Source: Spirochaetota bacterium
Lineage (GTDB): Bacteria > Spirochaetota > UBA4802 > JAFGDQ01
Direction: 5' to 3'
NCBI GenBank assembly: GCA_043803405.1
Contig: JAZDKB010000009.1
Coordinates: 218,265-282,264, forward strand
Length of the DNA stretch: 64,000 bases
In this document: positions 1 to 64,000 of the stretch, in pieces
Layout of the letters: the number at the start of each line of letters is the position of its first letter
Numbering within the stretch: position 1 is the first letter of the stretch
Made by a program: the position numbers and the translations under genes
The notes under the pieces: generated by a model
Databases searched by the model: none
Told to the model about the DNA's origin: nothing
Seen by the model: the letters and a program-made list of their open reading frames with translations, nothing else

Positions 1-194
1 GCATCAAAGGCCCGAAAGGAGAAACGGTTTTCAATCCGGATAGTATAATAATGACACAGTTTGAACCAGATGCCGCATGGCGGAAAACGGCTTTCGGCAT
101 TTCAAAGGAAATATATTTTATAGGCGACGCAAAAAAACCGAGGCGTCTTCTGAATGCTATACACGATGGTTATCGTATGGGGATGGCGCTATGA
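1..194 (+). CDS. 3' end of an FAD-dependent oxidoreductase (NADH:flavin oxidoreductase/2,4-dienoyl-CoA reductase-like), truncated by the window edge
   Basis: Frame 3 reads ...EIYFIGDAKKPRRLLNAIHDGYRMGMAL*, a typical IGDA..PR...AI..G C-terminal motif. Its stop overlaps the next ATG (ATGA at 191-194). Confidence 0.7.
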   Translation, partial: IKGPKGETVFNPDSIIMTQFEPDAAWRKTAFGISKEIYFIGDAKKPRRLLNAIHDGYRMGMAL

Positions 195-406
195 TACCGA
201 TTATTGATAAAGATACTTGTTCAGGCTGCACCAACTGTGTTGAGATATGTCCTCCGCAGGCAATATCCATGATTAACGGAACAGCTTTTATTGAAGTTGA
301 ATTATGCGAGGAATGCGGCTTTTGCGCAGCCGAATGCCCGGTTGATGCTATCTCGATACATTTCCCGTTATCAGGGAATGATATAATTCCATCCGGAAAA
401 AAATAA
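191..406 (+). CDS. 2x[4Fe-4S] ferredoxin
   Basis: Two CxxCxxCxxxCP motifs (CSGCTNCVEICP, CEECGFCAAECP). The start is more likely ATG 191 than 77. Confidence 0.9.
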   Translation: MIPIIDKDTCSGCTNCVEICPPQAISMINGTAFIEVELCEECGFCAAECPVDAISIHFPLSGNDIIPSGKK

Positions 407-477
407 TTTAGAGTACGTCCCAAATAAGGCCGGTAATACATTCAGTCTGCAAATTCAGAAAAATCTTTAAGTCGATC

Positions 478-1233
478 CTACTTCCTTTTGAAAAAGCCCT
501 CTATACGCTGCCGGAATTCTTCTTTGCCGGATAATTCAACAATAAATTCACGTTCCTTATCCAGATGAGCTTCCAGTCCCGAATACAGGGACTGATTTAC
601 CAGTTCCTTAAAATATTTAATTGTTTCCATCGGCAGGGCTTTGACTTCGTCAATCAATTTTTGAAGGCTTGCTTCCAGCTCTTCAGCTTCCACCATAAAA
701 TTGACCAGCCCAAGTTCCTGCGCCTTTTCCATAGTAATATTACGTGAAAGAAGATACAGCTCATTAAATTTTAATGCTCCGACTATCCGCGAAATCAGAA
801 TGCTTCCGCCGCCGTCGGGCGTAAGGCCGATCCTCCTGTAACCCAGATTCATAATAGTTTTCTTTTCAGCAATAGTCAGATCACAGGCAGCAGCCAGGCC
901 CGCGCCCGCTCCTATTGCAACGCCTTCCAGAACCGCAATAAATACAGCGCTGCTGTTCCTTATCATCTTAATGCTGTCATTAAGGAGAGTCGCCTCTGTA
1001 ATAACCGTAGCTTTCTTATCGCCGGCATCTTTAAAATCAGCAAGGTCTCCGCCCGAGCAAAAGTTTTTTCCCGCTCCTCTTAAAACAACAATTGAAGGCT
1101 TCTTTGCTTCAACTTTCTTCAAAGTATCAAAGAGAGCCTGAAACAATGCAAAATTCATCGCATTTTTTTTATCAGGTCTGTTTAACGTAATTGTGCATAC
1201 GTCCTCTTTGTATGTTTCAAATACTTCGTTCAC
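478..1233 (-). CDS. enoyl-CoA hydratase/isomerase family protein
   Basis: TITLNRPDKKNAM, FCSGGDL, GLTPDGGGS crotonase motifs. Confidence 0.9.
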   Translation of the reverse strand: MNEVFETYKEDVCTITLNRPDKKNAMNFALFQALFDTLKKVEAKKPSIVVLRGAGKNFCSGGDLADFKDAGDKKATVITEATLLNDSIKMIRNSSAVFIAVLEGVAIGAGAGLAAACDLTIAEKKTIMNLGYRRIGLTPDGGGSILISRIVGALKFNELYLLSRNITMEKAQELGLVNFMVEAEELEASLQKLIDEVKALPMETIKYFKELVNQSLYSGLEAHLDKEREFIVELSGKEEFRQRIEGFFKRK

Positions 1234-1294
1234 GTGTTGCCTCCTGTAACAGCAGCAGATCCGACTAATTGTTTATCATATAAATACTTATCAG

Positions 1295-1864
1295 TTAGCT
1301 GCCTGAATTGTTTGATTTTTCATTCATTTTTTGTTTTAACTTTTTTACAAGAACGCTGAAGTCTTTCGGGAATATTTCCGAAATCCTTATGTCGCTTGGA
1401 AGAGATTCAAAATATTCTATAGCGATCCTTTGAACATTCAGGTTAGTGCTGTTTATAGCTGATTTAATCGGCCCGCCAATAAACGCGTTCGGGAGTAATT
1501 TAATGGCTTCAGCGGCCGCTATTGGCTCTTTTGGAGAAGCATAGTTATACGATTCGGTTTTATCGTGAACACCTGTAAAATTGGATTCTATAATACCCAT
1601 AATAGCGCGGGCTGCAGCTATATGAAGTTTCTTCAGCGATTCGGTTGTCTCTTTATATATCTTTAATTGTTTGCTTTCACTGTCCCTCGGCATCCTGGGC
1701 AGATCATTCAGCTTTTTAAGCGAATTTAATTTTATTTGAATGTCTTCTTTCTGCACTGAACGGGCAATATCTTCAGCCATGGATATTATCCCTTTAAAAT
1801 AGTCGACATCGTATAAATTTTTAGTATTGGACATATTCATTCTCCTTTTAAAAAATATATTCAA
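1295..1864 (-). CDS. hypothetical protein (start probably around 1834-1840)
   Basis: Open 189-aa frame with AGGAG before MNMSNT; no recognisable motif. Confidence 0.6.
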   Translation of the reverse strand: MNIFFKRRMNMSNTKNLYDVDYFKGIISMAEDIARSVQKEDIQIKLNSLKKLNDLPRMPRDSESKQLKIYKETTESLKKLHIAAARAIMGIIESNFTGVHDKTESYNYASPKEPIAAAEAIKLLPNAFIGGPIKSAINSTNLNVQRIAIEYFESLPSDIRISEIFPKDFSVLVKKLKQKMNEKSNNSGS

Positions 1865-1868
1865 TCAA

Positions 1869-2345
1869 TTAAAAATTTTTATTGGCATAGATAATAAGCA
1901 TATCTCTATTTAAGCTTTTTAGCTTATTTTTACTATTTTCCTCCATTGTAATCCATGCTTCGCGGGCTGCGATAACGGAGCTGATGCCGAATGTTCCTAT
2001 TAAAAGCGCAGGCTTATAATCCTGCCAAACGCTTACGCCAGTATTCTGCTTTCTTACCAGCCCGTATGTATAAAGACCGGCAAAAGTGATAATAAAAACA
2101 AACGGCGCCGAAATAAAAAACGCGATTTCAAACCTGCGAAACGGGCTTTCCTGTTCCCCGATTTGTACCGGTTCGTCCGGCTTATCCGTAGATTTGTTTT
2201 TAATAGCCAAGTAACCTGACATTTCATATTGCAGATAATCCTGCGACGAACTTCTCCAGTATGGGATCTCCCCGTATCCGTTTAGTGTCATTTGCATTAT
2301 TAAGAAAAAAATTATTGATATATATTTTAAAATTTTCAAATGCAC
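1869..2345 (-). CDS. hypothetical membrane protein
   Basis: N-terminal hydrophobic segment plus two TM-like stretches; co-oriented with mtnP. Confidence 0.6.
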   Translation of the reverse strand: MHLKILKYISIIFFLIMQMTLNGYGEIPYWRSSSQDYLQYEMSGYLAIKNKSTDKPDEPVQIGEQESPFRRFEIAFFISAPFVFIITFAGLYTYGLVRKQNTGVSVWQDYKPALLIGTFGISSVIAAREAWITMEENSKNKLKSLNRDMLIIYANKNF

Positions 2346-2366
2346 GAGGATTCCTTATAGTTAAAA

Positions 2367-3227
2367 TTAAAAATATGCCGGAAATATTTTTTTTAGCTTT
2401 TTCTTTTGTGAAATATTCTGCTTCCCCTGAGCAGTTATGATCGAATTTTTAACCGCGTCTTTGCATTCGCATGTCCTGTTCCCGCCCATCTTAGGCAGTA
2501 AAGCCATCATCAGTTTTTTCGCATTGTCGGCGTTTTTATGAAGATTTTCTATTAACATCTCAACAGTAACATGGGCTTCATCCACTTTCCAGCAGTCGTA
2601 ATCCGTGCTCATGCAGATAACGGCATAGCATATTTCAGCTTCACGGGCGAGCTTGGCTTCAGGCAACGTGCTCATGTTTATAACGCCGGCTCCCCACGAT
2701 CTGTACAAATTACTCTCAGCTCTTGTTGAAAACGCAGGTCCCTCCATACAGATAACGGTTTCGTTCGTATGGAGCCGGATGCCAGTTGATTCGGCAACCG
2801 GTTTAATTATTTCATGAAGCCTGGAACAAAACGGATCGGCAAACGCAATGTGTCCTGCTATACCGTCGCCGAAAAAAGTACTCGGCCTGGTTTTGGTCCT
2901 GTCTATTACCTGGTCAGGAAGCACAAAGTCCAGCGGCTTTATTTTCTCTTTCAGGCTGCCGACAGCGGAAAACGCAATAATCTCTTCAACACCGATCATT
3001 TTAAGAGCCGCAATATTTGCCAGCGAATTGACTTCATGGGGAAGGATAAAATGCCCTCTGCCGTGCCTGGGAAGAAAAGCCGTGTCAACGCCTTCCACTT
3101 TTGCTATTACTATTGAGTCGGACGGTTTTCCCCAGGGAGTATCCATATTTAATTCATCAAGAATTTCAACTCCGTCAATTTCGTAAATACCCGAACCGCC
3201 TATTACGCCAACCTTTACATTTTCCAT
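2367..3227 (-). CDS. mtnP: S-methyl-5'-thioadenosine phosphorylase
   Basis: GVIGGSG, FLPRHGRGH, MEGPAFSTRAES, TDYDCW motifs. Confidence 0.95.
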   Translation of the reverse strand: MENVKVGVIGGSGIYEIDGVEILDELNMDTPWGKPSDSIVIAKVEGVDTAFLPRHGRGHFILPHEVNSLANIAALKMIGVEEIIAFSAVGSLKEKIKPLDFVLPDQVIDRTKTRPSTFFGDGIAGHIAFADPFCSRLHEIIKPVAESTGIRLHTNETVICMEGPAFSTRAESNLYRSWGAGVINMSTLPEAKLAREAEICYAVICMSTDYDCWKVDEAHVTVEMLIENLHKNADNAKKLMMALLPKMGGNRTCECKDAVKNSIITAQGKQNISQKKKLKKIFPAYF

Positions 3228-3469
3228 TTCATTTTTTCCTGCATAAATATTTTTCTGATGATTTAGAATAAAAATATTTTCATGTCAAGTTAAAATCGCA
3301 CTTAACCAGTTTCCTATTATCTGCGATAGGAGTTAGTAAGCGTCAATAAATGAAATAATTTTTGAATGCACAATCATCGCCGGTAATTATAAAAAACCGG
3401 CATTACGATAAAATTTCCACAAGGAACCGGAAATTTTTTGGTAAAAAGCTGATTATAAAAATAGACCTC

Positions 3470-3529
3470 ATGTAGCGTTCATTACATTCTATGTAGCATT
3501 CATTACATCGTACGTAGCGTTCATGACAA
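3470..3529 (+). promoter_or_regulatory. three 18-bp direct repeats at 21-bp period upstream of the cas6 promoter (probable transcription-factor sites)
   Basis: ATGTAGCGTTCATTACAT (3470), ATGTAGCATTCATTACAT (3491), ACGTAGCGTTCATGACAA (3512); a -35-like TTTACA follows at 3535. Confidence 0.65.
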
Positions 3530-3591
3530 ACCGCTTTACATTAAAAAAAATTATGATAATATCCACAGAATAATGTTTAACATTAGCGCTC

Positions 3592-4428
3592 ATGAAGGAT
3601 AACACAATGAGGTTTACTATTGAAATTATACTTAAAGGCAAACCACCGTTTATATTGCCTTCCAATTACAGAAGAAATATAGTCGGTTTTATAAGACAGG
3701 CTGTTAAATCAAGTACTATAGCTCATAATACATACAATGAATATTGGGGAGATAATAATAATACCAATACCCAAAAACTAAAACCGTATACCTTTTTTCT
3801 TTCTGTTACGGGCTTCCATTATATTGACCTTGATGATAAAAAATATTTACAATTAAACGACGGATTAATTAAACTGCACATATCTTCCAGCGATTCAAAT
3901 TTCTTATCGATCCTGTACGATGGGCTCATAAACTTTCAAAGGTCATATAAATTATTTAATTATTCCATCGAGTTCAAAGAAATCTTTTTAAAAAAATTCA
4001 GGGCAATTAATGCCAACTTTGTTAATTTTAAAATTCTATCTCCGATTATAGTAAGAAATATAGCAATAGACGGGGAAAAAAGAAAAAGCATGGGATATCT
4101 GGCCTGCAGTGAAAATACTTTTAAGGATTCTCTTACGCACTCAATCCTGACCTTATGCAAAAAATTAAATTATAACCGAGAAATCAAACTCGACGATATA
4201 GAAATAGATACTACGGAATGCATTACTACAAAAATTTATCATTACCAGGAAACCATCCCCGGAATAGTCGGCAATATAGGGATCAAGGCAAGCGAAGATG
4301 TTCTTGGATTTATTTACGATACAGGCCTTGGAGCAAGACGAAGCCAGGGATTCGGTATGGTTGACTTAGTGAATGAATTTGATTATCACAACATGGTTCC
4401 GGATAAAAAACCGGCTTTAAAATATTAA
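3592..4428 (+). CDS. cas6: CRISPR-associated endoribonuclease Cas6 (orphan in this window)
   Basis: N-terminal LPSNY, KPYTF, LSPIIVR and C-terminal Gly-rich loop GLGARRSQGFG. Confidence 0.9.
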   Translation: MKDNTMRFTIEIILKGKPPFILPSNYRRNIVGFIRQAVKSSTIAHNTYNEYWGDNNNTNTQKLKPYTFFLSVTGFHYIDLDDKKYLQLNDGLIKLHISSSDSNFLSILYDGLINFQRSYKLFNYSIEFKEIFLKKFRAINANFVNFKILSPIIVRNIAIDGEKRKSMGYLACSENTFKDSLTHSILTLCKKLNYNREIKLDDIEIDTTECITTKIYHYQETIPGIVGNIGIKASEDVLGFIYDTGLGARRSQGFGMVDLVNEFDYHNMVPDKKPALKY

Positions 4429-4679
4429 AATAAATACTCTATATCTTCACAAGGTTTCCTTCCGGACTTAACATAACCGCAATCAATATTCAAGATATTC
4501 AGCTTCTGTTTTTCGAAACGCAATTTAAATAATCCTGCTGTTTTTATCGCCCTGCGGCAAGCCGATTTTAATTTGACAAAATCATATCCCTCTGTTTTCT
4601 GTAATTAATGTTAAACAGGTTATTTAAAGTCATCTCAAAAAAATAATGCTTATTATTTTCATGCAATACCGGAGGCAAT

Positions 4680-5996
4680 ATGATTGAAAAAATCTTTAAA
4701 CTTAAAGAACACAACACAAATATAAAGACTGAGGTATTGGCCGGAATTACCACTTTCATGACAATGGCTTATATTATAGCGGCAAATCCGCTTATACTGT
4801 CAGCCGCAGGCATGGACAAGGGCGCGGTAGTGCTTGCTACATGTATTGTAAGCGGTATAATCACGATCCTGATGGGTTTATACTCCAACTACCCTATAGC
4901 ACTTGCGCCGGGCATGGGCATTAACGCATTCTTTGCATTTACAATATGCAAAGCGATGGGCATTGACTGGCGTATAGGCCTTGGCTTCTTTTTTATAGAA
5001 GGTATTATTATTTTAATAATAACCATGACAAAACTCAGAGAAGCGGTCATTAACTCAATCCCTATGTCATTAAAATGTGCTGTAAGCGTGGGGATCGGCC
5101 TTTTCCTTGCGTTTATAGGATTTGAAAACGCGGGTTTTATCGCAGGATCGCCTGCCACATTCGTAACAATGGCACAGATAAGCAGCCCGGATGTATATCC
5201 TAAAATTATCCTTGTATCAATAGTATTGATTACTACGACAATTCTGCTCGTCAAGCGCATAAAAGGAGCCATCCTTATCGGGATCGTCATCGGGACATTG
5301 CTCAGCTTTATCCCGTTTTTCCACTCAAAGGGCGAAGCATTAAAAATTCTTGATCCGTCATTAGCGCCCGTATTGTTTGAACTCGATATTCTAGGAGCTT
5401 TTAAATGGTCATTCGCAGCATTAATCTTTACGCTGCTATTTGTAGATTTTTTCGATACGGCTGGAACGGTTATAGGTCTCGCTGTCAAAGCAAAATTTGT
5501 CGATGATAACGGTAAAATTCCCAGGATAGGCAGAGTGCTTATTGCAGATTCAGTCGGGCCGGTACTTGCCGCGCTATGCGGAACATCCACAGTTACATCG
5601 TATATTGAAAGCGCAGCAGGCATAGAAGAAGGAGGCAGAACCGGCCTTACTGCAGTTGTTACTGGCATACTGTTTCTGATAGCAATAATAGCCGCTCCTC
5701 TTGTAGGTTTTATTCCTTCAGCTGCGGTCGCGCCTGTATTGATTATCGTTGGTATAATGATGATGGATTCCGTTTCAAGAATTGATTTTTCCGATTACTC
5801 CGAAGCAGTCCCAGCATTCATAACAATATCGGTTATGCCGTTTACTTACAGTATATCCAACGGCATATTCATGGGATTTTTATCCTATGTATTAATAAAA
5901 ATGCTTTCAGGGAAGGCAAAGGAAGTATCCGGCATTATGTATGTGCTCGCAGTCTTCTTTTTATTATTCTTTATACTCAGCCCTGTATATAAATAA
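4680..5996 (+). CDS. NCS2/AzgA-family purine permease
   Basis: TEVLAGITTFMTMAYII, ALAPGMG, YIESAAGI..GGRTGLTA motifs; many TM segments. Confidence 0.93.
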   Translation: MIEKIFKLKEHNTNIKTEVLAGITTFMTMAYIIAANPLILSAAGMDKGAVVLATCIVSGIITILMGLYSNYPIALAPGMGINAFFAFTICKAMGIDWRIGLGFFFIEGIIILIITMTKLREAVINSIPMSLKCAVSVGIGLFLAFIGFENAGFIAGSPATFVTMAQISSPDVYPKIILVSIVLITTTILLVKRIKGAILIGIVIGTLLSFIPFFHSKGEALKILDPSLAPVLFELDILGAFKWSFAALIFTLLFVDFFDTAGTVIGLAVKAKFVDDNGKIPRIGRVLIADSVGPVLAALCGTSTVTSYIESAAGIEEGGRTGLTAVVTGILFLIAIIAAPLVGFIPSAAVAPVLIIVGIMMMDSVSRIDFSDYSEAVPAFITISVMPFTYSISNGIFMGFLSYVLIKMLSGKAKEVSGIMYVLAVFFLLFFILSPVYK

Positions 5997-6032
5997 AAAT
6001 TTTTAAAATTATATATAATGTTGAATCCAAAT

Positions 6033-6067
6033 ACCGCGCGGGGCACAGTCTGCGCGGTTTTTATTTT
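6033..6067 (+). terminator. intrinsic terminator after the permease
   Basis: ACCGCGCGG...CTGCGCGGT stem followed by a T tract. Confidence 0.7.
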
Positions 6068-6204
6068 CCCGCCGAATATCCGGAACAAATCCGAAAATCT
6101 GTTTGTAATTATGCGATATCAGTATAATATTATTTTAAAATTTTAGCTTGATTTCTTTCATGTTTATGGCGCATGATATCCGGATTAATATTTTTGGAGG
6201 GATT

Positions 6205-7692
6205 ATGACGGGGAAAACATATTATACTAATAATAAGCAAAATGATAACGGAATATACAATAATTCATTAAAAGCATTAACCGTTATATTAATTTTTTTT
6301 ATCTTTGTTATATCCTGTATAATAATAACCGGAAAAAAAAGCTTTGCAGAATCAAATATCAGTTATAACCAGAAAGGCAATTTTGAACTTGGCGGCAGTT
6401 TTGGGACGCCATCTGGTTTGAATGCAAGATACTGGTTTACAAATAAGTACGGCCTGGATGTGAATGCAGGTGTTTCGCTCGACAAGCAACCTGTATTCAC
6501 TTTTGACTTCTTAGTTGAAGATTACAAACTTTACAGATCGAGCACTTGGGAGTCCAGATTCTTTTACGGAGTGGGCGCGCTTTTCTCAAAAGAAGATGAC
6601 GAGTTCAAAAACAACCTGAGGGTCCCTTTAGGACTATCTTTTCCTATGCTTCAATATCCTATTACTTTTTCTTTTTATGTTGCTCCTGCGTTAGTACTAA
6701 ATCCAAAGTCCGAATTTGAAATGAACTGGGGGATAGGAGTAAGATATAATTTTTCAAGAGCTTCTGAAATACGGGAGAATCAATACAGACTTGAAAGAGA
6801 AGTAGGAAAGCTGGAAAGGGATGTTGAATCTCTTAAACATGGTCTGGATACTACTAAAGGGAAGCTTAGCGAGACAGAAGGAATGCTTTCCAGCACCAAG
6901 GGAAAACTTGCCGAGAAAGAAGGAGAGCTTAGCGCGACAAAAGGCAAAGTCGATGAACTGAGTCAAAGGCTTGGCGATCTGAAAGTTAAGCTCGATAAGA
7001 CCGCGACAGAACTTGATACTGCAAAAACGAAATTATCTTCAACAACCGTAGAACTCGCCAGCACAAAAAATCAGCTGGACGAAGTAAAAACCGAGCTAAA
7101 TAATACTAAAAAAAATCTGAACGAGAAGCAGACTGAATTAGCAAAAAAGCAGACTGAGCTTAATAATGCAAAAGTAATTATAGAAAATGCTTACACAGGG
7201 AAAAAGAAACAGGAAGAAGAAGAAAAAATCGCTTTAAGGCAAAAGGAACTAAATGAACAGGTAGTGCAATTAGATTCGCAAAAGAAATCATGGGAAAAAA
7301 TAAAAACAAAAGAAGCCCAAAAAAGAGAGGATTTAAAAAAGAAATGTGCGGAGAGAGGCGGCGTTATTGATGAATTCGGATATTGCACATGCCCGGAAAA
7401 CCAGGAATGGGATCCAAGAACGGATAAATGTGTATGCGTAAAAGGATATCAAAGAAATCTGCCGACCGAAAAATGCAAACCATGCGAAACAATAAAAGAA
7501 AGCGGCGCGTGCGCAGACGGCAATTGCGAAGATTACGAAGCAAAAGTTCAGTTAAAGACCGGAGCGCATAAATATATATGTGTTAAAAAATGCCGTAAAA
7601 ATAATGAAGCATGGTCAAAGAGAAAGAACGATTGCGTTTGCAGGGACGGCTATTACAGGGACGACAAAGGCGAATGCGTTAAGAGACAGTAA
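6205..7692 (+). CDS. exported protein: small OM beta-barrel-like domain + long coiled coil + Cys-rich C-terminal repeats
   Basis: GGAGG RBS before ATG 6205; hydrophobic leader; amphipathic strands ending WGIGVRYNF; heptad repeats (TKGKLSE/TKGKLAE/TKNQLDE); CxC-containing repeats. Confidence 0.7.
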   Translation: MTGKTYYTNNKQNDNGIYNNSLKALTVILIFFIFVISCIIITGKKSFAESNISYNQKGNFELGGSFGTPSGLNARYWFTNKYGLDVNAGVSLDKQPVFTFDFLVEDYKLYRSSTWESRFFYGVGALFSKEDDEFKNNLRVPLGLSFPMLQYPITFSFYVAPALVLNPKSEFEMNWGIGVRYNFSRASEIRENQYRLEREVGKLERDVESLKHGLDTTKGKLSETEGMLSSTKGKLAEKEGELSATKGKVDELSQRLGDLKVKLDKTATELDTAKTKLSSTTVELASTKNQLDEVKTELNNTKKNLNEKQTELAKKQTELNNAKVIIENAYTGKKKQEEEEKIALRQKELNEQVVQLDSQKKSWEKIKTKEAQKREDLKKKCAERGGVIDEFGYCTCPENQEWDPRTDKCVCVKGYQRNLPTEKCKPCETIKESGACADGNCEDYEAKVQLKTGAHKYICVKKCRKNNEAWSKRKNDCVCRDGYYRDDKGECVKRQ

Positions 7693-7710
7693 ATAAACGG
7701 AGGAAATATT

Positions 7711-8490
7711 ATGAATTATGCAAAAAGAGAATGGATAGCGGTTGGGATATCCGTGATCGTTACAGTTATATTTATCGCTTTAATGACTGTCTTTCTGGGA
7801 AAAGGCCCGCTGGGCATCATGCTGTTCGGCACGGATTCAGCCTACTATCCTTTTACTTTGTACAACCTGATGTATCTTTTCTTTTTTATAGGACTGGGCC
7901 AGCTCTGGATAAGGTGGCTAAGCACTTATGAAGAAAAAGTCTTTTTAAAAAAGGCAGGCTTTCTTCCGGAAGGAGAGAAAGAAATGCTTTCGAGCGAAGA
8001 TGAAATCGAAAAAATAAGAGTGAATGTTTCAAACGCGGTTGTGAGGGGTGAAGCCTTTCTCCCGGGATTAATAAACAATTGCATTAACCAGTTTATTAAA
8101 TCGCATTCCGTAAGTGACACCATTTCGGTTCTTAACAGCGATCTTGAACTGAACATTCACAGGCTGGATCTCCGCTATTCGATGTGCAGATATATTGTTT
8201 GGGCTATACCGACATTCGGATTTATAGGGACTGTCGTGGGCATTGCTGGCGCCCTGACTCAACTGGATATTGTTAAATTCATGGGAAGCCAGACGGATAA
8301 AGTCACACAATTTAAAGCGCTTGCTTCTGACCTGGGATTCGCTTTTGACACAACAATTGTCGCGCTGGTACTCAGCTCCATATTTGTTTTTATTTTGCAT
8401 ATTGTCCAGAGCGGTGAAGAAGAGATTTTAAACAGATCAGGTAAATACGTGCTTACTAATTTTATCAACAAGCTCTCTTTAAAAAAATAA
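7711..8490 (+). CDS. MotA/TolQ/ExbB proton-channel family protein
   Basis: WAIPTFGFIGTVVGI and LGFAFDTTIVAL TM motifs. Confidence 0.88.
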   Translation: MNYAKREWIAVGISVIVTVIFIALMTVFLGKGPLGIMLFGTDSAYYPFTLYNLMYLFFFIGLGQLWIRWLSTYEEKVFLKKAGFLPEGEKEMLSSEDEIEKIRVNVSNAVVRGEAFLPGLINNCINQFIKSHSVSDTISVLNSDLELNIHRLDLRYSMCRYIVWAIPTFGFIGTVVGIAGALTQLDIVKFMGSQTDKVTQFKALASDLGFAFDTTIVALVLSSIFVFILHIVQSGEEEILNRSGKYVLTNFINKLSLKK

Positions 8491-8508
8491 ATTAACAGGC
8501 GTACGATT

Positions 8509-9555
8509 ATGAAACGTCCTAACAGAGATTATAATATATTTAATATTTCCATGCTGGATACGATATCGGGCGCGTTGGGCGCTGTAATGATTATCATGAT
8601 TGTGCTTTTAACGCAAAAGATCGGTATCGAATCCATGTCGTGTCAGGATATTAAAGAAGAACTGGTTACGGCTTCGGGTAAATTAAGCGAGACCAAAGAG
8701 GAGTTGAGGCTCACCAGGCTGGAGTTGAGCAAAAAGATTATTGAGACACCGGCTGCAGCCGAAAAGGTATCCGCAGTTACAAAGATAATTGATGCAACAA
8801 CCGAATCGATAAAGCAGACGATTAAAAAAGTTGTCGATATTAAAAAAGAACTCTTTGATTCCCGGCCAAAAGAAGACAGCATGGCTTTTAAAATCCCAAA
8901 TAGACTGGTCATGATTATTGATCTTTCGGGCAGCATGGCTCCCGAAAACAATAAATATAAAGAAGACAGGCTTTCGCAGCTGAAAGCAGCTCTTAAAATG
9001 TTTATAGCAGGGATGGATCAGAATTATGCAATCGATATTGTTTTTTTCCCGGCTTTTCCTGAAAATATCGACAGAAAGATTTATCCCGATTTTAAGATAA
9101 AGCCGGAACTGGACGAGAGGTGCAAAAAATTCGAGATGCGGGATGAAGCATACGACAGCAGAGACTTAATATGCTATAAATATGGGTATTTTGAAGGCGG
9201 TCTTAAAAAAATATTATCCGAAGATGATAAATATAACTTTTACAGAAAGATCGCGTGCCTTAAAGCATATCACGATACTCCCACCGAAGAAGCGCTTGAC
9301 TTTGTCCTTAGCAGCAGCATGTATAAGGATGCCGAAGGCATTATTCTTTTGAGCGACGGCCAGCCGGATTCGCTGAGAAAAAATAAAAAAACAATTGCAG
9401 GACTGCTTAAAAGCATAAAAGATAAAAATAAAACAAAGAAAAAGATATTTACTGTGGGTGTCGGGACAGAATTCCGCAATAATGAAGATACCCTTGCAGT
9501 GGATTTCTCAAAAAAGCTTGCGGCGCAGAACGAAGGATTTTATATTGGTTTTTAA
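8509..9555 (+). CDS. membrane-anchored vWA-domain protein with an ExbD/MotB-like Asp-containing TM helix
   Basis: FNISMLDTISGALGAVMIIMIVL anchor; MIDAS DLSGS, TPT, LLSDGQP. Confidence 0.8.
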   Translation: MKRPNRDYNIFNISMLDTISGALGAVMIIMIVLLTQKIGIESMSCQDIKEELVTASGKLSETKEELRLTRLELSKKIIETPAAAEKVSAVTKIIDATTESIKQTIKKVVDIKKELFDSRPKEDSMAFKIPNRLVMIIDLSGSMAPENNKYKEDRLSQLKAALKMFIAGMDQNYAIDIVFFPAFPENIDRKIYPDFKIKPELDERCKKFEMRDEAYDSRDLICYKYGYFEGGLKKILSEDDKYNFYRKIACLKAYHDTPTEEALDFVLSSSMYKDAEGIILLSDGQPDSLRKNKKTIAGLLKSIKDKNKTKKKIFTVGVGTEFRNNEDTLAVDFSKKLAAQNEGFYIGF

Positions 9556-9619
9556 GAGGCAATCTATACCCGCAAAAGGCGGCAGTTTCAAGATAAATAC
9601 AAATTATGGAGAATAATAA

Positions 9620-10399
9620 ATGAACTACAAGACACTTAAGTATGAAGTAAAAGACGGAATTGCTTTTATAACCATAAACCGTCCCGATGTTCTTAATGCT
9701 TTAAATCCGGATGTGCTTAATGATCTGTTTTCCGCAAGCGCAGAAGCGGAAAAAGACAGCAATGCTAAAGTTGTTATTCTGACAGGCGAAGGGCGCTCCT
9801 TTGTGGCCGGTGCCGATATTGCAGCAATGAAGAATTACACTACACAACAGGCGCTTGCTTTCTCGAACCTCGGGCACAGCGTGATGAACTCTTTTGAAAA
9901 GATGTCCAAGCCTGTTATTGCGGCAGTAAACGGATTCGCCCTTGGCGGAGGGATGGAGCTCTCTATGGCATGCGATTTTATATATGCGTCGGACAAGGCA
10001 AAGTTCGGCCAGCCGGAGACCAACCTTGGCATTATGCCGGGCTTCGGGGGAAGCCAGAGGCTTGGGCACATTGTCGGCATTAACAAAGCACGCGAACTTA
10101 TTTATACATGCGATATTATAGACGCAAACGAAGCAAAGCGCATAGGGCTTGTATCTGAAGTTTACAAAGCAGAAGAGCTGATGAACAAAGTAATAGAAAG
10201 GGCAAAACTCATTATGACAAAAGCCCCGTGCGGCATCGCTGCATCAAAACGCGTAATGAACAAAGGGCTTGGAATAGGAATGGATGCAGCGCTCGAACTC
10301 GAGCAGCAGGCTTTCAGCGCTGTATTCGGCACAGAGGACAAACTTGAAGGCATAAGCGCGTTCGTTGAAAAACGCAAAGCTAATTTTAAGAATAAATAA
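9620..10399 (+). CDS. enoyl-CoA hydratase (crotonase)
   Basis: FVAGADI, NGFALGGGMEL, FGQPE.NLGIMPGFGGSQRL; both catalytic Glu present. Confidence 0.93.
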   Translation: MNYKTLKYEVKDGIAFITINRPDVLNALNPDVLNDLFSASAEAEKDSNAKVVILTGEGRSFVAGADIAAMKNYTTQQALAFSNLGHSVMNSFEKMSKPVIAAVNGFALGGGMELSMACDFIYASDKAKFGQPETNLGIMPGFGGSQRLGHIVGINKARELIYTCDIIDANEAKRIGLVSEVYKAEELMNKVIERAKLIMTKAPCGIAASKRVMNKGLGIGMDAALELEQQAFSAVFGTEDKLEGISAFVEKRKANFKNK

Positions 10400-10408
10400 A
10401 CAAACCAT

Positions 10409-10469
10409 ATACCAGGTAGAGACGCACGGCCGTGCGTCTCTACCTGGTATCCGTGCGTCTCTACCTGGT
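10409..10469. repeat. REP-like perfect 42-bp palindrome with a tandem duplicate of its right arm
   Basis: ATACCAGGTAGAGACGCACGG|CCGTGCGTCTCTACCTGGTAT (10409-10450), then CCGTGCGTCTCTACCTGGT (10451-10469), between convergent genes. Confidence 0.85.
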
Positions 10470-10475
10470 CATATA

Positions 10476-11864
10476 TTAAAATATCTTACCCGGGTTTAGA
10501 ATCCCATCCGGATCAAAGGCGGCTTTAATTCGTTTTGACAACTCAATTCCTTCCTCTGAAATTGCCAGTTCAAGATAATTTTTTTTTGTAAGCCCGATCC
10601 CATGTTCGCCTGTGATTGTGCCACCATAAGAAATCGCTTTCTGATAAATATATTTTTTTATAACAGGAACCAGCTCATTCCATTTGTCATCATCCATACT
10701 TTCTTTTAAAATATTGATGTGGCAATTCCCATCGCCTGCATGACCCCAGACGATCGAACGAAGCGATTTAGAATTTAAAAAATCTTTAATATCTTTAATA
10801 AATACCGGAATTTTTGATCGCGGTACAACAGAGTCTTCTCCGAAAAATATGCTGCTGGCATTTTTAACAGATTCCCTGACGGACCTTCGTGTTTTCCACA
10901 ATCTGTCTTTCTGGTTTTTTGACTCTGCTACGAGTATCTCGTATTTTGAATGAATCAGTTTATTCAGCCTGTCCAGATCGCTCATAATTTCTTCACGTGA
11001 TTCGCCGTCAAGCTGTATAAGAAGATGAGCACCCGCATTCTCGAACGGGATTTCCTCTTTCAGAAAATCCTTTACTGTTTTGATAGCATCTTTCTCCATG
11101 AATTCGATTGCTGAGGGGATAATGCGGTTCTGCAGCAGCACGGGCACAACACTCAGCGCTTCCTCAATGGAGTCAAAAGGGATCAGGAGATCGATCACAA
11201 CCGGAGGCGCAGGCACTAGCCTTAAATATATTTTTGTAACAACAGCGAGCGTGCCTTCGGAACCGACTATTATCCCGATAAAGTTATATCCAGCGGCATT
11301 CTTTACTATCTTGCCGCCAGTGTTAATTACTTCGCCGTTAGCAAGAACAAACTCCAGTCCTGTAACATAGTCTTTCGTTGTACCGTACTTGACTGCCCTC
11401 GGACCTCCCGCGCCTTCTGCAATATTGCCCCCGATCGAACATATATCAAGGCTCGCCGGATCGGGCGGGTACATGAGCCCGTGTTCCAGCGCGGCATCCT
11501 GCAATGTCTTTGTGATCACTCCGGGCTCCACGATTGCGAACATGTTTTCTCTGTCTATCTCGATTATCCTATTCATTTGTTCAACAGAAAGCACTACCCC
11601 GCCCTTCACCGGAATGGCGCCGCCTGTTACGCCTGTGCCCGCTCCCCGCGGTATTACAGGCACTCCGTATTTTGAGCAGATCACAAGCACCCTGCTAACA
11701 TCGCCGGTGCTCTTTGCGCGCACAACAACAGCCGGAAGCTGTGCCATGCCGGACGTTTCATCCCGCGAGTATTTATCCAGAATATCCGCATCAATAATGA
11801 TCTTGCCCCTGCCCAGCGACTCTGCAAGTTCATCCGTTGCCTTTTTTAAATTAGTTTTATTCAT
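10476..11864 (-). CDS. FAD-linked oxidase, GlcD/D-lactate dehydrogenase family
   Basis: PRGAGTGVTGG, YPPDPAS, GSEGTL, GHAGDGNCH, GEHGIG, LNPGKIF. Confidence 0.92.
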   Translation of the reverse strand: MNKTNLKKATDELAESLGRGKIIIDADILDKYSRDETSGMAQLPAVVVRAKSTGDVSRVLVICSKYGVPVIPRGAGTGVTGGAIPVKGGVVLSVEQMNRIIEIDRENMFAIVEPGVITKTLQDAALEHGLMYPPDPASLDICSIGGNIAEGAGGPRAVKYGTTKDYVTGLEFVLANGEVINTGGKIVKNAAGYNFIGIIVGSEGTLAVVTKIYLRLVPAPPVVIDLLIPFDSIEEALSVVPVLLQNRIIPSAIEFMEKDAIKTVKDFLKEEIPFENAGAHLLIQLDGESREEIMSDLDRLNKLIHSKYEILVAESKNQKDRLWKTRRSVRESVKNASSIFFGEDSVVPRSKIPVFIKDIKDFLNSKSLRSIVWGHAGDGNCHINILKESMDDDKWNELVPVIKKYIYQKAISYGGTITGEHGIGLTKKNYLELAISEEGIELSKRIKAAFDPDGILNPGKIF

Positions 11865-11972
11865 AATATTACTATTTCAGCCTGCTGGCAGGCATAAACA
11901 TGCCTGGGAAACATGCTTTTTGCTAATTTTTACTCTTTTTTGTCATAAAATGACCAATGGCACTATGTGCTC

Positions 11973-12815
11973 TTAAAAAAAATACACGTCAATAAATGTA
12001 CCGATAAACAATACTGGTGATATGAACATGTTGGCTTTAAAGAACTTTTTTACTGCATCTGCAACATTCCTGCTGCGCGCGAGTTTCTGCTGATATGCAA
12101 AGATGAGCGCCATGCAGAAAAGAGCGATCCAGAATGCAGCGCCCATCTGCGCCATCAGGCCTGCAGCTGAAAGGCTGGCAAGGGATAAAACGTAACAGCA
12201 GGCTGAAATGACTAGCGCCTTATCTTTCCCCATTGAAGACGGTATTGAATGCAGTTTTTCGGATTTGTCAAATTCAATATCCTGTATTGCGTAAACAATA
12301 TCGAGGCCTGCAATCCATGCCATTATTGTAATACCAAGAATAAAAGGCAGAATATTGAGCGAGCCTGTCACTGCAAAAAATCCGCCAACAGGAGCAGCTG
12401 CTTCAACAAATCCCAGGTAAAAATGCGAAGACGAAGAAAAGCGCTTAAAGAAAGAATATGTGAAAAGCAAAACGACAGCAGCAAATGAAAGATAAAAACA
12501 AAGCGCGTTAAGCATGTAAGCCGAAAAAATCAGGATTAGGCAGGAGGCGGCTGCGATGAGCCACACGGATAATTTAGACACTAAGCCCTGCGGCAAAAGC
12601 CTGTCTTTTGTGCGCGGATTCTTCGAGTCTATCTCAACATCCAGAACGCGGTTAAACGACATGCCCGCTGTTCTCGCAGCAGCAAGCGCAATCGTTACCC
12701 ATATCCATACAGATAGCTGCGCTTTCCCGGCGAACATAATTCCCAGATACGCGAAAGGCAAAGCGAACAGGGTCTGCTCTATCAGTATCAGTCTTCCAAA
12801 TGTCTTAAAATCCAT
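11973..12815 (-). CDS. mqnP: UbiA-family prenyltransferase, futalosine pathway (MqnP-like)
   Basis: TLFALPFAY, ARTAGMSFNR..D..ID.KNPRT, DIVYAIQD; overlaps the UbiD-family gene. Confidence 0.8.
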   Translation of the reverse strand: MDFKTFGRLILIEQTLFALPFAYLGIMFAGKAQLSVWIWVTIALAAARTAGMSFNRVLDVEIDSKNPRTKDRLLPQGLVSKLSVWLIAAASCLILIFSAYMLNALCFYLSFAAVVLLFTYSFFKRFSSSSHFYLGFVEAAAPVGGFFAVTGSLNILPFILGITIMAWIAGLDIVYAIQDIEFDKSEKLHSIPSSMGKDKALVISACCYVLSLASLSAAGLMAQMGAAFWIALFCMALIFAYQQKLARSRNVADAVKKFFKANMFISPVLFIGTFIDVYFF

Positions 12816-14247
12816 ATTCCTTCCAGCGGGCAGTAACTTTTTGCATAATATTATCCGACATTTTTATTTCTTCCGGCCACTCCCTGCCCATGCCCTCTTC
12901 CTTTGTTTTACGCGTAGCGTCTATTCCCATCTTTCCCCCGAAATTCGGATACGGAGCAGAATGATCCAGGGCATCAAGCGGCCCCTCGGAAAAGACGAGA
13001 TCCCTTCGCGGGTCAACATTATTAAGGAGCTTCCATACAACAGTCGAAGAATCACGAAGATCAATGTCCCTGTCAAACACAGCGATAAACTTGGTAGACG
13101 ACATCTGCCCAAGCCCCCACAGAGCATGAATGGCTTTCTTTGCCTGCCCGGGGAATTTTTTATCGATAGATACAAGGGCGCAGTTATGGAACACGCCTTC
13201 CATCGGAAGTTCAATGTCAACAATCTCCGGCACAATCATTTTTATCATAGGCAGGAAAATGCGCTCTGTGGCCTTGGCCATGTAGCAGTCTTCCATAGGA
13301 GGCTTCCCTACAATAGTCGCAGGATAAACAGCATCGCTCCTGTATGTAATGCAGTTTACGTGAAACACGGGATAAACATCCTTAGGAGAATAAAAACCCG
13401 TATGATCTCCGAAAGGTCCTTCAATGCGTGTCTCTTCAGGATCAACGTATCCTTCAATAACAAAATCGGACTCGGCAGGCACCATGAGATCAACGGTCTT
13501 TGCCTTCACAAGCTCAACAGCACGCGAGTTAAGAAAACCGGCGAACATGAACTCATCGATGTTCGGAGGCAACGGCGCAGTTGCAGCGTACGTAACAGCA
13601 GGTGAGCCGCCGAGAGCAACGGCAACGTCCATCCGTTTACCGGCGTTCCTGTACCTGGAAAAATGATTCGCGCCATCCTTATTGTACTGCCAGTGCATAC
13701 CTGTTGTTGCTTTATCGTATTTATGCATTCTGTACATGCCCGCATTCTGGATACCATTATCCGGGTCCTTTGTAATTACGATCGGGAACGTAACAAAGGG
13801 GCCGCCGTCATGCGGCCAGCAGGTAAGGATTGGAATTGCATCGAGCAAAGCTGAAGCGGTATCCAGCATTTTCTCCTGGCACGGCGCATGCTTAACTGTT
13901 TTAGGAAGAAAATCCGCGATTTCCTTAAGACTCAAAAGCATCTTAATTTTATCGGTCAGCCCAGCAGGCGGCTGCATTTTCATGTACGACTCAATTCTCT
14001 TTGCAATATCTTCAAATGAATTGCAGTTCAGGGCCATCTGCATGCGTTCATAGCTCCCGAAAGCATTTATCAATAACGGGAAAGATGAGCCCTTAACTTT
14101 TTCGAACAGAAGCGCAGGCCCGTTCTGTTTGCTGACGCGGTCTGCTATTTCCGTGATCTCGAGCAGAGGATCGGCCTCTGCCGTAATCCTTTTAAGCTCT
14201 CCCCTGGCATCGAGTGCGTTTATAAATTCTCTTATGTTCTTATACAT
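12805..14247 (-). CDS. mqnL: UbiD-family menaquinone biosynthesis decarboxylase (MqnL-like)
   Basis: LEITEIADR, EGPFGDHTGFY, GKPPMED, LDALDH, GGKMGIDAT. Confidence 0.85.
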   Translation of the reverse strand: MYKNIREFINALDARGELKRITAEADPLLEITEIADRVSKQNGPALLFEKVKGSSFPLLINAFGSYERMQMALNCNSFEDIAKRIESYMKMQPPAGLTDKIKMLLSLKEIADFLPKTVKHAPCQEKMLDTASALLDAIPILTCWPHDGGPFVTFPIVITKDPDNGIQNAGMYRMHKYDKATTGMHWQYNKDGANHFSRYRNAGKRMDVAVALGGSPAVTYAATAPLPPNIDEFMFAGFLNSRAVELVKAKTVDLMVPAESDFVIEGYVDPEETRIEGPFGDHTGFYSPKDVYPVFHVNCITYRSDAVYPATIVGKPPMEDCYMAKATERIFLPMIKMIVPEIVDIELPMEGVFHNCALVSIDKKFPGQAKKAIHALWGLGQMSSTKFIAVFDRDIDLRDSSTVVWKLLNNVDPRRDLVFSEGPLDALDHSAPYPNFGGKMGIDATRKTKEEGMGREWPEEIKMSDNIMQKVTARWKEYGF

Positions 14248-14284
14248 TTGTTTTTAAGTATGATAATTCAATAAATTTTAATAT

Positions 14285-14475
14285 TGTGTCCTAAAACCTC
14301 TGCAAAGAGATAGACAATCTTCGGACATATCATAAATTATTTTTATTTTCGAGGACTGTCTGAGGCCGAAGGCCGAGTTCCGCAGGAAATTAAAATAATT
14401 TATGATATGTCCATAATATAGATAATGTGTATCATATAGAATATTCTATAATAATAAAGGTTTTAGTACGCGCTC
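14285..14475. mobile_element. putative MITE-like element with degenerate TIRs and a long internal hairpin (14323-14412)
   Basis: Ends TGTGTCCTAAAACC / GGTTTTAGTACGCGCTC resemble the ends of the 37754-37824 element; internal IR GGACATATCATAAATTATTT...AAATAATTTATGATATGTCC. Confidence 0.5.
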
Positions 14476-14654
14476 CTAATGTTATTCTTACTTGAACCGA
14501 TCTAAGCCCGGCTTGTCAATCAGAAATGAAAATATATTTAATAAATACATCTTTTAGATAAAGCATAGTTATTGACTTTTTAAATTAAATCATCTAAACA
14601 TGTTCCCAAAAGAATGTTAAGTAAATTCAATAAAATTTAAAAGGAGAAATTCTT

Positions 14655-15077
14655 ATGAAAAGATTTCTTATTGCCGTACTGGCGACAGCTTTCTTTGTAA
14701 CAGCCCTGGTAGCAGCACCGAATAAAATGAAAGAAGGTAAATGGGAAATAACGATGAGCATGAACATGCAGGGTATGCCGTTTGCAATGCCTCCTGTTAC
14801 TCATACACAATGCATCACTAAAAAAGACCTGGAAGATAATAAAAAAACTCTTCCGGCAGCAGGGAAGAGCGAAAATTGCGAAATAAAAGACTATAAAATA
14901 AGCGGAAATACTGTAACGTGGAAAACAGTATGCAAAGACGGAACCAAAGGCAGCGGTGAAATTACTTATAAAGGAGATTCGTATTCAGGGACAATGACAA
15001 TGGAAACTGTAGATAAAAAAGGGAATAAATCCGTTATAAACTATAAAATAAAAGGACGCCGTCTGGGCGACTGCTAA
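14655..15077 (+). CDS. secreted DUF3617-like protein
   Basis: Signal peptide; GKWEIT, QCIT, C..K.....GNTVTW...C, G.RLGDC pattern. Confidence 0.75.
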   Translation: MKRFLIAVLATAFFVTALVAAPNKMKEGKWEITMSMNMQGMPFAMPPVTHTQCITKKDLEDNKKTLPAAGKSENCEIKDYKISGNTVTWKTVCKDGTKGSGEITYKGDSYSGTMTMETVDKKGNKSVINYKIKGRRLGDC

Positions 15078-15090
15078 TAATTGCTTTAAC

Positions 15091-15124
15091 AAAAAAAGCG
15101 GGGATAACAATCCCGCTTTTTTTA
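15091..15124. terminator. bidirectional intrinsic terminator
   Basis: A7-GCGGG...CCCGC-T8 between convergent genes. Confidence 0.85.
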
Positions 15125-15148
15125 TAAAAACAAAACAATCAATAAATA

Positions 15149-15955
15149 TTATTTTGACTTTACTATTTCTTCTATAAATTTAATAACAGGCTGATCGCCT
15201 GCCTTAGTAGTATAAACCTGAACAGGTGAATAAATAAAGTTAAGGATTTCTCCGGATTTAATCTTTTCTTTAAATAAAGGAATATTTTCTTTATTTGCAA
15301 TAATATATACATTATTCTTTCCGGTTTTAGTTGTAAGCAGTATAAGCCTGTCCCCGGCTTCAGTATTATCCTTTAAAGAAGAAGGAATCTTATACATCTT
15401 TTTAGGATATAATGAACCCTGAAACATCTTCCCCTGCAGCGATTTATAATCATTAATTAATTGTTTATATGTTGCTCTAGGAATTATACTGTAATCGAAA
15501 GAAGGAATTTTATCCGGATTTAAGACAGGTATTCCGGTTGTAATAGCCTGGGAACCTTCTATAGTATCCTGCCTTGATGCTATTTTATCGCCTTCAAGTT
15601 TAATTATTACAAATTCCTGCGTATCATAAGTAGTATTTTCGACTTTTTCCGCAACATTTTCCGTTCCCGGCTCTGTCAATATTCCTATTTCCCTTACCAC
15701 AATACCATTGCCGCCCTTTTTCCTTGCATAATTTTTTGCGTCTTCGATCCTTTTTTCGGTTTTCCCGCCCCTAACGCGAAGCAAGCCTATCTCCTGATAT
15801 TTTTGGGCCGGTTTTATATTATTAAACACCTCTATTTCTTCATTATCTCCAAGCGGTGAAAATTCATTTCCTGTTTTTATGAATTCTGCGCTTGTACAGG
15901 AGAATAATATACCGGAGATGCATAAGAAAAATAAAAACTTAAACATTCTTTGCAT
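15149..15955 (-). CDS. hypothetical lipoprotein
   Basis: Lipobox-like ILFSC after a hydrophobic leader. Confidence 0.65.
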   Translation of the reverse strand: MQRMFKFLFFLCISGILFSCTSAEFIKTGNEFSPLGDNEEIEVFNNIKPAQKYQEIGLLRVRGGKTEKRIEDAKNYARKKGGNGIVVREIGILTEPGTENVAEKVENTTYDTQEFVIIKLEGDKIASRQDTIEGSQAITTGIPVLNPDKIPSFDYSIIPRATYKQLINDYKSLQGKMFQGSLYPKKMYKIPSSLKDNTEAGDRLILLTTKTGKNNVYIIANKENIPLFKEKIKSGEILNFIYSPVQVYTTKAGDQPVIKFIEEIVKSK

Positions 15956-16376
15956 GCTGACCTCGTTTAATATATGAGAAATATATTTTTTCCAAAAAAA
16001 ATTTACTTTTTAATAAAAAACGTCTTTCCTTAATTTAAAATATCGGCTGTAATCTTTAAAAATTCAAGTTAAACATTTTTAGCTGTTTTTTATCTATAAT
16101 TAAATTTTTTTTTATTTTCCCCTTGACTTTTATGCTATTCCGGCCAATCTGTGTAAAAATATTGCTTTTTTAAAGATGTCCTCATTACCTTTTTTTAACA
16201 AGTAATATATTCAATATTACTCTTTTAAAAGGCATAATAAAATCAATTTTAATTCATCCTAAACTGACTTTCTTGAAGGCATTTTTTTATATTTAACGGG
16301 ATGTTTAGTTTTAAACAAAACAAGCAAATATTGATCATCAATATTTATATAATTAATAATTCCAAGGAGAAGTAAT

Positions 16377-18374
16377 ATGGCTGAAGTTACTCTTAAAGAA
16401 ATTTACAAGGTTCCGGAAAAGTTCAGACAAGGGGCATATATAAAAAGCCGCGCGGAATACGATAAGATGTATAAGGAATCGGTTGAAAATCCCGATGCTT
16501 TCTGGAAAAAAATTGCGGAACAAGAACTAACATGGTTCAAAAAATTTGACAAAGTAAGCGACTGCAACTTTGGCAAAACTGCAAAAGATCTCAGAGTGAA
16601 ATGGTTTTTAAACGGCAAAATAAACGTTTCCTATAACTGCCTTGATCGTCAACTTGAAAAAAGAGGAAATCAGGTAGCTATTATATGGGAAGGCAATGAT
16701 CCATCAGAAAGTAAAAAATTCACCTACAAGCAACTTCACGAGCAGGTCTGCAAATTCGCGAATGTTTTAAAAGCTAACGGAGTTAAAAAAGGAGAAAGAG
16801 TAACCTTCTTCCTGCCAATGATTCCTGAACTTGCAATCGGTATTCTTGCCTGCACAAGAATAGGCGCGATCCATTCGGTTGTATTCGGCGGATTCTCTGC
16901 TGAAGCTCTAAGAGACAGAATCATAGACGCAGATAGCCATTACCTGGTATCCTGCGACGGAACATTCAGAGGCGCAAAGGCTGTTCCTCAAAAAGATAAT
17001 GCAGACAAAGCTCTTGCAGAATGCCCGAACGTAAAACTTCACATAGTTGTAGAAAGAGTTGGGAAAGGCAAAGGCGTAGAATGCAAATGGAATCCTAAAA
17101 CCGACAAATGGTATCATGAAGAAATGGCAAAAGTTGATGCAAAATGTGAAGCTGAGCAGATGGATTCAGAAGATCCTCTATTTATTCTCTACACATCCGG
17201 TTCAACAGGAAAGCCAAAAGGCGTAATGCACACAACCGCAGGATATCTGCTATTTGCAGCATATACCCACAAAATGGTCTTCGATTATCATGACGGCGAT
17301 ATTTACTGGTGTACAGCAGACGTAGGCTGGGTAACAGGACATTCATACATAGTTTACGGCCCATTATGCAATGGAGCAACCTCAATTATGTTTGAAGGCG
17401 TTCCAAACTATCCGGATCCAGGCAGATTCTGGGCAATAGTTGAAAAATACAAAGTAAACACTTTCTACACAGCTCCAACAGCTATCAGAGCTATTGCAAA
17501 AGAAGGTGATTCTTGGGTAGATAAACATGATATTTCCTCATTAAAACTTCTCGGATCTGTAGGCGAGCCTCTTAATCCTGAAGCATGGAACTGGTATTAT
17601 ATGAAAATAGGCAGAGGCGAGTGCCCAATCAGTGACACATGGTGGCAGACAGAAACAGGCGGACATCTTATTACTCCGCTGCCAGGCGCCATAGATATTA
17701 AACCTGCAATGGCAACAGTCCCGTTCTTCGGAGTGCAGCCTACAATAGTTGACGACGGAAATACTGAAATAAAAGGTGTAGGTGAAGGAGCCCTTTGCAT
17801 AAACGCATCATGGCCCGGAATGATGAGAGGAGTATACGGCGATAAAGGCAATGAAACCTTCTTCGCTAAATATTTCGAACAATTCCCTGGCCGCTACTTC
17901 TCAGGTGACGGCGCAAAGAGAGACAAAGACGGTTACTATCAGATAACCGGCCGTGTTGACGACGTTATTAACGTATCCGGTCACAGAATGGGAACAGCTG
18001 AAATCGAGTCTGCTCTTGTATCCAATAAAAAAGTTGCTGAAGCTGCAGTTGTCGGATATCCACATGCAATCAAAGGAACTTCAATATACGCATTTGTTAC
18101 ATTAAAGACAGGCGTTCCGAAAACAGAGGAACTGAAGAAAGAACTCATTGCAACAGTAAGAACAGTTTTAGGCCCCATTGCAACTCCTGAACTTATTCAG
18201 TGGGCGGATGGACTACCGAAAACACGTTCCGGCAAGATCATGAGAAGAATTTTAAAGAAAGTTGCTGCTGCCGATTTCGACCCGAAAGGAATGGGAGATA
18301 TTTCAACTCTTGCCGACCCGGCAGTTGTTGAAGTTTTAATTAGCGGAGCAAAAGAAACTCAAAAGATTAAATAA
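16377..18374 (+). CDS. acs: acetyl-CoA synthetase (AMP-forming)
   Basis: [42 protein letters not shown]. Confidence 0.97.
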
Positions 18375-18407
18375 GCACCACTGGTTCTTTTTAACAATGT
18401 TTAAAAT

Positions 18408-18441
18408 AAAAAAAGCGGGATATAAAAATCCCGCTTTTTTT
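18408..18441. terminator. bidirectional intrinsic terminator
   Basis: A7-GCGGGAT...ATCCCGC-T7. Confidence 0.85.
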
Positions 18442-18476
18442 ATGCTTTTTGAGGATGTATTGCTACTGCCGTAGTT

Positions 18477-20645
18477 CTATCCTTCTATTATATTTTGGCG
18501 TCTTAACCCATAATGATACATCTGGCTAAGCACTTCCGATGCCAGTTCGACTGTGGAATATACTGGAAATCCTGCCTGTTCCATTTTAATTACATCGTTA
18601 ATCATGAATTCCTTGCAGGCCACACAGCATAGAACCGTCTTCCCCTTATAATCAATATTTTTCATAATTTCAACAAACGATCCCAGTATTTCACCCTGAA
18701 TTACCACTATAAAACTCTGAACATCGTTGCTGTCCAGACCTATTTCAATTAAAGTTTTTACCTGTTCCGGAGACATGGAAAATGAACAGTCTATAGGATT
18801 GGCTACATTTGCAAAATCCGGAAGAGCATCTCTTAGACGTTTCTGAAGCATTGTATCCAGCGCAGAGAGACGCATCCCCGAGAGATAAAGCATATCCGTT
18901 GCAGCTACTCCCAGCGAGCCTGTATAGGTAATGACCAGAACGCCGTTGCCTTTCGGAACAGGTTGCTTCGAGAAAGCGCGGATAAGCGCAAATAGATGTT
19001 CATTGTCGCGCGCGCGTATCACACCGCTTTGTTTGAAGGCTGCGCTGTTGATTTCGTCATTGCCGGCAAGCGAAGCAGTATGTGAAGATACGGCTTTCTT
19101 GCCTGCTTCAGTACGGCCGTTTTTAAGTACTATTACAGGCTTTCGAAGAGATGCCTTGCTTGCTACGTCAACAAATCTCCTGCCGCTGCGTACATCTTCC
19201 ATATACATAACTATAAGTGAGATGTGTTCATCTCCGCTTAAATATTCCAGAATGTCGGTTTCGTTTATATCCATCTTATTACCTATGGTAGCTACAATAC
19301 CGAAATCCTGTATATTGCTTAGTCCGGTAAGTATCCCTGCAGCATAGACTCCGGCCTGAGCTACCATCCCGACATTTCCTTTATTGAGATTGCCGAGCAG
19401 CCCTATCGATTGAACCATATTGTGATGTGTATTGATAACGCCCGAGCAATTGGGTCCCAGAATGCGGCAGCCATTTTCACGAATTATCGTTTTAAGCGAT
19501 TCCTGAACCCTTTTCCCTTCTTCGCCGCTTTCTGCAAAACCTGCTGCTTCAACCACAACAAATCTTACCCCTTTCCTGCAGCAGTCAGCTACAGCTGCTT
19601 CGACTGCTTTTGCCGGAACGATTATTATTGCCAGGTCAATGGGTTCCTGAACGTCCAGAATGGACTTATAAGTTTTAATGCCCATCATTAGGTCTTTTCC
19701 AGGATTGATGGGATAAAGTTTGCCGGGAAATTCATGATTTATAAGATTCCAGAGTACGTTGTAACCCAGTTTGCCTTTAACATCGGATGCGCCAATTATG
19801 GCAATACTATCCGGATAAAAGAAATCATGCATATTCGCATTACCTGATGCGGCAAAAAGGTCAGGCTGTACTGGTTCACGGACAAACATACGGGCATCTA
19901 CAACCGTATACCCGTCAGAGTATAAAAACAGCGGATTAAGATCCAGTTCGCTTATTTCAGGATTTTCAGCTACAAACATGGATACCTTCATAAGCAGTTT
20001 ACGAAGAGAATCAAGATCGACAGCCGCCTGCCCCCGGTGTCCCTTTAAAATAGCAGCTCCGCGAATTTCTTCAATCATTTCCGCGGCGTCCTTTTCTGTA
20101 ATCGGAAGAATGCGAAAAGAAACATCGCGCAGCACCTCAACGAACACGCCTCCGAGGCCGAACATAATAACGGGACCGAAATTCGGATCGCGCACCACGC
20201 CGATTATCGCTTCTACTCCCGGCCTGGCCATCTGTTGAACGCTGATACCTTCAATGTGCTGTTTTTTAAACTTTTTGCACATTTCATTGTACGTGGCGCG
20301 GACATTAGCCTGCCCTGTTACATTAAGTTTAACTCCGCCTGCATCAGTTTTATGGACCACATCCAGTGAAGCTATTTTTAAAACAACAGGAAAACCTATT
20401 TCTTTGCTGATGCTTGCGGCTTCTTTTTCGGAACGCGCAAGCAGATAACCGGTAGTTGAAACGCCAATATTCTCAAGTATCTCTTTGCTTTCATGCTCCA
20501 TCAGATAGCTGCGCTTTTCCAGCAAAGCCTGATCTATTATCTCTCTATGACTGTGTGTTTTTTGACGCGAATCCGTTTTATCCCGCTTATCACGCTTTGC
20601 GGATATAGCTTTTTTTTTGCGTGATGTGGAAACTTGCTTCTTCAT
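18477..20645 (-). CDS. ADP-forming acyl/acetate-CoA ligase, fused with the ATP-grasp (beta) domain first
   Basis: N-terminal HKTDAGGV/DLNPL ATP-grasp, then CoA-binding IIGAS, GPNC and phospho-His motif SHTASLAG. Confidence 0.9.
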   Translation of the reverse strand: MKKQVSTSRKKKAISAKRDKRDKTDSRQKTHSHREIIDQALLEKRSYLMEHESKEILENIGVSTTGYLLARSEKEAASISKEIGFPVVLKIASLDVVHKTDAGGVKLNVTGQANVRATYNEMCKKFKKQHIEGISVQQMARPGVEAIIGVVRDPNFGPVIMFGLGGVFVEVLRDVSFRILPITEKDAAEMIEEIRGAAILKGHRGQAAVDLDSLRKLLMKVSMFVAENPEISELDLNPLFLYSDGYTVVDARMFVREPVQPDLFAASGNANMHDFFYPDSIAIIGASDVKGKLGYNVLWNLINHEFPGKLYPINPGKDLMMGIKTYKSILDVQEPIDLAIIIVPAKAVEAAVADCCRKGVRFVVVEAAGFAESGEEGKRVQESLKTIIRENGCRILGPNCSGVINTHHNMVQSIGLLGNLNKGNVGMVAQAGVYAAGILTGLSNIQDFGIVATIGNKMDINETDILEYLSGDEHISLIVMYMEDVRSGRRFVDVASKASLRKPVIVLKNGRTEAGKKAVSSHTASLAGNDEINSAAFKQSGVIRARDNEHLFALIRAFSKQPVPKGNGVLVITYTGSLGVAATDMLYLSGMRLSALDTMLQKRLRDALPDFANVANPIDCSFSMSPEQVKTLIEIGLDSNDVQSFIVVIQGEILGSFVEIMKNIDYKGKTVLCCVACKEFMINDVIKMEQAGFPVYSTVELASEVLSQMYHYGLRRQNIIEG

Positions 20646-20813
20646 GCTGCTCTCTCCTTCGCATGCTATGGACAGCGCCCTCCATTTGACGCATCCAAAA
20701 CAGTATTGATTAGAATTATATGGAAAAATAATAGAAATTTTTTAAAAGGGAGGCTATATTGTCCACAATTTTTTTAAAAATCTTAAAGATTCTAAGTAAT
20801 TAAAAAAATTAAA

Positions 20814-21758
20814 TCAGGAGGGTTGTTTCCTGATAAGCAGCAGATATTCGTATTTATATAGATCTTCAATGAACTGGCATATCAATTCTGCCTCATCGCT
20901 TTGACTCCCTTTTAATTTCATAATGTAAATTAATTTATCGGTTAGTTCAAACGGAATATAGTCTGCGAAAGGGCCTCTGCGACATGAGTAGCCAAATGCT
21001 TCTGCGACCTTTTGAAGATAAGATAATTTTATTGTATATTCATCATGTCCCATAAGGGATATCTTTTCCGGGATTCCTTTTGATTCCATGTAAATAGGGA
21101 ACGGAATATTATCCGGAACAGCCGCTTCACAACTGTGCTCCCCGCAAAAAATATAGGGTATACCGGAAGCGCAGAGCTTTTCAATAATTTTCAAAGCCCC
21201 CAAATTAAAATTAAACTTATCGGACTCAGGCTTTTTAAGTATGTAGCTTTTAAATAAACGACGGGTTTCTATAAGGTCAGGATCGCCCGTTTTAAAATCA
21301 GAATTAAACAGCTCACAATTAAGATTAACCAGTGTCGGAAAATCACCGAGGTTCTCATTGAGAATTGCCAGATCGAACTTTTTCAGAAAGTCCGGTTCGG
21401 TCTCCAGGAAATCCTCGTTCCTGAATGACACAGTGTGTGATCGAAGCGTTTCTTTTTGCTTCTCCAAAAGAGCGTTTGAAATATCCACCATGCATGCCTC
21501 AAAGGAATTCCGGTCAAGGAAATCCTTCATCAGGTAACCGTACCCCCCGCCTATCTCAATGACTTTTTTTATTTCTTTTAGGGGAATAAACTGACTTAAA
21601 AATTCATACAGCAGATTGCCGTAGGATTGATTATTAAACAGTATTTTTCGAAGAGGCGTGTTTTCAGGTTGGAGTGAATTACAGACAGTAAGTTCCCATC
21701 CCAGCGTATTCAGCTTTTCCGTGTGATATGCAATTGTTGTATTAAGATAATAATCCAT
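20814..21758 (-). CDS. class I SAM-dependent methyltransferase
   Basis: VIEIGGGYG motif I, VDIS, LNE. Confidence 0.75.
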   Translation of the reverse strand: MDYYLNTTIAYHTEKLNTLGWELTVCNSLQPENTPLRKILFNNQSYGNLLYEFLSQFIPLKEIKKVIEIGGGYGYLMKDFLDRNSFEACMVDISNALLEKQKETLRSHTVSFRNEDFLETEPDFLKKFDLAILNENLGDFPTLVNLNCELFNSDFKTGDPDLIETRRLFKSYILKKPESDKFNFNLGALKIIEKLCASGIPYIFCGEHSCEAAVPDNIPFPIYMESKGIPEKISLMGHDEYTIKLSYLQKVAEAFGYSCRRGPFADYIPFELTDKLIYIMKLKGSQSDEAELICQFIEDLYKYEYLLLIRKQPS

Positions 21759-21841
21759 TTAATAAATTTCTTTAAGCAGGCTGCAGGGTTTAATTCTAAA
21801 AAATTCCTTCTACTCACAATCTTAAATGTATCAATGTAGTA

Positions 21842-22285
21842 CTATTCATCAACATACTTATCATTAAACCATGTTCCTTCTTTTTGCGTCCCGTCGCTGT
21901 AATAATATATCCCCTTGCCGTGCATTTTATTGAATCTGCTTTCCCCTGTATATTTATCGCCGTTCGGCCATGTCCATGTGCCAATTCCGTCTATAAATCC
22001 GTTTTTAAATTCTCCGGCATACTGGCCGCCGGTGCTGCTTGATCCTTTTCCGAAAAAGAAAGTTCCCTGCCCGTGCATGGCACCGTTTTTGAACTGTCCT
22101 TTATACTTGCTGCCGTTTTCCCATGTATATGTGCCGGTACCGTTTACGCAATTGCCTTCTACGCACCCATATACAGCAGCAGGAATTTTATCCCTTTTTT
22201 CTTGAGTAGCAGTTGTTATTGTTTTACAGCCGAAGATAAATAGCGGGAAAAGAAACATAAAAATTACAACAGTTTTCTTTAGCAC
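21842..22285 (-). CDS. MORN-repeat lipoprotein
   Basis: Lipobox IFGC; repeated Y.G.F.NG..HG.G units. Confidence 0.88.
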   Translation of the reverse strand: MLKKTVVIFMFLFPLFIFGCKTITTATQEKRDKIPAAVYGCVEGNCVNGTGTYTWENGSKYKGQFKNGAMHGQGTFFFGKGSSSTGGQYAGEFKNGFIDGIGTWTWPNGDKYTGESRFNKMHGKGIYYYSDGTQKEGTWFNDKYVDE

Positions 22286-22318
22286 ATTTCCTCCTTGGGA
22301 AAATTATAATATTAATTT

Positions 22319-23599
22319 TTAATTCGACAAAATTTCATTAAACTTATCAAACACTTCTTTTTCCGATAAAATTGTATTATGATCGGCATTAAAACCAAAA
22401 ATACCCTTGGCTCCGGAATACGCACGCGCGTCAAGTGCCCTGCCTTTGGACGTGTTGTCGTTCTTGCCGAAAAAAAGATAATAATCAATTGAAGAAGAAA
22501 TATTTTTATCCAGTAATGTTTTTATGAACATGCTGTGTGATGATACGTCGATCCAGCTGGGCAAAACATACGGAGCAGTTTTCAAAGCTGCATCGGCAAA
22601 CTCGAATCCCGACCACGGAGTGGCAAATGTAGCATAAAGCTTAATTAATTTTTCTTTGTCTCCGCAATAGGTCGTCAGCATGGAGCGTGTAACAAGACCG
22701 CCCATGCTGTGAGCGATTAAATAAAGCCGTTTAAAACGATATTTCTGCTCCAGTTCTTTTATTTTTATATAAAGAAGTTTTGAAAGCAGCGGCAACCTTA
22801 AACCTGCAGGATAATAAAAAAACAACGGCTGATATTTTTTTTTGTCCAGGCGTACATAAAAGTAAGCCCAGTCCTGCGGGGAACCCTGAGCGCCGTGCAC
22901 AAATAAAACCGGGATTTTTGAAGGATCATAATTTGCGGTTAAATAAATATTTGCGCCAAACGCTTTCATGAATAACGACGGATGCCACCATCCGATCTTT
23001 GCATTATCTGAAGAAAATATTTCACTGTATATTTTTCTTATCTGGCCGTTATAAGTTGTGTATTCAATGCTGTTATAATTGTATTGAACGGAAAATTTTT
23101 CGGGTAATTTAATTCCATTTAACTCTGAACTGCCGATATTCAGATTAATATCATTCCTGATTTCATTGTTTTTTAAAACGATTTTATCGGGTCTGCCGTA
23201 TACCCCGGTAATTTCATTTCCGTCAAAGATATAATCATTATTCGAGTCGGTGATTGCATACAGATAATACACGCCTTCCGGCAAATAAAGCATAAAGTTA
23301 GTTGTATGGTTAAGAATAACATAGCTCGTTATATATTTTTTTTCTTCCGTTACAGGATTAACGGAATATGCAAGAATTACAACCGGCTGCTCTTTTAACT
23401 CTTTCAAATTTATCGAGCCCATAATCACGGAAGTATTATTCTCTGGATAATCCTTTACATTTATTACAGTGCTTTTTTTAACACGCATGGAATCCGTGTC
23501 ATCTATACTCAGGAATGAACAGGACATAAAAATAAAAAATATATTTATTAAACAATAAAACCGGTTTTTAATTTTCATAAATGATAAATGTTCATGCAA
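22319..23599 (-). CDS. alpha/beta-hydrolase (lipase/PGAP1-like) lipoprotein
   Basis: PVLFVHG, AHSMGG nucleophile elbow, TPWSG, C-terminal DH. Confidence 0.8.
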   Translation of the reverse strand: MHEHLSFMKIKNRFYCLINIFFIFMSCSFLSIDDTDSMRVKKSTVINVKDYPENNTSVIMGSINLKELKEQPVVILAYSVNPVTEEKKYITSYVILNHTTNFMLYLPEGVYYLYAITDSNNDYIFDGNEITGVYGRPDKIVLKNNEIRNDINLNIGSSELNGIKLPEKFSVQYNYNSIEYTTYNGQIRKIYSEIFSSDNAKIGWWHPSLFMKAFGANIYLTANYDPSKIPVLFVHGAQGSPQDWAYFYVRLDKKKYQPLFFYYPAGLRLPLLSKLLYIKIKELEQKYRFKRLYLIAHSMGGLVTRSMLTTYCGDKEKLIKLYATFATPWSGFEFADAALKTAPYVLPSWIDVSSHSMFIKTLLDKNISSSIDYYLFFGKNDNTSKGRALDARAYSGAKGIFGFNADHNTILSEKEVFDKFNEILSN

Positions 23600-24796
23600 T
23601 TATTTAACTTGCTGATTTTTAAATTTTGAAATCAGATTGATTATCTTCTCATTCTTTTTTGCTTTTGCTAATGTTAATGCATCTTTATTAAAATTATCTA
23701 CTATATCCAAATCTGCTTTATTCTGCAGCAACAGTTCGGCTATATAATAATAATTATTTTCAGATGCTTTCATCAACGCTGTCTGGCCTGTTTTGTCCTG
23801 TATATTAGCTTCAGCGCCGTTGTCCAGCAATTGCGCCACTGCATCATAGCAATTATAGTTTGCTGCCTTAATGAGAGCAGTCTGTCCAGTGCTGTCCCGG
23901 GTATCAATTTTAGCACCCTTTTCAATCAATTGTGTAACTATATTATCATAATTATATAATGCCGCAAACATAAGAGCGGTCTGCCCGCTTTTATCCTGTA
24001 TGTTGACATCACATCCTTTATTTATTATTAGGGATGCAGCGCTATCAAATTTATAACTTATTGCCTGCATTAGAGCCGTCTGCCCAATATTGTCCTGTAT
24101 ATTCAGATCAAATTTGTTCTGAAGCATTATTAAAACAATATCATCGTACTTCCAGTATACTGCAAGCATAAGCGCTGTCTGTCCATCCTTATTCTTAATG
24201 TTTAAATTTTTATCGAATGGAGCCATGATTTTAGCAGCGCTGAAATATTTATTTTTCAAAGCAAACATTAACGGTGTGTCTCCGTTTGCGTCAAGTGTCG
24301 AATGACAATCAGGCTTTGAGCTTAATATTTTAACGATAGCATTAAGCTTATATTCGATAGCTATAGTCATTGCCGTATATCCGTACGAATCCGGAAGTTT
24401 TACATTCGCATTTTTATTCAGTAAAATTTGTACAATTTCCGGTTTATTATATTTAACAGCAGTCATTAACGCTGTAAATCCATCCTCATCCTGAATATCC
24501 GGATCGGCATTCCGTGATACCAGGTATTCAACAAGGCCTGTGTGTCCGTACTGTGAAGCATAAATTAACGCGGTTTTATTATCAGAATCCCCGTGATTGA
24601 CATCAACGATCTTCTCTTCAACACACGTCATAACCATTATAATGTTACTTGTTTCAATATATTTAAAGAACGCGGATTCAGGATTGGAGTAGGAATAGGA
24701 AATCTCTCTGTTGTATAAACGAATAACGTCCGAAGAAGCGCAATGCATACAAAGAGATAATAATAAAGAGGTAATAATTAATATATGCTTTTTCAT
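23600..24796 (-). CDS. ankyrin-repeat protein, probably exported/lipoprotein
   Basis: About ten G.TALM.A ankyrin repeats; hydrophobic leader with Cys. Confidence 0.92.
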   Translation of the reverse strand: MKKHILIITSLLLSLCMHCASSDVIRLYNREISYSYSNPESAFFKYIETSNIIMVMTCVEEKIVDVNHGDSDNKTALIYASQYGHTGLVEYLVSRNADPDIQDEDGFTALMTAVKYNKPEIVQILLNKNANVKLPDSYGYTAMTIAIEYKLNAIVKILSSKPDCHSTLDANGDTPLMFALKNKYFSAAKIMAPFDKNLNIKNKDGQTALMLAVYWKYDDIVLIMLQNKFDLNIQDNIGQTALMQAISYKFDSAASLIINKGCDVNIQDKSGQTALMFAALYNYDNIVTQLIEKGAKIDTRDSTGQTALIKAANYNCYDAVAQLLDNGAEANIQDKTGQTALMKASENNYYYIAELLLQNKADLDIVDNFNKDALTLAKAKKNEKIINLISKFKNQQVK

Positions 24797-24798
24797 AT

Positions 24799-25461
24799 TT
24801 ACATGAAGCCTTCTTCCATTAAAATACGCCTGAGCTTTTTATTCTGCTGCTCATGATCATCTGCTGCTGTTCCGGCCATTTTCTCAACATATTTTGAAAG
24901 GATATCGATTTCAATATTTACTTCCGCGCCGGTTTTTTTTTCAATGAGAGTTGTATTTTTAATTGTTTCCGGAATAATATATAATCTGAAGCCGCTGTCG
25001 GATAACGCAACAACAGTAAGCGAAATACCGTCTACGGCAATCGAACCTTTTGCTACAATATATTTTGATATCCCTTTGGATACTGCGATCTCGATGCTTA
25101 ACCCGCTGCCGTCTTTTGCTATTGATTTGATTTTCCCTCTTCCGTCAATATGCCCCTGCACAAAATGCCCGCCAAACCTTGCGTCTGCGGACATCGCCCT
25201 CTCAAGGTTAACCCTTCTGCCGGATGATAATGAACCGAAGGTAGTTGCCTCCATAGTAACTTTTGATGCAAACACGGTAAAGGAATCGTCCGTAAATCCG
25301 GTTACAGTCTGGCATGCCCCGTCTATCGAAATTGAATCACCGGTCTTGATATTGTTCAGGACTTTCGCAGCGGATACCGTTAAATAAATCCCTCCGCCGG
25401 ATTCACCTGAAGATTTTACCGATTTAACAATCCCGATTTCCTCAATTAATCCTGTAAACAT
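24799..25461 (-). CDS. ribE: riboflavin synthase alpha chain
   Basis: MFTGLIEE start, GGHFVQGHIDG, GSIAVDGISLT. Confidence 0.95.
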   Translation of the reverse strand: MFTGLIEEIGIVKSVKSSGESGGGIYLTVSAAKVLNNIKTGDSISIDGACQTVTGFTDDSFTVFASKVTMEATTFGSLSSGRRVNLERAMSADARFGGHFVQGHIDGRGKIKSIAKDGSGLSIEIAVSKGISKYIVAKGSIAVDGISLTVVALSDSGFRLYIIPETIKNTTLIEKKTGAEVNIEIDILSKYVEKMAGTAADDHEQQNKKLRRILMEEGFM

Positions 25462-26699
25462 TCGGTTTCCCTGCAAACACCCAGAGTCGGCTCTGAATAA
25501 GCATTATATAAGATGTCGTCCTTAAGCATCACAGCCGAAACGTCGTGAAGAATTTGCGATTCCGATATAAGCTGCCTTCCTTCCGCGTGAACGACATCCT
25601 TTCCGCTGCCCAGTAATCTCGGAGTAATAAAGTAAATGAACTGATCTATTTCACCTGCGTCGAAAAATGAACCTGCTGCAGTTCCGCCTCCTTCAACCAT
25701 AACCGTCATTTTACCGCGATTGTATAATTCATGCAGAACGATTCGCACCAGTTCTTTTCCCGTATTCCATTGAGTAAATATTATATTCTTCGATTTTATT
25801 AGCCCGTTAATATCATCCGATTCGTTTTCTTTTAATATTTTTTCTTTTTTTGCTTCATCAACAAAAAGTAAAAAATTATTATCTTTAAAAATTTTTTTAT
25901 TAAAATCGATCTTTTCGGGTGAGCCTATCACAACCCGCAAAGGCGAAACCAGGGAATCGATTTTAATTTGTTTTAAAAGCATTTCAATAAAAAAACTCCC
26001 CCTGCCCGTTATTTTAAATTCAGATCTTCTGAAATATTCTTTAACAGTATCCTTAAATGAATCGAGTCTTACATCCAGACCGGGATCATCCTTAAGCATT
26101 GTATTCTTTCCGATAATTACTGCATCCATGATTGACCGGAGCTTATGCGCTACATATCTGGAATAGTCGGAGGAAATCCATTTTGAATCCCCGGATTTTG
26201 CCGCAATCTTTCCATCAAGCGTAAGCGCCGATTTATGGATTATATAAGGAGTCTTTTTAAAAATATATTTTTTAAAATGTCTTATAAGGTCATAAGCTCT
26301 TTCGGACATATCAGACATAAAAACTACATCAATTCCCGCGTTCCGTAACGTTTCCACTCCTTTGCCTGCGACAGCGGGATTCGGATCCAGCACGGGAATA
26401 TAGACACGCGATATTTTCGATGCCTTTATGGCGTCGGTGCATGGCGGTGTACGTTTATCGTAGTGGCAGCAAGGTTCAAGGGATACATACATTTCTGCGC
26501 CGGATACATCCGTGCGTGCGTTTTTTAAAGCGTAAACTTCAGCATGATCCGAACCGCAAGGCGCAGTGCCTCCCGTCGATATAATTTCCCCGTTCTTTAC
26601 AATAACAGCGCCCACCGAAGGATTCGGGGATGTTTTACCAAGCCGTGAGAATCCGATCTCGAGCGCCAGTTCCATTAGCTTTCTGCTATTCTCCGACAC
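25446..26699 (-). CDS. ribD: bifunctional riboflavin deaminase/reductase
   Basis: PNPSVGAV, HAE, LEPCCH...PPC, LDGKIA, VEGG. Confidence 0.95.
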   Translation of the reverse strand: MSENSRKLMELALEIGFSRLGKTSPNPSVGAVIVKNGEIISTGGTAPCGSDHAEVYALKNARTDVSGAEMYVSLEPCCHYDKRTPPCTDAIKASKISRVYIPVLDPNPAVAGKGVETLRNAGIDVVFMSDMSERAYDLIRHFKKYIFKKTPYIIHKSALTLDGKIAAKSGDSKWISSDYSRYVAHKLRSIMDAVIIGKNTMLKDDPGLDVRLDSFKDTVKEYFRRSEFKITGRGSFFIEMLLKQIKIDSLVSPLRVVIGSPEKIDFNKKIFKDNNFLLFVDEAKKEKILKENESDDINGLIKSKNIIFTQWNTGKELVRIVLHELYNRGKMTVMVEGGGTAAGSFFDAGEIDQFIYFITPRLLGSGKDVVHAEGRQLISESQILHDVSAVMLKDDILYNAYSEPTLGVCRETECLQD

Positions 26700-27621
26700 T
26701 GCCTACTCCATATTGCTCATATAATTTTTTTCTATCATCCGATAAATTTAATTTTTGAGTTAAAGAATCTTTTAAATCATTTACCGCAGAATCATTATAA
26801 CTTTTTGCAGATAAATATCCGCCTATGATGCTGCCACCGTAAAAAAAAGTCGCTGCAGTCCCGACGAATACCCCGATTGCTTTATTATCTGTCTTAAACG
26901 AGTAATATGTTAAAGCAGACAATACTGAAATCAGAAAAAATGCAATTACGCCTGTCGCAGTCCGGTCGGCATAAACGTAACCCATACCGGGTATTGCTCC
27001 CAAAGCAATAGCATTGCAAGGGTTTTTTAAGTTCGCGTAAATTTCATCACTATAATCAATTAACTCGAAAATGTTTTTGTTTGCATCATTAAGACCGATA
27101 TTTATTTTTTTATTATATACAATACTCTTTGCTTCATCAAGCTTTTTCAGCATTATGTATGAAAGTAAAGTCCTTTTATACAAATAAAGATTAAAATCAT
27201 CGCCTGCTGAATTTGTAATTGAATTAGCCAGGTTAACTGCTTTAATGAATTCATTATTATGAATAAAAGCATCACTTATAAAAACAGAATGGATTGCATT
27301 CATCCTTAAATCAGTTCTAAAGTTCATCAGAAGAATATCAGAATACCTGCGCCCGTTATAAAGCAGAAAAAGCTCCGTAGTAAAATAAGTATTATTATTT
27401 ATATATCCGGGATAATATGAATTTAAACGTTTTAATTCCGAATATGCCCTGTAATACTCATTCTGTGAAATGAGATGTTTAACAAATCCAAGCATGCTGC
27501 CGGCGCTGTATTCTTTAACGGTTGTTTCAGCACTCTGATTTGTATTCGAATAAACAATCGTTGGAATTAATTGTAATAGTAAAAAAGCAGCTAATAAAAT
27601 TAATTTTAAAGATAATATCAC
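26686..27621 (-). CDS. hypothetical protein, TPR-like N-terminus with C-terminal membrane segments
   Basis: Helical N-terminal region; IPGMGYVY followed by two TM segments. Confidence 0.6.
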   Translation of the reverse strand: MILSLKLILLAAFLLLQLIPTIVYSNTNQSAETTVKEYSAGSMLGFVKHLISQNEYYRAYSELKRLNSYYPGYINNNTYFTTELFLLYNGRRYSDILLMNFRTDLRMNAIHSVFISDAFIHNNEFIKAVNLANSITNSAGDDFNLYLYKRTLLSYIMLKKLDEAKSIVYNKKINIGLNDANKNIFELIDYSDEIYANLKNPCNAIALGAIPGMGYVYADRTATGVIAFFLISVLSALTYYSFKTDNKAIGVFVGTAATFFYGGSIIGGYLSAKSYNDSAVNDLKDSLTQKLNLSDDRKKLYEQYGVGSVGE

Positions 27622-27629
27622 AATTTATT

Positions 27630-28514
27630 CTATTTAGAAGTTAATTTCTCCCACCAGAGGACCACCGGAGACGCGATATATATAGTGGAATAAGATCCGA
27701 CAATAAGACCGAATATCAGCACCTTGGAAAAGCTGTGAAGTGCTTCGCCGCCCAGAAAAAAAATCGCTATAACCGAAAATAATGTCAGCATGGATGTCAG
27801 TATCGTTCTTCCCAGCATTTGAGATACTGATTTATTAATAATATCACTGAACATCTGCTTGGACTCGATATTTATGTTCTCTCTAATCCGGTCAAAAATT
27901 ACAATAGTATCATTTACGGAATATCCGGCAAGTGTAAGGATTGCAGATATGACAGGTATGTCCATTTCAATTCTCATTATGCCGCAAAAAGCCATTGAAA
28001 GGGCAATATCGTGTAAAAGTGCAGTTATTGCGCCTACGGCATATTTAAACTCAAATCTGAATGCCAGGTAAACCATTATCAGGACAAGGGCAATTATTAT
28101 ACTATATAAAGCTGATTTCCTGAGATAGGCGCCAATTGCAGGCCCCACAGTTTCAACACTGATAACATCCAGTTTTTTAAATTCTTTATCCAGAGCGCCT
28201 TTGACTATCTGATAACTTTTTTCCGATGTCTCGCCTTCGCCGTGAAGCTTACTGCCGATTATGTAGTTATTGTCCTCTTCTTTACCTATTTGCTGCACAG
28301 TGGCACTGACATTGTTTTTAGTAAAAACGCCTCTTATTTTAGCAATATCAACTCCCTTTTCGAATTTTATTATAGTCTTAACTCCGCCGTTAAAATCAAT
28401 CCCCCAGTTAAAGCCATCATTCAAATAAGTCGCAAATGAAAAGATTACGATTAAAGCAATAGACACCCCGATAGCAATAAATCTGTACTTTAGAAAATCA
28501 ACTATTCTTTCCAA
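27630..28514 (-). CDS. secF: protein translocase subunit SecF
   Basis: GIDFNGG, GYSVNDTIVIFDRIRE, GSYSTIYIASP. Confidence 0.96.
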   Translation of the reverse strand: MERIVDFLKYRFIAIGVSIALIVIFSFATYLNDGFNWGIDFNGGVKTIIKFEKGVDIAKIRGVFTKNNVSATVQQIGKEEDNNYIIGSKLHGEGETSEKSYQIVKGALDKEFKKLDVISVETVGPAIGAYLRKSALYSIIIALVLIMVYLAFRFEFKYAVGAITALLHDIALSMAFCGIMRIEMDIPVISAILTLAGYSVNDTIVIFDRIRENINIESKQMFSDIINKSVSQMLGRTILTSMLTLFSVIAIFFLGGEALHSFSKVLIFGLIVGSYSTIYIASPVVLWWEKLTSK

Positions 28515-28524
28515 GGGAGACTCC

Positions 28525-30336
28525 TTATATACTTAGCTTATTAATATTTTTTTTAAATGAGATCAATTCAAATACGTACTTAGTAACAACCAAAGCTACG
28601 AACATGGTAGCCACAATACCAACAGCAAGCGTAACAGCAAAACCCTTAACCGGCCCGGTTCCATACTGGAAAAGAACAAAAGCCGCAATTAGAGTAGTCA
28701 GGTTTGAGTCAAAAATAGCCCAGAATGCCCTGTTAAAACCATTGGTAATTGCCATTCTTGCTGACTTTCCGCTTTTAAGCTCTTCTTTTATTCTTTCATA
28801 TATAATTACATTTGAGTCAACCGCCATACCGATATTAAGGAGCATTCCGGCGATGCCCGGTAATGTCAGGGTAAATCCAAGCCAGGACAATGTTGCAAAT
28901 AAAAAGATCGTATTTAATATGAGGCCGATAACGCCGATTACCCCTGCCAGCTTATAATAGATAATCATAAACAGCCCGATTCCTGCAGTTCCTACAATAA
29001 CAGCATTGATCATAGACGCGATTGAATCCTGCCCAAGCGTAGGCCCGACTGTGGTTTCCTGAACAATAGTCAGATCAACAGGCAATGCTCCTTCCTGGAT
29101 AATTCTGGCCAGGGCATTTACTTCATCCAAAGTAAAATCGCCTGTAATTTGTGCGCTGCCTGTAACAATAGGATCATTGATCCTAGGCGCGCTTCTGATT
29201 TTATTATCTATTATAATTGCAAGTCTTTTCCCTTTGTTTTCCTGTGCCGTTACTTTGGCGAATTTTGCGGCTCCATCGGTAGTAGTAGTAAATTGAACGA
29301 TTAACGCGCCATATTCGTCATGCCCAACATACGCTTTGCTTATGTCATTGCCGGATAACGCAACAGTCTTCTGAAGAACCATTATATCCGTGGGAAAAAT
29401 CTTTTTGGTTTTTGCGTCTCTGTTATAGAGGAATAATATTTCAAGGTTCCACGGCAGCTTTATTTCTTTTGAGATGTTTGATGTTAATGCCTCCTGAGCA
29501 TCGGGCAATTCGGGCAGGCTCTTATTCCTGTAATTTGCAGCCAGCCAGCCCCCGGCCTTTAAGCTGTAGGCATCATCGACAATCCTGTATTGAACACTCC
29601 CCGTAGTGCCGATGGCGTTTTTAACAGCTTTAGGATCCTTTACTCCCGGAAGTTGTATTTCTATAGCCTCATTACCCCTCTGAAGTATCGACGGCTCTGC
29701 AACGCCAAATTTATCAACTCTGTTGCGGAGCATTTCAAGCGCCTGCTCCGTAATTTCATTTTTAAAATTATCTCTTAGTTCATTCGCGTTGTTAAGCCTG
29801 TTGTCATTAATATCTTTTAGTAAATTATCAATTTCTTTTAACTCTTTCTCACCGGTTTCCTTATCTGATTTTCCTTTACCGGGTGTTTTTGCTTCGAGTA
29901 ATTTCTTTTTCTCAATAAGCTGTTCTCTTTCAGCCATATATTGCTTCTTTATTTTTTCAAAATTAGCCATCATGACTAAATCCATTCCGCCCTGCAGGTC
30001 AAGGCCAAAATTTACTTTCTTAGCAAGAAATGCTTTTTCCGCCCAGTGAGGAAGTATTTTCACATCTTTAACGCCTTTAAAAATTTTTACTTCGTTCATA
30101 ACTGCATCCGTAATTTTTAGGCCGGACGCTTCTATTCCAACCCTGCCTTCTGTCTTAGTTATATTAAATCTGTCAGCCGGAAACCTTTTTAAAATTGTTT
30201 GTATTTCATCAGGAGAAGCATCGCTTGTAAGTATGATCTCCATGTTTTTTGTTCCGACAGAAGGAAGCACAAGAATAATCGTAAAAATAATAACAACGAT
30301 TATAATGATTCCTTTATAAACCATACCTTTATTCAT
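28525..30336 (-). CDS. secD: protein translocase subunit SecD
   Basis: GLDLQGG, RVDKFGVAEP, VGPTLG, GMAVDSNVIIYERIKEE. Confidence 0.96.
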   Translation of the reverse strand: MNKGMVYKGIIIIVVIIFTIILVLPSVGTKNMEIILTSDASPDEIQTILKRFPADRFNITKTEGRVGIEASGLKITDAVMNEVKIFKGVKDVKILPHWAEKAFLAKKVNFGLDLQGGMDLVMMANFEKIKKQYMAEREQLIEKKKLLEAKTPGKGKSDKETGEKELKEIDNLLKDINDNRLNNANELRDNFKNEITEQALEMLRNRVDKFGVAEPSILQRGNEAIEIQLPGVKDPKAVKNAIGTTGSVQYRIVDDAYSLKAGGWLAANYRNKSLPELPDAQEALTSNISKEIKLPWNLEILFLYNRDAKTKKIFPTDIMVLQKTVALSGNDISKAYVGHDEYGALIVQFTTTTDGAAKFAKVTAQENKGKRLAIIIDNKIRSAPRINDPIVTGSAQITGDFTLDEVNALARIIQEGALPVDLTIVQETTVGPTLGQDSIASMINAVIVGTAGIGLFMIIYYKLAGVIGVIGLILNTIFLFATLSWLGFTLTLPGIAGMLLNIGMAVDSNVIIYERIKEELKSGKSARMAITNGFNRAFWAIFDSNLTTLIAAFVLFQYGTGPVKGFAVTLAVGIVATMFVALVVTKYVFELISFKKNINKLSI

Positions 30337-30450
30337 CTTAGCCTCTTATTTCCAGAAAATATAACTAGTTTATTACAAAAGTAAAGACGCATAGATATGC
30401 GTCTGTAGCCCGGCCTAAGGCTGGAAGGAAAAAACAATAATTTTTTTCCG

Positions 30451-31119
30451 CTAATCGCCGGGAAACCTCCTTAAGACCTTTTTATCCCCTTGTGTTTTTG
30501 ACCTGATTTTAAATAAAATGATAATTCCGAGTATTAAACAAACCAAAAATATTTTAACTAATAGATCCGAAGTGCTTTTTTTTAAGCCAAATAAGCCTTT
30601 CGCGTTTTCTTCGGCAACAGGATTTTCCGCTTTAACATTGCCGGAATCTGTAATTTTTTCATCAACCCGCTTTTCATTAACTAAGGTAATTCCCGGGATC
30701 CTTCTGTACTTAAAATCTCCCTCACTGATTTCCAGGAGATTATTGCTGTTAACGGGTTTATCCGCGACTATTTTAATATTAGTTAATTGTTTCTGTTCTG
30801 CTGTTTTAGCATTTATATTTTCGCTTGCTTTAATAGTTTTGGCAGGTTTGTCATTCTGCGTCTTTTGATTATTCGCCGGCTCTTCTGCTGAATTTTCGGA
30901 TTTATTTTTTATTATTTCTTTTATATTATTTTGAGAAGGAGAAACATCCGTTGTCTTCTCCGGCTTATTTCCAACCTCAGCAGCAGGTTCCGGCCCGGGT
31001 AAATTCTCAGTTCCGGAATTACTCTGCTGTCCCGGGAGTTCGGCTGTAATAAAAGATAATAAAAAAAATAGTGATATAAATAGCGCTTTTTTCATTTTAT
31101 TTTTTATAACTACCCGCAA
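30451..31119 (-). CDS. hypothetical protein between yajC and secD (signal peptide, low-complexity linker, C-terminal TM)
   Basis: Position inside the yajC-secD-secF cluster and its predicted topology. Confidence 0.65.
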   Translation of the reverse strand: MRVVIKNKMKKALFISLFFLLSFITAELPGQQSNSGTENLPGPEPAAEVGNKPEKTTDVSPSQNNIKEIIKNKSENSAEEPANNQKTQNDKPAKTIKASENINAKTAEQKQLTNIKIVADKPVNSNNLLEISEGDFKYRRIPGITLVNEKRVDEKITDSGNVKAENPVAEENAKGLFGLKKSTSDLLVKIFLVCLILGIIILFKIRSKTQGDKKVLRRFPGD

Positions 31120-31246
31120 TTCTGAATTTAAAAAATTTTATTTTATTAGAAACTAAAATAGAATTTCCTCAGCAATTAGTAGTTAACTAACAGGTGCTTT
31201 GTATAAAAATTGAAATATATACTATCTGAAAACTTTAAGTATAAAT

Positions 31247-31570
31247 TTAGGATACTTTCATTTGAATTGCGGATTTTGCAAAATCCACTTTCGCGCCGTC
31301 GGAAATCTTTAAAACGACAATTCCCTCTTCTTTTTTTATATTAACAACAACACCGTACATACCGCCGGTTGTTATAACTTTATCACCCTTATCGAGCTGC
31401 TCTATCATTTTTTTCCTGTCTTTCTCTTTCTTCTGGTTAGGTCTGATAAGTAAAAAATAAAATATTACAAGAATGGCAGCAGGCAGAATAAGCATACTTA
31501 ATCCGCCGCCGGATTGCCCTGCAGCAGCGGCCTGATCTTGAGCATAAGCTGATGAAATTAACTGTAACAA
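31247..31570 (-). CDS. yajC: preprotein translocase subunit YajC
   Basis: FYFLLIRPNQK, GDKVITTGGMYG. Confidence 0.95.
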   Translation of the reverse strand: MLQLISSAYAQDQAAAAGQSGGGLSMLILPAAILVIFYFLLIRPNQKKEKDRKKMIEQLDKGDKVITTGGMYGVVVNIKKEEGIVVLKISDGAKVDFAKSAIQMKVS

Positions 31571-31672
31571 TTTAATCCTCCAATTATTTTTATAATTTAT
31601 TGAATTTTTAAAATTAAATTAAATATGTCAACCCTTTAATGTTTAGATATTAGAAATAATTAATTGAATTTA

Positions 31673-32365
31673 TTAATAAATGACAACAGGTATATTAAGT
31701 TTGACATATTTATCAAGATTGATAATGTCATTGTTATGCATTCTAATACATCCGCTTGAGGCAAGCTGACCTATAGAAGGGTCATCGCTGGTCCCGTGTA
31801 TTGCTATACCTGATCCGATCGAAAGTGTTTTCCCTTTGAATTTAGGTATGAGTCCTTTAATCAATGCTTCGTCATATCTCTTCTTATCATTATTGTTAGG
31901 ATAATCAACCCTGAAAAAACGCGGCCCGTATGCATTATATCCAAGGTCTATGTCCTTTTTACCGAACTTATAGTGCCCTTCGTTAGCCTTAAAATAAACC
32001 GTATTCATATCCCTTAGTTTTTTATACGAAACAGTCTTCTTATCCGCATCCAGGCTTAAAATTTCACTTATACTGTAAATACCCTCCGGTGTCCGGTTAT
32101 CTCCTGCGCATAATTTTGCCTTTTTATCCGGATTTAATCCATAACCAATTTTATAACTGACAGCAATGCTTAAATCCCTGTTGCAAACATAAATGTTAAA
32201 ATCCTTTTTTGATATACAAATAATATGATCACCTTTATAATGTTTAAAAATTATTTTTATCTGTGATTCTATAACCGGATCAATAGACCCGGCTAGCAAT
32301 ACATTTGCACAAATTGCAAATATTAAAAACAATCCCGTGGTAATCCATTTTCTGTATTTTCTCAT
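31673..32365 (-). CDS. L,D-transpeptidase family protein
   Basis: GDNRTPEG.Y and IAIHGT...SSGCIRM (YkuD HxxxxSxGC motif). Confidence 0.9.
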   Translation of the reverse strand: MRKYRKWITTGLFLIFAICANVLLAGSIDPVIESQIKIIFKHYKGDHIICISKKDFNIYVCNRDLSIAVSYKIGYGLNPDKKAKLCAGDNRTPEGIYSISEILSLDADKKTVSYKKLRDMNTVYFKANEGHYKFGKKDIDLGYNAYGPRFFRVDYPNNNDKKRYDEALIKGLIPKFKGKTLSIGSGIAIHGTSDDPSIGQLASSGCIRMHNNDIINLDKYVKLNIPVVIY

Positions 32366-32537
32366 TTATAATTTTCCTTAATAAAATTCCCCTGGGCAAG
32401 CCCGCGGTGCTTTCGCACTGGTTTCCGCCTTTGACGTCAGTAATGTATTCTGTCACAATGTGCAGAAATAATGATCTGACAACTAAAATACTATTCAAGT
32501 ATTAATGTTTTCCGATAAAGAATCTTATTAAATAATA

Positions 32538-33314
32538 CTATTTAGTAATGCCCCTGGCGGATGATTTTATAAACCGTATCAGCTCGTCTATATCCTTATT
32601 ATCTTTTATTGCAAGTAATTCCTCAAGCGCCTGCGTTACATTTTTCCCTGACCTGTAAATTATTTTATATGCTTCCTTGATTGTTTTACGTCTTTCCGGA
32701 GAAAATTCCCTTCTGCGTAAACCTATAACATTAACCCCTGCAACCATTGCGGGATTGCCTTCAGTAGTCATAAATGTCGGACAGTCTTTTACTATTCTGG
32801 CAAGCCCGCCAATCATTGCGTATTTGCCTACGCGCACGAACTGATGAAATCCGCAAAGTCCCGAAACAAACGCAAAGTCGTCTATTTCCACATAACCCGC
32901 AAGCATTGAATTGTTTGCAATAGTGACATTATTCCCGACTTTAGTATTATGAGCCAGATGCACACCGCCCATTAAATAACAGTTGCTTCCCAGTTCAGTT
33001 GCCGAACCTTCTTTTGTGCCCCTGTGTATCTGCACAAATTCCCTTATAATATTATTATCTCCTATTGTGACAAATGTTGCGTTGCCGTTATATGCTGTAT
33101 CCTGCGGCGGCGCCCCAATATGTGCGGAATGCCCTATCCTGTTGTCGCTCCCTATCTTAACATTGCCCTCAATATGCGCGCAATGTCCGATTTCCGTGTT
33201 ATGGCCGATAGCGATATCTCCACAGAGATAAGCGTAGGGACCTATCTTTACATTATCGCCTATAGAGACATTCCCTTCAATGATGGCTGTTTTATGAATC
33301 AAATCACTTCCCAT
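32538..33314 (-). CDS. lpxA: UDP-N-acetylglucosamine acyltransferase
   Basis: Hexapeptide repeats, PQD, IREFVQIHRGT, HLAH, HQFVRVG. Confidence 0.93.
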   Translation of the reverse strand: MGSDLIHKTAIIEGNVSIGDNVKIGPYAYLCGDIAIGHNTEIGHCAHIEGNVKIGSDNRIGHSAHIGAPPQDTAYNGNATFVTIGDNNIIREFVQIHRGTKEGSATELGSNCYLMGGVHLAHNTKVGNNVTIANNSMLAGYVEIDDFAFVSGLCGFHQFVRVGKYAMIGGLARIVKDCPTFMTTEGNPAMVAGVNVIGLRRREFSPERRKTIKEAYKIIYRSGKNVTQALEELLAIKDNKDIDELIRFIKSSARGITK

Positions 33315-33413
33315 TTTGTTATTAATCCCGGCTTAATAAATTACTTATCTTAACTGACTTTTTCCGTAATATTATTGTTAAATTATGGATAAATGTCAGT
33401 CAAGTTGAGTAAT

Positions 33414-34427
33414 TTATCGTTTATTTATTTTGTCCTCAATCACTTTTACTCTTTTTAATAATTCCGGAAGATATTTAAGAGCAGCAAAAATTCTGTGATG
33501 TTCCTTTGCTGGCCTGGCAGGAGTGCCGGCAAATATATCCGCTTTTTTTATGTTATTGTGAATTGCGCTTTGACCCATTATTATAGTATTATCAGGAATG
33601 ACAACATGATCTGCAACTGCAACCTGACCGGATATTATAACATTGCTGCCGATAGTTGCAGACCCTCCTATCACTGTCTGTGCTAAAATAAAACATTTTT
33701 GTCCGATTTTAACATTATGGGCAATATGAACCAGATTATCAAGCTTAGTGTCATTCCCGATTTCCGTTTTATCCACGGTCGCCCTGTCTATGGCACAATT
33801 GGCACCTATTTCAACCCTGTCCCCGATCTTAACAATCCCTGTCTGGGGGATCTTAATTATTTCATTGTCTTTTTTATAAAATCCAAATCCATCGGAACCT
33901 ATTACAGTGCCTGAATGCAGAATACATTCATTGCCGACTGTACATCGTTCCCGCATTACAACACCGGAGTAAAGAATTGTGCCGGAACCGACTGAGCAAT
34001 TACTTTCCAGTACGCAATTCGGATATATAAAACAATTTGCTCCGACATTTGCTCCTTCCATTATAACAGCGCCTGCCATAACAGTTGCGCTTATATCTAT
34101 ATTTGCCTGTTCGCTGATTATTGCGTCTATGTCTGCGCAGCCGCTATCATATCTTCCGCGGCTGGGATTAAATATCCCAAGAAGTCTTATAAAAACGAGC
34201 CTGGGATCATCTGATTCAATGAATGGAATATTTCCGGTATTTAAACCGCGCGGGATTACAAGCGCTGCAGGATTTTTTGATTTTGCTTTTTCTAAAAATT
34301 TGGCGTTTTCAATATAAATAATTTTATTATTTGCCGATACGCTCTCTAGGCTGCCTACACTGTCAATTTCAACATCTGCTCCAGCATATTCTTCATTAAG
34401 TATTCCGGCTATTTCAGAAAGTTTCAT
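33414..34427 (-). CDS. lpxD: UDP-3-O-acyl-glucosamine N-acyltransferase
   Basis: IGSDGFGF, KIPQTG, IDRAT, KLDNLVHIAHNV. Confidence 0.95.
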   Translation of the reverse strand: MKLSEIAGILNEEYAGADVEIDSVGSLESVSANNKIIYIENAKFLEKAKSKNPAALVIPRGLNTGNIPFIESDDPRLVFIRLLGIFNPSRGRYDSGCADIDAIISEQANIDISATVMAGAVIMEGANVGANCFIYPNCVLESNCSVGSGTILYSGVVMRERCTVGNECILHSGTVIGSDGFGFYKKDNEIIKIPQTGIVKIGDRVEIGANCAIDRATVDKTEIGNDTKLDNLVHIAHNVKIGQKCFILAQTVIGGSATIGSNVIISGQVAVADHVVIPDNTIIMGQSAIHNNIKKADIFAGTPARPAKEHHRIFAALKYLPELLKRVKVIEDKINKR

Positions 34428-34514
34428 TTCTTATAATTCACTTCTCATTTTGACTGTGTTTCAGTATAAAAAATATAATTAAAAATTTATTTTAAAACAG
34501 CGATATATCAGGCA

Positions 34515-35021
34515 TTACCTTGAAACAGGAGCGCTTCGCTCCTTTTGCCTTATTATTTCCCTTAGCACTTCCTCTGTAATATCGTATTCCTTTTTAGCAT
34601 ACACAGCGCCCTCGCCTATATTAAAAACAAAATCTATATCCGATTTTTTTGCAATATTCCCAAGAGCCGTATTTACCCGGTTAAGCATTATGCTTTTAAA
34701 CTGTTCTTCATCGCTTTTTATCTTTGCGAATTCCTGCTTAAACTGCTTCTGTTTTTCAATGAGATCTTTTTTTACAACATCATCTTTCGCATCTGCAAGC
34801 CTGTTTGCAATGTCGTCCAGTTTATGAACAATATCTTCTTTGCGCCTGTTAAGAGCCCTGGAATCCGGATCATTATTGTTCATATAATTGAAGATAATAT
34901 CTAAATTTACAAAGCGGAATTTGCCTGCGGCTGCTTCAGCGGGCTTACTCTCGCTTTTTTCTCCCATACTTGCGCAGGAAAATAATAATAAAAATAAAAT
35001 TATACTTTTAATATAATTCAT
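34515..35021 (-). CDS. skp: OmpH/Skp-family chaperone (lipoprotein-type leader)
   Basis: FVNLD.I, coiled coil, DFVFN...VYA...DITEEV; lies between bamA and lpxD. Confidence 0.8.
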   Translation of the reverse strand: MNYIKSIILFLLLFSCASMGEKSESKPAEAAAGKFRFVNLDIIFNYMNNNDPDSRALNRRKEDIVHKLDDIANRLADAKDDVVKKDLIEKQKQFKQEFAKIKSDEEQFKSIMLNRVNTALGNIAKKSDIDFVFNIGEGAVYAKKEYDITEEVLREIIRQKERSAPVSR

Positions 35022-35024
35022 GTT

Positions 35025-37559
35025 TTAAAATCTGTAATCGCCTATAGCGAACTGAAAGTTGAAATCCTGGTTAATTTCATGGAAGAATCCGTTATCCTTC
35101 CCTACCCATTCCACTTTTCTTCCGAACCAGAACCTTAGCGGCATCATAGGGAGCTGTATTTTAAAGCCGAATCCCCACGAGTATTTAAAATAATTCATTT
35201 TGTCCGCGTCAAAAAAGTCCCTGATATCATAAACCTGTCTATTTTTTAAATCATTATCAATTACTTTTCTATCATCATCCGTTCGGTATTTCTCCCAGAA
35301 TTTATCGTTCCATAACGAGCCTGCATCAAAGAAAAGAGCAAGCCACAGCATTTGAGGATGCACAGGGATCCTTAATTCTGCGCCATAAGTTATACGATGA
35401 AAAAGCCTGCCCTGCCACGATTCAGGGAAAGAACTGTCGTCCAGTTCCCATCCTCTAAGCGTATCCGCCCCGCCCAGATGCAACATATCTTCCGATTCCA
35501 GCCACGCGTTCCCGTACGGCGACTGAATTTCCTCAAGCTTTCTTTTATCAAACGGAGGAGTAAGGAAAGTACCGTTTGCCCTGAATTCAAACACAACAGG
35601 ATGTGTCTTCAAAAAAGGCAAATTGAATGGAGAATAATAAGCATATGCCTCAGGAGAATAAGTAATAAAGTGATCATCACCGCGGAGTAAAGTGCCGCCG
35701 GTAAAACCTACCCTGAATTTTGCATACGTCCCTCTTGTCGGATTCATGTAATTATCTTTAGTGTTGCGGGAAATGTAATAGCTGATCGTTCTGCTTTCCT
35801 GAAGACCGTGAGACTCTTCAATGAAGATATCGTCGGGACTGTTTCCGGTAGGATTCAGTATGCTTTTAAAAGCATGTTCCCAGATAATGCCGACATTATA
35901 ATAATACCAGAATTGATAGCTTAATCCGAGAGTGTATCCGAATTTCTGCACCTGATATTCAGCATCTTCGTTTGTATTGCTGAATATGGAATCATCCGGG
36001 TAAGTATACAACCTGTAAAAAATACTGGAAGAAAAACCTAACGGATATTTGTCCAGAAGCCAAGGTTCAAAAAAACGAAGACTAACCTCAGTGGATGTCG
36101 GGCCGTACTGAACACGGAGGCCGACAGTCTGCCCGTTTCCCATAAGATTGTTTTCGGCAATATCAGCGAATATTGAAAAACCGGACTGTGTGCCATATCC
36201 GCCGCCGAGAGAAATTGTGCCGCTAGGCTGCTCCTCCACATCAACAATGAGGTTCATAAGGCCTTCCTTGCTTCCCGGCCTTATGTCAAAATTCACCTGC
36301 TTAAAGTAACCTAAGTTAAAAACTTTCTCCCTTGAAATCTGTATCTTTTCCGAATTAAAAAGCTCACCTTCTTTTACTACTAATTGCCTTCTGATTACTT
36401 TATCTTTAGTTTTTTTATTTCCTTTTATAATTATATTTTCAATATATGCCTGGCTTCCTTCTTCTATTTGAAAATCGACCCTCACAAACTTACGCTTTTC
36501 TGTTTTACCGTCAACTTTTACATCGCGCTCCTGGATTGTTTTATTCGGCACTACCCTTGCAAAAATATACCCCTTTGATGCATAGTTGAAACTAATTGAC
36601 TGCATATCTCTTGTAAATGAAGTATTATTAAACACTTCTCCATTTTCAGTGAGCTCAAACTTTGATTCAAGCGTCTTGGTAGTGAAAACCTTATTCCCTG
36701 CTATCGTGTATTTATCGAAATAATATTTTTCGCCTTCTATAAGTTTTATTGTAATAAATATCGCCCTTTCATTCTTTTCTTCGGGATCCTTCCATGCGTA
36801 CTCTACTTTATCCTCAATGATCTGCGCGTCAATATAACCGAGCTCTTTGGAGTATCCGACAATCTTGGCTTTATCCTGTTCATAAATATCTTTATTAAAC
36901 TTGCCGTCGTCGAATAACCCGGATTCCTTTGTTTCCATAACTCCTGCAAGCTTGCTGGCTTTCGATTTTTTCGCGCCCAGAATGGATATCTTTTCAACCC
37001 TGATCTCTTCTCCTTCATCTACAATAAAGGTTACTTCAACGCTGTTATCCTTTTCTTTTTTATTTAATTTATAACTGATAACCGCATTATAGAATCCCTC
37101 TTCTTTATATTTATTCTTCATCAATTTAATGCTGTTTTCAAGAAGATCGATCTTCAATACTTCGCCTTCTTTAACAGGAATTAAATTTTCCAGGTCTATA
37201 TTGCTTTTTTCTTTTACACCCTTAAACGAAATTTTCGAGATTAGCGGCCTTTCTTTACATACGAATTTCAGCCTTACGCCGTCCCTGTATTCCTCGACCT
37301 CTAGTGTTACATCCTCGAACTGGCCTTTGTTAAAAACAAGCTTTATTGCCTTTCTGACCTCGATCGCTTTTAGAGGAAATCCCACATCCAGTTCAGTCTG
37401 TTCCAGTTCAATTAAAAGATCATCGGCATCAACGTTCTTTATCCCGGAAAATTCTATTTTCCGGATAATCATACCTTCATATTTTGACGGAGCGGAAAAT
37501 ACTCCGTTAAACATTACCAGCAGACTGAAAATAAAAACATATATAAACGCTTTTTTCAT
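35025..37559 (-). CDS. bamA: outer-membrane protein assembly factor BamA
   Basis: POTRA repeats (GNKKTKDKVIRR, LGYF), barrel with LRGW, C-terminal FQFAIGDYRF. Confidence 0.95.
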   Translation of the reverse strand: MKKAFIYVFIFSLLVMFNGVFSAPSKYEGMIIRKIEFSGIKNVDADDLLIELEQTELDVGFPLKAIEVRKAIKLVFNKGQFEDVTLEVEEYRDGVRLKFVCKERPLISKISFKGVKEKSNIDLENLIPVKEGEVLKIDLLENSIKLMKNKYKEEGFYNAVISYKLNKKEKDNSVEVTFIVDEGEEIRVEKISILGAKKSKASKLAGVMETKESGLFDDGKFNKDIYEQDKAKIVGYSKELGYIDAQIIEDKVEYAWKDPEEKNERAIFITIKLIEGEKYYFDKYTIAGNKVFTTKTLESKFELTENGEVFNNTSFTRDMQSISFNYASKGYIFARVVPNKTIQERDVKVDGKTEKRKFVRVDFQIEEGSQAYIENIIIKGNKKTKDKVIRRQLVVKEGELFNSEKIQISREKVFNLGYFKQVNFDIRPGSKEGLMNLIVDVEEQPSGTISLGGGYGTQSGFSIFADIAENNLMGNGQTVGLRVQYGPTSTEVSLRFFEPWLLDKYPLGFSSSIFYRLYTYPDDSIFSNTNEDAEYQVQKFGYTLGLSYQFWYYYNVGIIWEHAFKSILNPTGNSPDDIFIEESHGLQESRTISYYISRNTKDNYMNPTRGTYAKFRVGFTGGTLLRGDDHFITYSPEAYAYYSPFNLPFLKTHPVVFEFRANGTFLTPPFDKRKLEEIQSPYGNAWLESEDMLHLGGADTLRGWELDDSSFPESWQGRLFHRITYGAELRIPVHPQMLWLALFFDAGSLWNDKFWEKYRTDDDRKVIDNDLKNRQVYDIRDFFDADKMNYFKYSWGFGFKIQLPMMPLRFWFGRKVEWVGKDNGFFHEINQDFNFQFAIGDYRF

Positions 37560-37753
37560 TGAAAAAAATCAACCTCATGTCAGAACGTCGGCCTTAAAAA
37601 TAATAATAGTACATTATATTTTTTGCTCTCTTTACTTTATCAGCCGGCTAATGTCAAGAAATTATATTTGTGATTAATTATTGCGAAGCAGTATACAAAA
37701 AAAGTTACGTAAGTATTAAGGTAAGTTAATAAATTTTAGTAAAACAGGAGCTA

Positions 37754-37824
37754 AGAGTGTGTCCAAAAAACTATATATTGCTATGTTGTGTATCAGGACA
37801 ATAATAGGTTTTGGGACACACTCT
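37754..37824. mobile_element. 71-bp MITE-like element with terminal inverted repeats
   Basis: AGAGTGTGTCCAAAAAAC ... GGTTTTGGGACACACTCT; the right end overlaps the stop codon of the 37823-39334 gene. Confidence 0.55.
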
Positions 37825-39334
37825 AAATCAATATTCTTAATCCGATTAAAAACGATATGCCAGGTTCCGGATAGTATCTTCTAAGCGTATATCTGTTATT
37901 ATATAAATTTTCCGTTTTACAGTAAAAATATGATCCCTCCATCATTTTTCTTTGAATGCCAAGGGATCCGATAAATGCTTCAGGAATTTTATTGCTGCTG
38001 TCCGGATCTGAATATACGCTGCCTCTCAGCTTATTGTTCCATTCAATTTTCCATTTTTTCCCGTTATACCGTATGGCGCATGAAGCCTCGTGATCAGGGA
38101 TATATGTTATATTTTCATCCGCAGTGAAATAAAAATAATTATATATCAGTGCTATTTCCCAGATTTTTTTATTTAAAGCAAGGTTAGCTTCAAAGCCAGG
38201 ATTATACGAGACTACTTCGAGAGTATCCGCGCTCAGTACGTTTCCCCTGGTAGTGAAATAATTATAAAAATTGTTGTTTTTCTCGACTTTAAAATTTGCT
38301 TTTAAAGAAAAAATATCATTTATGCTGGAATCCGCTTTTATTTCGCCGGAATGAACGGTTCCCGGGGGAAGGCTATAATTAGGGTTAATGTATTTTTGTT
38401 TTAAATAAAACTCTTCCGGCTGAAACGGAATAATGTCATATTTATATGTTGATGTGATGTTTAAATACTTATAGCCTTTTATTGAGAGAATGGCAGTTAT
38501 TGGCACCGGAAAAGTAATATCTTCTTCATCTTTATTGTTAACATAACCGAATCCGATGCTTACGCCGACATTCCTGTTTATATTAAAATCATCGATAACT
38601 TCGCCTTTAAAATGTCGATCGTTCTTAACTCCTTCCGGCATATAATCATAATAAAGAACACCGGCATTCAGCCTCATTCTATTGGTAGCGGACCATACAT
38701 ATTCTCCGCCGGACTTAAAGTTGCCCTGCAAAACCCTGCTTTTTGTGAATTCGGCAGAGTCTATGGCAATCAGGCTGTGCTTATACCATGCGCCTCCCAT
38801 TGAGAAAAAAATCTCAGTCGATGGACTAACTTTATAAATTGTCTTGGCTGATATTTTATTATTGCCTTTCTCTTCGCGGCTGTACACTTCGTTATTGAAC
38901 ATACCTCTGGACTCATTATCCGCTTCGCCGTCTATAATCAGCTTTGCGTCCGTCCAGTTCCAGTTTACGGTAAGGCCTAGTTTGTTTTCATAGAAACCGG
39001 AATTCACATATATTTCGTCATTATAACCGAAATCACCCGATCTGTTGAAATTTGAGCTTAACAGATATACCAGTTTCTCTCGCTCCTGGGACAGATTAAA
39101 TCCAGAGAACAATTGGCTATACTGGATGCCGTATAAAGCCTGCATATCCAGATTAATATTTTTAGATTTACTTGCCTGATCGCTGCTGGTCGGATTATCG
39201 ATATCACCGTTTGAAACATCCTCCGATAATACCGGAAGCCGTATTGAATCTTCGGCTGATAATATTCCGGAAGAAACAAGATAGGCTAAAAGAACAAAAA
39301 ATACATATAACGCAATTGATGTGAATTTCTTCAT
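37823..39334 (-). CDS. putative outer-membrane beta-barrel protein (TonB-dependent-receptor-like C-terminus)
   Basis: Signal peptide, aromatic amphipathic strands, ENLYNNRY...YPEPG.SF.IGL ending. Confidence 0.65.
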   Translation of the reverse strand: MKKFTSIALYVFFVLLAYLVSSGILSAEDSIRLPVLSEDVSNGDIDNPTSSDQASKSKNINLDMQALYGIQYSQLFSGFNLSQEREKLVYLLSSNFNRSGDFGYNDEIYVNSGFYENKLGLTVNWNWTDAKLIIDGEADNESRGMFNNEVYSREEKGNNKISAKTIYKVSPSTEIFFSMGGAWYKHSLIAIDSAEFTKSRVLQGNFKSGGEYVWSATNRMRLNAGVLYYDYMPEGVKNDRHFKGEVIDDFNINRNVGVSIGFGYVNNKDEEDITFPVPITAILSIKGYKYLNITSTYKYDIIPFQPEEFYLKQKYINPNYSLPPGTVHSGEIKADSSINDIFSLKANFKVEKNNNFYNYFTTRGNVLSADTLEVVSYNPGFEANLALNKKIWEIALIYNYFYFTADENITYIPDHEASCAIRYNGKKWKIEWNNKLRGSVYSDPDSSNKIPEAFIGSLGIQRKMMEGSYFYCKTENLYNNRYTLRRYYPEPGISFLIGLRILI

Positions 39335-39431
39335 AATTTATACGGTTCCTGTCGGCAGAATATTTAAAGCATTGGCCTTTCGCCGTCAACAAATTATAAT
39401 TTTTTAAAATAATTCAAAAGCGTATGATAAC

Positions 39432-39465
39432 AAAAAGCGCAATTTCTCTTTAAAAGAAATTGCGC
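39432..39465 (-). terminator. intrinsic terminator after the ferredoxin gene
   Basis: GCGCAATTTCT...AGAAATTGCGC stem with a U tract on the minus strand. Confidence 0.75.
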
Positions 39466-39511
39466 CTGTAACCTGTATTCATTTAATGCCAATAATTAAA
39501 TTAAAAATTCT

Positions 39512-39703
39512 TCATTCCTTCCAGTGAATACATTCAGCCGGACAATTATCAATTACTTCCTGAATTTTGTCTTCACTTGCTCCGTTTGGATTGCATACGT
39601 GGCTAACATCGTCATCAGTCATTTCAAAAACTTCCGGAAGCGTATCAACACATAGTTCACAACCAGTACATTCATTTTCATCAACGTAGACTTCTTTTGC
39701 CAT
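39512..39703 (-). CDS. single-cluster ferredoxin
   Basis: CTGCELC...CPAECI; AGGAGG RBS. Confidence 0.9.
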   Translation of the reverse strand: MAKEVYVDENECTGCELCVDTLPEVFEMTDDDVSHVCNPNGASEDKIQEVIDNCPAECIHWKE

Positions 39704-39754
39704 GTAGTTGTCCTCCTTAAATATTATTTAAAATAAACTGAATCCTCCCATTTA

Positions 39755-40132
39755 TTATTTTTTATCTTTTGCCGCTTCTGCAGGCACTGGTGCCGGTGCC
39801 TTATTATTGCCTGCATCACTCTTTTTTTCCGTCTCTTTCGTATCTGCAACCAGCTCGGTCTTGTCTTTATCTGAATTGAACTCTTTTTCTATTACTCCGG
39901 TTCTGTACGACTCAAGAACTGCCAGACCGAGAGAACCAAGCATAAAAACAGCAACCATGACCCCGGTTATCTTTGTTATAATATCCGCTGTTGAAGATCC
40001 GAAAGTTGACTGGCTCGATCCTCCGAGAATGCCCATGCCTGCGCTTTTATCGGACTGGAGTAATATTAATATTACCAGCAGAAAAGATAGAATTAAAAAC
40101 ACCACTGTGCCAACTGAAATTAACACTGTCAT
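39755..40132 (-). CDS. secG: preprotein translocase subunit SecG
   Basis: ILLQSDKSAGMG..GG, two TM segments, downstream of tpiA. Confidence 0.9.
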   Translation of the reverse strand: MTVLISVGTVVFLILSFLLVILILLQSDKSAGMGILGGSSQSTFGSSTADIITKITGVMVAVFMLGSLGLAVLESYRTGVIEKEFNSDKDKTELVADTKETEKKSDAGNNKAPAPVPAEAAKDKK

Positions 40133-40169
40133 TAAAGCAAACCTCCTAATAAATGGACGATGTCAAAAC

Positions 40170-40928
40170 TTACTTATTCACATTAATAATGTCAAGAAAA
40201 GATTTTATTTTAAGACTGGCGCCGCCCACAAGCACACCGTCAATATTTTTCATCGCATATAGTTCCGCAATATTTTCCGGTTTAACCGACCCGCCGTACA
40301 GCACAGGCACCTCATCCGCTATTTTTTCGTTATATAGCTTTTTCATCATATCTCTGATCGATTTATGCATACTGTCGGCAATTTCCGGTGTGGCTACTTT
40401 TCCGGTGCCGATTGCCCATACAGGTTCATACGCTATTATCGTTTTCTGTGCCAGTTTTGAATCGATGTTCTTGAATGCAAGTTCAACCTGTTTTTTTACA
40501 ACTTCCTCCGGCTTGCCTGCTTCCCGCTCTTCCAGTAATTCGCCTACGCAAACAACGGGCTCAAGGCCGTTCTCAAAAGCTGCTTTTATTTTTTTATTCA
40601 CATCATCATCTGTTTCATGAAAAACATGCCTTCTTTCCGAATGGCCGATAAGCGCATAGCGCACGCCGCAGTCCTTTGCCATAACCGGCGAAATCTCTCC
40701 TGTGAAAGCCCCCTCTTTTTCAAAATGTATGTTCTGTATTCCGACATCTACTTTCGAATTTTTGCATAATGTTACTATATCCCTTACATATACGGCTGGC
40801 GGGAACACGACTACTTCTTTATTCCCTATATTGGAAATATCTTTCATAATTCCTTTTACCAGATCAACGGCCTCGCTGTATGTTTTATACATTTTCCAGT
40901 TTCCTGCGAAAATCTTTCTTCTTGCCAT
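40170..40928 (-). CDS. tpiA: triosephosphate isomerase
   Basis: AGNWKM, GHSERR, AYEPVWAIGTG, YGGSV, LVGGASL. Confidence 0.98.
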   Translation of the reverse strand: MARRKIFAGNWKMYKTYSEAVDLVKGIMKDISNIGNKEVVVFPPAVYVRDIVTLCKNSKVDVGIQNIHFEKEGAFTGEISPVMAKDCGVRYALIGHSERRHVFHETDDDVNKKIKAAFENGLEPVVCVGELLEEREAGKPEEVVKKQVELAFKNIDSKLAQKTIIAYEPVWAIGTGKVATPEIADSMHKSIRDMMKKLYNEKIADEVPVLYGGSVKPENIAELYAMKNIDGVLVGGASLKIKSFLDIINVNK

Positions 40929-41084
40929 ATTCGTCCTCCTTTTGCTGCAAAATAGTTTTATAAAAAACTATATTTTATATATACATCATAAAGAAATCAA
41001 GGCACAAAGAATAATTAAAAATAACTTTGTGCCTTAATATTAAATACTGCTTATCGGGTTAAAAATGCTTAATTTAAACAGGAT

Positions 41085-42155
<1,071 letters not shown>

Positions 42156-42356
42156 TTATTTAATAATTTTTTTCACAATTAAACAACATATTTAAACAAT
42201 TTATACAACAAATCGTAATACTATTTGTTATATTAAAAAACGAATTTTTACAAGCATTATTTAAAATAGCAATTCTGAATCCATTTCAGTTATTCAATCG
42301 AATTATTTCAAGTAATTAATATTATAAGGAGGATACTCAGGTAACAGCACATATTT

Positions 42357-42848
42357 TTAATTTTTTTTAAACTGGTTTTCCCAGAAAAGAATTTCTTCCT
42401 CGTCTAAAACCGGGTTTTCGTTTTTTTCCGGTTCAGGAGAGTCACAATAAGCGGCTATTGTCGCATTAATATGCTTAAAAAAATCATCACTTGTTTTAAC
42501 CTTTGCTTTAAATCGTATAACATAATCTATTATATCTTTATCCGATGTTACAACTGTTATCATTCTTGGATTCAAATCTTTTTTTACAAATTGCTTTATA
42601 AGGAAATCGGCGGAATAATCAAGGGAATAATATACGTCAATGCTCTTAATGCACTCTTTTTTTATTTCAAGAGACTGGTCTTTTTTCCCGTCAAAGATAA
42701 CCGTAATGTTTAATTTTGTTATATTCCGGTATTCTTTCAGTTTGTTTAAAAGACCGATCCTGGCGCCGGACAAATTGCCTGCATACATCAGTCTTTCCAG
42801 TTCGGGGAATTTATATATAAGATTAAAACCATCGATTAATATAGCCAT
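42357..42848 (-). CDS. NYN-domain (YacP-like) RNase
   Basis: LIDGFNL, VIFDG, SAD..I, VVTSD. Confidence 0.85.
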   Translation of the reverse strand: MAILIDGFNLIYKFPELERLMYAGNLSGARIGLLNKLKEYRNITKLNITVIFDGKKDQSLEIKKECIKSIDVYYSLDYSADFLIKQFVKKDLNPRMITVVTSDKDIIDYVIRFKAKVKTSDDFFKHINATIAAYCDSPEPEKNENPVLDEEEILFWENQFKKN

Positions 42849-42940
42849 TTTACATATCAGGACATTTTTACTTTTCCTGTATCAGTCTTTTAAAATCTTA
42901 TCTCTCTTTCTTCTATTCCGGTTTCACCGGTTTGTATAAA

Positions 42941-44140
42941 CTAACCTTTCAGGCTTTTCGCGTATCTTCTAATCCTGATCATAGCTTCTTTAAGATCTTC
43001 CATTGAAGTGGCATAAGAACATCTTAGATGGCCAGCGCCGGATTTTCCGAATACATCGCCCGGAACGACAGCTACCTTCTCTGTTTTTAACAGTCCGAGC
43101 GCAAACTCGCGCGCAGACATCCCTGTTGATGTGATATCCGGGAAAACGTAGAAAGCACCCTTTGGCATTATACAATAGAGTCCCATATCATTCAATTCAT
43201 TAACAATAAAGTTCCTTCTTTTCAGATATTCACGCCGCATGTGTTCAACATCCTTATCCGCCTTTTCAACTGCTTCAATTGCCGCATACTGGGAAATGGA
43301 AGGTGCGCATAATGCCGTATACTGATGAATTTTATACATAATATCCAGCAGAACGCGCGGCCCTGCGATGTAGCCCAGCCTCCAGCCTGTCATTGCATGG
43401 GATTTGGAAAATCCGTTAAGGTAAATTGTCCTTTCCTTCATGCCCGGAACAGATGTGATTGAAAAATGAGCGCCGTCGAATATTATTGAAGAATATATCT
43501 CGTCGGATATAACAATAAAGTTATGTTCGATTGCCATCTTTGCAATAATCTCAAGGGTCTCCCTGTCAATAGTTAAACCTGTCGGGTTAGAAGGATAATT
43601 CAGCAATATCGCCTTGGTGCGGGATGTAATGGCTTCTTTAATTTTTGAGACATCGATTTTAAAATCATCTTCCGGCGTCGTGGCAATTACGACAGGTTTG
43701 CCCAGCAAAAGAGTGATATTTGCCGTATACGAAACATAACACGGCTCAATAATTATTATTTCATCACCGGGATTAATAATGCTCCTGAGAGCCAGATCAA
43801 GGCCCTGGCTAACTCCGAGAGTGATAAGCAATTCTTCGTCGGGATTATATTCAACTCCGTTAACTCTATATAAATAAGATGATACAAGCTGCAAAAGTTC
43901 CGGCAGCCCCCTGTTGGGTGTATAATGCGTATGTCCTTCTTTGATCGCGTAACTCCCGGTATCGGAAATTCTCCATGGAGTGATAAAATCCGGCTCGCCC
44001 ACTCCGAGGGAAATGCAGTCCGGGGTTGAATATACAATGTTAAAAAACTCCCTTATGCCGGACGGGGGTATCGCTTTGCCTACAGATGAAACAAGGGAAT
44101 CGATACTGTTATTCTTTTCAACCAGCCTTAATTTTGTCAC
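42941..44140 (-). CDS. PLP-dependent aminotransferase class I/II
   Basis: SLGVGEPDF, PSNPTG, SDEIY, GFSKSHAMTGWRLG. Confidence 0.93.
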   Translation of the reverse strand: MTKLRLVEKNNSIDSLVSSVGKAIPPSGIREFFNIVYSTPDCISLGVGEPDFITPWRISDTGSYAIKEGHTHYTPNRGLPELLQLVSSYLYRVNGVEYNPDEELLITLGVSQGLDLALRSIINPGDEIIIIEPCYVSYTANITLLLGKPVVIATTPEDDFKIDVSKIKEAITSRTKAILLNYPSNPTGLTIDRETLEIIAKMAIEHNFIVISDEIYSSIIFDGAHFSITSVPGMKERTIYLNGFSKSHAMTGWRLGYIAGPRVLLDIMYKIHQYTALCAPSISQYAAIEAVEKADKDVEHMRREYLKRRNFIVNELNDMGLYCIMPKGAFYVFPDITSTGMSAREFALGLLKTEKVAVVPGDVFGKSGAGHLRCSYATSMEDLKEAMIRIRRYAKSLKG

Positions 44141-44150
44141 AGTATTCTCC

Positions 44151-44387
44151 TTACTTTATCTTTTCCATAACCTTGGATTTCACGTCGCTTTTGATCTCGT
44201 CAATTTTCATTTTACCTGCCCTGTCGCTTTTCAAAATAACGTAAAAGGCAATACCTGCTATAATTATTAATATGACAGCGACAATTTTAAGCTTCCGGAC
44301 AATTAAACCGGCAATGAATAACAACAGGCCTGCTATTAAAACAGTTATAACAGGATTATGTTCAATATTTTTAAGTACGCTGTCCAT
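44151..44387 (-). CDS. small membrane protein
   Basis: Two TM segments; GAGG RBS; lies within the operon. Confidence 0.65.
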   Translation of the reverse strand: MDSVLKNIEHNPVITVLIAGLLLFIAGLIVRKLKIVAVILIIIAGIAFYVILKSDRAGKMKIDEIKSDVKSKVMEKIK

Positions 44388-44412
44388 AATATATACCTCT
44401 TTGATTTATTAT

Positions 44413-45366
44413 TTAATACATCGGCTTATAGTCAAACTGATGATTAGCAGTAATGAATCTTATCGTATGTGTTTTCGAACGCATTACGATCGAATCCGTA
44501 ACTGCGCCGCCGGATACAAACCGGACTCCTTTAAGGAACTCCCCGTCCGTTATCCCGGTCGCTGAAAACATTAAATCCTTCCCTGGTATCAGGTCACTTA
44601 ACATCAGTACTTTATTCAAATCGTTAAAGCCGCTTTTATGCGCAAACTCTCTTTCCTCATCGTTCTTAAATATCAGCTTTGCCTGTATGTCGCCGCCAAG
44701 GCATTTTATCGCTGCGGCAGCCAGGACTCCTTCCATTGAACGGCCTGTTCCCATAAGGATGTCTATCGGCCTGTCTTCCATTGCAGCAGCAACAGCGCCC
44801 GAAATATCGCCGTCGGTAATAAGAATGATCCTCGCACCCACAGTGCGTATTCTTTCAATGAGTTCGGTGTGCCTGGGCCTGTCGAGCACGCATACGGTAA
44901 CATCTTCAATATATTTTTTCTTCGCCCTTGCCACTCTCTTTATATTTATTTCCGGACTCTCAGTTATATCGACAATTCCTTTGACATCGCCGCCAACCGC
45001 GATCTTCTCCATATACAAAGTCGGAGGAATAAAAAAAGCGCCCTTCTCTCCCATTGCCACTGCGGAAATGGAATTCTGCCCCCCGCGGGCGCATGTCGTT
45101 TTCCCATCCAGAGGATCGACTACAATGTCTACCTCGGGGCCGTTTTTGTTCCCCAATTCGGAATTGGCAGTCAGTCTCATATTGACCGCATCCGATTTGC
45201 CGATTACCACCTTTCCGTCAACCGAAACGGAAGAAAATACCTTTACCATTGCTTCTATAGCGGAACCAAACGCCTTATCGGCATCTCCCCTTCCAACATA
45301 TCTGCTTGCAAACAGGGCAGATGCTTCGGTTATCCTGACACCTTCCAAAGCCAGATTTCTTTCCAT
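44413..45366 (-). CDS. glpX: class II fructose-1,6-bisphosphatase
   Basis: VDPLDG, YMEKIAVG, LDRPRH, DGDI, EGVLAAAA, ATGITDG. Confidence 0.92.
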   Translation of the reverse strand: MERNLALEGVRITEASALFASRYVGRGDADKAFGSAIEAMVKVFSSVSVDGKVVIGKSDAVNMRLTANSELGNKNGPEVDIVVDPLDGKTTCARGGQNSISAVAMGEKGAFFIPPTLYMEKIAVGGDVKGIVDITESPEINIKRVARAKKKYIEDVTVCVLDRPRHTELIERIRTVGARIILITDGDISGAVAAAMEDRPIDILMGTGRSMEGVLAAAAIKCLGGDIQAKLIFKNDEEREFAHKSGFNDLNKVLMLSDLIPGKDLMFSATGITDGEFLKGVRFVSGGAVTDSIVMRSKTHTIRFITANHQFDYKPMY

Positions 45367-45437
45367 AAAAATTCTCCAAAAAATTATCCGAATAAAAATT
45401 ATTACCAGTTAATATCCGTAAATCCAGCTTGTCAAAT

Positions 45438-46652
45438 TTAAAAATTATAGTCAATTAATTCTTTATAGACCCGAATTTTCCTTTCTATATAATTACGCGA
45501 ATACTCATTTTCCAGTTCATCTTTTTTCTCAAGCAAATCAATATACATCTGATGAATCAATCCCCATGATCTTTTAAGTTCAATATGCTTTTTTTCCAGC
45601 GAATTTGAGCTTACAATAAATAATTTCTTCAAAAAAAGCGAAACGAACCTGTCATTGGGAGCAAAGGATATATCCTCCCCCTCCAGCCCGGTATTGACCA
45701 CCTTATTCCCCGGCATATTATAAAAGCAAATAAGCTGCTCCTTTAAAAATGCAACTTTACCGGAATGAACGGAATAATTAATATTTGTATTCAACGACTG
45801 CTTCAACAGTATTGTTTTTTTATTTTCTTTAATATTGTAAATGTTAACCGAATAATTCCCTGCATAGCCGGACCTGTATACAAACGAAATATTATTCAGC
45901 CAGAACAGTTCCGAAGCCGAACTTATTGTTTTAAAAAGAGAAGATTCGTTTTTATTGAAATAAATTAATTTAGCCTTATAACTGCCGCCGCTGCCGTTCA
46001 GCACAAGTATTTTCTGCCTGTCCGGGGAAAGATAAGCTATGGACGGATTATTATTGCCGGATATTTCATTATATTTTTTTTTCAGGAGCAATTCGCTTTG
46101 AATTTCAGTATCGAAAAAATATTCTATTATTCCTCCGTATTTTTCAAATATTATAGAGTTGCCTTCATCCGTAATATTAAAATCAAGAAAAGCGTAAGCG
46201 GATGACTGTATTTTTACTTCTGCGCTGCTGATATTAATAATGATGAGTTCGCCTTTAGGTATAATGCCTGCATTCCGGATAAGCCGTTTAAGGACTAAAA
46301 ATCTTCCGTTGGGGCTTACTCTTGCGATTGTAATGAGGCCGTGCAGCCTGCATATCTCAACGGCTTTTCTGTCTCTCGGCTTATATTTATAAACGTAATT
46401 GGTATTTCCGGAACCGGCTTCTTTTATATATATTATTTCATCGCCGGATATCCATCCTGAAAAGACAACGTTTCTGTCTACAAAAACCGCACCTGCCTTG
46501 TTGTAAACCTCCAGCTTTTCCGCAGCCAGTTTTTTAGCTAATGAAGAATTTTTTTTTATATATATTTCGTCAAGGTTGATATCCCTTGCGGAAATACCGG
46601 CAGGAAAATAAAAGAATGCAACCAGCAGTATAAGCTTAAAGTATTTGATCAA
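45438..46652 (-). CDS. exported beta-propeller-like hypothetical protein
   Basis: Signal peptide; repeated SPNG/SPDR/APND turns. Confidence 0.55.
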   Translation of the reverse strand: MIKYFKLILLVAFFYFPAGISARDINLDEIYIKKNSSLAKKLAAEKLEVYNKAGAVFVDRNVVFSGWISGDEIIYIKEAGSGNTNYVYKYKPRDRKAVEICRLHGLITIARVSPNGRFLVLKRLIRNAGIIPKGELIIINISSAEVKIQSSAYAFLDFNITDEGNSIIFEKYGGIIEYFFDTEIQSELLLKKKYNEISGNNNPSIAYLSPDRQKILVLNGSGGSYKAKLIYFNKNESSLFKTISSASELFWLNNISFVYRSGYAGNYSVNIYNIKENKKTILLKQSLNTNINYSVHSGKVAFLKEQLICFYNMPGNKVVNTGLEGEDISFAPNDRFVSLFLKKLFIVSSNSLEKKHIELKRSWGLIHQMYIDLLEKKDELENEYSRNYIERKIRVYKELIDYNF

Positions 46653-46735
46653 TGTCTTGTCATTAAAAAATCATTTTTTTATTATTCAACTGCAAATGTA
46701 CTACAAGTAATATCAAAATTAAGTGTTATATTCGA

Positions 46736-46862
46736 TAAATTGAAATACATTACAAAATTTTTGAGGACGCTTTGCGCACCCTGAAGCAAAAGCCTTAAAA
46801 TATGATAAAGCTATTAAGAAGGGTGCGATTCCGCAGAAAATTTTGTAATGTATTTCAATTTA
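46736..46862. repeat. long-stem hairpin element sharing a GAGGAC...TTCCGCAG core with 14323-14412
   Basis: TAAATTGAAATACATTACAAAATTTT / AAAATTTTGTAATGTATTTCAATTTA arms; inner CGCACCCT/AGGGTGCG stem. Confidence 0.75.
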
Positions 46863-46912
46863 AAGCCGGCTATTTATATAAAATCATATTTTAAAGATGA
46901 GTTCTAATACCT

Positions 46913-46947
46913 AATAAAAAAGCCGCATTAAACGCGGCTTTTTTATT
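46913..46947. terminator. intrinsic terminator
   Basis: AATAAAAAAGCCGC...GCGGCTTTTTTATT. Confidence 0.8.
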
Positions 46948-46955
46948 TAATCTCT

Positions 46956-48434
46956 TTATTTTACTTTATCTTTACTATCCCCGGATTCCGTACCCGTATT
47001 CCCGGAAGTACCTTCCGCCGGTTTATCCGATCCATTTTTCTTCGCATCACCTGCGGGAACCTTTTCTTCCGGTTTCGCACCAGGCTTTTCTTTGCTCTCT
47101 TTCACTTCCGACTTTGAAGGTATAGCGGGTACAACCAGTTTTTGACCGGGAAAAATCAGATCCGGATCTTTTATATGGTCTTTATTGGCCATATATATAA
47201 GCGGCCACAGCCTTGCATCCTTATATACATTCATTGCTATGCGCCACAGGCAGTCCCTGCTTTTCGGATTATATTTTACGATATATTCCGTGACCGTTCC
47301 TGTAATCCCATCCTTGTCGCCTTCGTCCGGTTCGGGCTGGCCCGTTTCATCCGCTGCGGCGGTTCCGGCAGCAACCGATTTTTTTTCGATCTTTATGGAA
47401 ACAGCATTCAAAAGTCCCAGGGCTTCCTCGGACTTCATGGCGGATTCGGTATAATTTTCCTTTTCGTAAAAACTTTTACTTTCTGCAATAAGCGCGCCTG
47501 CTTTTGTTAGGTCAGCCGAATAAGCGTCTTTGGAAGGAGATGCATCAAGCCTTGCTTTTTCGCTTTCAGCAGCTTTTATTTTGGCAGCCGCGTAACCTCT
47601 CCAAGTCTTAATGGTTGCAGCTATGAGCGCGGAATCGGCTTCAGCTATTTTAACCGAGGCTTCCTTTACGTTTTTATTTTCCAGAAGTTTTCCGGCTTCA
47701 TCAAGATTCGCATCGATCGATTTCATTTCGTCAGGAGCATACTCCCTGCCCCCTATCGCATCCAGCTTTGCGGATTCTTCTTTGATCTTCCTGGACATTT
47801 CCTGCAATGCAGCAATGTTTGCCAGCGCTTTATCTCTTGCAGCGGCAGCGGATGCAATAGCTTCGTTCGATTTCAGATACGACTCCCAGTACTCCTTTCC
47901 GGTAAACAGAGACTCGGCTTCCCCGATCTTCCCGCCTGCCAGGGCGTATTCTTCCGGAGCGTATTTCTCTGCAAAGGCAACTGTTGCTTCTTCGTAAACT
48001 CCGCGCGCCTCTTTTAAAGTGTCATCAGCTAAAAGCGGCAGCGATTTCGTTATAGCTTCGTTTGAATACTTTATAGACTGTTCAACCGCCTTCTTTAAGC
48101 CGTCTTTATCCTCTGTTTTTATATAATCATGACTTTTAAAAAGCTCATCCTTTGCTTTTTTCAGCTCACCGGGCGCGTATTTATCCGCTTTTACTTCCAC
48201 TGCCCTTGTAATATTCGATTTAGCAATGGTCATTTCCTTAACAGGCACTTCAAATCTGCATGAAACAAATGAAATAAATAGTATGATAGTTAATAAAAAT
48301 ATTTTCTTATTATTAAATATTCGTTTATTCATTTTTTTCATCCTGTGATTATAGTTTTTTTTAACGAACATAAACCGGATCACTATTTTTTTAGTTTCTA
48401 TTTTAATAATCATTATATTTAAATATTTCAACAA
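46956..48434 (-). CDS. LysM-domain lipoprotein resembling leptospiral LipL71/LruA (true start probably near 48333)
   Basis: Lipobox FVSC, helical repeats (A..YAP.E), LysM-like RDCLWRIA..VY....LWPLIY.AN...IKDPDLIFPGQ. Confidence 0.8.
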   Translation of the reverse strand: MLKYLNIMIIKIETKKIVIRFMFVKKNYNHRMKKMNKRIFNNKKIFLLTIILFISFVSCRFEVPVKEMTIAKSNITRAVEVKADKYAPGELKKAKDELFKSHDYIKTEDKDGLKKAVEQSIKYSNEAITKSLPLLADDTLKEARGVYEEATVAFAEKYAPEEYALAGGKIGEAESLFTGKEYWESYLKSNEAIASAAAARDKALANIAALQEMSRKIKEESAKLDAIGGREYAPDEMKSIDANLDEAGKLLENKNVKEASVKIAEADSALIAATIKTWRGYAAAKIKAAESEKARLDASPSKDAYSADLTKAGALIAESKSFYEKENYTESAMKSEEALGLLNAVSIKIEKKSVAAGTAAADETGQPEPDEGDKDGITGTVTEYIVKYNPKSRDCLWRIAMNVYKDARLWPLIYMANKDHIKDPDLIFPGQKLVVPAIPSKSEVKESKEKPGAKPEEKVPAGDAKKNGSDKPAEGTSGNTGTESGDSKDKVK

Positions 48435-48610
48435 AAAAATATTATATTTTAACGCTTTTATTAAAAAGCCATTGTACCATTATTTTCCCAGGCTGATTGT
48501 TTATGCTGTTCCGTTTACCTGCTTTTTAATAAAATAATGATTGCTACTATTACAAACTGAAATAAAAAGTAAAAAAAATCATAAAAGTTAACAATAGAAA
48601 AGAAAAAAAT

Positions 48611-50203
48611 ATGAAATACATAATAACATGTTTAATTATTTTTCTTTCGGCGTTTATTATCAGTAATGCTCACACTTATGATGAACGTGTTAGAATCTTC
48701 AGCAAACCGGATTACTTTTACAAGGCAAACGAAAAATACGGTTATGTAGATTACAGTATCCACTACGGACTAATACTTGTTAAAGAACAAACTAAATATG
48801 GTTTTATTAATAATAAAGGGAAAGAAATTGTTCCGCCAAGATACGATCAATTGGATTCAATGATAGAAGGCATTGCAAGAGTAGCAATTGATGGAAAATG
48901 GGGATTACTCAATACATCCGGTCAGGAAATTATTCCATTAAAATACGATTATATTTATAAATTCGCTGATAGTTTTGCTAAAATCGAATTAAATAAAAAA
49001 TATGGTTATATCGATAGAACAGGGAAAGAAATTATCCCGCCTAAATATGATGAAATATATTTGCCCCTTAATGTATTTCCAGTAAAAGTTAAGTTGAACT
49101 GGAAATGCGGCCTTGTTGATAAAACAGGAAAAGAAATAGTTTCTCCAAAATATGATGATATTCGCACCTTTCGTGACGGCCTGGCAATTGTTGAAATTAA
49201 AGGTGGAAGCAAGTATCACAGTGACCCTAAAGATAAAGAAGGGCTGATAAATATTGCAGGCGAAGAGATTGTTCCGCCTGAACAGCATACCATCAGATTC
49301 TCCGAGGGACTGGCAGCTGTAAGGTTAAAGGGCAAATGGGGGTTTTTCAAGTGGGGATTTATTGACAGAACAGGTAAAATGATTATTCCGCCCGAATATG
49401 ATGAGGTTAAAGACTTTGAAAAAGGTATGGCAGATGTTAAAAAGAACGGCAAATGGGGACGCATTGGTTTAACAGGCAAAGTGATTATTCCTCCAAAATA
49501 TGATGATATTGGCGATTTTAACGAAGACATAGCCAGTGTCGGTATAGATAAATATTTCGGTATTCAGCATAAATGCGGTTTTGTCGACAGAACAGGAAAA
49601 GAGATTATACCGCTAAAATATGATGATGTTGAATCTTTTAAAAACGGTATGGCGCGAATAGAACTAAACGGGCAATGGGGCTATGTGGATAAAACAGGGA
49701 AAGAAATATTTTCCGGAAAAATTGAAAAAGACATATCTGAAACGCCTAAGAAGACACTTGGAATTTCATTCGGTCCCACGTTTTTATTCCATCCGCACAA
49801 AGCCTATGGCGGAGAGTTCAGCTTTATTTTTCGTCCTTGCTTTCAGAAGGGCTTTCTGGGAATCTACTCGGATTATATTCATGATACTGAAACGAACAGA
49901 AACAGAATAACAGTAGGCCCCGAAATAGGCAGTCTGGACCTTTTTACCAGAGGTATAGATGGAGGATTGGTGTTTAGCCCGGAAAAGGGGCTTGCGGGAT
50001 TTGCGATAAGACCTTTTATTTTTGCCGGGCCGCTTATGTTTTTCTACAGGTTCATGTCAATAAATGAAACAGGTGACAGAGAACACATTCATCAATTCGG
50101 TATTACAATAAAAATTCCTATTAAAATAGCAGGCGATAAGTGCGACGAAATACTTGATGGCTACTGGAGGGGGTTATCCCAGGTAATTTTACAGGAAAGG
50201 TAA
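48611..50203 (+). CDS. WG-repeat (KWG-type) exported protein with a distinct C-terminal domain
   Basis: Repeated K(W/Y)G(F/Y)ID.TGKEIIP.KYD...F.EG.A.V units. Confidence 0.9.
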   Translation: MKYIITCLIIFLSAFIISNAHTYDERVRIFSKPDYFYKANEKYGYVDYSIHYGLILVKEQTKYGFINNKGKEIVPPRYDQLDSMIEGIARVAIDGKWGLLNTSGQEIIPLKYDYIYKFADSFAKIELNKKYGYIDRTGKEIIPPKYDEIYLPLNVFPVKVKLNWKCGLVDKTGKEIVSPKYDDIRTFRDGLAIVEIKGGSKYHSDPKDKEGLINIAGEEIVPPEQHTIRFSEGLAAVRLKGKWGFFKWGFIDRTGKMIIPPEYDEVKDFEKGMADVKKNGKWGRIGLTGKVIIPPKYDDIGDFNEDIASVGIDKYFGIQHKCGFVDRTGKEIIPLKYDDVESFKNGMARIELNGQWGYVDKTGKEIFSGKIEKDISETPKKTLGISFGPTFLFHPHKAYGGEFSFIFRPCFQKGFLGIYSDYIHDTETNRNRITVGPEIGSLDLFTRGIDGGLVFSPEKGLAGFAIRPFIFAGPLMFFYRFMSINETGDREHIHQFGITIKIPIKIAGDKCDEILDGYWRGLSQVILQER

Positions 50204-50357
50204 ATTATTAAAATAATATATAAATAATTGTACCCCCTCGTCTATCTGCAATTTATATAATTGTACAACATATTTCGAATAAAATTCTTGACGCAAATAT
50301 CCGACATAATTAACATTGGCAACAGGCTGCATTGCGGCCTGTTTGAAGAGAAAAACA

Positions 50358-50933
50358 ATGCTAAACACTCTACACACTGATGTATTAGTATTAAATTCAG
50401 GCTTCATCCCTATCCGGATTACCACTGCAAGGGACGCTGTATGTCTGCTGACGGCAGATAAAGCCGTTTCCGTTCTTGAAAGCGACAGCTATGTACGCTC
50501 ACCATCAATAACCATCAGAATACCTTCTGTCATATCAATTCTCGGATACAATGATCTGCCGAAAAAGAAAGTCGTTTTTTCCAAGCTGAATATAATATAC
50601 AGGGACGATATGACATGCCAGTTCTGCAATAAAAGATTTTCGGTTAGAGACCTGACTATTGATCATGTGATACCAGGCAGCAGGTGGCAGGAAATTACAG
50701 GTAAAAGTTTAATCCATGGGTATTCCACATGGGAAAATATGGTATGCGCGTGCAGGTGGTGCAATAACAGGAAAGGAAATAAACTGCTTAAAGAACTAGG
50801 TTGGTCGCTAAAGACGATCCCTGTTGAACCGAAATATATGCCTCATATTATCCTGTCTTTTGAGAAAGCCAAAAGCAAAGGCTGGCTTCCGTTCTGCGGA
50901 TTTAACGTAAAACTTATAAAGCTTATCGCGTAA
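50358..50933 (+). CDS. HNH endonuclease (McrA-like)
   Basis: VLVLN, PSVI, RD..TCQFC, LTIDHVIP, WENMVCAC..CNNRKG. Confidence 0.9.
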   Translation: MLNTLHTDVLVLNSGFIPIRITTARDAVCLLTADKAVSVLESDSYVRSPSITIRIPSVISILGYNDLPKKKVVFSKLNIIYRDDMTCQFCNKRFSVRDLTIDHVIPGSRWQEITGKSLIHGYSTWENMVCACRWCNNRKGNKLLKELGWSLKTIPVEPKYMPHIILSFEKAKSKGWLPFCGFNVKLIKLIA

Positions 50934-51138
50934 TCGTTCTTTGTACGCTAAATCGCTGATTTAGCGCCTTTCTCAGTAAATCAAAAACAATACTTATTAT
51001 TCTTTGTGCATACATGTCCGGATTGCGCGGCTGAACGTAAGCGCGCAGACATTGCTTATCCAGCCTGCGATAAAACACAACACTGCCGATGCGCCCGCTT
51101 ATTTCGCTGAATACCGGGTTTAGATCTGCTATTGCCAT
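50923..51138 (-). CDS. short hypothetical ORF, possibly a truncated remnant
   Basis: ISGRIGSVVFYRR...LRAYVQPRNP resembles the N-terminus of longer uncharacterised proteins; the tail overlaps the HNH gene. Confidence 0.4.
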   Translation of the reverse strand: MAIADLNPVFSEISGRIGSVVFYRRLDKQCLRAYVQPRNPDMYAQRIISIVFDLLRKALNQRFSVQRTITR

Positions 51139-51360
51139 TTAAATTTTCCCTTTATACTGTTAAAGTACCTTTAATATAAATAATTCTTATTAATATAACA
51201 TAAATTTTTATTTTCGTAAATAGTTTTATTAGTTATTATAATTTTTTATAATAAATATCTAATATTAATATTGACTTAATTTAATAGTTTATTTTAATTT
51301 TTACTATTCCCTGCTCTTCATGGTTCACACTGATTACTTATACTTTTAATTAAAAAACAT

Positions 51361-52362
51361 ATGAATGATCAATTGACTGAATCACGCGCATTTAAAATTC
51401 CAAATGACGCAAATCTGCTGGAAAGGATGAGGCTTAATATCCGCACAATGCATTACAGTTATAGAACGGAAACGACGTATGTGCACTGGATAAAGCGCTT
51501 TATACTTTACCACAATAAAAGACATCCGAAAGATATGGCAGATAAAGAGATCGCTGAATTTTTAACGCATCTTGCAGTAGATGGCAAGGTATCGGCCTCA
51601 ACTCAGAACCAGGCTATGTGCGCTATTATCTTCCTTTATAAACACATTATTCAAAAAGATATTGGGGAGATAAGCGGATTTGTGTGGGCCAAAAAGCCGA
51701 AAAAAATACCTGTGGTGTTTACCCGCAATGAAGTAAAATCAGTTCTCGGAGAATTATCCGGCAATTACAGGATAATGGCAAGCATGCTTTACGGCGCCGG
51801 GCTGCGGCTGATGGAATGCCTGCGGCTGCGTGTTATGGATATTGTATTTGAAAATTCGCAATTATTTGTGCGCGACGGCAAAGGGCAAAAAGACAGGGTA
51901 ACGCCCTTGCCGGAAATAATTAAGGCTGATTTAAAGAAGCATTTGATTAAAATAAAAGAGCTGCACAACAAAGATTTGAAAGAAGGCTTTGGGGAGGTTT
52001 ATCTTCCATTTGCACTTGAAAGGAAATATCCGAACGCAAAGAAAGAATGGGCATGGCAATATGTGTTCCCTTCATCCAGAATATCCGCGGACCCGAAAAC
52101 CGGAATTATGCGCAGGCATCACCTTGACGAGAGCGTTTTGCAGAAAGCGGTAAAGACTGCAATTATAAAAGCAGGAGTACACAAACATGCCGGCTGTCAT
52201 ACATTCCGGCATTCGTTTGCAACTCATTTACTGGAGGATGGCTATAATATACGCACTGTTCAGGATTTAATGGGTCACGAGGATTTGAATACGACTATGA
52301 TTTATACTCATGTTATGGATAAAGGAATAAACAGGGTTAAAAGCCCGGCAGATAAATTATAA
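51361..52362 (+). CDS. intI: integron integrase (tyrosine recombinase)
   Basis: HYSYRTE.TY..WI, VSASTQNQA, LYGAGLR, GKG.KDR, integron-specific insert VYLPFALERKYPNA..EW.WQYVFPS, HTFRHSFATHLL, MGH, TTMIYTH. Confidence 0.97.
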   Translation: MNDQLTESRAFKIPNDANLLERMRLNIRTMHYSYRTETTYVHWIKRFILYHNKRHPKDMADKEIAEFLTHLAVDGKVSASTQNQAMCAIIFLYKHIIQKDIGEISGFVWAKKPKKIPVVFTRNEVKSVLGELSGNYRIMASMLYGAGLRLMECLRLRVMDIVFENSQLFVRDGKGQKDRVTPLPEIIKADLKKHLIKIKELHNKDLKEGFGEVYLPFALERKYPNAKKEWAWQYVFPSSRISADPKTGIMRRHHLDESVLQKAVKTAIIKAGVHKHAGCHTFRHSFATHLLEDGYNIRTVQDLMGHEDLNTTMIYTHVMDKGINRVKSPADKL

Positions 52363-52369
52363 AATAATT

Positions 52370-52753
52370 ATGAAAATTAAAAGAAAACTAATACCCGGAG
52401 AACCGGGAACAAAGCGCTGGGTTGAAAAGTTCGGCAAAGATTTATTATGCATACGGTACAGATATGATGAGAATCAAAATATTAAATTAACTACTGCTGA
52501 AATAATAGTAAATAAAAATACCTGGGAACGAAATTCCAAAAAAATTCCCCCAAATAAGAAAATGAATATCCGTATTAATTATGAAGAGTCCAGGCTGGCA
52601 GGCATAGTTAAAGCAGCAGGCGGAAGATGGAACAGGCAAAAAAAGCTATGGGAACTTGCCTATAAAGAAGTATTAGCTCTTGGACTTGAAAAAAGGATTG
52701 TAAAATTATCTGATAAAAATAATAAATTCAATAATAAGACAGTAAATTTTTAA
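52370..52753 (+). CDS. basic 127-aa hypothetical protein immediately downstream of intI
   Basis: 7-bp gap after the intI stop; PGEPGTK...L.C.RYRYD and VKAAGGRWN...KLWEL motifs. Confidence 0.8.
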   Translation: MKIKRKLIPGEPGTKRWVEKFGKDLLCIRYRYDENQNIKLTTAEIIVNKNTWERNSKKIPPNKKMNIRINYEESRLAGIVKAAGGRWNRQKKLWELAYKEVLALGLEKRIVKLSDKNNKFNNKTVNF

Positions 52754-52754
52754 T

Positions 52755-52846
52755 ATGTCTATATTTAGACATTCTTTTGTGTCTAATACTAGACATTAGC
52801 ATTAGACATGTCTATGTTTAGACATTTTATGTCTATATATATACAT
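52755..52846. repeat. array of TGTCTA-N4-TAGACA palindromes upstream of attI
   Basis: Copies at 52756, 52780 and 52809, a degenerate copy at 52830, and an extra half-site TAGACA at 52803. Confidence 0.85.
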
Positions 52847-52863
52847 GTATGCGCAACAGAGAT

Positions 52864-52886
52864 TGCAGTATAAGAATATGTTAGGC
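52864..52886 (+). other. putative attI (core G/TTAGGC at 52880-52886)
   Basis: First GTTRRRY after intI; exact complement of GCCTAAC (58685) at the far end of cassette 1; no attC hairpin upstream. Confidence 0.75.
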
Positions 52887-52944
52887 AGTAAATTAATAAT
52901 TATTAAATCAAAAATAGGTTGGATTATTTTTTAAGAAAAATGAG

Positions 52945-55900
52945 ATGTCCTTAAACACAGCACATGAAGGATACGAGTATCAGGATTTATTAACAGCGTA
53001 TTTCATTCTTGATTGGATTCTTGAGGATGTTGAAAGCACTTTCTATATTGATAAAAAAGAATATGATTCTGATAAATTTGATGACTTAACAATTAAGAAT
53101 GATAAAGGTTCCTTTAAAAGACAAATAAAATATAGCAATCTGGAAAGTAACCATTCATTAACAAAAAAGGATTTATCTACAGATAGCTCATATAATTTAG
53201 CAATTGATGAATTATTTACATCATGGCATAATTACCCAGATAAAAATAGTTTAGATGTTAGACTCTGTTTAGCTTGGAATGAACCTGAAGATGATTTATT
53301 AGATGTATTAGAAATAGCTTCGAAGCAAAAAACATTTATTAATCATAACACCTTTCTACATAAAATAAACCCTCATAAATTATGGCCAGAAAATCAAAAA
53401 CCTATTGATACTTGGAGAAGATTCAAAGCTAAATCTGAAAACATTAACCGAGATGATTTTATTGGCTTTTGCAATGTTTTTCTAATTGAAACAAATTTTC
53501 CTAAATTTAGTTTAAATATTGATGAACCAGATAAATTAGAAAAAATTATTTTAGATCAGGTAGACCGTTTAGGCATTGGTATTTTCCCGAACAATAAAAG
53601 AAGTAAAGAGGAGTTTATTCTTTCATTAACTTCCTTAATAAGGAATTCAAGAAGTAAAGGAACTCCCATTACTACTAAAGATATTTTTAAACGATTTGAA
53701 ATAGTCACTGATTTTGGTTCTATTGAGCAAAATTTTCCAATTGATGAAAGTAAAAATATACTTCTTCATGAAAATATCTCATCTTTTATTCAAATAATTA
53801 AACTTAATAAAAAAATAATATTAACAGGAGAACCGGGTAGTGGCAAATCTTGGTTTATTAATAATCTAATTAATGAACTTAAATCAAACAATATCAATGT
53901 AATCCGTCATTATTGTTACACTGACCTTCAAGATAAATTTCAAAAAGATAGAATTCGGAGAGACATTTTTTATGGCAATCTTATTTCTGATACTCTTGCT
54001 TTATATCCTGATCTAATAAGGAAAAAACAGCAAAGATATGCAAGTAACCTAACCGAATTAAATCTGCTAATAAATAATATTGATGAACCAACTATATTGA
54101 TAATTGATGGTCTTGACCATATTCAAAGAATTTTTAATTATAGGCCATATCATGATCTTACTTTAAGTGATATAGATATAGTTAATGAAATAAATAATAT
54201 TAACACTTCTGAAAATTTATTTATCATTGTAGCATCACAACCAATTCAAGAATTAGAAAATATAAAAGAATTTTTTCAAATTTCTTTGCCTTCTTGGACT
54301 ATTGATAATGTAAAAGATTTAATGATTAAACTTTTTCTTGATGATTTGGAGATAGATGAACAAGTTTTATCTGATGTTTTATTTGAAAAAAGTTCTGGGA
54401 ATCCATTATATTTAACATATTTAATTCAGGAACTGAAAACAAAACCTGAAATTACTTTAGATATAATTAATACCCTTCCACCATACTCATATAATTTAAT
54501 AGAATATTATAATTATCTATTATCAAAACTTAATTTAAAAGAAAATGTCCCATTAGTTTTATCAGCAGTTAATTTCAATCTTACAAAACATGAATTAAAA
54601 CAAATTACAGGTCTTGGGGATTTTGTAGATGAATCTTTAAATTTATTAAAACCAGTATTAAAGCAAAATAAAACAAGTAGTGGTTATAGTATTTATCATG
54701 AAAGTTTTCGAAGATTTATTATAGAATATTTAAAATCAAAAGATATTATTGAAGAAAAAATATTTAGACCAGTAATTGACTGGCTTGAAAGTTTAGATTT
54801 TTATACATACCCCAAAGCATATCGATATTATTTACAGTTATTAATAGATAGTGGTGATTCTTTAAAACCTTTAAAATTTATCTCAAAAGATTTTATAAAA
54901 AATTGTGTATATTTTGGACATCCCTGGGAAATTATTGAGAACAATTATTATTTTTTAACCGTAGCTGGGACAGAGTCAGAAGATATTGAAAAAATTATCC
55001 TTCTTAATGAAATAAACAAAACTTTAATAGGGATAAAGGAAGAATATAATGATTATTTTTTATTTTATATTGAAGCATTCGGGCACAATAAAGATTTTGA
55101 ATCTGTTGCGAATTTCTTAGTATTTGAAGGCAATCCTACTTTAGAAAAAAAGCAAGGAATAAGAGTTTGTTATTTAATAGATTCAAATAATAAAGTAGCT
55201 CCTTGGGAATATTATTCTGATTATTTTAAGGAGGGCGAATCTATTGAGTTGGATGATTTCAAATATTATGTTCGGCTATTACTAGTTCAAAATGAAAAAG
55301 AGGCATTAAAAAATATTGCTAAAAATATCAAATCAGGAAATTTAAATGATTTTAGAACCATTTATAAAAATGAATTATCTCGGTATCAAAACATTGATTT
55401 TGTTAATGAATTAAAAAATGAAAATACTATTGTAAATGAATTAATTACTGATGAGATAAATAAAGAGGTTGATAAACAAGATTTAATAAAATTAGCAGAA
55501 GAAATTTTATCTTTTGAAAATGTATTTGATACAGAAGTACCTAAAATTCAAAACTTTTTTAAACAGATTGTAAATCAAATTATAGATAATGATACCATCT
55601 CTAAAGTAATATCGCTATTTTCTGGAATTAATTGGTTTTACAATTGGCTAATTTATTATATTAAGATTCAACAAATTAAATCATCTCAAATAATAAATTC
55701 GGATAAACTCAGATCAGCTTTTGACTTCTTAGCATACAAGACAGAACCGTTTGAGGGTAAGCCAAGAACTTGCGATTTATATTCATTAAATACTTTTATT
55801 TACAACTCATTAAATGATGGACTTTCTTTAATTAAAGATAAAAACGACTGGGAATATATTTTAAAAATATTAGAAAAGGTTAGCACTGAGACAACAACTT

Positions 55901-58602
55901 ATCTATCAAAGTCACCTGGTGGACCAATAGCAACATATAACTTTTTTAAACTTCTTGTTGAAAGCATTAATGAATATAATGCAACTATAGTTAATAAAAT
56001 ATTAGAGAAACAATATGAGGATAAAAAAAGTGATCAGTTTCATGCATATCTTTCTGAATATTGTTTTCAACTAGTCAAAACCTTTGCTTTCATAAATAAT
56101 ATAGAAAAAAGCGACTTTTATTTTAAACTCGGAGTCGATTATTTAGTTGGATATACTTGGCGTCGCGATTTAACCATAGAAGACTTAACTGAAAGTATTG
56201 CTAATTTACATCTTATTAATAATACGCTTGGAAACGAATATATACTAAAGTTGAAAGATTTAGTAGATGCAGTTGTTGAACATACTGATGGAAAGGATAC
56301 AAGGCATTTCCCAATTGAATGGTTTGAGAAATTTTATAGTATAAATCCTGAAAGTGCTTCTCGTTATCTTCTAAAAGAATTGGTCGAGACAAGATGCGAT
56401 TGGAGACTTGAATCATCATTACAGCATTTAATAATGCAATTAAACGTTAAAATTGACTCATTAACTAAATCCTTTCTTAATCAAACATTTTTAATTGAAT
56501 CAGCTGATTCATTCTTACTAGATTCGTTAAGATTATTTGACGAATTAGCTAACCCAACTGCTAAACATACTTTAATTGCTTCAATCGAAGCTAGAATATT
56601 AATAAAACAAAGTTCTGGATATTCTAAAGAACTTCAGAGAGAGCTTTTAAAGCATTCAAAAGAACTAAATTTAGCAGAAGATTATTTTTCTATTCATTCA
56701 ATAATAAATAATAAAAAGACTAATTCTATAAATTTAATAGAAAAGTTAAAAAAAGAATGCATTACTCGAAAGTCGTTCTCCGAAATGAGTACTTCTGAAT
56801 TATTAACGTATTTAAAAGACAATTCAGTTTCAGAAAGAGAAATTCAGTCGTTGGTATATGTATTTGATAATTTTCAAACTTTAAACATTGAATTAAAAGA
56901 TTTAATAAAACATTTAATAATTAAGAATGAAAAATATCCCAACGAAATAAAAATAGATTTAACACCTATATTTATTACTGAAACTGATGTATCAATATAT
57001 TTCTGGATAACTCGATTTATTTATCAAAAGAGTGGATGGCTTGAGAGTCTATTTAATATTGATGCATTTAAAACCGCTTATAAGATTAATCCTGAAAAAA
57101 GTTTAAAATATTTATTTGAGTTATTACCTGATAGTTTGAATTTAGGATATACTCGTACATTTTCTGCCAATTTATTTAATGCCTTATCAAGTGTTGGTTA
57201 TAATTCTTCAATACTTATTAAAGCATGGCTTTCTATGTATGAAATTATTGAATCAAGACTTCCATCAAGGGATATATATAATTGGGAAGCAGCATTTTCA
57301 GATGAATTAGGCATGAATTTAGATGAAATACATATCTGCCTTTTAATATGTAGATTTAAATCTTATACAGTCCAAAAATTTCAGATTGTTTTAACCGGTA
57401 TTGCAATTCTATTGTATAGTGATTCACAAAAACTAATAAAACCGTTAAAATGGTTTTTTAGAAATCATGAGTACTTTAAAAAGTCCATAATCCTGGTAAT
57501 TATAGAATTATTATCATTACACGAAGAAAAAAATGTTGGTTATGTAAAAAATTTTGAATCAGAGCTAAGAAATATTTATCCAACAGAGTATTTCTTAATT
57601 GATTATTTAATAGAATCATTATTTAACTTATCCAATCGTTTAAAAATAAAATTAAATAACGAATTAATATACCCTATTCCGGATGAAGAGGCAGATTTTT
57701 TCTTAAGATTAAATTATCGGCATCGCATCTTAGAAAGAAAGGGATTAAACATTAATAATATCTTTGGGAAATTTAAGGCGACATTTTCTAGAAAGTATAA
57801 AGAAGCTCTTGATCTGTATGGGAATAGAATGCGTGAGTGGTCAGTAAATAACCTTTATTTTTCAGACTATTTACTTGAATTGATTAATGAAGATTTCTAT
57901 AATGCTTTTAAAAGTTATCCTGATTCTAATTTAGTTTATAATGACATTAAGATCGATATTAAAACTATAATTGCTCAGTATTTATCTTTAAATACTAGGC
58001 CTAAAGATTTAAAAAAATATTCAGAATATGAGGGAAATGGTTTATATACTTCCACTTCAGAAATCTCAATTAATGAAGGATGGGTAAGAATAGGTCATTT
58101 TGAAAATGAATTAGTTGAAAAAGAACATTATAAACTCGAAAACTATAAAATATTTGGTGGAATAACTTTTAATTCTGATAATAAACCAATTTTTCCATTC
58201 TCTACTTATCGTTTGGACATGCCTAAAATATGGGAAAATATTTACCCTGATTATGAAAATCAAGAAACAATTGTATTTTCCTTAATTCAAAAGCAATTTC
58301 AATTTGAAGATTTCAAAATACTTTGGTTAAATCCTATTTTAGTTTCTAACTTTAAACTTAATGTTTGCAATTTTTTGTCAGGCTTACGGGCCACTAACGA
58401 TAATGGAGAAATTATTTTAAAATTTAATTCATGGTATACTAGCTATATTGCTTCCGATCGTATGGATGATATTATACAAGAAATACCAAAATTAGATGGT
58501 TCTGAATTATTAATACGCGAAGATTACTTTAAGAAAATTTGTGATTTATATAGTGTATCCCCTAAATATTGTATTATGCGTACGTTTAAAAATTCATCAT
58601 AA
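52945..58602 (+). CDS. cassette 1: PD-(D/E)xK nuclease + STAND NTPase + long helical sensor region (Avs/AVAST-like antiphage protein)
   Basis: GYEYQD...FDD...QIK nuclease motif, Walker A GEPGSGKS, Walker B LIIDGLD, GNPLYL; 1885 aa; AT-rich. Confidence 0.8.
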   Translation: MSLNTAHEGYEYQDLLTAYFILDWILEDVESTFYIDKKEYDSDKFDDLTIKNDKGSFKRQIKYSNLESNHSLTKKDLSTDSSYNLAIDELFTSWHNYPDKNSLDVRLCLAWNEPEDDLLDVLEIASKQKTFINHNTFLHKINPHKLWPENQKPIDTWRRFKAKSENINRDDFIGFCNVFLIETNFPKFSLNIDEPDKLEKIILDQVDRLGIGIFPNNKRSKEEFILSLTSLIRNSRSKGTPITTKDIFKRFEIVTDFGSIEQNFPIDESKNILLHENISSFIQIIKLNKKIILTGEPGSGKSWFINNLINELKSNNINVIRHYCYTDLQDKFQKDRIRRDIFYGNLISDTLALYPDLIRKKQQRYASNLTELNLLINNIDEPTILIIDGLDHIQRIFNYRPYHDLTLSDIDIVNEINNINTSENLFIIVASQPIQELENIKEFFQISLPSWTIDNVKDLMIKLFLDDLEIDEQVLSDVLFEKSSGNPLYLTYLIQELKTKPEITLDIINTLPPYSYNLIEYYNYLLSKLNLKENVPLVLSAVNFNLTKHELKQITGLGDFVDESLNLLKPVLKQNKTSSGYSIYHESFRRFIIEYLKSKDIIEEKIFRPVIDWLESLDFYTYPKAYRYYLQLLIDSGDSLKPLKFISKDFIKNCVYFGHPWEIIENNYYFLTVAGTESEDIEKIILLNEINKTLIGIKEEYNDYFLFYIEAFGHNKDFESVANFLVFEGNPTLEKKQGIRVCYLIDSNNKVAPWEYYSDYFKEGESIELDDFKYYVRLLLVQNEKEALKNIAKNIKSGNLNDFRTIYKNELSRYQNIDFVNELKNENTIVNELITDEINKEVDKQDLIKLAEEILSFENVFDTEVPKIQNFFKQIVNQIIDNDTISKVISLFSGINWFYNWLIYYIKIQQIKSSQIINSDKLRSAFDFLAYKTEPFEGKPRTCDLYSLNTFIYNSLNDGLSLIKDKNDWEYILKILEKVSTETTTYLSKSPGGPIATYNFFKLLVESINEYNATIVNKILEKQYEDKKSDQFHAYLSEYCFQLVKTFAFINNIEKSDFYFKLGVDYLVGYTWRRDLTIEDLTESIANLHLINNTLGNEYILKLKDLVDAVVEHTDGKDTRHFPIEWFEKFYSINPESASRYLLKELVETRCDWRLESSLQHLIMQLNVKIDSLTKSFLNQTFLIESADSFLLDSLRLFDELANPTAKHTLIASIEARILIKQSSGYSKELQRELLKHSKELNLAEDYFSIHSIINNKKTNSINLIEKLKKECITRKSFSEMSTSELLTYLKDNSVSEREIQSLVYVFDNFQTLNIELKDLIKHLIIKNEKYPNEIKIDLTPIFITETDVSIYFWITRFIYQKSGWLESLFNIDAFKTAYKINPEKSLKYLFELLPDSLNLGYTRTFSANLFNALSSVGYNSSILIKAWLSMYEIIESRLPSRDIYNWEAAFSDELGMNLDEIHICLLICRFKSYTVQKFQIVLTGIAILLYSDSQKLIKPLKWFFRNHEYFKKSIILVIIELLSLHEEKNVGYVKNFESELRNIYPTEYFLIDYLIESLFNLSNRLKIKLNNELIYPIPDEEADFFLRLNYRHRILERKGLNINNIFGKFKATFSRKYKEALDLYGNRMREWSVNNLYFSDYLLELINEDFYNAFKSYPDSNLVYNDIKIDIKTIIAQYLSLNTRPKDLKKYSEYEGNGLYTSTSEISINEGWVRIGHFENELVEKEHYKLENYKIFGGITFNSDNKPIFPFSTYRLDMPKIWENIYPDYENQETIVFSLIQKQFQFEDFKILWLNPILVSNFKLNVCNFLSGLRATNDNGEIILKFNSWYTSYIASDRMDDIIQEIPKLDGSELLIREDYFKKICDLYSVSPKYCIMRTFKNSS

Positions 58603-58684
58603 ACTAGTCTACTAAGGTAATTTTTAAAGATGCAATTTATTGGTAATTGATATTGACTGTAATTATTAGATGTTATAATAAAAT

Positions 58685-58706
58685 GCCTAACAATAAAATC
58701 GAGCCA
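58685..58706 (+). other. attC1 left arm (R''/L''), interrupted by the intron
   Basis: GCCTAAC AATAAAATCGAGCCA pairs with the arm at 60886-60989 once the intron is removed. Confidence 0.8.
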
Positions 58707-60885
58707 TTGAGCCATGAGTCGTTTAGAGTCAATTGTTAACCCTGCGAGAGCAGAGAGTTAACCTGTCGTACTGCCGACAGTTTCTCACCTGCCGAGAGGC
58801 AGTGCAATGTAGCCCTTGCCCGATATAATCGGACAAAAGAGCGAAGCGCGAGCGGAACTCAATTCCCGTTAGTACCATACGGGAGGGGAGCTAAGAATGA
58901 TGATACGGTTAAGATATATGAATTGCCGATAAACGCCGTTAATTTTAACAAGCGAAAGGATACTGAATGCTTAAAAGCATAAACGCTTGAACCAAAAGGT
59001 AAGGGGTATGGATGGGATGGTGGGCTTTCGTCCTACGCAGACAACAATTCCCCCGGCGAACAGGTAGAACCTAAGTCATCAAGTTGAGTTAAAGGACTAT
59101 GGAAACCCCGACTGCCTCCACAGGAAGTGGAAAGCGAGCAGTAATGCGAGCCGATAGGCAAGCGGAGGAAGTGATGTCGGAAAAAGCGAAAGCCGTTCTG
59201 TAATGGAGCGGATACGGGTTCAAGATTTGCCCGACTCGAAAGAGGGCAGACATCCGACGGGTGCTGGATCACGGGAGAGATTTTGGAAAAGATGAAATCG
59301 GAAAGGCGTGGATAGACGATGGTTGGAATACTGACCATTGACAGCCCAAAGAGCGATAGTGAGTGCTGGAAACATATTGACTGGAAGAAAGCGGAAGCTA
59401 TTGTTAATCGGATTCAAGTCAGGATCGTGAAGGCAATCAAGGCAGGGAACAAGAATAAAGTACGTAGCTTACAGCGACTCCTTGCCAGATCATTTGCAGC
59501 AAAGTTAAAAGCTGTTAAGCGAATAATATCAAATCGTGGAAGAAATACAGCGGGAGTAGACGGAGTAAAGTGGAACACACCCGCGAAACGTTGGAAAGCA
59601 GTCGAAGAGATAAATCGTAAGGACTACAAGCCGCAGCCCTTAAAACGTAAATATATACCGAAGTCAAATGGCAAGAAACGACCTTTAAGTATACCTGTTA
59701 TGGCAGACCGGGCAGAACAGGCACTTGAACAATCAGGGCTTGATCCGATAAGCGAATACACAGCGGATAAACATTCATATGGTTTTCGCAAGAAACGGTC
59801 AGTACATGACGCGATCGGCGCTTGTTACAATGCCTTAAGAAAGAAAGGAAGCGCAGACTGGATACTTGAAGGAGATATAAAAGGCTGTTTTGACAATTTT
59901 GATCATCAGTGGATGCTGGAAAATATCCCGATGAACAAGAACAAATTAAGGATGTGGCTTAAAGCCGGATACATGGAAGAAGGGAGTTATTACCCTACTC
60001 CAACAGGAACGCCGCAAGGAGGAATAATATCACCGATACTGGCGAACATGGTTTTAGATGGACTGGAAACTTTTTTAGCAAAGCATTTCAAAAAGAGAGA
60101 TAAAGTACACTTTATCAGGTTTGCCGATGACTTTGTTATCACAGGTGCAACTAAAAGAATTTTGGAAGATAAAGTCATGCCATTGGTGAAGGAATTCCTA
60201 AGAGTACGCGGGCTTGAATTATCAGAAACGAAAACGAAGATATCACATATAAATGATGGATTCGATTTTCTTGGATTCTCTGTTAAGAAATACAAAGGGA
60301 AACTTTTGATAAAACCGGCAAAGTCTAAAGTAGACGGGTTTATTGAAAAGATCAGACAAATAATAAAGTCTAACAAAAGTGTAAAGACCCGGAGTCTGAT
60401 CTATCAGTTAAATCCAGTAATACGAGGATGGGGATATTTCTATCGGCACGTGGTAAGCAGTCAAATATTTGGTGAACTGGATCATCGGATATGGGAAACC
60501 ACATGGCAATGGGCAAAGAGAAGACATCCGAACAAAGGTAAACAGTGGATCAAACGGAAATATTACCAGCATGAAGGAAACAGAAACTGGATTTTCCGTG
60601 AGAAGAATGACAAGATGAGTCTTCTCTTACTGTCGAAAATTCACATCATCCGACATGTTAAGATACAATCCAACGCCAATCCTTATGATCCGGATTGGGA
60701 CGAATATTTCAAGAGTAGATCTCTGAGACAGAAAGGAATCTTCGATCAGAGACTAGCGACAGCGATTTGATAAGATTGCCGGGTGTTTAACGATGCCTTA
60801 GCCAGGGCTTGAGCCGTACCTTTGGAAACAAGGTTGTACGGTTCTTAGGGGGCGACGGTGCGGTAACGCACCTGACCTACCCGGA
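58707..60885 (+). mobile_element. group II intron (IIB, CL-type RT without En domain) inserted in attC1; boundaries may be off by 1 nt
   Basis: Domain V GAGCCGTAC-CTTTG-GAAA-CAAGG-TT-GTACGGTTC (60811-60844); domain VI with bulged A at 60879; RT ORF inside; removal restores an attC. Confidence 0.88.
59319..60770 (+). CDS. ltrA: group II intron reverse transcriptase/maturase
   Basis: RVT_N-type WKHIDW...R.Q.RI.KA, IPK.NGK.RPL.IP, EGDIKGCFD, GTPQGGIISP, RFADDF, GFDFLG, X domain LNPVIRGW; no HNH. Confidence 0.93.
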   Translation: MVGILTIDSPKSDSECWKHIDWKKAEAIVNRIQVRIVKAIKAGNKNKVRSLQRLLARSFAAKLKAVKRIISNRGRNTAGVDGVKWNTPAKRWKAVEEINRKDYKPQPLKRKYIPKSNGKKRPLSIPVMADRAEQALEQSGLDPISEYTADKHSYGFRKKRSVHDAIGACYNALRKKGSADWILEGDIKGCFDNFDHQWMLENIPMNKNKLRMWLKAGYMEEGSYYPTPTGTPQGGIISPILANMVLDGLETFLAKHFKKRDKVHFIRFADDFVITGATKRILEDKVMPLVKEFLRVRGLELSETKTKISHINDGFDFLGFSVKKYKGKLLIKPAKSKVDGFIEKIRQIIKSNKSVKTRSLIYQLNPVIRGWGYFYRHVVSSQIFGELDHRIWETTWQWAKRRHPNKGKQWIKRKYYQHEGNRNWIFREKNDKMSLLLLSKIHIIRHVKIQSNANPYDPDWDEYFKSRSLRQKGIFDQRLATAI

Positions 60886-60989
60886 GATGCGAACCGCAAT
60901 CAAGCGACATTTTTATTGTGCCCCTAATATCGCGCTCAATTTTTCGGAAGTCGGCGTCGCGGTTCGCACTGCTCATTTTGTCGTTAGAA
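60886..60989 (+). other. attC1 remainder, ending in R' GTTAGAA
   Basis: TGCGAACCGC...GCGGTTCGCA CTG CTC ATTTT GTC GTTAGAA. Confidence 0.8.
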
Positions 60990-61034
60990 ATAATTTATCC
61001 TAAAAAAATTTATATTATTAAAAGGAGCTATACT

Positions 61035-61439
61035 ATGCGTTTAAAATATTGTCTGATTGCTTTTCTTTTTGTATTTTGTACCTTTAATACTCTTCATGCA
61101 GCATATCCATACGTTGAATTGTACTATTGGGTTTACAATGGTAAAGACAGTGGAGAAAGAGCCGATCAAGCTTTAAAGAAGGCTGGCTTTACACCAGTAG
61201 CAGGAACTTTTCAACAAATGGATCATGTAGGAACGTATAAAGATTATACAGGTGTTGTTGTTTGTTTGAATAATGAAAATAACGCTTCTTTATCAACAGC
61301 TACTAAAGAGGCACGGTTTATGTTCATGCAAAAACCAGGCGAAAACATTAATTTAATAATTTTTATTGTTTCTGGACCAAATTACAAGGAAGCAAATCGT
61401 TTAGCACTTGAACTTAAAAAGTCCTTTGAGCAAAATTAA
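61035..61439 (+). CDS. cassette 2: small secreted hypothetical protein
   Basis: AAGGAG RBS, ATG 61035, signal peptide ending LHA; bounded by GTTAGAAAT and ATTTCTAAC. Confidence 0.8.
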   Translation: MRLKYCLIAFLFVFCTFNTLHAAYPYVELYYWVYNGKDSGERADQALKKAGFTPVAGTFQQMDHVGTYKDYTGVVVCLNNENNASLSTATKEARFMFMQKPGENINLIIFIVSGPNYKEANRLALELKKSFEQN

Positions 61440-61441
61440 AT

Positions 61442-61572
61442 TTCTAACATTGGCTGCAGCCTGATTTTTACTCGCGTTTTTTTGTTTAAGTATGTGAATG
61501 CAAGTTGTAAGTCGTAATGTTTTTGAATACCTTTGCTAGTACCCGTAAAAACAGCTGAGCCTTTAGTTAGGT
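61442..61572 (+). other. attC2 (131 bp)
   Basis: TTCTAAC...GTTAGGT; arms GGCT-g-CAG-c-CTG-a-TTTTTAC / GTAAAAA-CAG-CTG-AGCC. Confidence 0.9.
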
Positions 61573-61598
61573 GAGTAACAAATTTTTTAAGAAAAATT

Positions 61599-63074
61599 AT
61601 GAAGAATAAAATTGAAATTGTAAAATTAATAATTGAACTGTTTCTTCTATTATCTGCTGTATTTGCTTCCTATTTTAACAAGAGTATATATTATTATTTA
61701 TTTGATATTAAATATATACTCTTGGCAATTGTTATTCTTTATAACTTTATAGTTTTTATCTATTTTTTCTCTACTAAAAAAAAGGATTACAAAATATTTA
61801 TTTCTGTTCCAATTTCAATAATTATAATTCTATTAATAATATTTATCAATCCATATCCAAAATGCGACACAATAACAATCTCTGGCTTTTATGAGGAAAT
61901 AGGGAATCACTATCAAAACACAAGTAATGGTGATGAATTTGCGAATAGAATAATTGCAAATTTTAAAAAAATGTCCGAAGAATTTTCCTTATTAAATAAT
62001 TCGTCTTTTCAATACTTTCCAATAGATGCAAAAAAATTCATTTTGCCGAATACTTACTCTGAAAATATGAATAAAGATGATTATGAAAATAATATGCGCA
62101 ATAATCTTCGTTCTCCAACTGGAATAGTCGGTTTCGTAAAAAATAGTAAAATTGAAAATATTGTTTATAGCCTCAGAAAAAATATCATTTTTAGGGATAT
62201 AAAAAAAAGTAGAAATGAAATAGATGTAGTAAATCATATTATAACTTATATTCTAAATAACCATAAACTTAATGAAAATGAAAAAATAGATATAATATCA
62301 TCGATATTGTTTTTAGATATAAATTCTCGTTATGTTTCTTATACTACTTATCAAGAAATAACAGCAGAAGAGTTAGGTTTATATATCTTAAATTTAGTTG
62401 AAGAAATTTCAAAAATTAAATTTAAATATAATTCTTTATCTAAAGAAATTAATTATTTAATAACTGGTTTAATGCTTTCATTTATCGATGCATATCATGG
62501 CGATATGTCAGATGAACAGATAAGTAAAGTTTTAATAGATTCCTTATCACTATCTCCTTATTATCCGTGCTTAAACGAACAGGAATTTGCTTCAATCTAT
62601 TTAAATACCGAATATAATAAGCATAAAAATAATGGGATTAAAAATTTACCAATATTATATGAATTAGGAAATATGATAGCAGAATGTGATCTCAATTTAA
62701 AAGAACGTATACTTAATTCTGCAAAGAAACAAATATTTTTTACATATAATTCTAGTATATTGTATCTCATGCTTATAGATTTTTATAGATTAAAGAAGCC
62801 TTTTAATGAATACACTAAAAAAGATTTATATATGATTGATGAAATCAATAATCTATTTTTAAAAGCTATTATAGTTAATAAAAATGAGAAATTAACTGAT
62901 TTTATTATTTTAAAACAATGTTTATATTATCATGGTTTTATCCGTGCATACTTAGAACTAAAAATGGATGACAAAGTAGACTTTTATTTTAGTAAAATTG
63001 GTGTTATCTTGGATAGTAATTCGAAGGTACGTACTCTATATAAGGGTATTGGTAACAGTACTTTAAAAGAGTAA
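61599..63074 (+). CDS. cassette 3: hypothetical protein with three N-terminal TM segments
   Basis: 491-aa AT-rich ORF bounded by GTTAGGTG and CACCTAAC. Confidence 0.75.
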   Translation: MKNKIEIVKLIIELFLLLSAVFASYFNKSIYYYLFDIKYILLAIVILYNFIVFIYFFSTKKKDYKIFISVPISIIIILLIIFINPYPKCDTITISGFYEEIGNHYQNTSNGDEFANRIIANFKKMSEEFSLLNNSSFQYFPIDAKKFILPNTYSENMNKDDYENNMRNNLRSPTGIVGFVKNSKIENIVYSLRKNIIFRDIKKSRNEIDVVNHIITYILNNHKLNENEKIDIISSILFLDINSRYVSYTTYQEITAEELGLYILNLVEEISKIKFKYNSLSKEINYLITGLMLSFIDAYHGDMSDEQISKVLIDSLSLSPYYPCLNEQEFASIYLNTEYNKHKNNGIKNLPILYELGNMIAECDLNLKERILNSAKKQIFFTYNSSILYLMLIDFYRLKKPFNEYTKKDLYMIDEINNLFLKAIIVNKNEKLTDFIILKQCLYYHGFIRAYLELKMDDKVDFYFSKIGVILDSNSKVRTLYKGIGNSTLKE

Positions 63075-63112
63075 AGAAAAAAAAATAGTCATGCTAAGTG
63101 TGTAAAAAAAGC

Positions 63113-63245
63113 ACCTAACATTTGTTCCAGTCTGATTCTTGCTCGCGTTTTTTCTGTTTCAATCAGTCAATGCGAGTTTTAAAATCAGTTAGTTTTTGAA
63201 TGCCGTTGCCAGTACCCGCAAGAACAGCTGAACATTTAGTTAGAT
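63113..63245 (+). other. attC3 (133 bp)
   Basis: ACCTAAC...GTTAGAT; arms TGTT-c-CAG-t-CTG-a-TTCTTGC / GCAAGAA-CAG-CTG-AACA; clearly homologous to attC2. Confidence 0.9.
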
Positions 63246-63264
63246 TTGGAAGCGGAGAAAATTT

Positions 63265-63852
63265 TTGGAAGTACCAAAGCTTAATAAAATTAATGACGAA
63301 TATGAATTAGTAAATTTATTTACTGGGGAAGATGTTCAGTATATAAATCGTATAATTGAAATTCTTGAATTAAATGATATATATTTTTTCACAAGAGATC
63401 TATCCGTTGTTGGACCTGATTTTTATCTTCCAGGACCAACTCAAATTCAAATAAAAAAAATAGATATAGAGAAAGTTATTGGTTATTTGTCAGAAGAAAA
63501 TCTTTTAATTAAACCAAGAAAAACAGGTGAAAAATTAGGTGTTGATCCATGCCCAAAGTGTAACTCAAAGATATTAACCAGTAATAGAAGTTCAATATTT
63601 TTTATTATAGCTTCAATCGTTTTTCTCGGTATACCAATATTTTTAAGAAGAAGAAAATGGGTATGTACTAAGTGCAATTACACATGGAGAGAACCACTAT
63701 ACTTTTATAAGATCTTTTTTTTATTTTTTCTATTGGTATTTTATGTATTGATATTTCAAAAATATTATCCTTCTATCAATCATTACATAAGTTCAGTATT
63801 GGAAGAAAAATATAATAAAAAATTAGTGGATGAATTTTTAAAATCTGAATAA
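63265..63852 (+). CDS. cassette 4: membrane protein with a Zn-ribbon split around a TM segment
   Basis: GGAG RBS and TTG start; CPKC-(hydrophobic)-CTKC, then a second TM segment. Confidence 0.72.
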   Translation: MEVPKLNKINDEYELVNLFTGEDVQYINRIIEILELNDIYFFTRDLSVVGPDFYLPGPTQIQIKKIDIEKVIGYLSEENLLIKPRKTGEKLGVDPCPKCNSKILTSNRSSIFFIIASIVFLGIPIFLRRRKWVCTKCNYTWREPLYFYKIFFLFFLLVFYVLIFQKYYPSINHYISSVLEEKYNKKLVDEFLKSE

Positions 63853-63858
63853 ATCAAA

Positions 63859-63917
63859 ACCTAACAATAAAGGATAGAGACGATCGTTTTTTGATCGTAC
63901 TCTATCCAATGTTCAAG
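63859..63917 (+). other. atypical or degenerate attC4
   Basis: ACCTAAC 6 bp after the stop, then hairpin GGATAGAGACGATC...GATCGTACTCTATCC and GTTCAAG (not GTTRRRY). Confidence 0.4.
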
Positions 63918-64000
63918 AAGCCCGACTAAGAAGATATTTTGTCTATAAGGGTAAAGATACGGTGTTTATTTGGAGGGCAGATTAATAGATCAGGGGAAAA

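Follow-up and report, generated by a model that had tools for sequence, protein, structure and literature searches.

The integron platform, as it is commonly taught, consists of three parts: intI, attI and Pc. Architectural proteins acting on accessory DNA beside a tyrosine-recombinase core are familiar from lambda, where Xis and IHF fill this role. Accessory DNA adjoins a tyrosine-recombinase core in the Xer sites cer and psi (with PepA and ArgR or ArcA) and in the TnpI IRS as well, and the architectural proteins of these systems are reported to impose selectivity. Among integrons, the nearest counterpart is attI1, whose accessory sites DR1 and DR2 lie beside the core and are described as favouring attI x attC recombination (PMC8946536, PMC8876359). 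These are core-like direct repeats bound by IntI1, and attI1 is reported to use extra IntI sites (PMC3146285, PMC8946536). One review suggests that DR1 and DR2 may act as topological filters, and describes attI x attC recombination in a chromosomal integron as needing accessory factors that are still unknown (PMC8946536). Class 1 integrons also carry a short ORF in the attI leader, ORF-11 or ORF-17, of which ORF-11 is described as working by translational coupling and as tolerating residue changes (PMC8946536, PMC8876359). For most integrons, attI itself is reported to be unknown (PMC4889954).

Against this background we describe a real, conserved and apparently undescribed variant of the integron platform. 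It came to light in the window, by which we mean the whole 64,000-nucleotide stretch of Spirochaetota DNA that was analysed and to whose first letter all coordinates below refer unless a locus of another genome is named. As judged from its sequence, the locus is a complete co-oriented integron. Like classical integrons and the co-oriented "inverted" integrons reported from Treponema (PMC4889954, PMC3607928), it has a true IntI, an attI simple site, attC-bounded cassettes and an intI that reads toward attI; unlike the classical platform, it belongs to a type with an extra conserved gene and an array of 3-6 dyads upstream of attI. The integrase gene, taken from the list of open reading frames (51361..52362, forward strand), matches TIGR02249 at 453.6 bits against a cut-off of 265 (E 3.7e-136) and is co-oriented with the cassettes, an arrangement also called the "reverse" layout. 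The initial annotation had noted a 127-aa ORF 7 bp after intI, and the coordinates bear this out: the companion ORF occupies 52370..52753 on the forward strand, its first base 7 bp past the intI stop at 52362.

The three perfect palindromes, degenerate fourth and extra half-site reported at the same time are likewise all in place. Perfect copies of TGTCTA-N4-TAGACA lie at 52756..52771 (dyad 1), 52780..52795 (dyad 2) and 52809..52824 (dyad 3), a fourth copy with one mismatch lies at 52830..52845 (dyad 4), and a spare TAGACA half-site on the forward strand (52803..52808) touches dyad 3. The array had been said to end about 35 bp before the crossover G/TTAGGC, and the distance from its end at 52845 to the G at 52880 is indeed 35 bp. 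This G belongs to a putative attI simple site (52866..52886, forward strand) with an L box at about 52868-52873 and the crossover G|TTAGGC at 52880, which scores 12.4 bits on an attI motif learned from relatives. Support for a crossover at 52880 comes from the exact complement of GTTAGGC, GCCTAAC, which ends cassette 1 (58685-58691), and from attC hairpins downstream. Measured from the crossover G, the centre of dyad 4 lies at 42.5 bp, within the distance class seen most often among relatives; the weight matrix itself chose a weaker site overlapping dyad 4, at 34.5 bp. Perfect N4 dyads number 4 in the 3.98-Mb genome, 3 of them in this 70-bp stretch, with about 0.05 expected. When up to 2 mismatches are allowed, the count for the whole window is 5, which was matched by 2 of 100 shuffles; the signal in the window is the clustering of perfect copies, not the mismatch-tolerant count.

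A family profile built from 20 close relatives of the 127-aa ORF retrieved 1,451 clusters at 50% identity (E <= 1e-10), and residues R29 and E44 are invariant among 112 aligned members. A 9-residue pattern run over GTDB species genomes yielded 532 confirmed loci, and the best 80 of these 532 were analysed. Their record titles name Calditrichaceae, KSB1, Acidobacteriota, Chloroflexi, Nitrospirota, Rhodothermales, delta-, gamma- and betaproteobacteria and others, and the companion ORF heads cassette arrays in this set. That the ORF represents a conserved integron-linked family, as first proposed, stands. The accompanying idea that it is confined to the interval between a co-oriented intI and attI does not, as the ORF is also found divergent from, upstream of or convergent on intI, and an intI or intI fragment is present in the fetched flank of 41 of these best 80 loci and lacking from that of the other 39. 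Among 93 ORF loci, the co-oriented order of intI followed by the ORF accounts for 25; intI is divergent in 18, follows the ORF in 4, is distant in 4 and is not adjacent in 42. A later sample added 2 loci in which the ORF converges on intI, both of them array-less. In a sample of the window's phylum, 30 of 301 genomes had intI and 3 had the companion ORF. The companion module is optional and no obligate cofactor, because the same IntI can have an array-less attI adjoining it.

Individual loci show further arrangements. In a locus of the same genus as the window (L005 / L175, G108:C33:33360-36337) two intI genes stand back to back, and one of them leads, by eye, into the ORF, a variant form of the dyad array and then a first cassette of HigBA-like type. 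In three loci with the companion ORF ahead of intI (L019, at 6411-6595, L020 and L026), the stretch from intI to the array contains another short ORF, some 50 codons long and similar among the three. The integrase gene is fragmented or internally deleted in L006, L010, L011, L014, L015, L024, L029 and L040, which keep the ORF and mostly the array and attI too. A second, more distant tyrosine recombinase lies within about 1-2 kb of intI in the metagenome loci L090, L103, L114, L123, L136, L140 and L200.

The companion protein falls into no family above its cut-off, with no NCBIfam match, no informative PHROG and no sequence match among solved structures; viral contigs gave only 2 partial matches. 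DUF5710 (PF18974) matches the window protein below threshold (16.5 bits, cut-off 26.5, E 0.007) and passes its cut-off in 1 of 149 relatives, with sub-threshold matches to the C-terminal domain in many, and Arm-DNA-bind_5 matches weakly in 2 of 149 proteins. To our knowledge DUF5710 has no assigned function; it may resemble HARP domains. In the full-text literature searched we found no description of the companion gene and array, and a prior mention is possible in subscription journals and supplements, which lie outside that scope. The pair matches none of DR1/DR2, ORF-11/ORF-17 or the known host factors. DR1 and DR2 are core-like and direct, whereas the companion sites are symmetric dyads unlike the core; and although the ORF resembles ORF-11 and ORF-17 as a short ORF ahead of attI, it encodes a folded two-domain family with invariant residues.

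How closely the dyads belong to the ORF was assessed with a motif learned by palindromic EM from 76 training loci with per-locus backgrounds. The motif is an 18-20-bp dyad, roughly gtWtCTA-N4-TAGaWac, represented by about 263 sites, and each locus has its own variant. Among loci with at least 150 bp downstream, which are mostly training loci, ORFs followed by at least 3 sites make up 22 of 24 in the co-oriented layout, 12 of 18 in the divergent one, 4 of 4 where intI is distant and 28 of 38 where it is lacking. An independent test gathered integrases irrespective of the ORF and held ORF-less controls to at least 500 bp on both sides. Of 15 held-out ORF-bearing integrons (one being that of the window, and 2 contig-end loci having been dropped), 13 have the array, as against 0 of 57 well-covered ORF-less integrons with closely related IntI; the 57 are quoted because the wider 117-locus control includes short contigs, one with an ORF start at its end (L201/L229). 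Across many phyla, homologous loci do have a palindrome array at attI together with the ORF. An extra sample from Chloroflexota, the phylum of an Anaerolineales genome, had the array in 0 of 14 ORF-less loci, 10 of them well covered. Counting against generality, 0 of its 4 ORF-bearing loci reached the array threshold, 2 having degenerate dyads and 2, with convergent ORFs, having none. Pooled, the held-out loci give 13 of 19 ORF-bearing against 0 of 67 well-covered ORF-less. A motif-free repeat test exceeded all shuffles in 45 of 69 ORF-bearing and 4 of 57 ORF-less loci.

On the IntI tree, the array occurs in 20 of 27 training ORF-bearing loci, and a scored array is missing in 9 of all 42 ORF-bearing integrons; one locus (L004) has the ORF and attI with the array absent. 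ORF-bearing and ORF-less integrases are interleaved, with 8 state changes. Phylogenetically independent pairs number only 5, on average 4.2 concordant and 0 opposite (p ~0.125). In the sequences compared, an array of 18-20-bp dyads goes with the ORF and sits just upstream of attI.

The dyads have the character of a double-stranded operator pattern, because their arms do not compensate for each other (1,427 of 1,939 pairs complementary, versus 1,443 of 1,939 after reshuffling within the locus; p 0.95) and their mismatches are balanced between G-T (108) and A-C (121). For the same reasons, including the lack of G-U bias, we discarded the reading of the dyads as RNA or single-stranded DNA hairpins. 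At their centre, 85% of 277 sites have the dinucleotide AT or TA. Intervals between sites (n=240) are 20-21 bp in 91 cases and 24-25 bp in 46, the shorter spacing being also the closest packing possible for 18-20-bp repeats. Where the ORF precedes intI, the array is found beyond intI, next to attI, in 3 of 3 loci with sequence there; going by these loci, the array follows attI when the ORF moves. In 69 loci, the distance from the last dyad centre to the crossover G is 22.5-24.5 bp in 9, 30.5-34.5 bp in 24 and 41.5-44.5 bp in 27, classes that are in part classes of lineage. Manual removal of 12 loci, one as a duplicate and the others for weak attI calls, left 57, among which kin are not independent; their distances concentrate at a period of 9.5-10.5 bp (R ~0.7).

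Structure prediction offers a candidate partner for such sites. AlphaFold models the companion protein as two small beta-alpha-beta-beta domains (pLDDT 93, pTM 0.62), a predicted N-terminal dimerising ribbon, in which R29, T42 and E44 are listed as invariant, and a C-terminal DUF5710-like domain. The homodimer model scores 0.63 against 0.00 for the best control, with contact agreement between runs of at least 89% and pLDDT of at least 82; the mark set for this score was reached by 20 of 30 solved homodimers and by 1 of 23 monomers. In the modelled interface, residues 36-52 pair in antiparallel fashion around the invariant E44. The model supports self-association as a homodimer and therefore fits a dyad site. 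No fold match was obtained at Foldseek E <= 0.001 or VIA Z >= 5, which does not make the fold new, and the HARP and Arm-DNA-binding families are absent from the fold-search lists. The top viral matches in Foldseek are DUF5710 proteins (probability up to 0.98, E 0.02), to which the C-terminal domain is similar; here it is fused to a different N-terminal domain.

The N-terminal domain weakly resembles the DNA-kinking ribbon of NrdR. Foldseek gives this comparison a probability of 0.44-0.51 (E 2.4-4.1), Atlas a TM of 0.59, VIA a Z of 2.1-2.9 over 34-35 residues, which is below unrelated rows, and HHalign a probability of 15% (E 0.0017), with 0 of 100 column shuffles as high; the alignment sets VRYRY...R-x-x-TVE of the companion against IRRRR...RFTxYE of NrdR. 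NrdR ribbon pairs are reported to bind a 16-bp palindrome with conserved G-C pairs 9 positions apart and to kink the DNA by about 90 degrees at A/T bases (PMC9110341). Unlike NrdR, the companion protein is without the zinc-binding cysteine pairs (two CxxC knuckles) and without a PF22811 match, its family conserves one Cys against four in NrdR, it has an alpha/beta, DUF5710-like C-terminal domain in place of an ATP-cone, and its dyads are spaced 20-25 bp apart, compared with about 31-32 bp reported for NrdR sites (PMC12051234). The companion protein is not an NrdR, yet it may work like an NrdR ribbon.

The module also occurs away from any integrase gene. The intI-less set comprises 39 loci in 35 genomes (from the best 80 of the 532 loci), mostly metagenome bins, in which absence and duplication may be artefacts. 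An intI lies elsewhere in 21 of the 35 genomes; the other 14 bins, possibly incomplete, show none. The upstream neighbours of such modules are unrelated to each other and mostly housekeeping genes (41 scanned). Hairpins resembling attC lie downstream of 10 of the 18 modules with at least 1.5 kb of downstream sequence, and number 21 sites in 76 kb downstream against 8 strand counts in 135 kb upstream. Unlike CALINs, which are defined by attC sites only, intI-less modules keep a promoter and attI. At least two ORF matches were found in 18 of the 35 genomes, with up to 6 in one bin. In that six-copy bin, where no intI was detected, a promoter-like element and a dyad array are present in five of the copies, whose attI cores are near-identical; in the sixth, an inserted gene has done away with the attI.

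When the attI core of a remote module was compared by eye with the array-less attI beside intI in 7 genomes, 3 genomes had identical or nearly identical cores, 2 had cores that agree in part, and in the other 2 the cores differ. These sequences suggest that one IntI serves array-bearing and array-less attI sites in trans. The array would be unnecessary for core recognition, because an array-less attI with the same core adjoins intI in the same genome. In one genome, a 558-bp stretch that runs from the -10 box ahead of the ORF as far as the crossover of attI is duplicated at 99.6% identity (L047 4926-5483 and L235 9574-10131, G316), one copy with intI and the other without. Three damaged modules were seen among L254 (near 1764), L256 and L049. 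One has a 5'-deleted ORF and an intact array, attI and cassettes, which suggests that the companion protein is supplied in trans; in another, the cut in the ORF falls at a GTTAGG site close to codon 54; and in one the attI is replaced by a transposase-like gene inserted straight after the last dyad.

We favour the reading that the companion ORF encodes a dedicated architectural protein at attI that gates recombination, and give it an even chance of being correct. Its first element, that the companion protein binds the dyad array, is highly probable; the ORF product would be an integron-borne, sequence-specific DNA-binding dimer, with the dyads as its operators. The dyads would form an accessory region beside the attI core, like the accessory DNA of cer and psi or DR1/DR2 of attI1. 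One dimer would occupy each dyad through its joined antiparallel beta-sheet. That the bound dimer also kinks the DNA is a tentative proposal; the kink would probably fall at the central A/T step, in the fashion of NrdR ribbon pairs. With three to six dimers bound, phased relative to one another as well as to the crossover, the attI synapse would then be shaped or gated. The most likely effect would be that attI x attC insertion is favoured and that attI x attI recombination or attI-driven loss is suppressed, the direction being a guess. One integrase could thereby serve several dispersed promoter-ORF-array-attI "satellite" platforms, and a filter that prefers attI x attC to attI x attI would account for the frequency of multi-attI genomes in this set.

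Given binding, we consider action on recombination rather than on transcription fairly likely, because it is to the crossover, and not to a promoter or the ORF, that the array is linked in position and phase. By analogy, the accessory-site role has precedents in DR1/DR2 of attI1 and in the Xer accessory sites. The likeness to the Xer, TnpI and lambda factors would be one of role, as no homology to them was found and, unlike them, the companion factor is encoded inside the platform. Taken to its full extent, the proposal describes a widespread fourth integron component, a zinc-free NrdR-like kinking dimer that the platform itself encodes, that wraps the phased array into a topological filter and that lets one integrase run a network of integrase-free satellites, each equipped with a promoter, attI and cassettes of its own, without attI x attI rearrangement; in this extended form we think it less likely than not to hold.

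The best-surviving alternative, which we nevertheless judge unlikely, is transcriptional control, in which the protein on the dyads sets cassette expression and the bound array acts either as a roadblock that can be tuned or as the site of an activator serving a promoter at attI. The gene might then be the first cistron of the Pc transcript, with release by a signal sensed by the DUF5710-like domain. Several observations speak for such a role. Modules without intI open, by eye, with a sigma70-like promoter upstream of the ORF (a TTG-rich -35, 17 bp, TATACT), and in the co-oriented, divergent and ORF-first layouts alike the ORF is directed toward the cassettes. Between sister loci without intI, purifying selection acts on the ORF (dN/dS 0.05-0.30), and it does so in modules of the 14 of 35 possibly incomplete bins that show no intI. 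NrdR, the nearest fold lead, is a repressor, and the class with 42-43 bp from dyad to crossover resembles what we take to be a class II activator position. However, the array keeps phase with the crossover and goes where attI goes rather than following the promoter or the ORF, no conserved -10 hexamer stands beside the array in the attI motif, and a consensus scan for Pc found promoter-like matches near chance in the window region (14 versus 11.0 +/- 3.1). A related candidate, the array as a built-in sigma70 promoter, was rejected: the -35 and -10 elements overlap only at the window's 29-bp spacing, and their counts are near chance.

The copies beside unrelated housekeeping genes, the presence of up to 6 in one genome bin and the 558-bp duplicate, which runs from promoter to crossover, could also be taken to mean that promoter, ORF and array are a selfish or mobilising unit (iteron-, centromere- or end-binding) that copies attI and has no recombination role once placed. 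We regard this as improbable. Profile searches found no nuclease, transposase or replication-protein match for the companion protein, and a plasmid search gave no match. The left ends of the copies have the look of a conserved promoter, gene conversion can account for chimeric copies, and duplicates within a bin may be strain mixtures.

It is more improbable still that the dyads are extra IntI sites equivalent to DR1/DR2, with the ORF a linked passenger. The half-site TAGACA does resemble part of the core GTTAGAC, and attI1 provides the precedent, but the array is missing from all 57 ORF-less integrons with closely related IntI, and a single IntI in a single genome can have both array-less and array-bearing attI sites. 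Co-variation points the same way. As the initial annotation had anticipated, the array varies with the ORF: motif distance follows ORF distance after correction for IntI and GC (partial r 0.21, p 0.002, n=26), an association that may come from the physical linkage of the two, and does not follow IntI distance (r -0.01). Of the ORF columns, residue 5, which belongs to the first strand, predicts dyad position 4 best: over 35 representatives its AMI is 0.33, and the highest value among 60 permutations was 0.25. Leu at this residue pairs with A at that position in 8 of 8 cases. The early distinction between the array and direct repeats of the attI1 type also withstood analysis, in that the family motif consists of symmetric dyads without GTT and upstream of ORF-linked attI core-like heptamers show no enrichment (0.71 versus 0.60 shuffled).

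ORF-less sites tend to have core-like repeats instead, which we count in favour of a role of the array in recombination. At least 2 occur upstream in 9 of 31 ORF-less attI versus 9 of 59 (p 0.004 on the excess over shuffles, for a pattern picked post hoc). ORF-less attI of Chloroflexota type (L326, L328, L334, L335, L336 and L341) have several core-like inverted repeats upstream, distinct from the companion motif, which are possibly an IntI-bound accessory region.

An NrdR box derived from RNR promoters shares with the dyads the core C-x-A-N4-T-x-G (r 0.54, p 0.059), the flanks being anti-correlated (r -0.53); on the NrdR weight matrix, integron dyads have a median of -8.3 bits, with 1.8% above 7 bits, and a de novo search around nrdR genes yielded no box. 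That a host regulator (NrdR, LexA or CRP) binds the array, with the ORF incidental, is very improbable despite this shared core, since the flanks disagree, few dyads reach the score of an NrdR box, nrdR went undetected in the genome of the window and in 9 of 35 genomes that bear the module, and the array depends on the ORF; host NrdR in particular is unlikely as the binder.

The accessory-factor question raised for chromosomal integrons becomes directly testable, because the family offers an integron-encoded candidate protein together with predicted sites. The companion ORF is also a marker by which attI can be located in many uncultured lineages. Some cassette arrays that seem to be orphans retain a promoter and an attI, and gene capture by means of a distant integrase may still be open to them. 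Should the protein filter or boost insertion, it would be useful for integron-based cloning.

The cassettes of the window have features of their own. The gene of cassette 1 (52945..58602, forward strand) encodes an 1885-aa STAND/NACHT-like NTPase with AAA_22, NPHP3_N, nSTAND3 and NACHT matches, and a weak match to Avs1b far below cut-off; on these matches it is likely an AVAST-like or AVAST-type anti-phage candidate. At 5.7 kb, the cassette is unusually large. Its attC (58685..60989, forward strand, arms by eye) is split by a group II intron with an RF02012 match at 58762-58890, RVT_1 and GIIM matches and an intact RT gene at 59319-60770, the intron ends being inferred. Intron and cassettes share one strand. 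The IIC-attC introns described so far are directed to the bottom strand. Introns of the IIB class have already been reported in integrons (PMC7923331). A hairpin scan places the attC sites of cassettes 2 and 3 at 61442..61572 and 63113..63245, both on the forward strand and both of repeat family D2/D7. Ahead of the platform, the tract at 51140-51360 is very A+T-rich, as is the region upstream of the ORF in locus L004, and a 71-aa ORF lies near this tract on the minus strand (50923-51138).

Follow-up and report, generated by a model that had tools for sequence, protein, structure and literature searches.

A group IIB intron with a CL1-type reverse transcriptase (RT) lies in the first attC of an integron cassette array and belongs to a lineage that very probably (about 85%) homes to the left arm of attC sites through pairing of its guides with the target. 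The lineage is characterised by its class, by its position and orientation in attC, by a fixed insertion register and by covariation between its EBS guides and the IBS sequences of the exons. The intron described here sits in the top strand, 15 nt past R″, and has the orientation of intI and of the cassettes, the latter as the preliminary description had it. Coordinates of the features are in Table 1.

Table 1. Positions of the integron, split attC and intron features in the window
Feature	Position	Strand	Basis or remark
IntI integron integrase	51361..52362	+	TIGR02249, 453.6 bits (cut-off 265); same direction as array
Core site GTTAGGC, start of cassette 1	52880..52886	+	read from sequence
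Cassette 1 gene, 1885-aa STAND-type NTPase	52945..58602	+	Pfam AAA_22/NACHT-like matches
5′ exon, 5′ part of attC	58685..58706	+	R″ GCCTAAC, spacer, start of L″
IBS2 TAAAAT (-13 to -8)	58694..58699	+	
Group IIB intron with CL1-type RT, 2179 nt	58707..60885	+	RF02012, homolog alignment, trees
Short hairpin with GAGA cap, where homologs have a longer IC1 stem	58789..58802	+	alignment, fold
EBS2 loop	58941..58947	+	AATTTT, homologous register, 4/6; ATTTTA, one base on, 6/6
EBS1 GGGCTT, stem-loop	59022..59027	+	homologous loop position
EBS3 C, pairs with +1 G	59038	+	homologous column
RT/maturase, intact, 483 aa, FADD motif	59319..60770	+	TIGR04416 above cut-off; Pfam RVT_N, RVT_1, GIIM
Domain V (AGC triad, 34 nt, UU bulge) and domain VI	60811..60885	+	fold, z -3.6
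3′ exon, 3′ part of attC	60886..60989	+	remainder of L″, variable centre, L′, R′ GTTAGAA

The integron and the split attC

The window, i.e., the whole 64-kb stretch of DNA that was analysed, ends in an integron: intI adjoins an array of four plus-strand open reading frames (ORFs) with attC-like palindromes between them. The GTTAGGC core site at 52880 exactly matches the complement of the R″ of cassette 1 and is likely the attI junction. A 127-aa ORF of no known family is found 3′ of intI (in the region 51361-52753), TAGAC motifs are repeated at 52770-52840 and may be part of attI, and an HNH endonuclease ORF (50316-50933) lies directly upstream of intI. The gene of cassette 1 measures 5.7 kb, which is very large for a cassette. 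The NTPase that it encodes shows a weak match to Avs1b, far under the cut-off, and PADLOC returned no match for it; possibly it is an anti-phage or defence gene in the first position of the array.

The L″ arm is split, as had been described, and removal of the intron restores a 126-bp attC. The ligated exons display an R″ of the form RYYYAAC, an R′ of the form GTTRRRY, a paired L box with extrahelical bases (three bulges) and a bottom strand that folds at -25.3 kcal/mol (z -3.2), a fold equalled by 1 of 300 shuffles. The R″ AAC is at -18 to -16, the first bulge, a C, is at -7, and IBS1 is GAGCCA. Here and below, attC arms were scored with a purpose-made scorer. Intron-free attC sites of the same family are found in related genomes (8 of 122 genomes matched, the source genome included). 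They agree with the window site in inter-bulge spacing and in the arm, several of them also in the third bulge, and thus nothing was duplicated or lost at insertion.

Another origin of the exon sequence was considered and rejected. Rewriting by the intron of its own 5′ exon, with an extra IBS1 base, is ruled out by the third bulge in intron-free sites and by the nature of the odd IBS1 ATTGTG, which represents the first bases of another intron. A search for further copies and empty sites, which the preliminary description had proposed, was negative on both counts: the intron's own assembly holds no other full copy, the sole other copy being an ORF-less relative, and no exon-exon joint of an empty allele was detected in the contigs of four sequencing runs.

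Insertion register of the homologs

Loci of homologs were gathered from metagenome, genome and viral contigs, among the matches listed, and from whole-genome searches; the DNA of the close relatives at 74-91% identity is absent from this set. A profile of the 5′ RNA was built from 12 seeds picked by RT identity, 3 of which are not in attC. Copies with fewer than about 430 profile positions or less than 22 nt of 5′ flank were dropped before counting. This gave 219 distinct copies, 89 of them in the clade, which was defined on the RNA tree (support 0.69). With 13 inner members of tandem arrays and one copy with a masked flank removed, 75 clade copies remain, among them one with a doubtful boundary (L374) that was kept as non-attC.

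The AAC of R″ is at -18 in 61 of the 75 clade copies and at -19 in one, i.e., in 62 of 75, from 14 of 20 genomes or contigs. Among the 130 other CL1 copies, from 116 sources, AAC is at -18 in two and at -19 in five. Among additional, partial copies, 10 of 13 have it at -18. A matching right arm with GTT follows in 23 of the 40 clade copies that have a readable, non-intron 3′ exon and in 0 of 91 copies outside the clade; the remaining 17 of 40 show no matching right arm by the scorer used, which misses sites with other spacer lengths, and thus 23 of 40 is a lower bound. The layout of the left arm is constant: AAC, a five-base spacer, three L″ bases, the first L-box bulge at -7, six bases, and then the intron. 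Position +1 is the second bulge in two-bulge sites, and the base before the second bulge in three-bulge sites, the window site included. As two genomes account for 43 of the 62 sites (32 from G802, 11 from G413) and most sources belong to one class, the copies are not independent and shuffling tests on them overstate the case. Copy numbers are high in both genomes, with about 49 long matches in G802 and 23 DNA matches in G413, which holds L101-L103.

The 13 copies that depart from the register comprise five in domain V of a class C intron, in antisense, two in attC sites that fail the AAC rule (L271, L420), one nested in its own family and five that are elsewhere or doubtful. Six of the 20 sources have no copy in the AAC register, and in four of these (five copies) the target is the antisense class C domain V. 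A sub-branch (L100, L290, L295, L394, L395, L408) is found in the antisense strand of class C domain V with a matching EBS1. As to replication strand, most clusters in G413 are on the G-rich strand, one is on the other and two are ambiguous; the window copy is on the G-poor strand of its contig.

The preliminary description inferred sequence-directed homing by an attC-adapted lineage, and named close homologs in unrelated targets as the finding that would speak against it. The closest readable homologs are mostly in the attC top strand, in the same register, and the guides covary with their targets (below). The inference is thus supported, with the qualifications that a sub-branch has moved to another target, that the union of the two RT branches with this habit is not firm, and that a co-oriented non-IIC intron at an attC has been reported before (UHB.I2, PMC7923331).

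Guide pairing and the proposed mode of homing

The EBS1 put forward earlier, GGGCTT, is in the homologous loop and pairs at 5 of 6 positions with GAGCCA, with a mismatch at -1. The EBS2 put forward, ATTTTA (58942-58947), is present and pairs fully with TAAAAT, and its register is probably off by one, since the register of all homologs is AATTTT (58941-58946), one base upstream. Either of the two may form in this A/T-rich loop. EBS1, EBS2 and EBS3 of the CL1/IIB1 type are all present and pairing (5/6; 4/6 or, shifted, 6/6; C-G). In a 600-kb genome sample, an EBS1 match of at least 5/6 occurs at 6.0% of positions, such a match together with ATTTTA at 6/6 occurs at 0.028%, and together with AATTTT at 4/6 or better at 1.3%. 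Because of these chance rates the pairing of the window copy alone is moderate evidence, and it is the homologs that carry the case.

Among the homologs, EBS1 forms a mean of 5.21 of 6 pairs (38 distinct combinations, 13 EBS1 forms) versus 3.62 when shuffled, and EBS2 5.03 of 6 (37 combinations, 15 EBS2 forms) versus 3.93, values reached by 0 of 5000 shuffles in either case, with the shuffles inflated by kinship among copies. With one copy per genome (n = 14), the means are 5.36 versus 3.63 for EBS1 and 4.86 versus 3.56 for EBS2, again with 0 of 5000 shuffles. When the register is slid by 1-2 bases, pairing falls to 1.5-2.6. EBS3 pairs with +1 in 37 of 52 copies and is mismatched in 15.

Copies that are outside attC (L102, L274, L100) keep 6/6 EBS1 pairing. 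In 13 copies the arm had already been split by another intron, and EBS1 fits the first bases of that intron at the same distance from AAC; the nested variants with the EBS1 CACAAT are still 18 nt from AAC. A different family (Rfam D1D4-6) enters directly after the first L″ bulge and the clade nests in its first bases, as seen at L423 and L427 in G802 and at L284, L286 and L271 in G413.

An alternative that is compatible with guide pairing is that attC itself is the main signal, the RT reading AAC at -18 to -16 or the folded hairpin and its bulge, much as a hairpin is read by IIC-attC introns, with the EBS adapting later. Such reading by the RT is possible because the distance to AAC is fixed across many guides, i.e., 13 EBS1 and 15 EBS2 forms; in addition the bulged base invariably falls on -7, the target in class C domain V likewise forms a hairpin and retains AC at -17/-16, and the RTs of IIA and IIB introns are described as reading distal 5′ exon bases in passages of PMC3898094. 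However, L102 and L274 have perfect IBS1 sequences in sites with neither AAC nor hairpin, L271 uses the usual base in an arm separated from R″ by another intron, and the site-by-site covariation exceeds what a family consensus would give. As the main signal, attC is a tentative and rather unlikely explanation.

Under the preferred reading, i.e., homing by guide pairing, the spliced intron RNA with its RT would reverse-splice into the top (cassette-sense) strand of attC, by a route that is established for IIB introns. EBS2 would pair with the end of the R″-L″ spacer and the first three L″ bases (-13 to -8), the first bulged base of the L box would fall on the unpaired -7, EBS1 would pair with the six bases that follow, and EBS3 with +1. 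This mode of guide pairing is known for EcI5 and RmInt1, according to the available passages of PMC3898094. The EBS sequences would be retuned to the attC families of each host, and because they fit these families one array offers many targets, on which copies, ORF-less ones too, may multiply. Transcription would come from promoters of the array, and the endonuclease-less window copy would presumably be primed at the replication fork. The split attC probably loses recombination by the integrase, which needs the folded bottom strand of attC (PMC8946536, in the part available). A 2.2-kb insert between L″ and L′ should block this folding, and cassette 1 would then be fixed to cassette 2.

Ribozyme and RT of the window copy

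The intron ends, 58707 (TTGAG) and 60885 (last base A), were set by alignment to homologs and agree with two tertiary pairings: the J2/3 gamma base is a U (59172) and pairs with the terminal A, a compensated change, and the EBS3 C faces a G as first base of the 3′ exon. The attC restored by ligation of the exons is a third internal check on these ends. Ends shifted by one base in either direction were rejected, as pairing is then poorer and the gamma and EBS3 pairs are broken. Assignment to the group II introns is based on the RF02012 match (58762-58890), the domain V-VI fold with its catalytic triad, the homolog alignment and the TIGR04416 match of the RT/maturase ORF; in domains V and VI, the Rfam model RF00029 is under threshold. 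The RT has no HNH domain, which some clade members retain, and its relatives show 74-86% identity over the full length.

Several features of the ribozyme are unusual. Canonical CL1/IIB1 introns have GUGYG...AY ends and an IC1 loop with epsilon-prime, whereas this intron starts with UUGAG, ends in GGA and lacks the distal IC1. Its IC1 is about 30-35 nt shorter, and the missing part includes the loop that normally has epsilon-prime; homologs show YUGCG or GUGYG starts and a full IC1 stem. The deletion is spanned gap-free by contigs from two other sequencing runs, one of which crosses the 5′ junction with 32 exon bases (14 differences in 106). The ORF-less relative in the same assembly (L021:1-531, on contig G000:C2) displays 86% identity over 261 nt, its 5′ end being lost at the contig end, and has the same U gamma base and UU bulge. 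Its EBS1 loop is CTGCTT, there is an insertion in domain V, and a HigB/HigA-like pair and an attC-like palindrome lie beyond it. Its 3′ exon does not represent the rest of an attC. Since contigs of other runs cover the IC1 deletion and this relative shares the U gamma and the UU bulge, the odd features look like traits of a sub-lineage.

The same features may also be read as decay, i.e., the lineage is attC-adapted and the window copy is decayed or poorly active. The absent distal IC1, the UUGAG start, the terminal A and the UU bulge of domain V would fit this, as would an RF02012 score of 53 bits (75-118 bits in homologs), the failure of RF00029, the -1 mismatch and the presence of one full copy only in its assembly. 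However, the ORF is intact and has relatives conserved over its full length, gamma-gamma′ pairing is kept by a compensatory change (U-A), other runs show the same IC1 deletion, and the U gamma and UU bulge recur in the ORF-less relative. Decay is a rather unlikely reading of this copy.

Arrays, mixed flanks and distribution

Some single attC sites contain up to six ORF-less copies, each about 914 nt long, arranged head to tail (L424:5644-11130, L418:10818-14470, L422, L425 and L426 in G802; L270 in G413; L397 in G833). Such arrays would follow from repeated homing just before a copy already in place, because IBS1 and IBS2 stay intact. At L421:4541, L423:3966, L270 and L287 the two flanks of one copy belong to different attC families, a pattern that points to recombination between copies or to an assembly error.

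A further proposal, which is doubtful, is that the RT anchors on the invariant AAC while the guides are retuned for each host, and that recombination between copies shuffles cassettes without the integrase and makes new attC sites. With near-identical copies at many attC sites, such recombination would unite the left half of a site with the right half of a different one, and the mismatched attC halves in G413 and G802 fit this reading. If true, it would be a testable route to attC diversity and to the evolution of cassette arrays.

Other elements also use attC sites. Other CL1 lineages insert in the R′ top strand (GT|TRR: L299, L319, L323, L375, L386, L391 and in G802) or after GTT.. (L403, L303, L382, L300, L302, L306, L312), and many attC sites of G802 have one intron in L″ and another in R′. 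An IS110-family element (Pfam DEDD_Tnp_IS110) interrupts an attC of the same family at L414:7630-11200 in G802, 3 bases upstream of the intron site.

The clade has a patchy distribution. Matches were found in 2 of 401 genomes of the intron's own phylum, the second only weak, in 26 of 401 genomes of the class of G413 (E <= 1e-120; not all of this clade) and in 18 of 301 genomes of its order. Three wider samples (301, 121 and 191 genomes) gave the seed genome only. The best matches in viral contigs have 54% identity and do not show the pattern, those in plasmids have about 52-54% identity, and a single-protein scan of genome contigs gave no match.

The arrays of G413 and G802 are rich in mobile elements, among them other introns and the IS110-family element, and it might be supposed that the intron lands widely and survives in neutral cassette arrays; such survival accounts for neither the single fixed attC base nor the matches between EBS and L″ in 14 sources, and is very improbable.

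Class and phylogeny

Trees were made of 280 RTs (FastTree) and of 46 RTs (IQ-TREE). In the FastTree tree the window RT belongs to a group of 271 tips, which includes none of the six RTs with a class C CGC triad in their RNA. In the IQ-TREE tree, class C and two integron-borne IIC-attC references form a single clade (99.9/100). The pO157 intron (L430, 48% identity), which we take to be EcI5, class CL1, shares a clade with the window RT there (98.9/100) and falls in its large clade in the FastTree tree too. The Nostoc plasmid intron, presumably CL2, is the sister. By these comparisons the window RT is assigned to CL1 with a IIB RNA. The preliminary description, which called the RT CL-type and not class C, is thus borne out, and the grouping with class C that would have contradicted it is not seen.

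The CL1 branch that includes the window RT (100/100) also comprises L022, L023, L029, L100, L102, L104, L363, L364 and L368. A second branch (L264, L298, L420) has the same target habit and joins the first at 69/50 (IQ-TREE) and 0.975 (FastTree). L300, L302, L303 and L306, which are CL1 introns situated at the R′ end of attC, make up a branch of their own (100/100).

A class C (IIC-attC) intron in an unusual orientation has next to no probability: passages of PMC7923331 and PMC9229058 mention co-oriented class C cases, but the window intron has an AGC triad in place of CGC, a 34-nt domain V, a 6-nt EBS1 with an EBS2, a top-strand site in place of the bottom strand within R″, and an RT outside class C and inside CL1.

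Comparison with known systems and significance

The closest described case is UHB.I2, which in passages of PMC7923331 also has a CL1 protein without endonuclease, a IIB1 RNA and the cassette orientation, at an attC. However, it overlaps the last 2 attC bases (attC c7295-7364, intron c5096-7296), at the R′ end, which leaves the hairpin whole, whereas the window intron splits the L box. In the visible part of its protein, compared by eye and outside the tree, UHB.I2 has RAMQAL where the clade has RAEQAL. Its authors, in the same passages, describe one case and report that the exons of homologs are poorly conserved.

IIC-attC introns (S.ma.I2 and relatives, in the accessible part of PMC3001079; L436 and L437 here) are likewise an attC-specialised lineage with several copies across arrays. 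They differ in their class C RT, their CGC domain V (the triad is carried by L436 and L437) and their site in the bottom strand inside R″, and their guides are a short EBS1 with a hairpin instead of IBS2, in contrast to the EBS1, EBS2, EBS3 and L″ top strand of the window intron. EcI5 (E.c.I5) and RmInt1 share the EBS1/EBS2/EBS3 pairing, and RmInt1 is also endonuclease-less; in passages of PMC3898094 their targets are single sequences in genes or IS elements, whereas the clade targets a family of diverse recombination sites. IS1111-attC insertion sequences, as cited in passages of PMC9229058, are also a mobile lineage homing to attC, but have a DNA transposase and neither RT nor ribozyme.

A Shewanella survey mentions one CL1 and one class E intron in integrons, in passages that do not give their position (PMC9229058), and reviews describe three target habits of bacterial group II introns and, in the passages available, assign attC targeting to class C only (PMC4424553). 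A literature search that covered neither subscription papers on IIC-attC introns nor the figures of PMC9229058 gave no account of a CL1 lineage in the attC L box.

Thus a CL1 lineage has come to use attC through the usual guide pairing, but on the strand opposite to that of class C introns and at a different place in the site, a conclusion that is well supported at the level of the lineage. It has expanded to tens of copies per genome. Splitting of the L box should freeze the adjoining cassette, here one with a possible defence gene, and arrays in such genomes are possibly under-counted, because programs that require an uninterrupted site will miss attC sites split by these introns. As the guides covary with their targets, the targeting rule can be tested directly.

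Follow-up and report, generated by a model that had tools for sequence, protein, structure and literature searches.

A natural IIB1 group II intron with UUGAG...GA ends and paired changes at known splicing contacts, inserted in an integron attC site

RmInt1, alongside TeI4h and UHB.I2, is a known exception to the GUGYG...AY boundary consensus of group II introns. The IIB1 intron TeI4h (T.el4h) of Thermosynechococcus elongatus and EcI5 are among the closest known introns to the one described here, and the TeI4h IEP is the closest of solved structure. According to the open text on TeI4h, its U1 start is used and favoured, and a T1G change lowers mobility (PMC2882425). The gamma-gamma' and first/penultimate contacts are described in the available part of PMC4238363 with reference to Jacquier and Michel 1990 and to Chanfreau and Jacquier 1993, and gamma and bulge dynamics are described in the accessible text of PMC6224600 and PMC7275048. 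In the structure of Gdi-1, as given in the available text, nucleotide 1, the penultimate base, gamma-gamma' and the bulge are linked by a network that comprises G209-penultimate A, G210-U83 and the phosphate of bulged C84; there, a U134A-A722U swap, which gives a terminal A and a gamma U, had an activity equal to that of the wild type (PMC13717195).

Integron attC sites are known targets of IIC-attC introns such as S.ma.I2 and Ge.s.I1. According to the open text of PMC7923331, these carry a class C IEP and a CGC triad and insert in the bottom strand at TTGT/T in the opposite orientation, a hairpin replacing IBS2. Only IIC introns are named at attC in the available text of PMC4424553 and PMC8876359, and attC is unmentioned in that of PMC8919778 and PMC12584367. 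Introns without an En domain use replication-fork primers (PMC4424553, available text). In the open literature we found no description of a natural UUGAG...GA lineage, and in the open text of the same literature none of a IIB clade inserted at attC L''+2 via EBS pairing; subscription papers, the intron database and figures may hold records.

Boundaries and parts of the intron

The window (the whole analysed stretch of 64,000 nucleotides) contains a group II intron of 2,179 nt at 58707-60885 on the plus strand, with a IIB1 ribozyme, a CL1 IEP and the ends UUGAG...GA in place of GUGYG...AY. It splits attC1 of an integron with the following features.

51361..52362, plus strand: integron integrase gene (TIGR02249, 453.6 bits, cut-off 265)
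52945..58602, plus strand: cassette gene for a 1,885-aa NACHT/STAND-like NTPase, whose attC is split by the intron (weak Avs1b match, far under the cut-off)
58685..58706, plus strand: left part of attC1 (R'', L'' plus 2 nt), the 5' exon, from the rebuild
60886..60989, plus strand: right part of attC1 (L', R'), the 3' exon, from the rebuild
61443..61573, plus strand: attC2, uninterrupted, with the L''-C-NG-A pattern (motif and fold)
63113..63245, plus strand: attC3, uninterrupted, with the L''-C-NG-A pattern (motif and fold)

Without 58707-60885, attC1 is rebuilt at a length of 126 nt; its bottom strand gives a fold of -25.3 kcal/mol with the extrahelical-base pattern of attC2 and attC3. The site combines the R''/L''/L'/R' boxes, a bottom-strand hairpin with extrahelical bases and a nearby intI. 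The insertion point lies 22 nt into attC1 on the top strand, two bases past L'', and the intron is sense to the cassettes.

Several further elements were observed around this array. Downstream of the intI gene, which has cassette orientation, comes a 127-aa ORF without a known family (51361-52890), and short repeats at 52760-52850 with a GTTAGGC core at about 52881 represent a possible attI. A fourth attC-like left arm starts at about 63860 (63858-64000), and the contig stops before a clear right arm. The 1,885-aa NTPase is, from its sequence, a possible defence gene; PADLOC gave no hits for the five proteins submitted, this one included.

The intron itself has the following parts.

58707..58711, plus strand: 5' end U1-U2-G3-A4-G5, with covariation of U1 and the penultimate G and with A4 lacking an epsilon' partner
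58712..59102, plus strand: domain I; basal stem CCAUG (58712-16)/UAUGG (59098-102), from nt 6 as in relatives
58812..58813, plus strand: putative epsilon' (GC), the same as in canonical relatives; we take these bases to be epsilon' from the IIB consensus
58941..58947, plus strand: EBS2, pairing with exon positions -13..-8 (4/6 in the relatives' register, 58941-46; 6/6 one base 3', 58942-47)
59021..59027, plus strand: delta U59021 and EBS1 GGGCUU (59022-27), with 5/6 pairs to IBS1 GAGCCA
59072, plus strand: putative EBS3 U, a tentative candidate that would wobble with G60886
59172..59174, plus strand: J2/3 UGA with gamma = U59172 (motif position, comparison with relatives)
59175..59259, plus strand: domain III (sequence and fold)
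59319..60770, plus strand: IEP ORF of 483 aa (RVT_N, RVT_1 and GIIM, FADD active-site motif, no HNH)
60811..60844, plus strand: domain V, with AGC triad (60812-14), GAAA loop (60825-28) and UU bulge (60834-35)
60849..60885, plus strand: domain VI, with branch A60879, penultimate G60884 and gamma' A60885

The ends were placed concordantly by the attC rebuild, the EBS1/EBS2 pairing and the domain I stem. At the proposed 5' junction, EBS1 and EBS2 formed 5+6 pairs (EBS2 one base 3' of the relatives' register), with a G.A mismatch between EBS1 and exon position -1, whereas shifts of -1, +1, -2 and +2 left 3+3, 4+3, 2+3 and 3+2 pairs. The fold of the first 564 nt of the intron beat 100/100 shuffles (z -3.1), and its basal stem was closed from nt 6. 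The motifs listed in an earlier note on this DNA were found at the positions claimed: 5' TTGAG at 58707-58711; 3' CTACCCGGA at 60877-60885, with branch A60879 as the seventh base from the 3' end, aligning with relatives; TGA at J2/3 (59172-59174), where the consensus has RGA; and the AGC triad, GAAA loop and TT bulge (60834-60835) of domain V. Alignment to Rfam covariance models agreed with this reading. Domain I matched RF02012 with 53.1 bits, above gathering, and domains V-VI matched RF00029 with 38.9 bits (E 1.6e-5), narrowly missing its gathering threshold of 40; introns of this kind thus slip under a standard detection threshold. We also observed that GAGCCAT occurs twice within 58700-58723, as exon end and as intron start, so that the intron's 5' end looks like its own IBS1.

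The comparison with homologues pointed the same way, since the related loci L096, L097 and L003 share the 3' end CTACCCGGA and do not have canonical ends. The next letter is A after the GGA end in L096 and L097, and GAT follows the end in L003; a UU start follows an attC-like left arm in L096, L002, L003 and L009. These shared ends and starts argue that the window intron is not a misassembly. The 5' junction was spanned by public contig X2 record 9 and the 3' junction by public contig X1 record 7, matches that bear on continuity across the junctions and not on the letters at them, and a contig from an RNA library matched 59075-59309 with one difference. No joint skipping the intron and no empty allele was seen in four public runs; as all of these consist of assembled contigs, the absence of a skipping joint says nothing on splicing. 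The genome contains one full copy of the intron.

Covariation of the end bases and the domain V bulge

We compared the window intron with 159 loci picked by protein similarity (at 147 loci the start of the IEP was near-complete). For 103 loci, counted with near-identical kin uncollapsed and hence not independent, there was a call for gamma as well as for the last base: G-C in 88, A-U in 7, U-A in 4 and other combinations in 4. Watson-Crick pairs accounted for 99/103 of these raw calls and for 103/103 after correction (G-C 92, A-U 7, U-A 4), since L017-L019 and L050 are regex miscalls that read GGA by eye and pair. In the window the pair is U59172-A60885. The proposal that gamma U and terminal A form a true compensatory pair is thus borne out.

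Calls for the first as well as the penultimate base were available at 85 loci, with a 5' regex that took only xUGYGAC and two known variant starts and left other odd starts outside the count: G-A occurred in 67, C-G in 8, U-G in 6 and A-G in 2, and 2 were miscalls (L019, L163). A rule of G1 with A and any other first base with G held in 83/85 raw and 85/85 corrected cases. U1 of the window intron accordingly covaries with its penultimate G, which is the known first/penultimate contact, a link absent from the earlier note. U1 or C1 with penultimate G was also found alongside a canonical gamma G-C. L096 and L097 share the GGA end, the gamma U (J2/3 UGA) and the UU bulge with the window intron. 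At the level of sequence, these paired changes confirm contacts that were already known, and they confirm the intron as a natural variant of a known RNA machine in which the end letters are swapped and the internal letters predicted to contact them changed in step. The earlier reading as a functional variant rather than decay holds insofar as the pattern belongs to a lineage and not to one decayed copy, while function we only infer.

The domain V bulge behaved differently from the gamma pair. Among 119 loci with both calls, UU occurred in 4/5 A-ended loci versus 0/114 others. Of 44 loci selected for an A end, 7 were set aside because a canonical end came earlier, and 3 as duplicates; the bulges of the remaining 34 were UU (12), AC (6), AU (4), AA (4), UC (4), CU (2), GC (1) and GU (1). 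A pyrimidine was the first bulge base in 18/34 of these selected loci versus 7/114. The bulge is variable in the class, where AC, AU, AA, UC and CC also occur. Conversely, 57 loci selected for a UU bulge had C or U as the last base in 42 cases and A in 11, with 4 uncalled. L245, L252, L257 and L273, from one Chlamydiales record, are near-identical GUGCG...GAA introns with gamma U and an AC bulge, and one genome has these four copies at separate sites, an indication that A-ended introns move and can do without UU. We therefore rejected strict compensation by the UU bulge, and of the earlier claim of compensated changes the gamma U-A part survived and the bulge part did not. From these sequence counts, the UU bulge is associated with the A end and is not obligatory. 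An A-end pattern scan of viral contigs gave no match.

UU bulges with canonical ends were also seen in the L175-L231 loci (Pasteurellaceae, Rheinheimera and others); many of these introns have a terminator-like hairpin behind them, which is not usual for CL1 introns. On the record of L063, L234 is a UUGCG...GGA intron with J2/3 UCA, in which the conserved G is altered.

Other positions of the window intron lack a partner change. A4 was found among 101 called starts only in the window and L096 (one more TTGAG was a miscall), and it is not accompanied by a compensating epsilon' change, the candidate epsilon' staying GC. With epsilon' placed from the IIB consensus, a G3-C pair is possible and A4.G is a mismatch; an epsilon-epsilon' mismatch also occurs in 7/53 canonical loci. 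The Rfam line GUUUCUCA was considered as a compensated epsilon' and rejected, since a similar GUUU-rich sequence exists in canonical relatives and the candidate is still GC. Unusual C-G pairs flank the UU bulge on both sides: the pair just below it is C-G in the window (1/121) and U.G in 118/121, and the pair just above is C-G in the window (1/121) and G-C in 119/121. A4 and these flanking pairs could reflect relaxation or further rewiring.

Target sites and the IEP lineage

Targeting was compared in the 13 introns of the clade whose 5' junction and EBS loops could both be read. In 11/13, the junction lies 14-16 nt after YAAY; the exceptions, L016 and L021, are not in attC, L018 is doubtful, and the attC status of relatives was judged by motifs and inspection, with a convincing fold only for the window and L020. 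EBS1 plus EBS2 matched their own site at a mean of 10.3/12 positions in the 13 introns, compared with 6.7 in 150 cross combinations, and delta U was constant in 13/13. Homing of the ordinary IIB kind into a box that is repeated and semi-conserved would account for this pattern, with no need for hairpin recognition. The window-type 5' junction pattern was found at one locus, a 5' remnant that was not counted as independent.

Crude regex scans of the genome for other empty attC sites gave one site (on C10) and 13 candidates, mostly unconvincing; the site, on the minus strand of G000:C10, is a further uninterrupted attC-like site that keeps the L''-CCT-GA reading. The clade member L016 is apparently inserted in domain V of a different group II intron, on its antisense strand. 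A second attC-linked set (L244, L253, L259, L263), mostly ORF-less, is inserted just past GTTA of R' and has UU starts and GGA ends; its bulge is UU or UC, and gamma, where readable, is U. This set may be of the UHB.I2 type. L008 (G000:C2:1-535) is an ORF-less partial intron, 86% identical to domains I-III of the window intron, with gamma U facing a U end (GGU or GGUA). Its domain IV resembles the ORF-less family L004 and L010, and its domain V has a long loop insertion and a UU bulge; judged by sequence likeness it is possibly a chimera. An attC-like site and ORFs that by eye look toxin-antitoxin-like lie 3' of it.

The IEP, encoded in domain IV, passes the TIGR04416 cut-off, its ORF is intact and the domain search found no HNH (endonuclease) domain. 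Its best match of solved structure was 6ME0 chain C (513 bits, E 6e-153; IIC RTs at most 134 bits), which is the T.el4h IEP. The CL1 assignment follows from TIGR04416 together with this match. FADD in place of YADD was common to 9/22 aligned proteins. Relatives of 73-91% identity exist, and L096 and L097 are 66% and 64% identical to the window IEP; plasmid records held only relatives below 60% identity, and a single-protein scan of genome contigs gave no match. In the public contigs, 24/32 listed ORF differences fell at third codon positions. L002, L003 and L009 are intron remnants; that of L003, whose genome belongs to the window's genus, has a mutated catalytic triad.

A FastTree phylogeny of 128/187 IEPs, thinned by similarity and midpoint-rooted, placed the window IEP with P0002-P0008 (support 1.0) and then with L096, L097 and P0011 (0.948). 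P0002-P0008, the closest IEPs, entered as proteins only, and the end comparison covers DNA of other loci. The group of the window, P0002-P0008, L096, L097 and P0011 was nested among C- or U-ended relatives (0.867, 0.809). Other introns with gamma U and an A end (L160 with L245, L237, L263) lay elsewhere on the tree, which suggests several origins.

Explanations and comparison with described introns

That the boundaries are one base off or the copy misassembled, with true ends nearer the consensus, is very improbable: A58706 and A60885 would permit both ends to slide by one base and GAGCCAT is duplicated around the 5' junction, but EBS pairing drops at every shift, the domain I stem begins at nt 6, the branch A is seventh from the end as in relatives, L096 and L097 end in GGA before A and L003 before GAT, and public contigs span both junctions. 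A slow or dead ribozyme at a non-coding site, under weak selection for splicing, would instead make the changes drift in a low-activity element. The uncompensated A4 (and C3, A4 and A5 of L096), the rare domain V pairs, FADD for YADD, the single full copy, the remnants among relatives and the ORF-less partial copy L008 on C2, whose gamma U faces a U end, fit this account. We nevertheless consider it quite unlikely, since the changes pair exactly, the intact ORF differs mostly at third positions, FADD recurs among the aligned proteins and the EBS sequences track each copy's own site. The window intron is a real and, as judged from these sequences, most likely functional variant of a known ribozyme class.

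U1, gamma U, terminal GA and the UU bulge might form one obligatory compensation set. The skew of UU and of pyrimidines in the first bulge position towards A-ended loci speaks for such full coupling, as does the recurrence of the combination in the apparently separate introns L244, L253 and L160, and the available text on the Gdi-1 structure joins these positions (PMC13717195). It is unlikely all the same, given the C or U end of 42/57 UU-selected loci, the G1, gamma U, A end and AC bulge of the four-copy L245 family, the occurrence of U1/C1 and penultimate G with canonical gamma G-C, and the kinship among loci that are not independent. Targeting, finally, might work through DNA structure, the attC hairpin being recognised in IIC-attC style rather than by extended base pairing. 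The position within attC is constant, L016 lies in another hairpin-forming sequence, and Sonbol and Siam speculated, in the open text of PMC7923331, on a role of a top-strand hairpin. Yet EBS1 and EBS2 are both present and covary with each site, and the insertion is in the top strand within the left arm, not in the bottom strand past the stem, making hairpin targeting improbable.

We consider it probable that the intron is an En-less CL1/IIB1 retroelement of a small lineage in which second-step contacts were rewired in pairs. Ends, covariation, attC position and the intact ORF are the directly supported parts. Given its sense orientation, the intron would be transcribed with the cassette array. 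In splicing, the branch would form between A60879 and U1, the gamma pair U59172-A60885 would define the 3' site, and U1.G60884 would take the place of the G1.A contact; splicing would also keep the array transcript continuous. The lariat-IEP particle would reverse-splice into the top strand of attC, two bases past L'', recognising its target by ordinary EBS1/EBS2 pairing with the semi-conserved L'' box, and since the intron is without En, copying would be primed at the replication fork. The 2.2-kb insert parts the arms of attC1 and, from general integron biology, should hamper excision of the upstream cassette. The UU bulge would be tolerated, favouring the U-A pair or going along with it, and neither needed nor sufficient, and A4 would be a relaxed position. 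Points against this explanation are A4.G (epsilon-epsilon'), G.A (EBS1/-1), the rare bulge-flanking pairs, the one full copy, the remnant relatives L002, L003 and L009, and the location of L016 and L021 outside attC.

More tentatively, these introns may belong to an undescribed "IIB-attC" CL1 clade that homes into the L'' arm by pairing and freezes cassettes, with the second-step network rewired there and, by convergence, in further CL1 lineages (U1.G, gamma U-A, pyrimidine bulge, nt-4 epsilon loss), yielding a natural UU...GA-ended ribozyme whose bulge is coupled in function to the gamma pair; we hold this broader proposal to be possible rather than probable. Pairing of a IIB clade with the L'' box on the top strand would be a second route for introns into integron sites and may lock cassettes. 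The substitutions that occur here naturally and in pairs, at the first/penultimate and the gamma-gamma' contact, fall within one structural network of a recent structure, the association of the domain V bulge with these contacts is testable, and the first/last-base contact and the bulge have parallels in the spliceosome.

Among described systems, the Gdi-1 swap is an engineered mutant of a circularly permuted intron, whereas that of the window is natural and in a normally ordered one. TeI4h carries an En domain, its homing site is a tRNA gene, and its open text reports neither a terminal A nor a gamma U nor an attC target (PMC2882425); the window intron is En-less and lies in an attC. UHB.I2, compared here by its description in the available text, its IEP being outside the tree, is similar in being CL1/IIB1, En-minus, in cassette orientation and of the type UUGCG..GU, i.e. 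with U1 and penultimate G (PMC7923331). In contrast to the window intron, it lies directly after attC and not within the left arm, has U as its last base and retains C4, and it is presented there as a single example with no targeting rule. Like the window intron, the IIC-attC introns are En-minus and target integron attC sites. The window intron, however, shows none of their class C IEP, CGC triad and bottom-strand TTGT/T insertion; it has a CL1 IEP and an AGC triad and lies on the top strand at L''+2, with EBS1 and EBS2. Each single change has a precedent, and the attC-arm clade and the bulge association may be the parts that are new.
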